The notes under the pieces are model-generated. The model worked only from the letters and a program-made list of their open reading frames with translations, had not been told where the DNA came from and made no database searches. A stretch of DNA of 63,864 nucleotides, counting the filler, from Ministeria vibrans ATCC 50519 (lineage: Eukaryota > Protista > Filasterea): the NCBI GenBank assembly GCA_943704425.1. It is 12 parts of 12 records of this genome, joined end to end, with 100 filler letters (N's around TTAATTAATTAA, not from the genome) between each part and the next. Parts side by side here need not be neighbours in the genome. Positions count along the whole stretch, not along the records: positions 1 to 17,068 come from CALSCP010001502.1; 11 more parts are not named here. One strand, written 5' to 3'. The translations under genes were made by a program, and so were the position numbers. This document shows, piece after piece, positions 1 through 63,864 of this stretch. The first letter of the stretch is position 1. Each line of letters begins with the position of its first letter.

Positions 1-105
1 GGTGATTGAGAGCCACCGCTGGCATGTCCATCGAAGCTGGAGTGTTGTTTGAACAGAGCAGCAGCATACAATTCCCACAAGCAGTTCGTCCGGCAAGTTG
101 AGCAT
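1..105 (-). CDS. F-box protein, N-terminal part (runs off window start)
   Basis: Manual translation from ATG 105: MLNLPDELLVGIVCCCSVQTTLQLRWTCQRWLSIT, matching the F-box pattern LPxELLxxI...CxRW; not in ORF track. Confidence 0.6.
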   Translation of the reverse strand, partial: MLNLPDELLVGIVCCCSVQTTLQLRWTCQRWLSIT

Positions 106-196
106 GAAAAATCAATAATAATTATTTGATTTTTTGGTGAATGACAGCTGAAGGTTTCAGAAATAAATCAGAATACACACAGTTTTTGTTGTTGTC

Positions 197-1867
197 ATGA
201 GAACCTTTCTTGCGCTATTGTCTGTACCACTCTTTGTGGTGTCCGTCGATCCGGCACCGTCGTTTGGCCATGGGATGTTGACTGAGTTTGTGATGAACCG
301 CGACTATGTCAACATCAACTTTGGATCGTACGGCACGACGCCGCGCGCCGTCCTTCAGGCGGAACATGCCCATGAAATGGTGATGGAAGCTGAGCCCGAC
401 CGCTATTTCCGCTACGAGCTGGATCCTGCGCTTGCGGCGGCGCGTGAAGCGGTCGCAAAGTTTGTGGGTGCGGACGCCGACGATCTTGCCTTGATCGACA
501 ACGCCAGCAGCGTAAGCGCGGCGGCGTCGACCCATTCGTTGATGGAAATTGTTGTTCTTTGCTAACTCCCACACATGCAGGGCGTCAACGCCGTGCTCCG
601 GTCCTTTCCCTTTCGCGCACACGACAGGATTCTCTATCTGAACTTGGCGTACGGCATGGTCGTCGACACTCTTCAGTACCTTGTCGACACACTTGACGTC
701 GACCTCGTCGAGTGCACCCTGGCAGTGCCGTCGAGCAACGAGGACATTGTTGCGGCCGTCGAAGCGACCATTGCGCGCTCTGCAGGCTCAATACGCTTTG
801 CGACCTTTTCACACATTACGTCCACTCCTGCCATTGTTCTTCCGGTCGACCAACTCATCGCTCTCTGTCGCAAGCACAACATTACCGTGCTCATCGACGG
901 CGCACACTGTCTGGGCCATCTTCCGCTCAATCTCAATGAGCTGCAGCCCGACTATTACATTGCAAACGGTCACAAGTGGCTATTCAGTCCCAAAGGAAGG
1001 TACCGGGGAGCCATGGCGAAACTAATGTGTGTTGATCGAGCATCTCTAGTGCAATATTATGGGCATCGAAAGCAGCGCAGAAGCATTTACACCCACTGGT
1101 GATCTCATTTGGATACGGAAAGGGAATGGAGAGTGAATTTGCAGAGCAAGGAACGCGCAATGTGAGTCCGTATCTGAGTATGGCGGACGCCATTGGATAC
1201 CGTGCGAGTGTGTTGGGCGGGGAGAATGCGATTCGGGAGTATAACAATGGGTTGGTGCGGAGTGCGGTTGCGCTGTTGGTGCGCATGTGGGGCACGCGAG
1301 AGCTCAATGCGGACCAACGGCAGTGGTCGCACATGGCCAATGTGGTGCTTCCGACGAACAATGCCACGCGTGCGATGGGATTGGTGCAACCTTTGTTGGA
1401 TGAGTAAGGACATTAACGTTATTGTGTGTCCATTGTGTGGCTGATTTATCATTTAATTTTTATTTGTATGTGGAAGAGTCAAAAAGAAGTGTAATCCTAA
1501 CCCTAATCCTAATGATTTGATAGTATCACCCTTACCCCTTTATTTCCTCTTTTGTCTTTTCTCTTATTGCTTTTTAACCCACAATAGTCAATAATTCCAC
1601 CTATTATATGAATTCTCACACCTCAAACAACTTTTATCGCCTTTTCTCCCAACAACATAGTTACAATCTGTATGCAGTTATCAAACAAATTGGAAATGTG
1701 CTCTACACTCGAATTAGCGCTCAGATCTTTCTCGAACTCTCCGACTTTGAATATTACGGTAAATTGATGATGGTCTTCGTATCAAAGGTCGATGCGAAAG
1801 GAATAATTTTGTTTTGTTGTGCATAGGAAATTCTGTGTTGGAACTTTTGAAAAATGACAGTTTGTGA
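197..1867 (+). CDS. PLP-dependent class V aminotransferase-fold C-S lyase (Egt2 / L-cysteine desulfhydrase / isopenicillin N epimerase-like), 5 exons, N-terminal hydrophobic signal-like peptide
   Basis: NFGSYG, SHITS, IDGAH, NGHKWLFSPKG (PLP lysine), QGTR and RISAQIF motifs; GT-AG introns approx 512-580, 1001-1048, 1404-1660, 1759-1826; stop TGA 1865-1867. Confidence 0.85.
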
Positions 1868-1903
1868 TTTTATCGAACACACAGTTTAAGCTCTCCGTGT
1901 TGC

Positions 1904-1978
1904 CAGAAAGAGCCGAATCAGAGAGAATGAGTCACATAATACAAAATGGGGTTTGTCAGACTCTCATCACTATTTCTG
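1904..1978 (-). promoter_or_regulatory. SECIS element in the SelW 3' UTR
   Basis: Minus strand: CAGAAA-ua-GUGAU-GAGAGUCUGAC-AAA-CCCCAUUUUGUAUUAUGUGAC-UCAUUCUCUC-UGAU-ucggcuc-UUUCUG. Helix I CAGAAA/UUUCUG, UGAN/NGAN quartet, helix II GAGAG/CUCUC plus UGA/UCA, AAA 11 nt above the quartet. Confidence 0.85.
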
Positions 1979-2029
1979 TGTGTTGTCAGAACACTCTTCT
2001 CGTCACTGCTTCTCTCTCTCTCGATTGCT

Positions 2030-2447
2030 TTAGAGTGCTGCGTTGATCGCAGCCGCAATGGCATCAAGCTTCTCTTTGGTGTCGGCGAAACCCGACCCCA
2101 TTGTTGTTTTGGAATGGACCAAAGTGTCGTTTCTATCACGAATGAGTTGGAGTGAGTGTGGAAAGGGTTTTCGCGCCGCATTTTTTTTTGTTTTGTGCTT
2201 TTTTCCAGTCAAACTTACACAGTCACGTCGAAGAGACTCGTTGGCGTTGGCGTGCCATACGATGTAATCTTCACTTTGTCTCCAAACAGCGCTTTTAGCT
2301 TCGATTCGAGATCTGAGAGAGAGAGAGAGAGAGAGACGAAAAGTGAGAGAAGAAAACTGAGAAGGACGGTTCGCGTGTGCGCTTACCCCTGAACCGACTC
2401 CCGTACCCTCACGATCCACAGTAGACAACGTGTACTTTCACAGTCAT
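2030..2447 (-). CDS. SELENOW: Selenoprotein W (Rdx family), 85 aa, Sec at codon 13
   Basis: Exons 2447-2387, 2312-2219, 2132-2030 (GTAAG...AG introns) give MTVKVHVVYCGS-U-GYGSRFRDLESKLKALFGDKVKITSYGTPTPTSLFDVTVNDTLVHSKTTMGSGFADTKEKLDAIAAAINAAL; TGA at 2411-2409; colinear with vertebrate SelW (VVYCGAUGY...LIHSK...AAIKAAL). Confidence 0.95.
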
Positions 2448-2856
2448 GACGAATTCACCAATTGAAAATAATTCTAATCCAAAAACCAAAATCCAAAATA
2501 ATAGTTCTAAATCTAATTATCAAAAACGAATAGAAATTTCTTGAAAGAACAAAAATGGACAGTGGTGCCGCGGCGGGAGCCAACTTGCTTGCAGCCACGT
2601 CGGAGGCGTCCGTCCAGGCGCGCTTTACGACGCCGCAGCGCCAATTCGCTGTGACGGAAACTCCTTTCAGTGTTCCTCTGTCGCTGCGACGCGCCGGCCT
2701 CAGCGCCATCATCAACCACTTACTAGGACAAGGTATGCGAGAACGCTATGTCAGTGGAGTGTGATAGAAAAAAAAAAAAAAAAAAAAAAAACATCCCCTC
2801 CAAAAAAAAAGCAAGTGGTGCGCGGCCGTGGGTCTCGGAACGTCCGCTTCGGCTCC

Positions 2857-2934
2857 TGCGAGGATGAAGCAGCCGCTTCGAATGGTTAGATTGTCTTGTT
2901 CAATAAAGCTTTTGCTCTAGGACATCCAAAAAAA
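2857..2934 (+). mobile_element. Retroelement 3' tail, family R1 (short, A-tailed)
   Basis: TGAAGCAGCCGCTTCG-ATGG-TAGATTGTCTTGT-CAAT-AAGCTTTTGC-CTAGGAC-TCC(A)n, near-identical to 63763-63848. Confidence 0.8.
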
Positions 2935-2935
2935 C

Positions 2936-3026
<91 letters not shown>

Positions 3027-3304
3027 AAAATTGACGTTCGTTGTCCGCATTCCCATTGGTCTCGACATGGTCCTCATACCACTCTTGAGTACCCCACACT
3101 CCCTCCATCATCTTTGGCCACAACTGTGTGACTCCCGTCGCCTAGTAGCCTGTGACTAGTCGCAATAGAGCAATCCTTTCACCTGGCCAGATTCTCCTTC
3201 CAATTTTCCGTACCACCCTCTTCAGCACAGGTTTCGTCCTCACCGCCAAGTATGTTAAAAGCATGCTATGCATACTGTCACCACTGAGCCATCAGTGACA
3301 ATTA

Positions 3305-3485
3305 TCGATTTCGTGAAAGAACTCTCAAATATTAAGTAATATTTTCGCTACATATACAGTTCAGAACTGTGTAAAATAATTAAGATATTTCGTAGAATGT
3401 ATAACATGACAAAGTATTATGTGTTTAAATTTTATATGCGGTGAAATACGATACACTAAAGTTGGCTAAAACACGGCTTAATCTG
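3305..3485. repeat. AT-rich spaced-motif module, copy A
   Basis: TTCGC (3344-3348), ATATTTCG (3385), GAAATA (3443), ACACGGCTTA (ends 3480); same order and spacing as copies at 18.8 kb and 63.3 kb. Confidence 0.6.
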
Positions 3486-3864
3486 ATTTTTAATTTTTTT
3501 GCAACCAAAATAAGCACCCTTTTTTCAGTCCTTTTTATTCAATTAACATCGAGTTCCGTCGCAAAGAGACTCCTCTCACCGGTTGAATTTTGAGAAGCGT
3601 CGCGGGTTGAGTCTCGAGATGCCATAATATTTTATTTCCTTCTTTTTTTTTGTCTTTCTCTCGCAGATCGACCTTAACACCCCCTATGCATATCATTTCC
3701 TAAAATTAAAATTAATTTCTGCTGTTAACTTGCAAGGTAAACGAATAATTCCAAAAACAAACACCCTTGGTATTTTTTTTGGAAGTGTACAAGACAATCA
3801 AGGAGAAAATTTCAGAATTCACACTGGTGTTGTGAATTTTACAAGTAACTCTAAAGGAGTAGGA

Positions 3865-3975
3865 GGTGCCTTGGGTTTCCCCAGTCAGCAGTGCTGCTAT
3901 TGAGCATTGACACGCAGCGCGGTAGTCGAGAACTTTTATATCAATAAGATCACGTTTCGTAAGTTAAATAAAAAA
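3865..3975 (+). mobile_element. Degenerate 3' UTR remnant of LINE family R2
   Basis: GGTGCCTTGGG...TCAGCAGTGCTGCTATTG...ACGCAGCGC matches the reverse complement of approx 17505-17555; ends in an A-rich tract. Confidence 0.65.
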
Positions 3976-4078
3976 CAGACTACCCAAAGTGGTTGTGGAA
4001 ACCCACATCGCGTACTAAAAAGCAAACAAGATTTTCTTTTTAAAATGACAGTATGCATTTGAAACGATTGATCAATCA

Positions 4079-4471
4079 TCAGAGAGGCCAGAGCCAGTTA
4101 AGGGCCTTCATGGACAACTCATAGCCAAAGAAGCAAGCGGCATTGGCAGGGAAGGCGCGCGTGAAGACAGGACCAGCCCCCTACAGATACGCCAGACATC
4201 AGCCACACAGAACGATACTGTCCACATGATATACATGACGGCCACTCTTGACAATTTTCCCTTTCAGAGCGAGGCACTGAATGACTCGCATCTTCACTCC
4301 TCTTTTCCTCGATTCTCTCCCAACAAACCCACCTTGTAGAGAGCACCGTAACCCTCCGTAGCAATCAGTTCACGCAGCACATGACGCAGTCCAGTGTAGC
4401 TTTTTATAAAAAGAAAAACAACAAAAAAATAAACATAAATTAATATAATTATATTACAAACAACAAAAACA

Positions 4472-4509
<38 letters not shown>

Positions 4510-5572
4510 TATTGTGTACGTACCGCCCTTCGGGAGCGAGCTGGAAGCGCGTCTTGAGAACATCGGCCGGGAGTGCAACGACCCAGTTGGCAATGCCAGC
4601 GAGACCACCGGCCAGGAGAACAGCGCCAGCATTCAGTGAGTTGGGGTCAGCCCCCGAGCGCGCTGCAAAGTAGCGCTTCGTGCCCTCGTACGCTGCAAAG
4701 TAGGCGCCGCTGCCGGGCACGTCGCGCAGCATGGTTGCCACGCTGCCGCGGTAGATACCGCGCAGGCCCGTCTCGCGATACACCTGTCGCAACACGTCCA
4801 TGGGTCCCGCGTACTTGGGCTTGCCTCCCGCGCTCCCCTGCACCTGCAGTGAAATCTTCACTCGCTCGCCCGGCACCATAATAATCGTCGTGAAAATGCC
4901 CGAAATACATCCAGCATTAAAGATTTGCATCAGATTCAACTGATCCGAGGGGTTCTTTCGCTGAATGCTCTGTCCAAATCCATAGCCAGCAAACACAAGC
5001 GCGTACACTGGTGCAATGCCTATACACACAAAACAATATTCAGCTCGAGCCTCTCCTTCCCATTGCTACACGACGCACCAGCAAGAGGAGCAGCCATTCC
5101 CTGAGATGGTCAAACGCAAAGGATCAGAAACACTGTCATCATAATGAATTGTACAGCAAACATTGACTACCTTGTAGAGTCCGGTGAATCCTTCAGCCTG
5201 CACTGTCTTCTTGGCGCAGTCCACCATTCCAGAGTACAGCGGTGCTTCGCCCGCAACCGACGGCATCGCCTGAAGGCGCACCTTGATCGTGTCCAGCGGA
5301 TGTCCCGACGCCACAAGGCACATGCCGCCAAAGCCACCCGCGACAAATTGCTGTGGAGCGCACACAACGCGTTTTCAGCAAATGCACATAATCACGACGC
5401 TTCCACACGCGCGCAGCATGCAGACGGGTTTAATCATCCACACGCCAACACACAGTTCAACAGAAAGCCCCAGTGCTGAGCGTGGATTCGCACAAACTCC
5501 GGTTCACGTGAAAAAAGGGCACAATACCTTCAACGCTCCCGGCTGATTCTTGTCGCCATTTTCTTCAGACAT
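4079..5572 (-). CDS. SLC25A20: Mitochondrial carnitine/acylcarnitine carrier
   Basis: [66 protein letters not shown]; multi-exon; start MSEENGDK at 5572, stop 4081-4079. Confidence 0.92.
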
Positions 5573-5717
5573 TTTCTGCTGCAACGCTGGGTGTTAACGT
5601 GGAGCAACAACAAGGGCGTGTCAAAGAAAACTATTTAATATTTTAAATAGTTTTATTTCGTATTATTTTGTTAGATGACATTACTTTTTGTTTGTTAATT
5701 CTTATCAATTTTTTTTC

Positions 5718-8383
5718 ATGCATATTCTTGTGCTTATTGTCTCACTCACCCTGGCCCTCACACATGCCACTGACGTTGTGCACTATGTGAGCATGAACCA
5801 TTTGGACGTTGGATTCAGCTCGTTCAGCGGTGACTGCACAAACTCCTCCGACCACTCGCAGTGCCCCTTTGCTCGCGGCCTCATCCACGACGTTGTCAAC
5901 CGCTACTTCGACGTATACTTTCCACTGGCAGTGGCGACAGCAGAGACGCTGCGCGCCCGTGGCGGCCCTGAACGACATGTTTACACGACTCACTCTTGGC
6001 TGGCGTCGCTCTACCTCGACTGTCCCAGCCACCCCGCGCTGCACTGCCCCAACGCATCGGCACTCGACGCCTTCCAAGGGGCCATACGTCGCGGCGACAT
6101 TACTTGGCATGCGCTGCCTTTCAATGCGCAAGTGTCACTCTTCGACGAGGACCTTCTGGCGGCGGCCGTCGCGCTGACCCACTCGCTGGACGACAGCGTT
6201 CAACAGCCTCACAAGCGAGTCATGTCCCAACGAGACGTCCCAGGGCTCTCAGTTGCCTCGCTACCCACGCTCCACCGCAGCGGCGTCCGTGTGATCTCCG
6301 TCGGTACCAACCCTGCGTCTTCGCCGCCTGCTGTGCCCGCTGCCTTTCTCTGGCACCATTCCCAGCACCCCGACGAACGCATGCTTGCCCTATGGCACCC
6401 ACACGGCTACGGAGGACTCACCACCCAAGACTGCACCATACTTGCAGGTGCAGCTCTCTGCCTTAGCGTCCGTGGCGACAACCGCGGCGGCCCCGCCCCC
6501 TGGGAAGTCCTCAACGACTTTGCCCAACTGCGCTCCGAATTCCCCAACGCTACCATCATCGCATCCTCCTTCGACGCCTGGGCCAACTCTGTTCTTCCTC
6601 ATCTTGATTCTCTCCAATTGCCTCTTCTCACCACTGACATCGACGACACGTAAGAACACCAACCCTCAAAAGAACGACCACAACGCAATGGACACACACG
6701 TCCGCCCCCCCCAAAAAAAAACACAACAAAAAGCAAAGCAAAAAACAAAACAAAAGCAAAAACAAAACGCAATGTACGATAATTTGAACGTTATATAACT
6801 TCTCCAAAAAAAAGAAGAAAAAAAAGCAAAACAATAGCGTAACATGACAAAACAAACTTCAATCATTGTAATTGTACTATAATATTTTGTCACAGTTGGA
6901 CATACGGCATCCCGTCGGACCCCCTCAAACACGCCCAGTTCCGTGCATTTAAACGTGCACGCCAGTGGTGCGTGCGCCAGGTGGCGTCTAGCGAGTGTCT
7001 TGATGTCGCGAACACTCGCGCCTCGCTCGCCCACTTTGACCGATTTCTCATCAAAGTTCCTGAACACGTATGATGCATTATTTTTTCTTCACACATTTCA
7101 TTCACCCTTCTTTTTTTTTTTTTTTTGCTCTTGTCTATAGACGTCTGGAATGGACGCCAAGCGATTTCTGACGAATCTCACTGAAAATTGGACGAACAGC
7201 GAGTTCAATCGGATGCGAGCAAATGATGACAAAGGCTACAGACTGATGGAAGCCAGTTGGCACGACCAGCGCAGTGTGCTTGACTGGGCACTCGCTACCC
7301 TTGCTTCTGACTCACCCCTGCGCATGCGTATCGACTGGGAACTTGCACAGCTCAAGGTGTCTCCAGTCACTGCCACACCAGTGTCTCGTCGTGTCGCACC
7401 TAACGAGCGATTTGACTGTGGCTCATCTTTGCGCATTGGGTTTGACTCGTCTCACGGCTACGTGTCTTATCTTGAGCGCAGTGGCGCTGTTCTTATTGAT
7501 GACACCCAAGACAGCCGCTCGCGGGCGTTTGCGCTGCTCTACCAGACCCTCGACAGTGCCGATGTCACAGCCTTCCTCGACGCCTACCTTGACTGTGACC
7601 CCCACCAACCTGGCGGTGACTGCAACTCCTGGAACTTTGGTCCCTGGCCTCTCTATGACCTTGGAAAGGAGTACGGATAAATCCACATGCAGCGCACGAC
7701 GAACGCATAGCACTTTGATTCTCTTAATAATAGCTATTTTTCTTCTTCTTTTTTTGGGTAGGGGGCTGGCCAAGACACACGCAAAACATTCAGAGTCACT
7801 GCCCACGCTGCAAAATGTGCATCTTGTCCGCAACGAGACGAGTGGCGAGTGTGCGTTCACCATTGATATGGAATTCAATCGGACACTCGCGCGCGACTAC
7901 GGTGCTCCCGAAAAGGTGAAGATGCACTTGACGACACACTCCAACGAGATTGAAGTTGTATTGGAGCTGTTTGCGAAAGGGGCGACACGGTTGCCCGAAT
8001 CACTTTCTCTGCAAGTGCGTCCGACCACGACCGAACACGCGTCGTCTGTCTGGACTATTCACAAGCTGGGCGTGTCCCTCTTGCCCACACACATTGCATC
8101 CAATGCCACGCACCACCAGCACCTGACAGATGAGACGGGCGTCAGTCTCACTCATCATGGCCGTCTCTATCGCTTTGCCTCTCTCGATGTGCCCACCGTC
8201 ATCTTTAACGAGCCTTTGTCGCCTCTGCCCACGCCCCTCAACACCCCTTTCCAGCCCGACGCTGGCTTTGCCTGGAACATTCACAACAACCTGTATGACA
8301 CCAACTACCCTCTGTGGTATCCTTTCGACGAGCAAGACGCCAATTCGCACTTTCGCTTTCGTCTTACACTGGAAGATGTATGA
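5718..8383 (+). CDS. Secreted GH38-like / DUF5054-type putative glycoside hydrolase
   Basis: Signal peptide; MNHLDVGF, ITWHALPFN, MSQRDVPG, GDNRGGP, DTWTYG motifs and C-terminal WNIHNNLYDTNYPLWY; about 4 exons. Confidence 0.75.
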
Positions 8384-8618
8384 AACTCTCACTCTCCTTG
8401 ATTATGTTTATCACTTCTGAGTTGACAGCTCTAGACTTCTAGTTTCTCTAGAGTGAGTTTTTCATCGACTTTGAACGACTGACTATCAAGTTTTATATAC
8501 ATATTATTGTATAGTGTCTTGCTTTGCAATTGATTATTATTATTATTATTATTATTCTTTCTTACATTCTCGTTTTCTATTTACTTTCTCTTACATTATA
8601 CGATACGATACACACGAA

Positions 8619-9012
8619 ATGAACACCACCACCATCCTCACATTGAGACCGACCTCCTTGACAGTGCTGTCCCTATTGGTGCTGCTGTCGTTGTCTGTCG
8701 TTGCGGCTGTTCCGTCCCCGTGCGGTGTCTGCCTTTGCGACGACACCTTCGCCGACTGCTCGAACCGCGGGCTCTCAGCACCGCCTCCAGGCCTTCCAAC
8801 CAACACTACAGTGCTCGATCTAACCTTCAATCGCATCGAGATCATCGACAGCGGCGCACTCGGTGCGTTGTCCAACCTGCAACTGCTCAACATCAGCCAC
8901 AACTTCCTTCTCGTCCTCCTGGCCGACTCCTTCGCCGGTCCCACCAACCTTACCGTGCTGGACCTCTCTCACAACGAGGTACACCATCCAACTTCCACAT
9001 GCAACAAGACGC

Positions 9013-9100
<88 letters not shown>

Positions 9101-12100
9101 CACACACACACACACACTCACACACTCTCTCCTTCAGCTTGTCTTGCTCAAAGGGGATTTCTTGACTCCGCTCAAGTCATCGCTGACCACCCTCAATCTT
9201 GGCTTCAACAAGATTGCAGCGCTACCCAACAACACGCTTGCTGACATTCCTCGCCTCGCATGGCTCTCGCTTGGAAACAACTTCCTGCCTGCCTGGCCTG
9301 CTTCCTTGTCCAGCAGCTCCCTCTCGAGTCTGGACCTCTCCAACAATCCCATCGGCGAGTGGCCCGCACTTCTACCACCGCGCTTGAAATATCTCAATGT
9401 TGCCAATTGTCCACTCAAGTATGTCCCCGACAGTCTGTGCGGGTCGCTGCCCAGCCTCGAGTATCTCTCACTGAGCGGTTGTCAACTTGCCTCGGTCCCC
9501 AATGCTGTCTTTAGCGCCTGTGCCCGCTCGCTCACATCACTCGACATCAGCTCAAACCTTCTCCTCACGCTGCCCACATTGCTCTTTAACGATAGCACTG
9601 CCGCTCTTCAGCTACTCAACGCCTCACACTGTCGTCTCATTGACATTGCCCAGTCGACGCTTGCGCCCCTCTCATTTTTGCGTGTCCTCGATCTCACCGG
9701 CAACATTCTCACGTCATTGCCCACGACTTTATTTAGCTCAACACTCCAACTTCAAGAACTTTATCTACGCAACAACACGCTTGCGCTGGTCGACAACAGC
9801 ACGTTTGTTCCCCTCGCGCCCACCCTTAAAGTACTCAGTCTGCGCGACAACCCCCTGCTAGCTCTGCCCGCCTCCGTCTCACTTCTCTCCTCGTTGCTTC
9901 ACCTCGACATCTCAAGCTGTCTCCTTACCGAATTCGCTCCCGACATCTTTGTCAACATGGTCAATTTGACCTTTCTCAATTTCAATTTAAACCAAATCAC
10001 CACTCTGTCGCCGACACTCCTTTTGAACCTGCGCTCCCTCGAGAGCATCTCCTTTGCCCACAATTTGCTCACGACTCTGCCTGCGTCGCTCTTCGAGGGA
10101 TTCACCAACATCAAAACCCTGCAGTTCCAACTAAATCCCATCTCCGAGCTGCCCGACGACATATTTGCACCGCTCGCCAAGACCCTTCTGGGCCTAAACA
10201 TGGGCAACAGCGTTGCACGCAACATCCCCACAAGTGTCTCCCTGCTCTGCGCCCTTGAAGTCCTCTATCTTGACCAGCTTCTCATCGACAAGCTTGACCC
10301 GCACCTCTTCGACTGTATGTCCTCCCTTGGGCTTCTCAGTCTCACCGGAAACTTTCTCCTCACTTCACTGCCCCCCAACATTTTTGCACACTCTTCCGCC
10401 ATTGTCAACCTCATTCTCTCAAACAACGCCCTCACCTCACTCCCGTCACTTCCGCCAGCCGTCCAGAGCCTCACCATCAGCGGCAACCCTTTTCCACCGG
10501 GGCCTCTCTCCCCCCAAATCCTTGCGCGCCCCTCCCTCCTCGGCCTCACTGCCACCGCCTGCAACATCAACCAAATCTCATCTTCTGACATGGCTCACTT
10601 ACCTGCCCTCGAGACTCTCATCCTTTCGTCCAATCTCATCCAAGACATTCCTAACGGAACCTTTGCCGGGTCGGTCCATCTTGTCGAAATAGAGCTGTCG
10701 TACAACAGCATTCGCACCATTGGCAGCAACGTCTGGCCTGCCCCGTCCCTTTTTGATCTCCGTCTCGCTGGCAACCAGCTTTCTGCGCTTGCTCCCGACG
10801 TGTTTGCCTCCGCCCCGGGTCTCACCAATCTTCTTCTCAGCCAGAATTTTCTCCGCTCTCTACCTCCCACCATCTTTGCGCCTCTCACCAAATTGCAGAG
10901 TCTTGTGTTCCAGGTAAACCAACTGTCATCGCTCGACGCGTCACTCTTCACCCACAACACGGAGCTCCTCTACCTCGACTTCAGCGCCGCCGGTCCCATT
11001 ACCACTCTGCCCGCGACCCTCTTTGCATCCACAACACACATTGAGTATCTCAACATGAACAACATGACACTGGAAGTAAGACAATTAATATGGTTCTATC
11101 ATTCTGAATATAGCCTGTGTTCTCGTAGTCCCTACCATGCGGCATCCTCGATTCCATGCCGCGACTGTCGAGCTTCAGCATTCAGCTTAATCGCTTGCGC
11201 AACATTTCGCTGTGTTGGCTGGCACCCCTCTCCAAGGCGTCTCAACTCAGCTTTGCCGGCAATCAGCTGTCGTCCATCGGTGACACGCTCGCGTCCTTTT
11301 CCAACCTTGAGATTCTTTCGCTCGACTCCAATCTTTTCAGCGTCTTTCCCGATAATCTTCCTGCTTCGCTCAAGTACCTGTCGCTCTCGCAGAACCAGCT
11401 CATCACAGTGAGTCTGGCAGCGCTTGTGCCTCTCACCGAGCTGGTCACATTGGACCTGGCGGGCAACCTGCTCGTGACGCAGGTCGCCGAGACCATTGTG
11501 ACAACGCTGAGCCACATCAACGCCATAAACCTGTCCAACAACCGTCTCACGGGCACCTTCCAGATTCCCATTCACACGTCGCTCAATCTGGCAAACAACC
11601 GCATTGATTATATTCGTCCCGCCGAGCCCTCCACCAACCCGCTGCTCTTCGGCCAGGCTATCATTGTCAACAACTCACTCCCAGCCTTTGCCTGTCCCCC
11701 CGGCACCTACGGCGAATCTCCAGCCTGCTATGGCTTTTGCAGTCGTAAGAAGATCTCGTTGGGGTTAAAAAAATCAAACGAAGGAGATGAATGATTGTTC
11801 TTGTTTTTTTTTTGACATGAAGTGGTCTGTTTGTCGAGTGTCATTACGGACATTGGGCTGTTTACATTTTCATCGTGTTCCGGACCCAATCCAAGTGATT
11901 GTTGTCCTTACGGCCTCTCCGGTAGCAGTTGCCAATATGCGTTTCGGTGAGACAATAAGACAACAGATAATTTGTTAGGGTACTGATTTTGTTTTGTTTT
12001 AGGTGCCAAGAAGGAATGTGTGGCACAGGACGGTGTTTGGACGGACCTGAATCAGATGTGTATGGGCTGCGTTGTGAGTGTCCTCCGTCCATGCTGTCTT

Positions 12101-13617
12101 ACCAGCCCACCAGCTCTCGTGTTCTTGCCACGACCAACACGCCGCGATGTGTTCACGCTGTAACCCACATGTGTTTGTCTCTCCTTCCTTTCTTTTTTTT
12201 CGTTCGTTTGATTGCTTCTATTCTTTTTAGTGTCCAAAGTACACGTTTCGTTCGTCTGCGACGCAGTGCAGCGACTGTAGTGATTCATGCGAGCAAGGGT
12301 GTTCGGGGAGTGCGGATGTGTGTCTGAATCCGCAGTTGACGCATGCTATTGAAGGGGGCGCAGCGGGAGCCGTGGCGGCGCTCATTCTCATTGTCACTGG
12401 CCTGATACTCTATCGGAAGTCACGTTTGCGCGCTCGTGCTGCTCAGCGCCGTTATGTGGAACTGCACGACAACGTTGAGCGGTATTGGCTGGTCAACATG
12501 GCGGATTTGGTGCTGGAGAAGCAGCTGGCGCACGGGGCGTTTGGAGAGGTGTGGCGAGCAGACTGGGCGGGACGCACAGTGGCCGTCAAGAAGCTCAGAC
12601 AGGTACGATACTTGTGTATACGCGCCCTCTAACTGTGTGATGGATGGGATGATGTATTTGGCAGGGCATTTATTATGTGATGTGGTGATGGTTGTTTGTG
12701 GTTTTTTTAGGCCATTGTGGAGGGTGATCCCACCGCATACAGCGACTTTGAAAAGGAGATTTCATTTTACAAGCAGCACTTGCGTCACCGCAATTTGTGC
12801 TTGTTTTTTGGTGCGGGAGTCGATCCTCGAGACAAAGTACACAATGTTTGTGTTTAATTAAGTTTTTCCCCCTCTCAAACACACCTCTCATCTTTCTCTA
12901 TCCTACAGGCACCCTTTCTGGTGCTCGAGTACATGGAACGCGGGGCGCTGCGTTCGTTGCTCGATGACGATGCGCTTGAGTTGTCGTGGGACATCCGTTT
13001 GTCGCTGGCGTCCGACACGGCCCGTGGCATGCGCTACCTGCACGAGCAAACACCTCCTATTCTCCATCGTGATTTGAAGGCCTCCAATGTGTTTGTGTCG
13101 CAGCGGTGGATTGCAAAGATTGGCGACTTGGGCGAGAGTCGGCTTGCCTCGTTGCTGCAGCGTAGGGGGGGAGTGCAAGATGACGACGAAGAGAATGTAT
13201 GAAGAAGAACAAGAACCTTTGCTGTGTCCATCTGACTCTTTTTTTTTTTTGTCTTTTTAGACTGCAAGTGGCTCGCTGGATGAGCCGCTGCTGCGTGGCG
13301 CGACGCGGCACCGCGGCACGCTTGGCTGGCAGGCGCCTGAAGTATGTCAACAGCGTGCTTACGGACTGTCGGCGGACGTTTTTTCCTTTGCTATGGTCGT
13401 CTGGGAGATTGCCTCACGTGATTTTCCGTTCAGTCACATCCCCGAAAGCGAATCGTTCCGTGTCGTCGAGCAAATCATCCAGGGAGTGCGTCCGCCGACC
13501 CCGCCTGACTGCCCGCCTCTCCTCGCCGACCTCATCCTGCGCTGCTGGGCTCATGTTCCTGAGGACAGACCTTCCTTTCGTCAGCTTTTGCAGGATCTTG
13601 AGAACATTGACATGTAG
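8619..13617 (+). CDS. Leucine-rich-repeat receptor-like kinase (signal peptide, LRRNT, >25 LRRs, Cys-rich/EGF-like segment, TM, TKL-type kinase)
   Basis: CGVCLCDDTFADC cap; LxxLxLxxN repeats; TM GAAGAVAALILIVTGLILY followed by RKSR; GAFGEV, VAVKKL, HRDLKASN, DLG, GTLGWQAPE, DVFSFAMVVWE, RPSF. Confidence 0.9.
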
Positions 13618-13699
13618 AGAACTTTTTGTCATAAACAATCGTAAATTAGTGTGTATTATTTCGGTTTGTTGTACACACATCGCGCAGGTTATTTGCTTA

Positions 13700-16600
13700 T
13701 TAGTGGGCAACTCCGTTTTCCTTGGCCCACTTGCGTATCACCCGCAAAATCGAGTCCATCTGTCCGCATTCCGTGTTGTGAGAAACGACTCTATTTATAT
13801 TTTGTGTCTCACCTGCGCGTTTTGCGTTGAGTTTCTCAAAATCGACAAAACCTCGCTTAGGCTCTCTTTCGGCTCTTTTCCCGCAATGACCTACAAAAAA
13901 AAAGCACAGTAAGTATGAAGCATTGCATGCGAATGACGATAAACGAGTGGGAGATCATGACTGATTGAGACAGAGAGTGATGTGCCACTGTGCATCTCTC
14001 ACAAAGAGAGTGGCAGAGTTCACTGCGTTACCTGTTGGAAGACGCCCACACACGCTCCTCGCTTCCCTTCAAAGTACTCGGGATTTGCATCCAGTCGCTC
14101 CAGCACATCAAATGCTTTTGCAGAGTACACAAAGCTATAATACAACACTATTAATTTTTGTTTTTTTATTATTATTTTTAATGAATTAGGGTCATTTTAT
14201 TTTCTAAAAAATTATTATTGATCTCGTGTTCGAAAATTTACCTTCCCATTCGGTAGCAGTCGTTCGCAATGAGTTGGAGGAGTGCAAAACTCTCGGCAGA
14301 CGTGTCCATCTTCAAATAGAGCTCATACGCCAAACGTGCCTTTTTGTTGTAAATGTCTAAACGAGAGAGAGTAAAGAGGGTTAAAGAAGCAAAGTACGAG
14401 GAGGGAAAAAGTTCCCGGTGGCTCAAGACTCGTCAGGTGTGCCCACTCGACAACTCCGANNNNNNNNNNGGGGGGGGAAAGAAACAAAGCAAAAAAAAAC
14501 AGCATGGAGACGGGTGTGAGTCGTACAGCATCGAGCAAGCCAGCTGAGGTAGGTGTACTCACTGCGGATCTTGTGGGACTGGATGAGCAAGAAGGCCTCT
14601 TCCGCTTCCACGTACTCGCCAACTGCCGCCTAAACCAGATACACAAAAAGACACACAAAGAGACACACAAAGAGACACACAAAGAGACACACAAAGAGAC
14701 ACATGTACACAGGTGTTAGGGTGAACGAGTCGTCTTTTGTAGACGTAGACACCATACTTTTGCTTGTGCAAAGTTGAACATGAAGCGATCGTCACTGTAG
14801 AAATATGACTTGATAGACTCCAAGTACACGAGTACATCCTATGCAACGGGCCAGTCGTCAACAAAAAAAAAAACAATTCACAAACTAGCTACCTTAAAGT
14901 TCTCGAGAAGGAAGAAACAACTGGCCATACACTGCCGACCAGGAATGGTATCGCACTCACTGGCAGAGCCACCAACCAGCTAAAGGGAGCGGAGTGAAGA
15001 CTTAGGCACACACATCTACACACGCAAATTGAGACAACCCTGTACACACCTGAAAGTACTGCTGAGCGATTTTGCGGTGTTCGGCTGAATCGTTGAGCTG
15101 AGCGAGTGAGGCATTAACAACTCCCTTGAGAATGTACTCATGCGGCGTCGACGGCTCAAGGTCCTTCATCAGATTGTACGCCTCCACAAACTCATCCTAC
15201 GGCACAATGAGCAATAACAATAACATTAATTAACCAGAATATAATAAAAATAATTATAATAATAATAATAATTAATTAAATAATAATAAAAATAATAATA
15301 ATAATAATCCACTCAATCAGTGACAGAAGTTTGAGACCTGCTTGAGATGGTAAATGACCAAATTGAGTGTCGCTTCTGGGATGAGTCCGCGTAAGGGTCG
15401 CAGGACCGGCAGTGCGTTCTCTCCACCGCGAAACACACACAGGTTGTGTCGTGCCAGCTCAGACGCAAATTCAAATTGTGCAGATGACATTTCTTCGACC
15501 TTTTTCAGTTCCATTTCCGCTAATTTGTTTTTGAGAGCGATCGAGTGAGTGAGCGAGCGAGGGTGAGAAATGAGATGAAATCGAAACCTGCTTTGCCGTT
15601 GTAGAGACGAAAGTGGTTGCAAGCTTTGAGATTGACTGCAATGGCGGAGTCGGGATGTTGTTGGAGGTAGATGGATAGGACTTCCTAGCCGACAAAAGGC
15701 AACAGTCAATTATTATCAATAGGGTTAGCGTTGAATGTGGGTTCGAGCGTAGAATTGTAACTGTCTTGCCTGGCTCACGTCGTAGTAATCAAGCTTGTAG
15801 TAGCACATTGCAATGTAGACGTTGAGGGCCACGTAGTCGCGATTCTCGAGAAGGATGCGCTTGTATATGTCGATGGCCTCCTGGTAGTGGCCGCGCATGT
15901 AGTGGATGGACGCGAGACAAAGCTGATCCTCAACCACGTTGTGCAGCTGCTGGTGGTGTTTCATCAACTGCTTCTCGTCTTGATCCTTGTGTGAAATGTG
16001 AAACAGAAGACGGTTCTGCAAGCCACATTTGGGCCCTAGGGTAGGCGACACAAAAGAGTATTAAACACTCCTAGGCTCGGCAGGGCCTCCTCATGGATGG
16101 GTCAGATGCATACCTTTTTTCGCGGCCTCTTGTGCCTGCTTGTACATTCCAAGAAAGAAATAGCAGCAAGCAAGAAAGCACCAGACCATCTCATCACATT
16201 TCTTTTGTTTGGTGAGCGTTTCGTATTCCTTAAGCGAAGAGGAAAAAAAAAGAAAAGGGTGAGGTGTGTGAACTTGCAATCAGCGCAGTACGTTTCTTAC
16301 CTTTCTCGCTCGCTCGTAGTCGCCCAAATGAAAGGCACAAAACGCTATCCAAAGGTCAGTGAGCTACAAAGGAACGCCATGGAGTGGGTCAGAAACGGAA
16401 TCAAGCCAAGGACGTCGGGAGAGGAGCAGTCAATCAGAGTCGCAAGCATTGGTTCGTTGCGACAGCAACCGCACACAAACAGGTCCGAAAAGCAGCAACG
16501 GCGTGCGTGGCGGCACCTCTTGCCGTCACCACGCCTCCGTATTGACAAACACGGTGCTTGCTGAGTGGCCGTATGGTCTTCATATGGTCGTTGAGGCGTG

Positions 16601-16834
16601 GTTGGGGCTCTTCAGTCGTTGTTTTTTCAAAACGCTTACATCCTTCTTCTCCTTGTCTTTCGAATTGGCATTGGCGTTTTTCTGGAACTCTAGAAGTGTG
16701 ATGGCGCCAGTGTAGTCGCGAGACTCGAGGAAATGATCCAGAGTGGGCACTTGTTTGGATTTATTCAACGAGCTGCTTCCCGCTGCACTTGGATCGTCGG
16801 CTTCATGGGCCGCCTTGGCCCGAGAAAGCATCAT
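13700..16834 (-). CDS. IFT56: Intraflagellar transport protein 56 (TTC26/DYF-13)
   Basis: [90 protein letters not shown]-terminus; many exons. Confidence 0.95.
14413..14459 (+). other. Isolated RBX1/ROC1 C-terminal coding fragment, antisense within an IFT56 intron, abutting an N gap
   Basis: Translates [15 protein letters not shown], the near-invariant RBX1 RING C-terminus. Confidence 0.6.
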
Positions 16835-17068
16835 ACTGGGAAGCAAAGAGTCAAGAGGTAGAAGACTGAACAGAGAGAAAATGAAAAATCTTTAAAATTG
16901 TGATTGCGATTTGCGAGAAATGTAATTCTTAAAAAAAAAACTAAAACGTTCAAAGTTTAAAGTTTAAGGTCAATCGAATTTCTCCTCCCCTCACCCCGAG
17001 TTTCTGTTGCTGGCGACCGAGACTCCCCTGCCACCCCCCACCGTTCGATCTACCCTCCACCCCTCCCC

Positions 17069-17168
17069 NNNNNNNNNNNNNNNNNNNNNNNNNNNNNNNN
17101 NNNNNNNNNNNNTTAATTAATTAANNNNNNNNNNNNNNNNNNNNNNNNNNNNNNNNNNNNNNNNNNNN
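17069..17168. other. Artificial contig spacer N44-TTAATTAATTAA-N44 (also 19060-19159, 20555-20654, 23651-23750, 34787-34886, 36584-36683, 49401-49500, 50944-51043, 52266-52365, 60564-60663, 62088-62187)
   Basis: Identical 100-nt blocks with a six-frame stop linker; genes are cut off at these points. Confidence 0.98.
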
Positions 17169-17170
17169 AG

Positions 17171-17338
17171 GGCCACTTTGATCCACACTTGTGCGTTGAC
17201 AACCGCTGCGACAGTGTTGTGGCGCCATCCAAGCGCGAGGACGCGCGTGCCATGTTCTTGGAGAGGTTTCGCGAGTTCATCGTGTACGATCGGCACATGG
17301 CCTACCCCGAATACTGCGTGGAGTATGTGCGGCAGTAG
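17171..17338 (+). CDS. PARP/ADP-ribosyltransferase catalytic domain, C-terminal end (partial)
   Basis: Manual translation: ...CDSVVAPSKREDARAMFLERFREFIVYDRHMAYPEYCVEYVRQ*; DSV...EFxVYD...YPEY is the PARP C-terminal signature; frame not in ORF track. Confidence 0.8.
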   Translation, partial: GHFDPHLCVDNRCDSVVAPSKREDARAMFLERFREFIVYDRHMAYPEYCVEYVRQ

Positions 17339-17454
17339 GAAGGTGGAGCGAGCGGCGGAGACCTTTTATCGACTGAGTGGAGCCAGGGGCTAATGAGAGT
17401 GAATAAATATATATTTTCTTGTGTGTTACCTGACTCAGGAGAGGGATTTTTGAA

Positions 17455-17568
17455 GTAACCCTTTCATTGATACAAGTCAACATAAGACTCTCAGTCGATA
17501 TTACAGCGCTGCGTATCAATAGCAACACTGCTGACCAAGAAGACCCAAGGCACCCATCACTCTCACCC
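17455..17568 (-). mobile_element. Second, diverged 3' UTR remnant of LINE family R2
   Basis: Imperfect direct repeat of approx 17687-17800 (CTTTCATTGATACAAGYCAACATAAGACTCTCAG...AAGAAGACCCAAGGCACCCATC). Confidence 0.8.
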
Positions 17569-17650
17569 TCGACCTCCTCCGTGGTAGTCAGTGAGCTCCC
17601 CATGTGGAATCCGATTCCACCGCGGAGGGGCGCCACTGATTTTTGCGTCC

Positions 17651-18705
17651 TTTTTTTTTTTTTTTTTTTTTTTGGTAAACTTTCAGGTAACCTTTCATTG
17701 ATACAAGCCAACATAAGACTCTCAGACGATATTACAAAACTGCGTGTCAATAGCAACCCTGCACGCCCAAGAAGACCCAAGGCACCCATCCCTCTCACCC
17801 TTCAGCCCACACTTAGGCTGATGGGTAAGAGTTCTACAAGTTATTTTTTTTTCTCTCTGCAACACACTCTAGGAAAACGTAAACAAAAACAAAACAAAAA
17901 CAAATCATCACTCCTCCTCATGCGGAAACTAATCCAGCCGTGGAGGGCGTCACGAAGTGCCGTGACGCGTAGTGGCTCTCTCTCACTCTCTCACTCACTC
18001 TCTCTCTCTCTCTCACTCTCTCACTCTCAGTTGTTGTCATCCGTGTGAGCGTCGTCGCCCCCATTGTTGCCTGTCTTGATGCGGTTCTGGTACCACTCCT
18101 GGGCACCTTTAACCGCTTCAGTCGTCACCTTCTTCAGTCTCTTCCACTTGCTCCTAGGGCACTTCTGTTTGACTCCCATCTCCCAGAAACCCGTCGCCCG
18201 TCTGATCGCTGACTGTGCACTGATTGCCCTAAGCAGCTCCGCCTTGTCCATCCCGTCCATTCGCCATCGTTGGATTTCCTCCCTCACCTTCTTCAGCGTC
18301 CCTTCGGCACAGGACTCTTCCTCACCGTCGGCTCCCTTGCAACTGAGCAGGTGCTCCGTTGACTCCACAATGCCGTCGTCACATCTCATGCACAACGTGC
18401 CAGTGTCGTCCTCGGCCGTCGCCGCCCCATATCCTCTCCTCATGTCCACCTCTTTGCATTTGAGTAGCCCCACCACCGCTCGTACAGCAAACCGTCGTCT
18501 TGCAAACGGAACGCCTTTGCACAGCTGTGCAAACCACTCATCGTCTCCACCCTTCACCGTCTCCCCCTGTCGTCTCAGGGCCTTCCACCTGTCTCTCCGC
18601 TCTTTCTCCTTCTTTTGTTCACACACCTTAAAAGCTAAACGTGCTTCTCGTCTCGCACGCCCCGTGCCCCCATCCGCGTCTTTGAGCACCAATGTCTGTC
18701 GGTCG
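17651..18705 (-). mobile_element. 5'-truncated non-LTR retrotransposon (L1/Tx1-like ORF2 C-terminus, 3' UTR, poly(A)) with 16-bp TSD
   Basis: Open frame to stop at 18027 with CCHC knuckle CMRCDDGIVESTEHLLSC; poly(T) 17651-17673; flanking direct repeat ACTGATTTTTGCGTCC at 17635-17650 and 18706-18721. Confidence 0.9.
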
Positions 18706-18721
18706 ACTGATTTTTGCGTCC

Positions 18722-18915
18722 AGGCGTAAAAAAAGAACTCCCGCTCGCGATAAAATACCTTGTAATTAATTTCGCAACACATAACGTGTAAATTCGATAT
18801 ATTTGTTGATTATATTTCGCGTCATGAAAAACATCCACACTTGAATATTGTTCAACTAATTTCATCGGGCGAAAATACATCAACTAAATATCGGTAGAAC
18901 ACAGCTTACTTTACA
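18722..18915. repeat. AT-rich spaced-motif module, copy B (its GC-rich cap at 17597-17639 is separated from it by the LINE)
   Basis: TTCGC (18771-18775), ATATTTCG (18812), GAAAATA (18871), ACACAGCTTA (ends 18908). Confidence 0.65.
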
Positions 18916-19159
18916 AATCTCAAATTTCACGAAATTCGCGTTTCTCCGGAATTTGACCAGTCTTTTTTACACAGAGAATGAGCTGACAAGCGTGTGACTA
19001 GACCCACTCGCCTGCTCGCATAACCACACGTTTTTTTTTTTTTTTTTTTTTTTAAAACCNNNNNNNNNNNNNNNNNNNNNNNNNNNNNNNNNNNNNNNNN
19101 NNNTTAATTAATTAANNNNNNNNNNNNNNNNNNNNNNNNNNNNNNNNNNNNNNNNNNNN

Positions 19160-19200
<41 letters not shown>

Positions 19201-19377
19201 GAAAGAAACAAAGTGATAGAGAGAGAGGAGGAGAAAGAAACAAAGTGATAGAGAGAGGAGGAGAAAGAAACAAAGTGATAGAGAGAGGAGGAGAAAGAAA
19301 CAAAGTGATAGAGAGAGAGAAACAGAGACACTCGATATGTGTGTCGCGTCGGAATGAATCAAAACGATTGTGTGTAG

Positions 19378-20496
19378 TTTGTCATTGATCGTCTTGAGCG
19401 ACCCTTCACTGACTATGAGGTAACAACTGACGATTGTACAACGCGATTATTATGATTGTTCATTGATGTATTGATATGCGACTGGTTCAAAGGTGCTCTT
19501 TTTTGATTCGATGATAAAAGCGAAGGAGAATCGAAAGATCACCAAACTCTCAAAGGTGAGAATAATAATAATTATCATAATAATAATAATAAAAATTGAA
19601 CAAAAGTGACTAACAATAATAATATTTTATTTCTGCAGTCTGCGACTCCGTTCCTGGGGGACGAATCATACCACATTACTGCTTCATACCAACTGGAGAC
19701 ACCGGCCACTACGATCAACGAAGCTCCTCCATCATCGACAGCTGTTCCCTCTGCTGCCTCTACTTCCACTGCGACAACGGGTGCAGAAGTAACTCCGACA
19801 TTTACACGACTCCATGCGCGAGCCTTGGCTTCACTGCCTATTTCGCGTCTGCCCGCGACCATTCCGCTCGTTCCGTTCCCATTCAGCACAGCTCTCCCGG
19901 CCGACGCTGTGCTTGACCATGCCCAAGTGGCGCCCCTAGCCGACGATGTTGTACTCTCGCGCCTTAAGGAGCACACGCTCAACCGTGCTCGTCGCGCGCG
20001 TCTCTACAAGAACATTCGATGGCAGAAACTTGCCGCCAAGTTGAACCGTGGCGAAGGCACTCTCATTCGAAGGTTCTCTTTGTCTGTTTGTTTCCCGTTG
20101 TAGCAAACTGTCAGCGTGTTAATTCTTCTTGCTTTGTTGCAGTATTAAGTGTGATGCGGATTTGGCCAATGTACAGAAGCTGATTGAACAAGTGGCGCTG
20201 TCCGAGCAGCAATTGGAGCGAGCGAACGAAGATCGAATCAACGGGTATGAATATTTAGGATATGTACGATGTTTGCATGAGACTGTGTATTTATTGTGTG
20301 TGTGTGTGTATTATATTTTTGCGATAGGTGTCTTCAGCTGCTGTACTCACAGCATGAAGTTCTCATGATGGCTGCGGACGAGGCCGACCGCACGACGGTT
20401 GCTGATGTGCGCGCTACCCTCCGCAATCTGGTTCTGGCTATTGCGCGTCATGAAGACGCACTTGAGACGCTCAAAAAGCGTAATTTAAGGAAGTGA
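19378..20496 (+). CDS. 3' part of a probable DENN-domain protein (dDENN end plus coiled-coil tail)
   Basis: Spliced exons give FVIDRLERPFTDYE|VLFFDSMIKAKENRKITKLSK|SATPFLGDES, resembling the F..DR...LFFDE.I.AK.NR...TPFL segment of DENN proteins. Confidence 0.55.
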
Positions 20497-20516
20497 TTAA
20501 GGAGATTAAGGTTTGT

Positions 20517-20554
<38 letters not shown>

Positions 20555-20654
20555 NNNNNNNNNNNNNNNNNNNNNNNNNNNNNNNNNNNNNNNNNNNNTT
20601 AATTAATTAANNNNNNNNNNNNNNNNNNNNNNNNNNNNNNNNNNNNNNNNNNNN

Positions 20655-20753
<99 letters not shown>

Positions 20754-20804
20754 TTCTCCTCTCTCTCTCTCTCTTCTTTCTCCTCTCTCTCTCTCTCTTC
20801 TCTC

Positions 20805-21343
20805 GTTTGCGCACTTGATGTCCGAAAGAAACGACAGAGTTTCACCCAAAATGGCAATGACCGACTGGTATGGGTTGTAAACGCCCGGCCGTATCTCGTG
20901 GAGCGAACGGTTGTTAAATGTTTTCTTGCCCTACAATTTCCATCAGGAGGAAACTTGTTTGTTTCATTCAGAGTCAGTTTCCTCTTACCTGAGTCAAATT
21001 CGATCGCGTATAGTCGACGGCTGCGCACATGCAAAAAAGAAGAAGAGACATGTAAGACGATTGCAAAGACGGCAACGCCCGCTTGAGGAAGAGAGGAGCG
21101 ATAATGGCGGTCGAACAAAGAGTGCCACATCAACCCAAAAAGAGAGGAAAGAAGAGAGTGTGTACCGACAATGAGACGCGCCGTCTCAAGTCCGGCCTTG
21201 CGCAATGCCTCGGCAACCTCTTCGACAGTGGTGAACTCGTCAGAGATGCGCTGAAACCCATTTTTGTGCGTTTTGTTTTTGGAACGCGAAAGAAATATGA
21301 AAAAGGCAACAATAATCAGTGCCACAACAGTCAAGGTGTCCAT
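20805..21343 (-). CDS. Copine/RGLG-like vWA protein with N-terminal membrane anchor (partial)
   Basis: ISDEFTTVEEVAEALRKAGLETARLIV and, in a later exon, GKKTFNNRSLHEIRPGVYNPYQSVIAILGETL; N-terminal hydrophobic helix. Confidence 0.75.
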
Positions 21344-21646
21344 AATGATGAAGCAATGACGGCTGATGGTTGGTGAGCGTTCAAATGAGACAAAAAAAAA
21401 TAAAAAGTGATTTAATTCTTACTTTGAAGTTCAAACAAACGTGAGAGTCCTACTAAAAATAATAATAATAATAATTTATTCTGTTGAATGCGTATGAAAT
21501 TATTGTGTATATATTTATATGGTATTATAGAATTTGTGTCGGTGGAAAGAAGAAAAAAAGAAAGGACAGAAGACTTTTTTGTACAATTCAAATCCACAAA
21601 TCAGGCCTCATCACCCTCACTCACTCATCAAACGTGCACTACTGAG

Positions 21647-22298
21647 TCACTCACGCCCAAAATCAAGGTAGATCGAATCCGGCGTAGGCTGCTCACGTAA
21701 GACGGGTGCACGGGAAGGCTGCTTGGCAATGAGTGGGCGCATCTGATGCTGAGCAGCCTCAAAATCATCCATCGTATGACAGTGCGTCTCGCGAGTTCGA
21801 CGCGCTATAGAAGAAACCCCAGCAAAAAAATTAGGGGATGTGGAAAAAAAATCAATATAGTACCGCTATTGAGCCACTCTGACAGATGCTTCACACGAGT
21901 ATCATTAGACGGGTGGGTCGACAAAAACTCGCGCTGGGAAGAACCCTCCAAACGACTCATTCGAGTCCAGAGACGCACAGCCTCGGCCGGATCGTAACAC
22001 GCACGCGCGAGTATCTCAAGACCTAGTGTACGTGTGTCATGCGGCGCACTGAGTGGTCATCATGCATAACATATATGTTTTTACCCACTCTGTCTGCTTC
22101 GTCTTCACATGCGCGCGAATTGGGGAGTTCCATAAGAAGCATTTGCAGCGAGAGCGACACGCCCGAGCCAATGTCAAGAAACACACTGGCAAGTACACGG
22201 ACTAAAACCATCACCTACAACAAAAGTTTACACATTCACAAATACACTCTCACTCAGTCAGTCAGTCACTCACTCAAACTCCTCCCCGTCCATCGTGT

Positions 22299-22391
<93 letters not shown>

Positions 22392-23160
22392 CGTCTATAC
22401 TTGCGATTTGGACATCTTCTCGGCCGAGTGCCGGCACACCTGATGTGCAACTTCGTGCCCAAGCACCACTGCCAATCCCGCTTCATTTTCCATAACTGCA
22501 ATTGTATGACATCCCATCAAGAGTGGATTGAATTTGGCCAAATATTTCTTACCAGGAAGCATTCCGGAAAACACAAACACTTTGCCGCCAGGAAGCACAA
22601 AGCAGTTTACAGTGGGGTCATCAATGACAAAGAACTCCCTACAGGGAACGGAGTCAATCCTGCTGCGCTGTGCTCGACGCAAAGTCCAACCAATCGACGT
22701 TCCGCAATCCACTTGCTTCTGCAATTCGCATCCCGACGCGCTGCACAGTTCGCGACACCGGGTGGCTCTGGTGGAGAATTTTCCCTTCGTACTTTCTCTT
22801 CATCTCCGCAAAGGCGGACTGGCCCATCCTGCGAGAGGAGGCGGAGGGTAAGCGACCCTTTTGTCATTGTGCTCCTTACTTCAGCTCAGCGGCAGGCGAC
22901 ACCGCCATAAAGCGGCGCCGATTGGTAAAGGGCACCGTCTCAAGATGTGTTACATAGTAGCCGGCGCCCAATACGACAGCAGCAGCGGCTGCGCCCAGAT
23001 AGCGCTGATGAGATTCGGTCGAGGAAGCTGCGCCGACTTTGTTGAAATATCGGAACCCTTCTCGGCGGTAATCGCGCTTAGGCGGCGTCAAGGGGCGCAA
23101 CCCCGCTTGTTTCACTGTCTGCCGCAACAGGGGGAGTCGACTTCGGACCAAATTTAACAT
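21647..23160 (-). CDS. OMA1: Mitochondrial M48 metallopeptidase OMA1
   Basis: HLETVPFTNRRRF, NCFVLPGGKVFVFSG, LAVVLGHEVAH, SRACEDEAD, FLSTHPS; Arg-rich targeting peptide. Confidence 0.92.
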
Positions 23161-23373
23161 GAAATTAAAAAAAAGTAACTTGGACGGACAGTTAGCAAAT
23201 AGGCAGGTCAAAAATGTATAACGGCTGTGTGAGTATGTGCCGTTCTAAAGTCTGAAAGAACTCACAGAAGTGAAATAGTGAATGACACAGCGTCTGACAG
23301 CGAGAAACGAGATTATTCTTTCACCTTTTGATATATTTTATTATTATATTTTTCTTTGTCTTTGGCTTTTGTA

Positions 23374-23650
23374 ATGGAACGACTCTCATTCGATTGCAAG
23401 TGCGATATTGTCGGCTGGTGTACCCCACAAGCGGCTGTGGCTTTGTCGGGCGTCAGCCACGAGTGGCGCGAAATTGTCGTTCACAGGTTTCACAACACTG
23501 CCACAGGTGAAGACCTCTTACGTCGACACAGATGCAGCGGTCGCACTGGAGGTTCTGCTGCGTCTGAGCACGCGGCGTCCGCCCCCGAAATGGCATGGTG
23601 CGCGTCGCATGTCTTCTGAGACTGTTCGCCATTTGCTGTCTGACGCGATG
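23374..23650 (+). CDS. Possible F-box-like protein, 5' part
   Basis: MERLSFDCKCDIVGWCTPQAAVALSGVSHEWREIV resembles an F-box; downstream frame unclear; cut by spacer. Confidence 0.35.
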
Positions 23651-24161
23651 NNNNNNNNNNNNNNNNNNNNNNNNNNNNNNNNNNNNNNNNNNNNTTAATT
23701 AATTAANNNNNNNNNNNNNNNNNNNNNNNNNNNNNNNNNNNNNNNNNNNNTTTTTTTCGTTTATTTTTTTATTCGATTTGAAACGACCGTTTCCGACGCT
23801 TATCTGCCCTCATTGTTGCCCGCCTTCTTTCACGGACACTCCTCATCGGCGTTTCCCCCTGTCGCCTCTCTGCGTGACTTTGTCTTTTTTTTCGTTGGCG
23901 CAATGAGATAAAAAAGGACTCGACCAGCAAAGTGAAACCGTTGCGCTCAACGCGACGCAAACGGCTCGTTGCGCGGCACTCGCTCTTATCGCATCCTCGT
24001 CATTACCTTTCCTCCCCTTCCTTGGCCCCAATGCCCTCGCCATCATACCACTTTGTCTCGTTTTTGGTGAAAAATATCGTCACATCTTTTTTATTTTTGT
24101 ATTTTTTTTTTGTATGTGTCATCTAACCGATTTGCTGTGTCGTCTTTTTCATCGTCACCAG

Positions 24162-25485
24162 CATGGTCTGTGAAAAGGACTATGACGACGCGATCTCATG
24201 GTCAGGCAACGGCACAAGCTTTCTGGTGCAGAAGGTCGACAAGTTTGCGTCGCAGTGTCTTCCACGCTACTACAAACACAACAACTTTGCGTCGTTTGTG
24301 CGCCAGTGCCACATGTACCACTTCACCAAAGTCAGCTCGGTTGTGAACGAGACTCTTGGCGAGTCGCACCGCTGGGAGTTTCGACACCCTCACTTTATCA
24401 TGGGCAAGCCGGAAATGTTGCGTCGAATCAAACGCAAGACTTCGTCGACACCCCTCTCAGGCACCACGGCCGCCTCTGGTTTGCCGTCAAACATGTCGGC
24501 AATTGTGCGTGGTGGTAGTGGCAAGATGTCCGGTGGTGGCGGCGGCAGTGACAGCATGGCTGGCAACGGCGTCACACTCGACGCGACTGCCGTCCAGAAA
24601 GAACTCATCAACATGCACCAAGAACAGATGCGCATGAGCAAGCTTGTCAAGTCGCTTCAGTCCGAGAACGCCGAGTTGCGATCCATGGCTGAAGCAAACC
24701 AAAAACAATTTCAGCGTGTGCTCACCTTCCTTGCCGCCGCTCACAGTCGCGAACCTCGATTACAACAGGCCATCTCGGACATTGCTGCTTCCGATCCCTC
24801 CACCAACGTGCCCATGCCCATCACCCCGCCTCCACTTCAGTTCCAACTCAGTCTGCCTTCTTCCGCCTCCATGCCTCAATCAAGCACAGCAGCATCGGTG
24901 CCCTTCTCCCCGATGAACCTCGGCACTCCCGACCCGTTCTCTTTCCTCAACATGGATACCTCTTTCGATTTGGCGCCCGCTGCTAGCACTACCGCCGGCA
25001 ACAGCAACGCCAGCAGCGCCGCTGTTCCTACTGGTAGCGCAGCGTCGACCGACACCAACGACATGTCCCTCATGACCATGAACAACGACAGCGACCTCTA
25101 CTGTGAAGACGACAGCGACGTCGTTCTCGCAGAAGGCACCGCCGACTTTGTCGAAGAAGACTTTACCTACCCCTCCGCCGTACCCGCACCGAGTTACGGC
25201 AACAACAACAACATGACCCTGGCGCGCACGCCTTCCACCTCTGTCACTAGCCCGACCGCCAGCAACACAATGCCCACCGTCTCCGCCTCGACTATTGTCG
25301 AGATTCCTCGTGGTGCTCCTTTGCCTTCTGGTGCGGTGCGTCGTGGCGCCACTACCACCCGCAGTGTCCGCAAGTCCGCCTCATCGTCTACACCCGCCTC
25401 TACCACTCCCTCTGCCTCCTCTTCTTCCTCCTCCTCGTCGTCGTCTCTTGTTTTGGATCGTCGTCGTGGTCTTATTGTTCACTAA
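24162..25485 (+). CDS. Heat shock factor family transcription factor (first exon not located)
   Basis: ISWSGNGTSF, LPRYYKHNNFASFVRQ, WEFRHPHF, LRRIKRK; HR-A/B coiled coil LQSENAELR; low-complexity tail. Confidence 0.9.
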
Positions 25486-25618
25486 TCATTAAAAACGAAG
25501 TGTATTATATTATTATTGTGAAGAGAAACGTCACATTCCGTGAAAACGAAACGGAAAGACTTTGTCAAATGGGAAGACGTCCTTTTATACAAGCTATTCA
25601 TTACAAGAGGGAGTGGTG

Positions 25619-31402
<5,784 letters not shown>

Positions 31403-31621
31403 GCCACGATGAAAATTATTAATAAAAAAGTAAGTGGAATGAATGACTGATTCAGTGACTTGTCTGATTGACTGACTGATTGGTGAGCCACTTGTGAGCG
31501 AGACCCCTGGCCTCTCTCGTATCACCAGCCATGAGTGATCATATGAGCTGAGTCCTCCATTGACTGAATTCTCCGTCTCCTCAGTCTCCGGGAGAAAGTA
31601 ATTGGAATTGTAAATCATTTG

Positions 31622-33037
31622 TTATTTTCCTACAAGTTGGGCATGTCTCTCTTGAAGCAGAGCGAGTGTGCGTGTTGCGTCCTCAAGAGCATCGTGCTGC
31701 TCCTCAAAGTCCCTCAGCAGCGTATGATTGCTCACAAGTGCATTGTCGCGCTTCAAATGACCATTGGCTGCGCGCACATAATCGCGCGCCCGTTTCGTGT
31801 GCGTTGCGACTGCTCTCTGTTCCCCAATCCGGCCGTCCAGATCTCGCACTTCTCGCCACATTTTCTCATTTTGACGTTCGGTAAACCGGAGTTTCTCTTT
31901 GACATGCGCCATTATCTACAAAAAGAAACAAAAAAAGCAATTATTCAATGCATGACTCATGGCGGAGTATTCTGACCTGTGTTGTCTGTGAGTTTTTTTC
32001 TCTCCACTTGAGCTGCTCGTCACTGCGATCGTTAAGCTTTGCGGCCAGCGCGCGATTCTCAACGCGTAGCTGTTCATAGTCGACCAGGTGCGCTCCCTCG
32101 CCCAGTCGGTCCATCCGCGCGAGCGTCCCTTCCACCTGGCGCAGTCGTCCGCTCAGTTTGATGTTCTCCAGTCGCATTGTCGACACCTCTTGCTCCTTTT
32201 TGCTGGTTTGTGCCATTTGACTCTCCCACTCCTATACATCACGTCATGGAAAACATTAGAATAAATAAAATAATGATATAAATCCTTTGTTACCTCTGGT
32301 GGAATGGTCGTGCCGTTGTGTGAGACAATCGCACTCGCGGAAATGGCGGAGCGCATTGTGCGAAACTCGTCGCGCGCCTTTTCCAAGAGCGTCCGTTTCT
32401 CTTCGGCACGTGCGGTGAGCTCGGTAATGGTGCGGTGGAGGGCGTCGAGCGACTGGGCGTGAAGTTGTCGTGTTTCGCGCAGTGTTGTCATGCTGTTGTT
32501 GTAGCGTGCAATATCCGCAGCGCTGCTCTGTGGCGCTACCACGGCTGTCGAGCCGCTCAATGCCGACTTTCCCAAGAGGATCTCGGCAATGCGTCTTTCG
32601 TGGTCGCGTCCCGTGGCTACAAGCGACGTGCGCTCCCGCAACACAGCATGGTATTCATCGAGCAGTCGAAGACGACGCGTCTCTTCACTCTCCACCGCAA
32701 CCGCCACATCGTCGGCGTCCCCCTGTCCCACGCCGTTTAAGTCGTTCTCTTTCCGACTCGACTCGCTACTCGCGTCGCTCTCGTCGTCGCTTCTTTCTTC
32801 GTTGCCATGGTCACCGGCTGGCATTTCCTTCTCCTCTTCCCGATCAATATCCGCCTCCTCTTCCGCATCACACGCCTCATTATCACCCCCTTCTACACCA
32901 CCACTGATGGGTCTTGAGTCCTCTGGCTCAGCGACAACGTTGTCATTTTGAGATCCTCCAATTATATGATGCGATTCGCGATCGCGATCGGATTCAATAA
33001 ATTGCTCCTCATTTACGTCGGGCGAGTCTATTTCCAT
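31622..33037 (-). CDS. CCDC96: Coiled-coil cilia protein CCDC96/CFAP184 (DUF4201)
   Basis: Acidic N-terminus; KKEQEVSTMRLENIKL, LGEGAHLVDYEQLRVENRAL, AHVKEKL, LLRDFE. Confidence 0.82.
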
Positions 33038-33121
33038 CGTTAGATTCTCAAAGATTCTTTCGGAAAGGAAGTAAAAGAAATGTTAAATGTAATCATAAAT
33101 AATTAATATTAATGTACAAAT

Positions 33122-34546
33122 CTATTGAACACATTCACAGGTTTTCGTGGCGCGACTGTGCACCTCGACGGCATCGGGCGGGATCGTTTCGCGTGCAGCC
33201 AAGGCGTCAACGTGTGCAACACCACGGCGGAAAATATGGCCCATTTCGCAGCGGATGCGGTTGAGTGCGCCATAGCGGACAATGTTCAGACGGGGCTTGA
33301 TGCGCGTGACGTGTGCGGCGTAGTTGAAGGAGAGCTGGTCGCGCGACGAATAGCGCATGACTTCGTTGAACCATACGCAGGAGAGGTGGCGCGTCTCGGG
33401 GGTGTTGCGCCGCACAAAAAAGGCACCCTCGGCGAGTCCGTCGTGGCGCGGGTACCCTTCAACGTCGTAGTACTGGTGCATCTGCGAGTGGACCGTGTCG
33501 GCGCGATCGAGTGGTACGGGACGGTTAAGAATGTGCAGCGCCTCGCCGTGTGCGTCGTCAATGGCGTGGCGCTGCCACTCGCTGGCCGGGTGGCTTGCCA
33601 TGCCCCACAGCATTTGTGCGTCGTGCGTGGGGTACAACAGAGCCCCGACAACCGCCTCGACGCTCGTTCGTAGAGCCAATTTGCCGTCCATCCACAGCAG
33701 TGTTGTTGCCTGCGGAAAGAGGCGGTGTTGCAACAGTTTGGGAATCTTTCCCTCGAGACGTGGTGTTTCGGGAAACGCTCGCCTGCCTTCGGGCGGAAGA
33801 ACAATGGTAGTCCACAGTGATAGGCCCGTCGAGTACGAATGGTTTCCGGCGCGCTCCTGCTGCTCCCACCATGTCTGCGTGACTACATCGATAAAGGCGA
33901 CGTAGCAGACCTGCTTCACTCGCTGATTGCAGTCACCCAAAATGCGGTCTTGAGCGCCAAACATGGCTGTGGCAACAACCGTCTCGCAGTCCATGTGCAT
34001 TGTTTGCCTTCGTATGTCGTCCCACAGCGAAGGCGCGAGGAATCCGCAGTGAATAGGAGTTGATGGAGGCGCTTGAGTCAGAACATGGAAGCTTGCATTT
34101 CGATCGTCCATGGTCGGGCGCCCTTCAAAACGAGTCTCGCTCGCGTCCCTCCAAACAACCAAGGGCAGTTCGTGGCGGTACGGATCACTGGCGTCCGTCG
34201 CATCGCGTGCGGGGTTAGTCACGTTGGCCTTTGGCGCAGTGTTTCGCTCGCGATCTGCAACGGGCCGGTACCGCCTCTTGGCGCTTGCGTTTGCGTTGGC
34301 GCCAGCGTCAATGGACTCTGCTCGAGCGTTGTTCGCAACTGGGTCGTGAAGTCGAACGTCGATAGCTGCGCTAACAGGCACAGTCACACGATGGGTGTTT
34401 CCGCCGTCAGCGACATTGAGTGGCATTTTAGGGGCTGGTGGTTGCACGGGCGTTGCCGGCGAGGAAAGCAGCGTTACCAACACCAGCACAGCACAAAGAA
34501 CAAGTGCAATCAAAGGCTTGCGAAAAAGACGACGACGCATGAACAT
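33122..34546 (-). CDS. Type II membrane DUF616 (MUCI70/TOD1-like) putative glycosyltransferase, intronless
   Basis: N-terminal TM; VVATAMFG, CYVAFID, GKIPKLLQHRLFP, LWMDGKL, LSCVWFNEVMRYSSRDQLSFNY. Confidence 0.85.
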   Translation of the reverse strand: MFMRRRLFRKPLIALVLCAVLVLVTLLSSPATPVQPPAPKMPLNVADGGNTHRVTVPVSAAIDVRLHDPVANNARAESIDAGANANASAKRRYRPVADRERNTAPKANVTNPARDATDASDPYRHELPLVVWRDASETRFEGRPTMDDRNASFHVLTQAPPSTPIHCGFLAPSLWDDIRRQTMHMDCETVVATAMFGAQDRILGDCNQRVKQVCYVAFIDVVTQTWWEQQERAGNHSYSTGLSLWTTIVLPPEGRRAFPETPRLEGKIPKLLQHRLFPQATTLLWMDGKLALRTSVEAVVGALLYPTHDAQMLWGMASHPASEWQRHAIDDAHGEALHILNRPVPLDRADTVHSQMHQYYDVEGYPRHDGLAEGAFFVRRNTPETRHLSCVWFNEVMRYSSRDQLSFNYAAHVTRIKPRLNIVRYGALNRIRCEMGHIFRRGVAHVDALAARETIPPDAVEVHSRATKTCECVQ

Positions 34547-34639
34547 CAAAGGTGCATCAAAATTGATTCAGTGTGTTATCTTCAAAACCTATAAACTATT
34601 CATTAATTTGAAATCATTCAATTTTTTTACTTTGTGAGA

Positions 34640-34711
34640 ATGGCTTCTGCCGAGGAACTTGACGCCCTCCTCGGCGCGCTGCTGACACCCGACAACGATG
34701 TCATTCAACAG
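34640..34711 (+). CDS. IPO4: Importin-4-like, first exon only
   Basis: MASAEELDALLGALLTPDNDVIQQ followed by a GT donor; contig ends. Confidence 0.65.
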
Positions 34712-34907
34712 GTTCGAAGCCCCGAAAAGAAACCCAACGCCGAAGCAGCCCTCTCGCCTGCTCCTCCGCCCGCCCAGAATGTCTTCNNNNNNNNNNNNNN
34801 NNNNNNNNNNNNNNNNNNNNNNNNNNNNNNTTAATTAATTAANNNNNNNNNNNNNNNNNNNNNNNNNNNNNNNNNNNNNNNNNNNNTTTTTTGTTTCTCT
34901 TCTTTAG

Positions 34908-35081
34908 CTTTGGCTTCACCGAACTGCTTTCGAAACCAAAGCTGAGGCCTTCCGCGAGGAACAGTTGCGCGCTCAGCGAAAAGCGCAACGTCTCAACTCC
35001 GAATCAGACCAAAACAGCTCGTCCGTCCAACTGTCCAATTTGAGTCAGAATGTGTTTGCACCGATGAGTACGGACGCATAA
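34908..35081 (+). CDS. Terminal exon of an unidentified gene
   Basis: Pyrimidine tract plus TAG acceptor at 34907, then an open frame LWLHRTAFETKAEAFREEQ... to TAA. Confidence 0.45.
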   Translation, partial: LWLHRTAFETKAEAFREEQLRAQRKAQRLNSESDQNSSSVQLSNLSQNVFAPMSTDA

Positions 35082-35300
35082 CCTTCACACACACGCACAC
35101 ACACCACAAAGACAGACAGGCACGCACCCCGCAAAGACAGACAGACAGACAGATGCACAGGCACGCACACAAACCATTGTATCAATAGGCGGCGAAATTT
35201 TTTCATTTATAGAGAAAGAAAGAAAGTGAATGAGGAAATTTCATTGCTAGGTTGACAACAGACACACATAGGTAACCGAAAGAACCTTGAGTGTAAATCT

Positions 35301-36563
35301 CTAAAGCTGATGCCCACCCGACTGGATCCACTGGTCGTACTGAAGACGCAGTTCGCCCATGACTGCGGCTGCTCCGCCACGTACAATCTTCTTGTCAAAG
35401 GCCTTGAGAGGACAGCCGTCCAGGTTCATTTGTTTCAACGCACTACAATGTGCACAGAGAGTGGGGGGGGTGGGTGTGAGAAGACACACAAAGACACATG
35501 CAGAGTCAGACAGATAATACGAAAAAATATACAGCCGCACAAAACACCCAGAGACAGAGAGACAGACAAAGAAACAGAAAGGAGACAGAGAGGAGACAGA
35601 CATACAGACAAAACAAAGTGATAGAGAGAGACGTACGGGAGTGACGCGAGCTGGAAAGGGAGGTTCATCAGACCAATGTTGTCGGCCAACTGAAGATTCT
35701 CCAGCTTGACGAGCTGGGAGATGTTTGGGTTGACGTCTCGCAAACGGTTGTCGCCCAAGTGAAGTTCTTCAAGGGCACCCGAGAGCACACAAATGGCATT
35801 GTCGATTTCAACAAGGTTGTTGCTCGCCAGATTGAGTACGCGCAGTGCTTGGCAGTTGGCAATTGACCTAACGACACAGACAAACATGACAGAATGTGTC
35901 AAAAAAATTGCGACAGTTTAAAAAAAAAAAAGAACAAAAGAAAAACGATTATATTTTTTCGTTTTTTCTTCTTCGTACGATGGAACTTCGTCAATTTCGT
36001 TTCCTTCACAGTCAAACTCACTGAGCTTGATACACGCTCCAATGTTGACGGGAAGAGACGTAAGACGGTTGTTACTGCAGATGAGCGACTCAAGGTCGGT
36101 CAATTGAGAGACGGTCTCTACACGAATGGACACGAGGCACAATGTAAACGGGAGAGTACTGTGGGTCTAGGATAATCGTACCGGGGAGAGAGGCCAATCT
36201 GTTGTCGGACACATTGATCTCCATAAGCATAGGGCACTTGTGGAGGTCTTCGGGGAGACGCAGAAGGTCGTTTGCAGCCAGGTTGAGCGTCTTGAGAATG
36301 GGACACGCAAGGTACCCATCCGCAATCGTCTGGATTTCATTGTTATCTGCATCGATAATCTATCCGCATGCACACATAAAGAGACAAAAAAAAAATCAAG
36401 TCAGTACACGCACTCCATCAAACTCCATCAAAAAATCAAACTCTATCTCAATCGATTCTCTTACGCGAAGATTCTTGCATGAGCTGAGACCAGCCGGAAG
36501 CGAACGGAACTTGTTGCGACTGAGACGGAGAGTCGTCAAATTGACTAGTCCGGAAATCAGTTC
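35301..36563 (-). CDS. SHOC2/SUR-8-like leucine-rich-repeat protein, 3' part
   Basis: Cytosolic LRRs; C-terminus LQLADNIGLMNLPFQLA...MNLDGCPL...IVRGG parallels SHOC2 LYLNDNPNLHSLPFELA...MSIENCPL...IVAGG. Confidence 0.7.
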
Positions 36564-36712
36564 CTACAGGGGGGTGGAGGGGGNNNNNNNNNNNNNNNNN
36601 NNNNNNNNNNNNNNNNNNNNNNNNNNNTTAATTAATTAANNNNNNNNNNNNNNNNNNNNNNNNNNNNNNNNNNNNNNNNNNNNTTTTTTTTATAATACGC
36701 TTTGCAACATAG

Positions 36713-37259
36713 ACACAACTCAACCTCATCAAAGGTGGCGGGGGATGCCAGACCCAGGAGAAAATTGTAGCTGCGGCTGGAGCTCGCTTTATTGTTGTGG
36801 CAGATCATCGAAAACGGTCGGAGACGTTGGGAGTTGAGGTAAGACGCACTAAATCCTGCACTCTCTTTGCACAACCATGGTTAAACTCTCTCCTGTCGAA
36901 AGTGGACCAAAGGTGTTCCCATTGAGGTCGTTCCAATGGCGTATGCTTCGCTAATTGGCCAGATTGCATCGCTCGCCTCAAAACTTCAGCTGAAAGAGCC
37001 ACAAACGACCCTACGCATGGCCAAAAGCAAGGCAAGCTACGAAACACAGCTCGCTTTATGTTAACATTGGTGCCTCTTTCGTTTAGGCGGGACCAGTGGT
37101 GACTGACAATGGTGGTCTTATTCTTGATGCAATCTTTGGGCCTATTTCAGACCCCGCGACACTCAATAGGGAGCTCAAGGTTCGCACCCGGGTGTGAGAA
37201 ATATGAAACTGATTGTCTGTCTGTGTCTGTATCTGTCTATCTATCTCTATCGATCTGTA

Positions 37260-37303
<44 letters not shown>

Positions 37304-37405
37304 TAGATGTTGCCGGGTGTCGTTGAGACAGGTCTGTTTTGTGGAATGGCCGAAAGAGCCTATTTTGGAATGGCCGATGGAACTGTGACTGTCTTGAACA
37401 AGTGA
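36713..37405 (+). CDS. RPIA: Ribose-5-phosphate isomerase A, 3' part
   Basis: Manual translation: [42 protein letters not shown]; stop 37403-37405. Confidence 0.93.
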
Positions 37406-37533
37406 AGGATTTTCATTTGATTATTTACGTACAAACCCAAAGGAGTTATAAACAAAACAGAAAAGAAACGAAAAGACAAGCGGACGATGATGTGCAAAAA
37501 GTGGAAAGCAGTGTGTGTGTGGTTCGTGTGGTC

Positions 37534-38150
37534 TCATCTTGAGCCAGCTCCCTTCTTGATTTTGCCCTCGATAAAGAGACATCGGCGATTCGCTATGACA
37601 GAACAGTCAATCAATCGTCTTGTTTCGCATTCCTCTCACCGATTGGATCAAATTTGACCATTTCAAGCTTGGGCGTGATCTTGTTGCGCATGGTGGAGTA
37701 GAAGTAGCCCGTGTTGGCGGTGCTCACAAGGCGAACGAGAATGCGTCTAAAGAACAAAAAATGTGCCGTCCGAGAAAACACAATGGTTGTTAGTAAACCC
37801 GCGCAAGCGTGTGTCTCATTCGATGAAAAACAATGTCATAGGCGACGGCAGAGGAAACGCATAGTCGCTTGACCGATGCGCATTCGAGAACAGAGTCGAA
37901 AAGACAAATTTGTCTTCTTCAAACTGTCAAATCGACGAAATTGCACACACACACACATCTCCACCGGGCATAGTAAGTGTCGAAAAAGACACTGCAAGGG
38001 AGAATTGGGCGCAGAGCAAAGAGGAAGAGGGCAAACGGAGAGAGAAAAGAGCAAATCGAATTGTGTGAGATGGTGCGCCATGCCCGAAGGCTGTCGTCGC
38101 TCGCAACTCATGGCGTGTACATGGTGCCCTTACCCGATCTTCTTTGCCAT
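37534..38150 (-). CDS. MRPL33: Mitochondrial ribosomal protein bL33m, 3 exons
   Basis: MAKKIG|[35 protein letters not shown]|[14 protein letters not shown]; not in ORF track. Confidence 0.88.
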
Positions 38151-38503
38151 CAGAGGTAACTCAGCAGTAAACGTATTAAAAATGAATGTAAATTGTGTGT
38201 AAAATTGTAAGATGTAAAAAACGTTATTCAAATCAATCATTCAACGAGTATAGCAACGACCAACGTGTAGTTTGATAGAGATCAAGTGACAAGTAGGGTG
38301 AAATAAGGTAATCAACTGATCGCTGGACACTGATTGTGAATGACGACGTCAGAAATGCTCATCAAAACTCGCTTCAGTGTGCTGACTATACTCTTGTCTT
38401 AGTCATTGATCAATCATCAATCATCAATCATCAATCAATCAAGTTGGTACTTAACACGCGCTCGATCGCATCTTTTCCCCGCTTCACATTCGTTCTCCGA
38501 GCC

Positions 38504-42801
<4,298 letters not shown>

Positions 42802-42864
42802 CACCCCTCCTCTTTATTATAAACAAAGTTTAAAAAAAAAACATTCAATTATTACGTTCCGTTA

Positions 42865-44860
42865 TTATTGGCCAAACTTTGACTCGAGTGCGCGCAACAC
42901 AATGGGACGGACAGGGACGTTGAGTTGATCGCGAGCAGTGGCTCGTGCGTCCGTGAGAGACCAGCCAAGAGCCACGAGCACTGCAGTGGGCACGACGCGC
43001 TGCATGGGAGTCGCCTGCTTGACGTGCTCCTGGATCCGCACCTGTTGTGCCTCTGCATCCACATCACTGTCCATCGTGAGCGCAACGTCGCGTGTGTGTG
43101 CCTCAGTCCACTCGTCGATGCTGTACAGAACCGTGAGCAGTGCGCGTGCCGCGTCTGCGTCACTCGTGCGGGTCAGTAGCGACACCAGTCGTACAGCACG
43201 CGTAAACAACTTCCCATTACTAATGCGAACGTCAATCATTCGGTTGCCAAACACCTTCCCACACAGCACATGCGCACCCGTCGACACCACATTCAGCAGC
43301 CACTTGAGGGCACTCAGACCACACAGGTCGCGCAGCAGTGCACTCTCATGCACCAGTGGCACCTCAACCACTACATCCCACTGCGCGCGCACTTGCTCCG
43401 CCACTTCTACACCACACACCAGCAGCACACGCGAAACGGTAGGAGTGCTCTTGGCAACACGCTCAGCCAACGACCCCAGCTGTGCCTCGATCTCAGTACT
43501 GGTCGTCGGAGCACACACAAGCCCCACAAGCACATCACCATCCGACACACTCAGCGCATCCAGTCCCAACTGGTACTCATCACCACGTGCACTCATATCC
43601 CCTTCGTCGTTCTCCAGCGACGCATAGCCACCCAAAACGTAGCCCCGCACATCAGAGGGTGCCGCTCCAAAGGTGGGCACGCACTCCGACGCATCCACAA
43701 GACCAACAATGCCCGCCACGCCAACACCCGCATACCGCAAGACGCCACCACGACTCAATGCTGCGCCACACAGCTCAATGACGCGCGCCAAGAATTCCAC
43801 CGGCCTATATGCCGCACGATACGCATCGGCATATGCGTTCACAAGCACGCGTGCATCACTACTGCTGCTCGTGACACCGCCGTTGCTTTGCGTCGCCAAG
43901 GCAAAGAGGACATCAAGCACAATTTTGGTGGCAGTGCCACTTTTCATTCGAGTCGATCCCGTCAGTGGCTCGGGTCCCACAACGGGACACACCACAAAGG
44001 CTGGCACATCACTCGACGAGAGGGCAACCATGCGTTCGGCAACGTGCGCAAACGGAACGCCAAGACCCTGAATGATGACACGCCTATAAAATACCATAGA
44101 CATAAGCTTCATTCTTATATAAAAGTAAGTCGTATATGTACCTTGCAAGTGAGGGTGGATTGAAACCCAGAAGGACCGGTGTAAAGCGCTCGGGGTGGTC
44201 CATGCAGTGTGTAAGTTGTGCAGCGACAAAAGGCGCACTGAGTCCGCATGTGATGCCAATGAAGACAACGCGCGAAAGACCTTCGCATGCCTGCAGAAGC
44301 GTGTTGACGCCCGCTTGACAGTCGTCCTCGACTGCTTCGCGCGCAGTGAAGAGCGCCGAGTCGCCACCGGCAATGATGTAGCGCAGACCGCTCTGGCGAT
44401 GTTGCGCGGGAAGTGCTGCTCGCCACAGACGCACACAGAGGTAGGCCAGTCGCCCCGAGGTGCCCGAGCCACTCAGCACCACGCCTACGTTGCGTTCAGT
44501 CGCGTTGGCAAAGAGCTGTTGGATGTGAACGCCGAGACGTGCGATTGTGCGCAACGGCTGTTCGTCCAACAGACCCTAACACAATCAGTTGCGTTTAGCG
44601 ATCCCAATCACAAACAATTGGGCAAGGCGCACCTCGTAGGTTTGGTAGCCTGAAAAACACTGTGCGTCGCATTGGCGAAAGAGCCGCACCATTGACGCGG
44701 GATCGGCGACATCCAGTCCTGATAATCGACATAAGTTTGGTTTCGTTTCGTTTTTTTTTNNNNNNNNNNTTTTTTTTTTTTTTTTCTCCGAGTGGGCATT
44801 TTTGGGAGAGCGCATCGTACCGACAGTGAGATCGTTGGAGCGTTCAGTAATGGAACTCAT
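42865..44860 (-). CDS. GCKR: Glucokinase regulatory protein-like double-SIS protein / MurNAc-6-P etherase
   Basis: ITERSNDLT, LSGSGTSGRLA, IIAGGD...EAVEDD, GITCGLSAPFV, GPEPLTGSTRMKSGTATK, DASECVPTFG, GKVFGNRMIDV. Confidence 0.9.
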
Positions 44861-44929
44861 AACTGGATCACGACGTAAATAAATGATTGAATTTTGAAAT
44901 AAAATAAAATTAAACCCCGGTTTGTTTGT

Positions 44930-46242
44930 TTACTCCAGTGGATCAACCGTAAACACCTGCACGTCGGGTTGCTCTGCACGCGCAACGGAGTAAGGAAAGC
45001 GAAACCCGTGGCTGGCGGCACCAACCTCGCCCTCGGCATTGAGCACCAAAACGGCACCGTTGAACGACGGGTAGAACCGCATAATCTCCCTGATTGCTTC
45101 CTCAGCCGCATCTAACAAACAATCAATAACAATGACATCCCCCCATTCTCCCCCACACATACTAAACACTAAGCACTAAACACTGAGCACTAAGCCCACA
45201 TACACTCACCACACGTTCTCTAAACACTCAACATACACACACCCAGCACATCATGTCCTTACACACACGCACACACGTAATTATATATAACATAATTATA
45301 TAGATAGATATATATATATATAACATACACATACACATACACACACACATACCTTGAGGCGATAGCCCTCTCTCGAGGCCCATAACGGCACGGTAGGAGG
45401 GCACCAGACGCATCATGGCATCACCATCGCCGGTGGCGGCAGCCGCGCCAAACTCAGACGCATAGCTGCCCGCACCCACAATAGGACTGTCACCGACACG
45501 TCCGCTAATCTTGTGCGAGGCGCCATTCGTCGAGGTACCCGACGACACGTGTCCCTGTGCGTCAATTGCAAGCATTCCAATGGTGTCGTGGTTCTCGCGC
45601 GTCACATACGCATTGTAGCGGTCCTGCACTGTCGAAGTTGTCTCTCCACTAGGCGCGTATGGACCACACGAGGTGTTAGCCGCCGGCGTGACGTCCATCC
45701 AGAAATTGGGCTGGCAGTGGGCCGCCTTCCACTTGGAGTAGATCTGCTCGCTAGCTGGCGTCTCAAGCGATTCCACCTTGAATCCCATCTGTTTGGCAAA
45801 ATCCGTCGCCAGCTCGCCCACCAGCAGCGTGTGCTTGGTGTGTTCCATGACAGCGCGTGCCACCGAGATGGCTGCTTTGACCCTGCGCAGACAACCGACA
45901 GAGCCAACATTGCGCGTCATCCCTGGTCGCAGAGGAACGGTGAGCCAAACGAGCCGTATCCGGGGTAGTGTGCTATGCCCTACCATCCATGATCATGGCG
46001 TCCAGAGTCGTCTCGCCAGCCTCGTCGGGCGATCCGCCAAAGCCCACAGTGCCGTCGCACTGCATCTGCTCGCAAGTGGTGCATCCAATCTCAACGGCGT
46101 CCAGCGACGATTTCCCCGAACTCAGCGCCGCATATGCGTTTGCCGTTGCATTGGTGAAGGCCCAAGTGTTCACCACAATGGGGAAGGGGGCGGCAGATGA
46201 GACAAGGGCGCAGGCGAGGAGGAACAACACAACGCGAAGCAT
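44930..46242 (-). CDS. AGA: Aspartylglucosaminidase (Ntn hydrolase)
   Basis: Signal peptide; [44 protein letters not shown] cleavage site, [18 protein letters not shown]. Confidence 0.96.
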
Positions 46243-46437
46243 GAAAGAAATAAGAATAGTGAACTCAAGAGAATAAACTCAATAAACAAACAGTTCAAAC
46301 AGTTCAATCACAATCGTTCGTCAATCACACGATCAGCTTGTGAGCTGCGTCCCGCACTGTCGCACATAAAACAATCGCTTTAAAAAGTCTCAATATATAA
46401 TTATTAATAATAATAATATTATCATTATTTTTACACT

Positions 46438-48860
46438 ATGCAACAAGCATCGTACGGCGCTGCGGGATCCCACACCACAGTGGTCAATCCATCACGCATA
46501 CATGACCATATTTACGGTAGGGAGATGGGAGCCCAGCATGCACGCGTTCGTTTCCTTTCTATTCCGTTGCCATTGACGACCTATCCATTTTTACTCCTAC
46601 GCCTCACACACCCACCACAACTACAACTCATTCACACACAATATATTTCTCATCATTCTTCTCCCTGGTCCGTCCCCCCCTGACTCTCTTCACTGTCCGC
46701 TTTTAAAATGGCTTTCTTTCTACTCAATGATCAGACCCAACCACAACATTGTCGTCTCCCCGCGACCACTACCGCGCCAGTGTTCGCTCGCACCTCAACC
46801 AGGCCCATCGAATGCCCACCGACAACATGTTCTCGGAGCTTCAGCACCATCCGCGTGCGACCGTCTCCGTTGGACCCGACAGACCTTTGCCACAGACAGT
46901 GTCGCTGCAATGGCATGACCGAACACACACGAGTGTCACCGAAGCAGCCACACAAATTCGCGATGCTCACGTGTCGGGACGAAATCACGCGCTATACGTT
47001 CGACGACCCATAGTCGGCTATGGTCGTCGAGCAAACATCCATCAGGCGTCGCTGGTGCTCGCGAGTACACGTCAGGCACATTCAAATATTGCAGCGCCAA
47101 AGCGCACTGGCGAGACAGCGCCAACGTTAACGACACGCACGGTGGCATCACAGACAATGTATCGTGAGTCCGAGGCTCAAACCGACCCGTACACACCCGA
47201 GTACACGGTGCGCGAAGGCGAACCGGCGCCCGAAGTCCTCACACTCACCGATTACACATACCGCCACGGCCTGCCAGCGGGGCTCGCCGAGGTGGAAGCC
47301 ATTGAGCGTGCACGCGCTCGACGAGCCTGGGAGGCGTCTTTGCCGCCACTGGGCGAACCGGGTGCCCTTGAGCAACGCCAGCAGATGCTAGCAGAGCTGG
47401 AAATGCAAGAGTGGGCGCGACGCGAAGAGGAGATACGCTCGTTGCAGGAGCAGCGACTCGAGGCATTGCGTGAGCTCATGACGACGCGCACCGATGCAAC
47501 AGCAGCGCGAGGCGAGGACCGCACGGAAGCAGTGTGGCACGCTCAGACACGGGCAATGTGCGAGGCCAATGAGCAGACGGATCAGCGTCGAGCGACAGTG
47601 ATGCGGCGATTGGCGCGCGAGCGGGACAATGCAGAGGAGTGCCAACGACGCAAAGTCGTGCGCGACGAGACGGTCGATATTGTGGGGGCTTATGCGGATC
47701 CGGCGTCGTCAGTCTATGCACCGTTGTTGCGACAGGGTGACGTGCGTACGCGTAGTGTGGAGAATGCGCGGCAGACAGTGCATGGGAGCGCGGCGTTTGC
47801 GTATGGGGGTGGGGTGGCGGGTCGGACGCGCATTTCAACACTGAGTGACTATTCGTCGTTGTGTGCGCTGGAACAATCTCTTCCCTCTGATCTACTTGAT
47901 GTGTCGCCCGAAGAGACACTCACAAATGTGATGAAGAAGCATGCGAGGAGTCGACGGAAGGAGCGAGACGAGAGGAGCTACGCGCAGGCACTGGAGGCAC
48001 TGGACCGACGTGGACGTCATGTCGGGGAGGAAGGGAAGCGCGAAGGGTCACTGCGATTCCTGACGAAGATTGAGCAGGCGCCGGTGCGCCCCAAGACACC
48101 TACAGTGGATGATATTGAGGAGGAGGAGGAGGAGGAGGAGGAGTGGACGGATGAGGATCGGAGTGTGGCGCTGATTCAGCGACTCATGAGAGGACGAAGA
48201 GTGGAGATGGAGATGTGGGAGGGGGTAGAACGACGGCGGGAGCTCATTGAGGAGTTGATGGAAAGTGAGGCGGTGAGTGAAGCCGAGCGGGAGATGGTGG
48301 AGCGGGAAGGAGAGAGGGTGCGCAAGGCGCAGGTGGCGCGCGTGAGGGAGAGGGAGGCGGAGAGGTGTGCAGAGGGGGCTGTGGCACAGGCGGAAGCGGG
48401 GCATGCGGGAGAGCGACTTGACTTGCTTACCAAGGAGTTGGTACGACTGCAAGAGCAGCAGCGAATTGAGGCGATTGTGGCTTTGGCGGAGCGCGAACGA
48501 CGGCTGCGCGAGGCTGAGGAGTCGGGTCGACGAGCAGAGGAGGAGACGCGACGGTGCAAGGAGGACGCGGTGTTTCGTGAGATTGTGCGTGTGAACCACG
48601 AGACTATTGACTCGTACCTGGAGGATGTGTTCTCTGGCGCGGTGTCTCAGACAAGTCAAGTACAGGCGCGCGAGAAGGTGCGCGAGCGAGCACGCGAGAT
48701 TGATCGGGCTGTGGAGGACACGTCGCCCGAGCACACAGTCGATCGACTTGTCCATTCGTTCCTCTTGCCCGAAGTTGTGCGTGAACGAAGGCGTGAAGCA
48801 TCTGCCCGCTCCCAAGGACGTTTCTTGGAGGCGGCCCACAACGAGTTATTCAAAAAGTAA
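46438..48860 (+). CDS. CFAP91: Cilia- and flagella-associated protein 91 (MAATS1)
   Basis: QTMYRESEAQTDPYTPEY, PEVLTL, GLPAGLAEVEAIERAR.RRAWEASLP, IQ-like LIQRLMRGR, AERERRLREAEESGRR. Confidence 0.9.
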
Positions 48861-49049
48861 AAGAGTGACTCCTTTACCTTAACGAACATCTAACGAGTAA
48901 CGGGCAATTAATATAATATTATTTACAAAGTACAAACATTAAATTTTTCCTTACGATTCAATCGTCTTGCGTTGCTCTGCTCCTCAGCACACTAAGTCGA
49001 CCCGATCCCACTACGATCCATACGCTTGAACGAGGTCGCGCCCCCCACA

Positions 49050-49179
49050 ATGTCGTCTGCGGCCGTTGAGGAGTCTGTCGGTGGCACTGCTCAGCCGTCT
49101 CCCTCGCCCCTGCCCACTCCCAGCGACCATCAGCCTGCTCTCGTGGACCCCTCGCCTTTAGGGTACACGCCTGGGTGTG

Positions 49180-49214
<35 letters not shown>

Positions 49215-49318
49215 TTTAGAGAAAAAAAAAACATCTGAACTGAACTTACCGGGTTTCTCTTTCCAATGCAGAAAACGGACGTACCACCTGAAAGAGTTCA
49301 AGCTACTTGTCACATTAG
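49050..49318 (+). CDS. AGC (PKA/PRKX-like) kinase, first two exons
   Basis: Second exon KRTYHLKEFKLLVTLG matches the Y.L.DF....TLG entry into subdomain I; contig ends. Confidence 0.55.
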
Positions 49319-49500
49319 GTAGGTGCCGCAGCTGCTTGGGCGGGAAAGCGTTCTTTCAATTGCGACAAGTTTGCAAACGTTTTTTTTTTTTTTTTTTTTT
49401 NNNNNNNNNNNNNNNNNNNNNNNNNNNNNNNNNNNNNNNNNNNNTTAATTAATTAANNNNNNNNNNNNNNNNNNNNNNNNNNNNNNNNNNNNNNNNNNNN

Positions 49501-50943
49501 CTGCCGGCTACACGGGTACAACATGCGCATCAAACATCAACGAGTGCGCGTCAAACCCGTGCGCCAATGGCGGCGTGTGCAACGATGGTGTCAACTCGTT
49601 CACTTGCTCTTGCGCTGCCGGCTACGCGGGCGCAACATGTGCATCAAACATCAAAGAGTGCGCGTCAAACCCGTGCGCCAATGGCGGCGTGTGCAACGAT
49701 GGTGTCAACTCGTTCACTTGCTCGTGCGCTGCCGGCTACGCGGGCGCAACATGCACATCAAACATCAACGAGTGCGCGTCAAACCCGTGCGCCAATGGCG
49801 GCGTGTGCAACGATGGTGTCAACTCGTTCACTTGCTCGTGCGCTGCCGGCTACGCGGGCGCAACATGTGCATCAAACATCAACGAGTGCGCGTCAAACCC
49901 GTGCGCCAATGGCGGCGTGTGCAACGATGGTGTCAACTCGTTCACTTGCTCGTGCGCTGCCGGCTACGCGGGCGCAACATGCACATCAAACATCAACGAG
50001 TGCGCGTCAAACCCGTGCGCCAATGGCGGCGTGTGCAACGATGGTGTCAACTCGTTCACTTGCTCTTGCGCTGCCGGCTACGCGGGCGCAACATGCGCAT
50101 CAAACATCAACGAGTGCGCGTCAAACCCGTGCGCTAATGGCGGCGTGTGCAATGACGGTGTCAACTCGTTCACTTGCTCGTGTGTTGCCGGCTACGCGGG
50201 CGCAACATGCGCAACGGACGTTGATGAGTGCGCGTCAAACCCGTGCGCCAATGGCGGCGTGTGCAAAGATCGGATCAACTTGTTCAGTTGTCGGTGCGCT
50301 GCCGGCTACGCGGGCGAATCATGCACTGAAAACATCAACGAATGTGCATCAAACCCGTGCGCCAATGGCGTTTGTGTTGATGGTGTGAACGGTTACACAT
50401 GCTCGTGTGAGTGTGGCTGGGCGGGAACGCACTGCACGACGAACATCAACGAGTGTGCGTCGAATCCTTGCCAGAATGGAGGTGTATGCACGGACGCGAC
50501 GTGTGGGTACACGTGCGACTGTGCTGCAGGATACTTTGGTGTGCATTGTGCGTCCAACACAGATGAGTGTGCTTCCGACCCATGTGCGAACGGAGCGACC
50601 TGCAATGACCTGGTTGACGGCTACAGCTGTGATTGTGCGTGCGGCTGGGAGGGCACGCATTGTGCGACCAACACCAACGAGTGTGCGAGCAACCCGTGTC
50701 AGAATGGCGGTGCGTGCAGCGATGCTACGTGCGGCTATTTGTGTGCGTGCGCTGCCGGGTACACGGGGGCAACATGTGCATCAAACATCAACGAGTGCGC
50801 GTCAAACCCGTGCGCCAATGGCGTTTGTGTTGACGGTGTGAACGGTTACACATGCTCGTGTGAGTGTGGCTGGGCGGGAACGCACTGCACGACGAACATC
50901 AACGAGTGTGCGTCGAATCCTTGCCAGAATGGAGGTGTATGCA
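49501..50943 (+). CDS. Internal fragment of a tandem calcium-binding EGF repeat protein (Notch/fibropellin-like repeats, about 13 units of 111-114 bp)
   Basis: NINECASNPCANGGVCNDGVNSFTCSCAAGYAGATC repeated; the first six units are nearly identical at DNA level. Confidence 0.92.
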
Positions 50944-51044
50944 NNNNNNNNNNNNNNNNNNNNNNNNNNNNNNNNNNNNNNNNNNNNTTAATTAATTAAN
51001 NNNNNNNNNNNNNNNNNNNNNNNNNNNNNNNNNNNNNNNNNNNA

Positions 51045-52265
51045 GTTTTGTGAATGTTGATGTGTCTTCAGACTTTCACATTTGTGGTGCAGTGCGACAC
51101 TTTGTCCAGTCTGACTTGTACATTGCTGATGTTGAATGGTATGGAATGAGTCGAGATGACTGGAATCAAGCGTGCGAGATGGTGAAGAAGGTGGACACTG
51201 TGTTAAGTCTGAGTATTCTGGTGCTGCTACTCCATGTACCGACTTTGTGTCTCTGGATCAAGGCGGGCGGTGGTGTGCATGTGCGCGATGCACAGCTTCA
51301 ACACACTATGTTAATTTGGGCGTCTACTTTTGGCTCAATAGACTGTTTGCGGATTCTGTTCTCACAGGCTGCAGGTGCCAATGTGCTACAACATGACGAA
51401 GTACGTGGGATCACTGCGTTGATGTATGCAGCAGCAAACGGTCATCTTGACTGTGTGGAGTACCTGTTTACACAGCCAGGTGGCAATGAACCACGACAGG
51501 ACAAGGATAGGATGACTGCGTTGATGTATGCAGCAGCCAACGGGCATCGTGATTGTGTGGAGTACCTGTTTACACAGCCAGGTGGCAATGAACCACGACA
51601 GGACAATGATGGGCGGACTGCGTTGATGTATGCAGCAGCAAACGGTCATCTTGACTGTGTGAAGTACCTGTTTACACAGCCAGGTGGCAATGAGCCACGA
51701 CAGGACAAGGATGGGAAGACTGCGTTGATGTATGCAGCAGCAAAAGGGCATCGTGATTGTGTGGAGTACCTGTTTACACAGCCAGGTGGCAATGAACCAC
51801 GACAGGACAAGGATAGGATGACTGCGTTGATGTATGCAGCAGCCAACGGGCATCGTGATTGTGTGGAGTACCTGTTTACACAGCCAGGTGGCAATGAACC
51901 ACGACAGGACAAGGATGGGCGGACTGCGTTGATGTATGCAGCAGCAAACGGTCATCTTGACTGTGTGAAGTACCTGTTTACACAGCCAGGTGGCAATGAG
52001 CCACGACAGGACAAGGATGGGAAGACTGCGTTGATGTATGCAGCAGCAAAAGGGCATCGTGATTGTGTGGAGTACCTGTTTACACAGCCAGGTGGCAATG
52101 AACCACGACAGGACAAGGATGGGGTGACTGCATTGATGTATGCAGCAGCAAACGGTCATCTTGGCTGTGTGGAGTACCTGTTTACACAGCCAGGTGGCAA
52201 TGAACCACGACAGGACAAGGATGGGTGGACTGCGTTGCTGTATGCAGCAGCAAAAGGGCATCGTG
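51045..52265 (+). CDS. Ankyrin-repeat protein fragment with 108-bp near-identical tandem units
   Basis: DKDGxTALMYAAAxGHxDCVEYLFTQPGGNEPRQ x8 plus a partial ninth. Confidence 0.9.
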
Positions 52266-53563
52266 NNNNNNNNNNNNNNNNNNNNNNNNNNNNNNNNNNN
52301 NNNNNNNNNTTAATTAATTAANNNNNNNNNNNNNNNNNNNNNNNNNNNNNNNNNNNNNNNNNNNNAAAAAAAAAAAAAAAAAAAAGACAGCGCTGGACGC
52401 CAGCAGAGACACTATCTGCAGCAGGATCGGATTGCAGGCATGCCGTTTCACGTGTGTGCACCACTGGGCAGGAGAGCAAGGGCGGTATCGCACGGCAAGG
52501 GGCGCGAGAGCGATCCATGTCGCATCCACCAACATGGTCTGTCTTTAAGCGCCTCTCTCGCGCTCCACACGACTCCGTTCTTACCAGTTATCACACGGGT
52601 AGCCGACGGATATAACTCGCCGAGGCAAAGATGTGAAAAGGAACAAAGAAAGAGATCCGATTTGGACACAACGAGCGATCACAAAAAGGACCGAAAGAGT
52701 AGAACCAAAAAAAAAAAAAAAGTCTCCGTTGAATTGGCCATTGAAATCATAACTCCCCCACGTGCCGTCATTGGCGGTCTCTTTTTTTTTCGACACCCTC
52801 AGCAGGTTAGTATGTGGCACCTTCGCTCACGGTGGAGGCTCCAAGAGCACCTCCTTGGCTAGTGGGAAATGCCTCAAGTGATTCGTGTCGTCGGTGGTTG
52901 CCGACTCATTCGGCTCCCCGTTGCCCTACAGCCCTCCGTTTGTCCCCGATCCCCGTGCCAACTCTTACTTACCCTCTCATAGAAGACCCTCGCAACTCAC
53001 CAAGGCCCTTCTCGTCTCCACACAATTGTCCTTTTTTTTTTTTTTTTTTTCACTTTTCGTGTCGCGCTCATTTCCTGCTTCTGTTTTGCCCCCGTTCTTC
53101 TGGTGGACCCGAACCATCTGCTACTACGGGCGTACTGACGCCACACGCCACCTCCCCATTGCCGTCGTTTTTTTTTTTTACTGGATCCTTTTTCACTTCT
53201 CCTCGTTGCGCCGTCGCGTCTCTCTCGCCTCTCCAATGCCTTGTGCCTCATCGTCCCTCGCCACCCTCGCCGCTGCTTTCTGCCCACACCCTGTTCCATG
53301 GTGCTACACTGCTCCCTTGGCCTCTCCTGTCTTGTTGTGTGCGACTGGCGACTTTTTTTGATTTCCGTTGCGTGTGGCACAAGACAGCGCCACAGTTCTT
53401 CCCAGTCGTACCCTCTCCCCTCTGTGGCCCATCGTTGGGACTCTTTGACGCGCCACCAAACGCTGCTCTCTTTACCTTTTCTTTCTTTCTTTTTTTTTTT
53501 TTTTTTTCTATCTCTCCTTTCCATATCGTTTGTTCTGACTTGCGATCTCTTTCGTAGAAAAAC

Positions 53564-54464
53564 ATGCCCAAGGGAAAGAAGGTAGCTGCCCCACCGGCCG
53601 GCGTCAAGAAGGTCGCTGCGTCCAAGAAGGCCTCAAACCCTCTGTTCGAGAAGCGCCCGCGCAACTTTGGCATTGGCGGTGCCATCCAGCCCAAGCGTGA
53701 CCTCGGTCGCTTCGTCAAATGGCCCAAGTACGTGCGTCTGCAGCGCCAGAAGGCCGTCATTGTCCAGCGCATCAAGGTTCCCCCGTCCGTCAACCAGTTC
53801 ACCAAGACGCTCGAGAAGAACCAGTCGGACGAGCTCTTCAAGCTCCTCGCCAAGTACCGCCCCGAGACCAAGGCTGACAAGAAGAAGCGTCTGTCGGAGG
53901 CCGCCGAGAAGAAGGTCGCCGCCAAGGACCGCGATGCGTCTACCAAGCCGTGCGTCATCAAGTTCGGTCTCAACCACGTCACGACGCTCGTCGAGGCCAA
54001 GAAGGCCAAGCTTGTGTGCATTGCCCACAACGTCGAGCCCATCGAGCTCGTCGTCTGGCTCCCGGCTCTCTGCCGCAAGATGGGCATCCCGTACTGCATT
54101 GTCCGTGACAAGGCTCGCCTCGGCAGCCTCGTCCACCAGAAGACCGTAAGATTTATTATGATGATAATAATTATTATTGTTGTATTTTTTATTTTTTTAT
54201 TTTTGGTGTTGCTTGTTTGGGCATCATAATAATCGTTTTTTTTTGTGATTGCTTTAGGCAACCGTCGTCTGCCTGACCGAGGTCAAGGCAGAGGACAAGC
54301 CCAAGCTGGTCACACTGTGCGAGAACATCAAGGCCAACTACAACGACAAGTTCGACGAGACGCGACGCAAGTGGGGCGGTGGTGTGCTCGGCAACAAGTC
54401 GCAGGCTAAGGTGGCCAAGTTCGAGAAGCTTAAGGCCAAGGAGGCTGCTGCCAAGCTCGGATAA
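53564..54464 (+). CDS. RPL7A: 60S ribosomal protein L7a (eL8); probable 5' UTR intron approx 52806-53557
   Basis: [61 protein letters not shown]; exons 53564-54145 and 54258-54464; strong codon bias. Confidence 0.98.
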
Positions 54465-54646
54465 GCGTTCACGTGCCCTTCCTCCCCCCTCCCTTCTACT
54501 ATCACGGTGTATGAAAACCCCTTCTTTTCAGCAATATTTCAGTTTTTTTCTTTTCTTTTTTCTTCTTTACTTTACGGGTCGCAAATACACAATAATTTAG
54601 TTAGGTTTTTATGGCCTGTTGGTTCGCTGACTTGGCACTGGCGACA

Positions 54647-55307
54647 CTACTGCTGCTGCTGTTGGATCTTCCGCTGCTGCTTGGCTCTGGCAGCACCCGC
54701 TCGACTAAGCGGATTGGGTGTGACGTCGTGCGAATAGGAACACGCATGACCTTTGTTGCACGAGCCCCGATTAAGGAACGAGAAGCACTCCTTCTTCTTC
54801 TTCTTTTTCTTCTCTTCCGCCGAGTCCTCCTGCTTCCCACCCAACGACGATGTTGACGCTGCCACTGCCACTGTTGCCGCTGTTGTTGCTGCCACGGTGG
54901 TGGTGGTGACTGCGGCAGAGGCGCGCTGAAGTCGTGCGGGTTGGGCAGCGGGACGCAAAGACTGTGTGGGTATGCTGGTGGCGGCGGAAGTGGAGGAGGA
55001 GGAGGAGGTGGTGGTGGTGGTGGTGGGGGCGGCGGCGGCGGCGGCGGCGGCGGCGGAGGCGGAGACGGAGACGGAAGTGGATGAGGCAGAGGGAGGAGTG
55101 GCACTGGCACGAAGCAAGGGCGCTTTGGCCACTGATGCTCGTTGAAGCACAGCAAAGACAGGAGACGGATCGGAGGGGGCGGGAGAAGGAGCAGACGAGG
55201 GCGAAGTCAGGACTGGCGAACGAGCAGCAGTGTCTCGCGCCAGTGTTGGCGCAAAAGGGTAAGGTACTTGGGTGGTAGCCGCCGCCACTGACACCTTTTG
55301 CTGTTGT

Positions 55308-55339
<32 letters not shown>

Positions 55340-58300
55340 TTGGTGCAGTTGTTGCTGCTTCTTGGCATCCTTCTTCTTCTTGCGCTCCAGTGCTTCCTTC
55401 TCTTTGCGCTCGACAAACTCCTTCTTGCGCAATGTCTTGGCTGTGTCCGCCTTAAGTTGTGCTGCAGTCTGTGCGCGCTGAAGGCCATCCGTACGCCCAT
55501 GAGCTTGGGTCGAGGCCACGGAAGACGGTGTCGTCTTGGCGGGAGTCGCCTCAGGCAACACGGAGTGGACAGCAGTGTCGATTGGAATCGGTTTCCACAG
55601 GTCTGCCGAGGTGTTAGCCGTCGTGTCAAAACTGCCACTGGCATTGCTGCTGCTCGGTAGTGAAAATCCACCCCAGGTATCGGTCATGAACTTGCTCGGA
55701 GTGAGCTGCGGCAAGGGAGTCACCTGCACTGCAGTGGCAGACTGATGGTTGCCAATGGTCGTACCAGAGGATGCGACAGTAGAAGTGTTGCCACTACCAG
55801 CACTACTACTATTACTACTACTGGTCGTATTCGCACTGCCGGTGGTCTTCCTGCCCAGAAGATAGTCCAGAGCATCGTCGAAGTGTGAGTAAGTCATGAT
55901 AGCACGCATGGCACGCTCCACTGCGTAACCCATCGTGCACAATTGGTCGACATCGCGACGCTGGCGGGAGGACATTTGGCGAGCAAACGACATCAACTGC
56001 AAATCGCCCTCGAGTCCCATTGTCACATCTCGCTCGTCATTCTCGGGTGCCAGAGCTGCAATACCAACCGTACCGGGATGAACATGGTTGCCGCCCGATG
56101 ACGATTGTGCAACACCAGAAATCGCAGCAGCAGCAGATCGTTCGCGAGCGTGAGACAACGAAATAGCAGGCGCTGCAGGCGAAAATGACGTCGCCGAATG
56201 GGTCGCGGTTGAAGCAACTTCGGGAGCTTTCGGCTGAGCGGGACGATGCGAAAGTGACAAAGGTGCAGCGTTGCGAGGAGGCAACGCGTCGACAGACGAG
56301 AAAGGCGACTGAGAAGCAGGGCGAGGAGGAGAGGAGGTGGGGTACGAGGGAGGAGTGGGGGCAAAGCCCTGAGAAGGAGGTGGCATAGATGATGGATGCC
56401 CATAGGGGTACATGGTGGAGAGAGCATAAGGATTGCCCATCCCAGGTGGAGGACGAGGGTAAAACTGATGTTGTTGTGCCATCTGCTGGAACATCTGTTG
56501 TTGTGTTGTTGTTGGTGTTGTTGTTGGTGTTGTTGTTGTTGTTGCTGCTGCTGCTGTTGTTGTTGTTGTTGCGCATACACTTGCTGCTGGTGCTGCAGTT
56601 GACGTTGATGGTCGAGCTCCATTTGCTTCTGATGAAACATCATGCGATCTCGCTCATGGATTTGAGCGCGCATTTGTTCTTGTTGCTGTTGGAATTGTTG
56701 TTGTTGTTGTTGTTGATGTTGTTGATGTTGCTGTTGTTCTTGATAAAATTGTTGCTGTTGCGCATCCTGAAGTGGAGTCAGGCCAGGGGGCGCAGTGGGA
56801 GTCAAGGCAGCGTGTGGCATGGTCACTTGGGATGATGATGGTGCAGTGGCACGTGAATCAATAACCGTCGCTTCGATGGCTGTAGGAGTACCATCGTCAT
56901 TGGCAGGCATGTCCAAATGCGAGCTCGGTATCACTTCAGACACAATGGCCACTGGAACCTTGTCCAAGCTTGCGTCCAATACTGTCACTTGCTCCACAGC
57001 CTCGTCGACTTGCTTCTCCTCAATCGACTCCGCTACTTCCAGCTCATTATCCTCCTCCTCCTCCTCCTCCTCCTGTTCCTCCTCCTCATCCTCCTCCTCC
57101 TCCACCACCTCCTCCTCCTCCTGTTCCTCCTCTCCCTCTTTGCCTTCCATGGCAAAAAAGCGCTCCATTTCGGCAATGAGTTGCTCCTCGCTCATGGCAA
57201 CGTCGAGTCGCTCGCCCTCGCCCTCGAGGGAGTTCTGCAGGAGAGTCGAAGTGGCCACAGAGGGCGAGGTCACCGCAAGAGACGAGTTGGGTGGCTCAGA
57301 TTTGGCCTGTGTGAGTCCCGGAGGAAAAGAAGGAGTGGCAGGCGCAGCCAAAGGAGAAGCGACTGTTGGAGACGATGACGCGTCACCGTCGGCCTCAGAC
57401 TGACCGAGTATACGCAAACGAGCACGTTGTGCAGCACCCTCTGCAGTCCAAGTGGACAGGGACGGTTCCAAGGGGGTCTTGGAAGGCGAAGACGGCGTAG
57501 ACGGAGCAGAAGAGGTGGAGTTGGGCGGGGCGCTGGGTCCATTGCGAGACAGCCGAAACTCTTCATGGAGCAAATCGAGAGCACTCGAGTAGTTGTTGTT
57601 GGTCGAATCCAGGGCGGCCGTGGCCTTTTCGGGCGGAAAGCCCAAGTTTACCAATTGACGCAGTTTGCTGTTGCGAAGTGCCTCAGCCGGATCCAAGGGT
57701 GGTCCACGCTTCGCTTGCTGTTGCTGCTGGTACAGTTGTTGCTGGTGCTGAAAGTGACGTTCACGCTCGCGTTCGCTTGCCGACTGACCTCCCGCACGAG
57801 CACCACCACCAACCCCACGCGACTCCTTCTTCTTTTGCTTCACCTCCGTCCAATCGTCGTCGCCCTCGCGTTTGGTGTCGCGTGTGTCGCGCCTCGAAGT
57901 AACCGAGGGTGCGGTTGGAACATTCTTGGTACGACCACTGGTCAATGCTGCATAGGCGCTCAGTTGCAAATCATCAATCTCTTCGGCAACATCACTCTCC
58001 GAGTCAGACTCCACTTTGTCCGCGGCGTTAGCGACCGCTGCGGCCTCCACACTTGTCGACTGCTCTCCAGGGTTGCCCCCATCGAGAGCAGTCACATCGC
58101 CCTCAAGCTGTTCCCAATGATCCACGACATCGTCGTCGTTGTCGTCGTCGTCGACGACCGCGTCGCCCTCCTTCTCCACGTCCACCTGGTTGGCAGAGCT
58201 GACTGTCTCGCCATTCGTCTTCGAGTCAACAACAGCTGCAGCAAGCGTCGTCACTTCGGTCGACTTGCTACCACCGCCCCTCTTTCCGCCCTTTGACTTC

Positions 58301-60525
58301 TTCTTCTTCTTCTTCTTCGCCTGTTCTTCCTCCTCCTCGATGAGCTCCTTCGCCTTGCGATCCACAACCACCTGCGTGTGCTTTTGCAACAACACGACAA
58401 TGTCTTGGATGAGAGTTTGGAGTCGCTGACGCTCGCACTCCAGCTGCTCGGGACTCAAAAAATCACTATGCCCCAATGCCGGATGGTTTTGACGCTTCAA
58501 TACTGCCTCAATGGGCGTCAATCCGTCACTGTCCTTTTCCACCAAACACGGCTCGGCGCCCAGCTCAAGGAGAGCCTGTAAAAAGAAGAAAAAAAAATGA
58601 ATGGGGGGATGCAATGAGAAATTGTATTCTCAAATACCTCGATGCACTTTCTAGGATTGGATTCACAAATAGCAGCCAAGTGCAAGCATGTGCGACCATT
58701 CCATCGTCCCGACAGAAGGCGTGGGTGGTCAGCACAGAGTTGTCGCACACGAGTTTCGTCGTTGGCGGTGAGAGCCATTTCGAGCAGTGCTACGGGTCGG
58801 TCTTGGCGTTCCTTGTTCTCGTGCGCCGTCGACTGAGGTGCAGATGAGGAAGTGGAAGAAGCAGGAGTGGTAGTGGATGCAGCGCCCCCAACTTTTCTCT
58901 TGGGTATTAATGCGGAGGCAGTTGATGGCGCTACTTCTGTTGCTGTCGATGTTGCTGCCGATGTTGTTGCTGCTGTTTTGTCAGTGGTGATCGCAGTTGA
59001 CGATGGCGCGTCTGCTGTGGGGGTTTTGGTCGTGGACTTGGTCGCAATCACAGTGTCAGGTTTAGTCACAGGTTTAGGTTTGCTATCGGGCTTGGTCCCA
59101 CTGTTGGTTGAGGATGCGGTGAGGGCCAAGGCAGGGATGTTCATCTCTGCCAGGACCTCCTTGGCGGCTTCGCCAAAGTACGTCTCGGGTGAGAACCCAG
59201 CGCGGTGCACAGAGATACCACGGTCTTCGCGGCTGATAACGACACTAGAGAAGGTGGAGTCGCCAGTGAGGGGAGGGGGTACACGCGCCTCGCGTTGTTT
59301 CAGTTGCTGTTCCTTCTTCTTCAAAGCCTCGACGTAGGCCGCCTTCTGTTTGATGCGCACACTCAGGCCAGCCTCGTGGACGCGTCGGCGTTCATCGTAG
59401 AGCTCCCAGCCGACAGACTTGATCTGATAGGGTTCGTGGTCTGCGGCGGGGGTCACGGGAATGATGGAGGAGCCAGGAAAGGTGACGGAGGGAGCAGAGG
59501 GCAAGTTTGGAAAGGTCATGGCGTTGGAGGCGCCAGCGGGAACGGGCATCATCGTGTTTGATTTGGGGTCAACAATAAATCGCATGCCGGTGACAGTCTT
59601 TGACTTTGTTGTAGCTGAGTTGGAACTTGTCGCGGGCGATTGCGATGTGGCAATTTCGATAGCAGTGGCGATGGAGTCGTCTGCGTTGGTTGGTGTGTCG
59701 CTGGGCGCGTTCAGTTGGGTGACAGTTGAGGTGAAGGTGGTGACGGGAAGCATAGCGCGTGCTTGAGAGCAAGGGACGGGTCGGAGGAGAGGAGATTCGC
59801 CGGTGGGCGGCAGGCGAGCCTTGTGCTCTGCAAGCAGATGGTTGAGCTCGTCGTCGGAGGCAGCGCCCTTGGCAACGGCGTCTTTTAATGCAACCGCAGC
59901 CTGTACCGGCGTGACCTCCCAATCTTGAATGGTCGAGGCGGTGCGTGCGTCAGAGGCACGCGGATGCGAACACACAAGCATATTGAAGTAGTCTTCGACA
60001 GGCGTCTCAAGAGCGCAACCCATTGCCTTGCCGTGGTGTGCACGCGCAATCGCTGAGAAGTGCACAAGTGCCTCACCCTTGAAGTTTCCCGTTGCTGAAG
60101 CCATGTGAAAGGCGGGAGCGACGCGCTGCAATAGTGAGAAGGGAGAGAAAGAACAAAAGTGTGTGAGTGAGTGCGAGAGACAACTAATATAGAGAGAGAG
60201 CGAGAGAGGAAGGAGAAAGAACAAAGTGATGGAGAGAGAGAGGAGAGAGAATGAACACAGTGATGGAGGGCGAGGAGGGAGAAAGAACAGAGTGTGGTTG
60301 AGAAAGAGAGAGAGAGAGAGAAGAGAGATCGAGAGAGAAGTGGTATGAGAAAAAAAAAACGCAATGAAAACAAGGGAGAACAAAAAAGACAAGAGGTTGT
60401 GGGAGTCAAGGGTAGGGGGTGTGGTGGTGGAGAAATACCTTGTAAGCGGCAGTGATTTGATCGATGGAAGCATCTTGAGAGAGGCCAAGCAGCGACCAGG
60501 GATTGTCGAGATCCTCCACGTCCAT
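54647..60525 (-). CDS. Large multidomain protein: J-like domain, ankyrin repeat, UBA, acidic and polyQ regions, second UBA, C-terminal CCCH zinc finger; one frameshift near 56505
   Basis: NPWSLLGLSQDASIDQITAAYK|RVAPAFHMA; GRTCLHLAA...LLELGA...DGLTP; QLVNLGFPPEKATAALDSTNNNYSSALDLL; QLCTMGY...ALDYLL; CFSFLNRGSCNKGHACSYSH. Confidence 0.75.
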
Positions 60526-61081
60526 GGCACAGGTGGTGGTGGTGGTGGTGGTGAGGGGGGGGGNNNNNNNNNNNNNNNNNNNNNNNNNNNNNNNNNNNNN
60601 NNNNNNNTTAATTAATTAANNNNNNNNNNNNNNNNNNNNNNNNNNNNNNNNNNNNNNNNNNNNAGAAGAAAGAAACAAAGTGATAGAGAGAGAAGAAAGA
60701 AACAAAGTGATAGAGAGAGAAGAAAGAAACAAAGTGATAGAGAGAGAAGAAAGAAACAAAGTGATAGAGAGACAGTATGAGAGTGTGAGAGAGTAAGAGA
60801 GTATGGGTGTGGGGTTGTTAGAGTCTTTGAGTCTGAGTGCGTGTCCGTTAGAGTGAGAGCACTCTCAGTAGCAGTTAGAGCGAGCTTGAGTAGTGTACTG
60901 TTTCTCTCTCCATGGTCTCTCTATATCGTGTTACCACTTGTGCCTTGTCAAACGCCGAATCAAATCTCCCCATTAGTTTCAGTGCCGCGACTGCACAAAA
61001 TGTCGATCCGCCTTCAAAATATACACGGGTCACAAATTAAAGAAATAAATTAATGACTCGAGTATATTGAAGGGGGTGTAC

Positions 61082-62035
61082 CGTGAGATTCCTCGCCTGG
61101 TCCTTGAGCAATCCCATAGTCATAACCCTAAGGAGGATGACAGTGTCGACTTGGCGCACTCCACACACACCGAATGGTCCCTTACCATTGACTGTTGAAT
61201 GTACGAGACGGCCCGATCGCAGTCCATTCCGGAAAAGTCATTGAGCATGTACGAGACGGCTGCGGCACAATAGAGAAAGCGCATGTCACTCTCGCTTGGG
61301 TCGGGAGTGCACTGGAAACTGCAAACCCAAAAACAAGGCACTTGAGCAATGCACAGCGGCCGTGCTCTCCCTGTGGTACCTTCCATTTGGAAGCTGAAGG
61401 TCTTTTAGAGAGGAAATGACGTATTGACGGTCGACGCGTGATAAGTCGTCGCCAAGAATGAGGAGGAGACAGAGCGCGGTGTACGTCATGGCGATGTGGC
61501 CGCAGTCGCTGTGGGGTGCGACCGACTGTTGCTTGGCGCAGCTGCAGTTGAACGGATTGCCCACAAAAGGCGATCCGCGGAACCCCCCACGCCGTTCCAT
61601 GGATCCTACAGCGCGCGAGAGAGTCAGTAGGCGGCGGTGGCGAGAGTAAGAGCAGAGACTCGGACCAAAGTCTTGTTCGGATTCGCGAACCACTTGTTGC
61701 GAGTAGATCCAGTCGATGAGCTTTGCTTTGTCCTCCGCCGTGTACATGGTGTCCAGACTACCAAGTAGATCCAGGCCAGAGATGCAGAAAAAGGCAATGG
61801 TCATTCTGTGTGGAGAGACAGTTTCAAAAGTGGACTCAAAACCCAACGTAGAGCCAACGAGCCGATGGCAGCAAGCGAGAAGCCCCGACAACATTAAGCA
61901 ACGTGTGTGTGTGTGTGTGTCGTACCTGCTTGTCTCCAGCGATGCATATCGTTCGGGAATCATCGTCAGACACAATTTGAAATATTTGGCATGTCGCTTG
62001 TACGCAATGCCGTCGTCTTCGGTAGTGTCGGTCAT
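61082..62035 (-). CDS. PGGT1B: Geranylgeranyltransferase type I beta subunit, 5' part
   Basis: RHAKYF, RMTIAFFCISGLDLL, GGFRGS, GHIAMTYTAL, ESDMRFLYCAAAVS, GIAQGPGEESHG. Confidence 0.93.
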
Positions 62036-62187
62036 TGTACGAGTGAATGTGTGTGTGTAAAAAAAAAAAAAAAAAGGGGGGGGGGGGNNNNNNNNNNNNN
62101 NNNNNNNNNNNNNNNNNNNNNNNNNNNNNNNTTAATTAATTAANNNNNNNNNNNNNNNNNNNNNNNNNNNNNNNNNNNNNNNNNNNN

Positions 62188-62801
62188 CCTGTGCAAACGA
62201 AGACGGCGAAACAGCCGCGGCTCTTGTGGCTTCGCTGATGAATGCAGGTGTCGATCCGACAGTTGAGGCACATGAGGATGCGACGACGACTACAGCAGCA
62301 GCAACAGCAAGTGGTGTTGTGGCCTACTCAGTAGCAAAGACCAAGGCCGCGCGTGATGCAATGCGACGACACATGGCACGCCACCCGGACGCGTGTGATT
62401 GGGCGCGCGCCAAGGTTCCCGGTCCACTTACGGTCGAGATGGAGGAGGCGGCGCGCGAGAAGGAGCGGGCACGCAAGCAGCGTTTGAAACAGGCTAAGCA
62501 ACGACGAGAGCAGCGCGCGCGCGAAGAAGCCGAGATGATTCACCGACAAGAGGAGGAGGCCAAGAAGGCGGGTCGACCCGGTGAGACGGATGTGCAGCGA
62601 AAGCAGCGCGAGGCTCGTGCGGCCGCTGCATTGAAGCGACTTGGGCCGGCGGGAGTGGCAACAGGAGGTGCACCTGTGTACACGTGTGACGCGTGTGGGA
62701 ACACCCTCGCACCAGGTGAGATTCCCTTTGAGCGGCTCACCTATCAGTACTGTTCCGTCGTGTGTGTGCGGGAGCATCGCGAGCGGCTCGATAGACAGTA
62801 G
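62188..62801 (+). CDS. ANKZF1: ANKZF1/Vms1, 3' part (coiled coil plus VATC treble clef)
   Basis: HPDACDWARAKVPGPLTVEME and CDACG...PFERLTYQYCSVVCVREHR. Confidence 0.85.
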
Positions 62802-63085
62802 CAAGTGTACATAATTATAGTAACAATTATCATAATACTAAATTATTATTATTATTATTTTTATTATTATTATATTGAACTCAAGTGCCTTTCGTTGTAT
62901 ACAAGGCCAACAGAAGACTCTTGGTTTGCATTTCATTTTTTTTTTGGAAGTCCTAAAACAAAAGCTTCTGGTGGTCAGTGAGAGATCTACAAGAACTTGC
63001 ACCCCGCAGGTGCTTTTCCTCTCTCTACTCGTCTCTCTCTACTCGTCTCTCTCTGCCGTCTCTCTATCACTCTTAGGACACACTC

Positions 63086-63350
63086 CTCCCCATGTGAAAT
63101 AGTGTGTTCCACTGCGGAGGGGCGCCACTGAAAAGCAACACGTTGCATGCAGTACTACACTTCGACTTGATATTTCGTATTTACCACTCTACTTTTCTAG
63201 TATTACGTATATTTTTCGCGTAATAGATAGTATGAAGTTCCCTGAATTAAATATATATTTTCACCTTATATCACTTATAAAATTTATGTAATACTTTAAA
63301 TTACGTATTAGACGAAATATGTACAAATATAATCGTTGGAACAGCTTAAT
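63086..63350. repeat. GC-rich cap plus AT-rich spaced-motif module, copy C (uninterrupted)
   Basis: CTCCCCATGTG...TTCCACTGCGGAGGGGCGCCACTGA (matches 17597-17639), then TTCGC (63215-63219), GAAATA (63314), ACAGCTTA (ends 63348). Confidence 0.65.
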
Positions 63351-63424
63351 TTTATCATATTCATGAAATATGAGAACGAAAAGAAATGGGCAACAAAGAG
63401 CCTCAGAGATAAAGAATGTGTGTG

Positions 63425-63492
63425 ACTGAGAGTCTTAAGGATGTTGGCTTGTCAATGAAAGTCATCTGAACGTTTAAACAATTTAAAAAAAG
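63425..63492 (+). mobile_element. 3' end remnant of LINE family R2
   Basis: GACTGAGAGTCTTA...ATGTTGGCTTGT-CAATGAAAG...CTGAA-GTTTA followed by an A tract; matches the terminus of the element at 17651-18705. Confidence 0.75.
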
Positions 63493-63598
63493 GGGGTGTT
63501 TTTTTTTTGAAACCCTAGGGATGAAAGTTGAAATTTAACAAGTTGTGTGTGTAGGCGCCTGTGTGTGAACAAAAAAAAACAGAGATGGAAAGAATCAC

Positions 63599-63671
63599 TT
63601 TTTTTTTAGGAAATCCTAGGGCATAAACTTCATTGTACAAGACAATCTAATCATCGCTTCACCCTTGCATG
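63599..63671 (-). mobile_element. Retroelement 3' tail, family R1 (shorter stubs near 3773, 62935, 63498, 63701)
   Basis: Reverse complement reads GGGTGAAGC...TAGATTGTCTTGTACAATGAAG-TT-TGCCCTAGGA-TTCC then an A tract. Confidence 0.8.
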
Positions 63672-63762
63672 AGCCAAAGCGGATATTCCGAGAGACATTA
63701 TTTTTTTGGAAGTCCTAGGGCAAAAATTCCGAGACTTCCATGCAGAGCCATTTATTTACCCA

Positions 63763-63848
63763 TGCGGGGGTGAAGCAGCCGCTTCGGATGGCTAGATTGT
63801 CTTGTACAATGAAGCTTTTGCCCTAGGACTTCCAAAAAAAAAAAAAAA
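63763..63848 (+). mobile_element. Retroelement 3' tail, family R1, with poly(A) and 13-bp TSD
   Basis: Direct repeat ATTTATTTACCCA at 63750-63762 and 63849-63861 flanks about 70 bp plus poly(A). Confidence 0.88.
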
Positions 63849-63864
63849 ATTTATTTACCCAAGG

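Follow-up and report, generated by a model that had tools for sequence, protein, structure and literature searches.

A putative three-exon selenoprotein W gene with an in-frame UGA and a 3′-UTR SECIS element in the filasterean Ministeria vibrans

A short locus on the minus strand of a contig of Ministeria vibrans ATCC 50519 is very probably a functional gene for selenoprotein W (SelW), in which the UGA at codon 13 is decoded as selenocysteine (Sec) through a SECIS element in the 3′ UTR (positions 1978–1904). A sequence-only reading had taken the in-frame UGA and the SECIS together as the mark of a selenocysteine gene, and that proposal appears supported by the CxxU context of the codon, by the core and layout of the SECIS and by the Sec machinery that the genome encodes. 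Sec insertion and the redox function of the protein are what we infer from these features.

The window, by which we mean the whole stretch of DNA analysed (63,864 nucleotides, filler included), joins 12 parts of the genome assembly (GCA_943704425.1; 29.7 Mb, 2860 contigs) end to end, and the part with the SelW locus is contig C1502 (CALSCP010001502.1). Positions count along the window unless another contig or locus is named. The same contig carries a mitochondrial-carrier exon (4454–5029, minus strand) and a large LRR_8-rich gene (8514–11794, plus strand) whose two ORFs, 8514–11411 and 11156–11794, overlap in two frames; since these mitochondrial-carrier and LRR genes bear introns, contig C1502 can be taken as eukaryotic nuclear DNA, and it shows no sign of a human origin. 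Positions 197–1102 on the plus strand contain pieces of a gene for a class-V aminotransferase (Pfam Aminotran_5, to which NifS and selenocysteine lyase belong), convergent to SelW and ~0.8 kb beyond the SECIS.

The proposed coding sequence runs over three exons, all on the minus strand. Translation would begin at the first in-frame ATG (2447–2445) past an upstream in-frame stop, and the coding part of exon 1 (2387–2447; 61 nt, 20 codons plus one base) holds the CGSU motif; read and translated directly, it gives MTVKVHVVYCGS, then TGA, then GYGSRFR. Intron 1 (2313–2386; 74 nt) opens with the donor GTAAGC at 2386 and closes with a (CT)n tract and CAG at 2313. Exon 2 (2219–2312; 94 nt, phase 1) translates as (D)LESKLKALFGDKVKITSYGTPTPTSLFDVT(V), the bracketed residues standing at its two ends, and is followed by intron 2 (2133–2218; 86 nt), with the donor GTAAGT at 2218 and the acceptor GATAG at 2133. 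The coding part of exon 3 (2030–2132; 103 nt) translates as NDTLVHSKTTMGSGFADTKEKLDAIAAAINAAL and terminates in TAA at 2032–2030. The three coding segments (61 + 94 + 103) add up to 258 nt, or 85 codons plus a stop, with canonical splice sites and a single internal TGA. Exon-wise translation and this arithmetic thus confirmed the coordinates of the three exons that the sequence-only reading had spliced into an 85-aa SelW, and direct reading likewise placed the TGA that it had aligned to CxxU at codon 13 (2409–2411), in C-G-S-U. An ORF at 2409–2489 terminates at this codon, whereas the SelW model, with the N-terminus M-T-V-K-V-H-V-V-Y-C-G-S-[TGA]-G-Y, reads on to the TAA.

Splice sites of the same types (GTGAGT or GTAAGT with CAG or TAG) occur in other genes of the genome, and the acceptor GATAG is also present in a GPx gene on contig C1971. 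We infer that the SelW gene is transcribed and that both splice junctions are used. Exon 3, when compared with the genome, indicated a single copy of the gene. A reassigned genetic code cannot explain the in-frame TGA, because TGA serves as an ordinary stop in this genome, as in a cyclin-L-like gene that terminates in it. The SelW exons occupy three different frames and form no listable ORF, which is why the gene is absent from the ORF track, where fragments of it are all that is listed. Of the earlier expectation that both the ORF track and a standard annotation would miss the gene, the first part held; the second is plausible and was weakly tested.

Assignment to the SelW (Rdx) family rests mainly on exon 3, with exon 1 contributing the active-site motif. 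Similarity searches of the model were made exon by exon, the exons being 20–34 aa long. Against 177,635 PDB sequences, the best match of exon 3 (33-aa query) was mouse selenoprotein W (2npb; E 0.14), in a collinear alignment that covers mouse residues 56–84 and reaches the C-terminus, and the nearest cluster in the protein atlas was ‘Rdx family’ (score 0.93, 200/256 features). The strongest argument that exon 1 offers is its direct reading, in which an N-terminal hydrophobic beta-strand leads straight into C-G-S-U with Sec as residue 13. In vertebrate SelW, Sec likewise stands at residue 13, and the motif is C-G-A-U. Exon 2 and the piece of exon 1 before the TGA gave no significant match alone in the PDB, the protein atlas, Pfam or NCBIfam. 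The single exons gave zero matches to Pfam PF10262 and to NCBIfam, since 20–34 aa is too short for such models, and a six-frame search of the whole genome with PF10262 also gave zero. A word search with a 132-aa ORF, limited to its exon 3 part, found no database protein with common words, and a scan of metagenomes for a degenerate VVYCGSUGY coding pattern returned 0 matches. The sole return of a full HMMER search with exon 3, a repeat protein, was rejected as a false match. A search for the Sep15/SelM family found none.

The genome clearly makes use of Sec, as the sequence-only reading had supposed in crediting the organism with Sec machinery: a tRNA-Sec, SepSecS, a Sec-containing SPS2, an eEFSec domain and a PSTK candidate were all found. 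SepSecS is spread over five exons, SPS2 carries Sec in the motif G-U-G-C-K-V-P, and the 4th domain of eEFSec was detected at 55 bits. For PSTK, one of two KTI12-family genes fits the PSTK models better, at scores below the curated cut-offs. In-frame TGA codons also stand at the expected positions in two GPx genes and in SelO.

This setting, together with the gene model, bears on the possibility that the SelW locus is a decaying or silent pseudogene, its TGA a plain stop and its product never full-length. That exon 2 is without an independent homology signal would fit such a locus, as would its single copy and the failure of the word search and the metagenome scan to retrieve relatives. A decayed gene would nevertheless have kept its frame open for 72 codons past the TGA, and intact canonical splice sites at both introns on the way, as well as a TGA exactly at the Sec position of CxxU and a SECIS-type element, all in a genome with a complete-looking Sec system and at least four other selenoprotein genes. 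We regard a pseudogene as highly improbable and retain the functional SelW gene as our reading.

The tRNA-Sec gene (contig C2383, 9718–9814, plus strand; locus L001, 1501–1597) scored 55.3 bits, above the Rfam threshold, and was missed by ARAGORN. It combines a 9-bp acceptor stem, a 6-bp D stem and a 4-bp T stem with a UCA anticodon, and a TATA box lies ~30 nt upstream. Directly after CUUCAA of the anticodon loop, 12 nt take the place of a single nucleotide in the model, and UCUUC is able to pair with GAAGA inside this insert, which looks like an intron of ~11 nt placed one base 3′ of the UCA anticodon. Earlier reports of an intron-containing tRNA-Sec were limited, among eukaryotes, to Daphnia pulex, with Lokiarchaeota as the other case (PMC5330540). 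ARAGORN did label another gene, of 73 nt and in an AT-rich tRNA gene cluster on contig C1523 (locus L003, 1499–1571, minus strand), as ‘tRNA-SeC (tca)’; as a nuclear tRNA-Sec it was rejected, and its Rfam score is that of an ordinary tRNA. The most likely identity is an organellar tRNA-Trp(UCA), which, if true, would mean that UGA encodes Trp in the mitochondrion.

The proposed SECIS element (1904–1978, minus strand) starts 51 nt past the stop codon, matching the earlier report of a SECIS-shaped hairpin about 50 nt downstream, and contains the published core and AAA. Helix I (1978–1973 with 1909–1904) lies below an internal loop, above which the 5′ core G-UGA-U (1970–1966) stands opposite the 3′ core U-GA-U (1920–1917). 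Helix II (5′ strand 1965–1955, 3′ strand 1930–1921) abuts the core, and the unpaired AAA (1954–1952) begins 12 nt past the core UGA. Folding gave 8 bp plus a 2×2 internal loop for helix II and 8–9 bp for helix I; the AAA is unpaired in the constrained fold and in the centroid, while the unconstrained minimum-energy structure pairs the third A weakly. The eukaryotic SECIS consensus consists of a UGAN/KGAW core with adenines in the apical loop (PMC3753652). The core of the SelW hairpin, UGAU/UGAU, matches this consensus, and the apical adenines are present.

Further SECIS elements of the genome provided a lineage-specific reference. The GPx element on contig C1971 (AUGAC-GAC...CAAA...UGAU-G, −24.5 kcal/mol; locus L016, 2015–2074) and the SPS2 element on contig C216 (GUGAC-GAC...CAAA...UGAU-G; locus L012, 2584–2639) were joined by that of SelO on contig C313 (locus L049, 1055–1001, minus strand), found by pattern search ~205 nt downstream of an ORF ending in S-U-S-S and a stop. 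A fourth element probably belongs to the GPx gene on contig C2371 (locus L015, 2388–2435). Two of these four carry a GUGA core, and the spacing from UGA to AAA is 12 nt in the SelW, GPx and SelO elements and 13 nt in that of SPS2.

How much weight the SelW hairpin can bear depends on which of its properties are counted. A loose scanner for SECIS-shaped hairpins returned ~1–1.2 matches per kb and ranked the SelW hairpin 38th of 64 on its own strand. The folding energy, −12 to −15 kcal/mol, lies at z = +0.89 relative to shuffled sequences, so the hairpin is not unusually stable. With a scanner rate of about one per kb and a stability no better than that of shuffles, we rejected shape and energy as evidence for a SECIS; the significance of the hairpin comes from its core and apical motifs taken together with its position. 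A descriptor drawn from the literature (R-UGA-N, AA 10–14 nt after UGA and K-GA-W, plus a minimum of 7 bp for helix II, directly adjoining the core, and of 4 bp for helix I) gave six matches in 120.6 kb of background: the SECIS elements of GPx, SelO and SPS2 account for three and the SelW hairpin for one, while the remaining two are weaker and false. This amounts to about one false positive per 60 kb, and hence to a chance of ~0.01 per 500-nt UTR. When lineage features were added (R-UGA-Y, AAA, U-GA-U and an abutting helix), the three bona fide SECIS elements and the SelW hairpin alone passed in 245 kb. The pattern RTGAYGA..CAAA..TGAT matched once in contig C1502 against ~0.04 expected, a figure to be read with the widening of the lineage pattern from C to Y after the SelW hairpin had been seen. 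Estimates of the chance of such a hairpin in the SelW 3′ UTR therewith range over ~0.01–0.04.

Two other sequences that passed such filters were set aside. The hairpin at 7105–7050 (minus strand) is SECIS-like (GUGAA...GGAA, −9 kcal/mol) and is picked up by the literature descriptor; its position is immediately upstream of a DUF5054 gene on the plus strand, with no minus-strand gene recognisable, and was taken as a false positive. A genome-wide pattern search yielded 89 matches versus 9 in a reversed control, most of them purine-rich repeats. Two new matches had a helix: one is the true SelO SECIS, and the other, on contig C1341, is false, its decent helix notwithstanding, being antisense to an ORC4-like exon. 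The 5′ half of the SelO SECIS was also seen as an identical copy on contig C1920 (~47106–47143; locus L056, 1498–1535), right after a run of N and in an unrelated gene region; this copy is probably an artefact of assembly or scaffolding.

Covariance models built from one, two and three SECIS elements of the genome (R1–R3) have low power, and their scores should be read accordingly. With the model trained on the GPx, SelO and SPS2 elements alone, the SelW hairpin came first in the 530-nt 3′ region (10.1 bits, E 0.042), ahead of a runner-up at 5.1 bits, and aligned in the proposed register. Across the covariance models it scored 8–10 bits, which is not significant over the full 34 kb that both strands make up (E 1.4–3). 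The true SPS2 SECIS, when left out of training, scored 6.7 bits with R1 and 11.5 bits with R2. A genome search with R2 retrieved the training sequences and an assembly fragment and nothing else, and MAFFT did not align the SECIS elements correctly. Rfam reported no SECIS in contig C1502 or in the SelW 3′ region even at E ≤ 10. Its SECIS_1 model (RF00031) also found none in the whole 29.7-Mb genome, nor near the Sec-GPx and SPS2 genes; since it misses every SECIS of this genome, its silence on the SelW hairpin is uninformative.

These results also define what can be said for a real SelW gene whose working SECIS lies elsewhere, downstream or in a form not captured, with the hairpin at 1978–1904 a chance look-alike. 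Hairpins of this shape are common by loose criteria (~1.2 per kb), this one is weakly stable with low covariance-model scores, and the GPx gene on C2371 is a case of a SECIS that the scanner misses. In the 1 kb that follows the stop, however, the coding strand offered no second SECIS candidate, relaxed thresholds included. The hairpin possesses all the core and apical motifs common to three other SECIS elements of the genome, its position 51 nt past the stop is plausible, and a convergent gene sets a bound on how long the 3′ UTR can be. We consider a chance resemblance unlikely, with a small share of the probability, and continue to assign the SECIS to 1978–1904.

The sole Rfam match in a 341-nt search of the region was of a different kind, SNORD31-like at 16 bits (E 0.66), and would make the element at 1977–1914 a box C/D snoRNA with GUGAUGA as C box and CUGA as D box. 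Both RNA classes have a kink-turn formed by UGA and GA, and because this motif is common to them a SECIS can present itself as a sub-threshold C/D-box look-alike. The score is far under the gathering threshold of 40 bits, and both boxes are present, yet the terminal stem that would directly flank them is absent. The element moreover belongs to the predicted 3′ UTR, not to an intron, and the gene concerned carries an in-frame TGA. Its AAA spacing and helix II layout are SECIS features also found in the elements of GPx, SPS2 and SelO, all of them without a C box. A snoRNA is extremely improbable, and the element is best read as the SelW SECIS.

Taken together, the gene would work as follows. Two short GT-AG introns would be spliced out of the SelW pre-mRNA, and UGA at codon 13 would be recoded to selenocysteine during translation. 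The SECIS, with its kink-turn (GUGAU and UGAU, with tandem G.A/A.G pairs) and its apical adenines, would be the binding site of SBP2, which would bring eEFSec and its Sec-tRNA(Sec) to the ribosome. The predicted product is a small thioredoxin-fold redox protein of the Rdx family whose active site is CxxU.

Annotation systematically gets selenoprotein genes wrong, as it takes UGA for a stop. The SelW locus is a clean worked example, in which three short exons in three frames leave no listable ORF and nonetheless yield a SelW with a SECIS, and it adds one gene to the selenoproteome of the organism beside SPS2, two GPx and SelO. As a gene it is of a well-known type, and knowledge of SelW or of Sec decoding is unchanged by it. 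More unusual are the genome-wide invisibility of the SECIS elements to Rfam and the apparent intron of the tRNA-Sec. Given that the Rfam SECIS model is without sensitivity in this lineage, surveys relying on it would call the organism Sec-free. We tentatively suggest, at somewhat short of even confidence, a lineage-specific Sec system, with SECIS elements of an unusually conserved primary sequence, R-UGA-Y-GA...C-AAA...Y-UGA-U-G, that often have a GUGA core and are invisible to Rfam, a tRNA-Sec with an intron of ~11 nt, and SelW as one of several unannotated selenoproteins.

The SelW element and its counterparts in GPx (C1971), SPS2 and SelO have in common R-UGA-Y-G-A...C-AAA...U-GA-U and a helix II placed directly against the core. 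The SelW element differs in having UGAU-GAG and UGAU-U where those elements have UGAC-GAC and UGAU-G, and their helices are stronger (−17 to −25 kcal/mol versus −12 kcal/mol in SelW); two of the three also form an apical mini-stem. Relative to the canonical eukaryotic SECIS, the potential for tandem G.A/A.G pairs, the unpaired AAA, the presence of helices I and II and the predicted 3′-UTR position are all alike. The SelW hairpin departs from it in that its UGA is preceded by G rather than A, a trait that the SPS2 and GPx-C2371 elements also show, and in its large apical loop (~21–24 nt) and the 2×2 internal loop of helix II. Its apical pairing amounts to at most 2 bp, whereas a clear mini-stem is seen in the elements of GPx and SPS2.

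At the level of the protein, the putative M. vibrans gene resembles eukaryotic SelW (SELENOW; Rdx family, PF10262; mouse structure 2npb) in its size, here 85 aa, in the N-terminal hydrophobic strand leading into CxxU, and in a UGA-encoded Sec at residue 13 with a 3′-UTR SECIS; its C-terminal helix region aligns with residues 56–84 of mouse SelW. It differs in the motif, C-G-S-U here, and in a similarity too low for single exons to reach the Pfam and NCBIfam thresholds, while the division into three exons by introns of 74 and 86 nt is particular to M. vibrans.

What the first reader, a model, noticed from the sequence alone, without database searches (positions are those of the whole stretch)
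62930..63864. Two retroelement families pile up around the AT module: candidate targeted safe-haven integration system
Seen: every R1 and R2 piece I found lies within about 0.6 kb of a module copy once the LINE at 17651-18705 is excised (2857, 3773, 3865; 17455, 17651; 62935, 63425, 63498, 63599, 63701, 63763). They occur in both orientations, and I saw none elsewhere in the window. The two clear TSDs differ in sequence, so any targeting would be regional rather than sequence-specific. Established analogy: Dictyostelium TRE and yeast Ty elements target tRNA-gene neighbourhoods in compact genomes. No tRNA gene is visible here, so the landmark may be new.
Basis: partly seen in the sequence, partly recalled or inferred. 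Interest (0 to 1): 0.82.

Follow-up and report, generated by a model that had tools for sequence, protein, structure and literature searches.

The report
Pile of truncated LINE tails
Just downstream of an ordinary eukaryotic gene lies a small heap of broken-off tail ends of poly(A) retrotransposons, at least two of them inserted in or right beside older copies. This is a known way such elements pile up, and nothing in this 1.7-kb piece shows a new homing system aimed at the AT-rich stretch.

Summary
Five copies of one retroelement 3' end (…TTTTGCCCTAGGACTTCC + A-run) lie in 930 bp of AT-rich spacer, where chance predicts none. They start 134 nt after the stop codon of a Vms1/ANKZF1-like gene. 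Four are on the minus strand and one on the plus strand. Two have clear target-site duplications of different sequence. At least two families share only the last ~33 nt plus one upstream motif. No tRNA, 5S or snRNA gene was found.

The interpretation, homing on an "AT module", cannot be tested on one 1.7-kb contig. Every attempt to find the genome, or any other copy of these elements, failed. The local anatomy points to something simpler. The right-hand 366 bp is an array made almost only of 5'-truncated 3' ends. The two youngest copies (18-nt and 71-nt bodies) lie inside or within 80 nt of an older copy. The 250-bp AT core itself holds no insertion. This resembles the nested 3'-end arrays of Zepp/ZeppL LINEs. 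It could also be tolerated-space accumulation, or the "module" could be part of the R2 element. Organism and LINE clade are unidentified. Interest is low to moderate.

The parts
62190..62801 (+). 3' end of a Vms1/ANKZF1-like gene (203 codons plus TAG stop). It is cut by the contig edge and has 62% GC.
   Evidence: Pfam VATC (Vms1-associating treble clef), E = 7.8e-13, residues 165-200. Relatives with VLRF1+VATC are 41-47% identical. Translation.
62802..62935 (.). AT-rich spacer or 3' UTR (25% GC) containing an (ATT)n microsatellite at 62842-62873.
   Evidence: Positions 62859-62921 are weakly similar to the reverse complement of 63429-63491.
62936..63160 (-). Its tail is A10 (62936-62945) and its body runs from 62946. 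The 5' limit is only approximate, placed where GC drops. It contains a 14-nt tandem repeat, CTCTCTCTACTCGT x3.4, at 63019-63065.
   Evidence: It shares the terminal 33 nt with copy D at 87%, plus a TGCGGGG(G)TG motif about 70 nt from the tail. The sequence between differs. No TSD was found. No Rfam or tRNA similarity.
63161..63410 (.). No retroelement tail lies inside it.
   Evidence: Composition. There is a weak imperfect palindrome at 63194-63300, but the fold is no better than shuffles, z = -0.22. No RNA family match.
63429..63491 (+). Possible further plus-strand retroelement piece ending in A7 (63485-63491).
   Evidence: Only a weak inverted similarity to 62859-62921. Not established.
63499..63598 (-). 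Copy A, a divergent relative of the same 3' end, with tail A10 (63499-63508). The body may be short, because an unrelated A9 run at 63571-63579 suggests a mosaic.
   Evidence: 61% identity to the reference over 33 nt, with CCTAGGG at the same offset from the tail. No TSD.
63599..63684 (-). Copy B, an older member of the first family, with tail A9 (63599-63607). Homology to D runs to 63671. Whether B continues to the contig end is undecided.
   Evidence: 89% over 57 nt against D, plus a further 16-nt arm, with a 10-nt indel. No TSD within the contig.
63697..63725 (-). Copy C, an extremely 5'-truncated insertion: an 18-nt body (63708-63725) plus the impure tail AAAAAAATAAT. It is flanked by the TSD ATTCCGAGAGAC (63685-63696) / ATTCCGAGAC (63726-63735).
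   Evidence: 28 of 28 nt nearly identical to D (I4, 96%) and 0 mismatches to the tail pattern. TSD.
63763..63849 (+). Copy D, a 71-nt body plus an A15-16 tail. It is flanked by a perfect 13-bp TSD, ATTTATTTACCCA (63750-63762 and 63849-63861; its first A overlaps the last A of the run). It is inverted relative to B and C.
   Evidence: (D9, I1, I4). Homology to B extends 2 nt into the TSD, i.e. microhomology at the truncation point (I10).

Best explanation
The region is a small nest of 5'-truncated 3' ends of poly(A)-tailed non-LTR (LINE-type) retrotransposons. It lies in the AT-rich spacer directly downstream of a Vms1/ANKZF1-like gene of an unidentified eukaryote.

**Shown**
- At least two related families share the last ~33 nt before the tail. 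A third, more divergent form also exists.
- Copies of very different length end at the same 3' nucleotide followed by an A-run.
- Two copies carry 10-13-bp target-site duplications of unrelated sequence.
- The two youngest copies lie inside, or within 80 nt of, an older copy.

**Inferred**
- The copies were made by target-primed reverse transcription. The reverse transcriptase recognises the shared 3' end, which is how two families come to use one tail.
- The endonuclease is not sequence-specific.
- The heap grows because new copies land in or next to earlier copies (Zepp-like nesting), and because in a gene-dense genome only such spacer DNA tolerates them.
- The AT-rich core is pre-existing spacer, or part of one element. 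It is not a recognised landmark.
For: - **Motif:** 4 hits against 0 expected, plus a fifth divergent copy. Five of seven homopolymer runs are tails.
- **Truncation series with a common 3' end:** bodies of 18 nt (C), 71 nt (D), at least 64 nt (B) and about 215 nt (E).
- **TSDs:** a perfect 13-bp one around D and a 10/12-bp one around C.
- **Age order:** C and D match the pattern with 0 mismatches. B has 3 mismatches and is 89% identical to D, so C and D are younger than B.
- **Array:** 63499-63864 consists almost only of such ends, with start-to-start spacings of 101 and 99 nt.
- **No landmark gene:** no tRNA or Pol III-type RNA gene.
- **AT core:** it holds no insertion.
Against: - Nesting is not proven. 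Homology of B to other copies stops at 63671, so C and D may lie beside B rather than inside it.
- Only three insertion targets can be judged, and only two TSDs are visible.
- There is no coding part, so LINE clade, endonuclease type and even autonomy are unknown.
I could not see those contigs. A strict, repeated association there would need more than this explanation offers.
- The two nick sites (…AAAT^GG, …GAGAC^TT) show no A/T-run preference. So a simple L1-like taste for poly(A)/poly(T) tracts is not supported either.
Confidence: 0.5

Rival explanations
1. The AT-rich stretch is not a target. It is part of the second family (R2) itself, or of a composite repeat unit consisting of the R2 3' region, the AT stretch and the 63429-63491 piece. 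The module and the R pieces then travel or duplicate together, and the first-family copies are later insertions into that unit.
For: - E has no TSD, and no definable 5' end, anywhere in the contig.
- E abuts the AT core directly.
- The contig ends inside repeats, as expected where an assembly breaks in a multi-copy unit.
- A weak inverted similarity brackets E plus the AT core.
Against: - GC content changes sharply, from 48% to 27%, at about 63160.
- No second copy of the module was available to test collinearity.
- The bracketing similarity is not significant after correcting for the number of comparisons.
Confidence: 0.2
2. Purely passive accumulation. Insertion is essentially random, and copies survive only in the short AT-rich spacers of a gene-dense genome. 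Survivors therefore look clustered without any preference for earlier copies or for a landmark.
For: - The gene is 62% GC and the spacers 25-39% GC. All copies lie in non-coding DNA, beginning 134 nt after the stop codon.
- The TSDs and nick sites show no consensus.
Against: - Five or more copies lie in 930 bp, and the three judgeable targets all lie in or at another copy.
- The AT core and the first 134 nt of spacer are empty.
- With so few events this argument is only suggestive.
Confidence: 0.18
3. Both families are actively directed, for example by tethering of an element protein to a chromatin or DNA-bound factor, to the neighbourhood of the AT module. The module would be a new kind of safe-haven landmark unrelated to Pol III genes.
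For: - The clustering is real.
- There is no tRNA, 5S or snRNA gene in the piece.
- Two families with the same 3' end co-occur.
- The target sequences differ, so any targeting would have to be regional.
Against: - There is no fixed distance or orientation relative to the AT core. TRE5 and TRE3, by contrast, insert 40-54 bp upstream or 40-150 bp downstream of tRNA genes (PMC5911963).
- The AT core has no distinctive structure or RNA gene.
- The youngest copies relate to an older copy rather than to the core: they start 287 nt and about 350 nt to its right.
- The association with modules elsewhere is unverified.
Confidence: 0.12

Closest known systems
Zepp / Zepp-like (ZeppL) L1-clade LINEs of green algae (Chlorella, Coccomyxa, Chlamydomonas)
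   Same: They form clusters made mostly of 5'-truncated 3' ends with poly(A) tails, generated by insertion of new copies into existing ones (PMC8226300; PMC3446292). Here there is an array of 3' ends at 63499-63864, with the two youngest copies in or beside an older one.
   Different: - Zepp clusters are 1.5-42 kb, GC-rich relative to the genome, and occur once per chromosome at presumed centromeres or telomeres.
- This heap is under 1 kb visible, sits 134 nt from a gene, and includes both orientations.
- No RT sequence is available to test relatedness.
- The host is not identified as a green alga.
Dictyostelium TRE5/TRE3 and yeast Ty1/Ty3 (Pol III gene-targeted retroelements)
   Same: Retroelements in a gene-dense genome end up in a narrow intergenic zone. 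Several families share the same neighbourhood. For the TRE elements, the products are also non-LTR elements with oligo(A) tails.
   Different: - Those elements sit at defined distances from a tRNA or 5S gene and depend on TFIIIB/TFIIIC (PMC5911963).
- Here no Pol III gene is present in the piece.
- Distances and orientations are scattered.
LINE/SINE or LINE/LINE pairs sharing a 3' tail ("stringent" 3'-end recognition; established knowledge, e.g. the Okada laboratory's eel UnaL2/UnaSINE1 work; plant L1 example in PMC3472496, seen)
   Same: Two families (E versus B/C/D) differ in their bodies but share the last ~33 nt and one upstream motif. This is expected if one reverse transcriptase recognises that 3' end.
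   Different: It is not shown that E is a SINE: it has no Pol III promoter or tRNA-like head. No autonomous partner has been identified, and no significant conserved RNA fold was found (z = -0.02).
Sequence-specific LINEs (R1/R2 in rDNA, Tx1, microsatellite-specific elements; established knowledge)
   Same: They produce repeated insertion into one small region.
   Different: Those elements cut one defined sequence. Here the two TSDs, ATTTATTTACCCA and ATTCCGAGA(GA)C, are unrelated.

Membership tests
Poly(A) non-LTR (LINE-type) retrotransposition products | Copies end in an A-run at a fixed 3' nucleotide | tested here: met
   Five copies have A7-A16 directly after ...GGA(C/T)TTCC or its divergent form.
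Poly(A) non-LTR (LINE-type) retrotransposition products | Variable 5' truncation | tested here: met
   Bodies of 18, 71, at least 64 and about 215 nt share the same 3' end.
Poly(A) non-LTR (LINE-type) retrotransposition products | Target-site duplications flanking individual copies | tested here: met
   D has a perfect 13-bp TSD. C has a 10/12-bp TSD. None was found for E, A or B.
Poly(A) non-LTR (LINE-type) retrotransposition products | Element encodes RT and endonuclease | not testable with these tools
   No coding part lies in the piece. The sense frames carry stops or only short open stretches. No other copy was retrievable.
Zepp/ZeppL-like nested LINE clusters | New copies inserted into existing copies, giving arrays of 3' ends | tested here: inconclusive
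   An array of 3' ends is present at 63499-63864. C and D lie inside B only if B extends past 63671, and that cannot be shown.
Zepp/ZeppL-like nested LINE clusters | L1-clade RT related to Zepp; one cluster per chromosome | not testable with these tools
   There is no RT sequence and no chromosome-scale context.
Pol III gene-targeted retroelements (TRE5/TRE3, Ty1-4) | tRNA, 5S or other Pol III gene next to the insertions | tested here: not met
   ARAGORN found 0 genes. Rfam gave no hit at E <= 1 and only two meaningless hits at E <= 10. The caveat is that the contig ends at 63864.
Pol III gene-targeted retroelements (TRE5/TRE3, Ty1-4) | Defined distance and orientation relative to the landmark | tested here: not met
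   Tails lie about 225 nt left of the AT core and about 89, 189, 287 and 439 nt right of it, on both strands. The rule is taken from PMC5911963.
Sequence-specific LINEs | Same target sequence at every insertion | tested here: not met
   The two TSDs are unrelated, and the five tail-flanking sequences share no consensus.
SINE (for copy E) | Pol III promoter-bearing head derived from tRNA, 5S or 7SL | tested here: inconclusive
   No tRNA or Rfam similarity, but the 5' end of E is undefined.
Vms1/ANKZF1 (the neighbouring gene) | C-terminal VATC treble-clef domain after ankyrin and coiled-coil regions; VLRF1 catalytic domain | tested here: met
   VATC is met (48.5 bits against a cut-off of 26.6). 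The VLRF1 part lies off the contig. Relatives carry VLRF1+VATC.

The most novel reading that the evidence does not exclude
Two LINE families that share one 3' end are actively steered to the surroundings of a repeated AT-rich element that carries no Pol III gene. This would be a new kind of regional safe-haven landmark (for example a chromatin- or origin/centromere-bound factor) in a gene-dense eukaryote whose lineage is not represented in current protein collections.
Probability: 0.1. Interest if true: 0.7.

Novelty: new member of a known kind. Interest (0 to 1): 0.27.

Why it matters
If the AT stretch really attracted two retroelement families, it would add a Pol III-independent landmark to the few known safe-haven strategies of retroelements in compact genomes. 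What the piece actually shows is a familiar outcome: truncated LINE tails nesting in spacer DNA. Its practical value is modest:
- It documents uncatalogued LINE families with a shared 3' end in an unidentified eukaryote.
- It flags that short contigs of this assembly break inside such nests.

Tried and rejected
**Searches for the elements or the genome**
- Two exact-pattern scans of metagenome contigs, one with the tail and one with the conserved internal 22-mer, found nothing.
- A viral-contig scan gave one hit, a chance match inside a coding region.
A BLAST of the piece against all fetched loci showed only 22-29-nt pattern-level matches, so none is related.
- An exact look-up of the encoded protein found it not on record.
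- Contigs encoding the nearest Vms1 relatives (L002, L003, L123-L126) lack the tail motif.

**Identifying the organism**
- The best relatives of the Vms1 fragment are 41-47% identical. They are scattered over a cryptophyte, a lycophyte, a duckweed, a charophyte, a chromerid, a fungus, a coral, fishes and birds, so they give no resolution.

**Structure and coding tests**
- The 3' end of D folds no better than shuffles (z = -0.02).
- The AT core as DNA folds no better than shuffles (z = -0.22).
- Coding potential of the element sense strands: B is open for 36 codons up to a TAG inside the conserved CCCTAGGA. This is not significant, and a 10-nt indel breaks the frame between B and D.

**Other**
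- A literature search for the tail sequence returned only unrelated primer matches.
- Twin priming was rejected as the cause of the inverted B/D pair, because D has its own tail and its own perfect TSD.

Full report
**What the piece is.** Only 62188-63864 is real sequence.
- Positions 62190-62801(+) are the 62%-GC 3' end of a gene. Its last 36 residues match the Pfam VATC domain (Vms1-associating treble clef) at E = 7.8e-13.
- Relatives carry VLRF1+VATC and are annotated ANKZF1/VLRF1-domain proteins. The best are only 41-47% identical and come from every corner of the eukaryotes.
- The host is therefore a eukaryote that I could not place. Its own protein is not in the collections.
- Everything after the stop codon is non-coding and much lower in GC, at 25-48%.

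**Checking the observation.** A shared retroelement 3' end, …TTTTGCCCTAGGACTTCC followed by an A-run, occurs four times at 3 or fewer mismatches. Shuffles expect 0.00. A fifth, more divergent copy has the CCTAGGG core at the same offset from a T10 run. Five of the seven homopolymer runs of 7 nt or more in the spacer are such tails. I label the copies as follows.

| Copy | Position and strand | Main features |
|---|---|---|
| E | 62936 to about 63160 (-) | A10 tail, body of about 215 nt, 5' end undefined |
| A | 63499 to about 63598 (-) | divergent relative, A10 tail |
| B | 63599 to at least 63684 (-) | older first-family copy, A9 tail |
| C | 63697-63725 (-) | 18-nt body plus impure tail |
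| D | 63763-63849 (+) | 71-nt body, A15-16 tail |

- D is bracketed by a perfect 13-bp duplication, ATTTATTTACCCA.
- C is bracketed by ATTCCGAGAGAC / ATTCCGAGAC.
- A 9-nt exact match in that geometry has a chance probability of roughly 1e-4 (my estimate).
Region 63429-63491 resembles the reverse complement of 62859-62921, with 13 of 5000 shuffles reaching the score. That is uncorrected for 56 comparisons.

**How many families.** B, C and D are one family.
- B and D are 89% identical over 57 nt, with a further shared 16-mer and a 10-nt indel.
- C and D are identical over the 18-nt body.
- E shares the terminal 33 nt at 87%, and a TGCGGGG(G)TG motif about 70 nt from the tail. The stretch between differs.
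- A is a third, more distant form.
- Different bodies with one 3' terminus is the pattern expected when a reverse transcriptase recognises a specific 3' end. This is established knowledge on LINE/SINE tail sharing; a plant L1 case is PMC3472496.
- I found no significant RNA fold to go with it. No coding sequence is present to classify the elements.

**Anatomy of the heap.** From 63499 to the contig end, 366 bp consist almost only of these 3' ends.
- A, B and C follow head to tail, with start spacings of 101 and 99 nt. D is inverted.
- C and D match the tail pattern perfectly, while B has three mismatches. C and D are therefore younger.
- Removing C and D with one TSD copy each leaves a continuous stretch to the right of B. 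If B runs on beyond 63671, both are nested inside it. If B is truncated there, they lie 13-80 nt beyond its 5' end.
- B, A and E have no TSD within the contig. That fits B running off the end, but it does not prove it.
- The 250-bp AT core (63161-63410, 27% GC) contains no tail. It has no significant fold and no tRNA or Rfam family.
- Tails lie about 225 nt to the left of the core and about 89, 189, 287 and 439 nt to its right.
- The nick sites deduced from the two TSDs (…AAAT^GG and …GAGAC^TT) and the five tail-flanking sequences share no consensus.

**Most likely mechanism.**
- These are products of target-primed reverse transcription by a non-sequence-specific LINE machinery that recognises the shared 3' end. 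This is inferred from the tails, the truncation series and the TSDs.
- The heap probably grows because new copies land in or beside earlier ones, and because only spacer DNA tolerates them in a gene-dense genome. The first tail starts 134 nt after a stop codon.
- I hold this at about 0.5.

**Rivals.**
- The AT stretch belongs to the R2 element or to a composite repeat unit (0.2).
- Purely passive survival in spacers (0.18).

**Comparison with known systems.**
- The TRE5/TRE3 and Ty model requires a Pol III gene and a defined distance (PMC5911963). Neither is met here.
- Sequence-specific LINEs require one target sequence. That is not met either.
- Membership in the Zepp lineage cannot be tested without an RT sequence. 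The resemblance is in behaviour only.

**What could not be done.**
- I could not recover the genome or any other copy of the elements.

**Verdict.**
- I classify it as a new member of a known kind, of low to moderate interest.

Noticed in passing
window 62190-62801 (+): C-terminal 203 codons of a Vms1/ANKZF1-like ribosome-quality-control protein (VATC domain). The nearest relatives are only 41-47% identical and are spread across eukaryotes, so the host lineage is not represented in the protein collections.
   Followed up: partly
window 62842-62873: An (ATT)n microsatellite of 10.7 units starts 40 nt after the stop codon. On the minus strand it would read as a (TAA)n-like tail of a possible further retroelement piece at 62859-62921.
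   Followed up: partly
window 62859-62921 and 63429-63491: These two stretches form a weak inverted repeat (about 70% with gaps; 13 of 5000 shuffles, uncorrected). It brackets copy E plus the AT core. It could be two head-to-head copies of another element, terminal inverted repeats of a composite unit, or chance.
   Followed up: partly
window 63019-63065: A 14-nt tandem repeat, CTCTCTCTACTCGT x3.4 (94% matches), lies inside copy E within a longer CT-rich tract.
   Followed up: no
window 63541-63579: A GT-rich stretch ends in an A9 run on the plus strand, inside what I call copy A. It is possibly the tail of yet another short insertion, which would make the array more of a mosaic than described.
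   Followed up: no
window 63599-63843: The inverted pair B/D, with C between them, forms a 245-bp imperfect palindrome (66% over 262 columns). This is the cause of a meaningless weak Rfam hit to a miRNA precursor family.
   Followed up: yes
window 63608-63864 (-): With C and D set aside, the sense strand of B is open for 36 codons up to a TAG inside the conserved CCCTAGGA motif, 8 nt before the tail. D and E have a TAG in the same place. This might mark the end of the element ORF. It is not statistically significant, and the frame is not conserved upstream of a 10-nt indel.
   Followed up: partly
L002 (Logan SRR32476553 contig, 7162 nt): The contig encoding one of the most similar Vms1 C-termini (47% identity) also shows GC-richer genes (about 50-58%) separated by 36-39% GC spacers, and has an actin gene next door. 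It is a compact eukaryotic genome of unknown identity and lacks the tail motif.
   Followed up: partly
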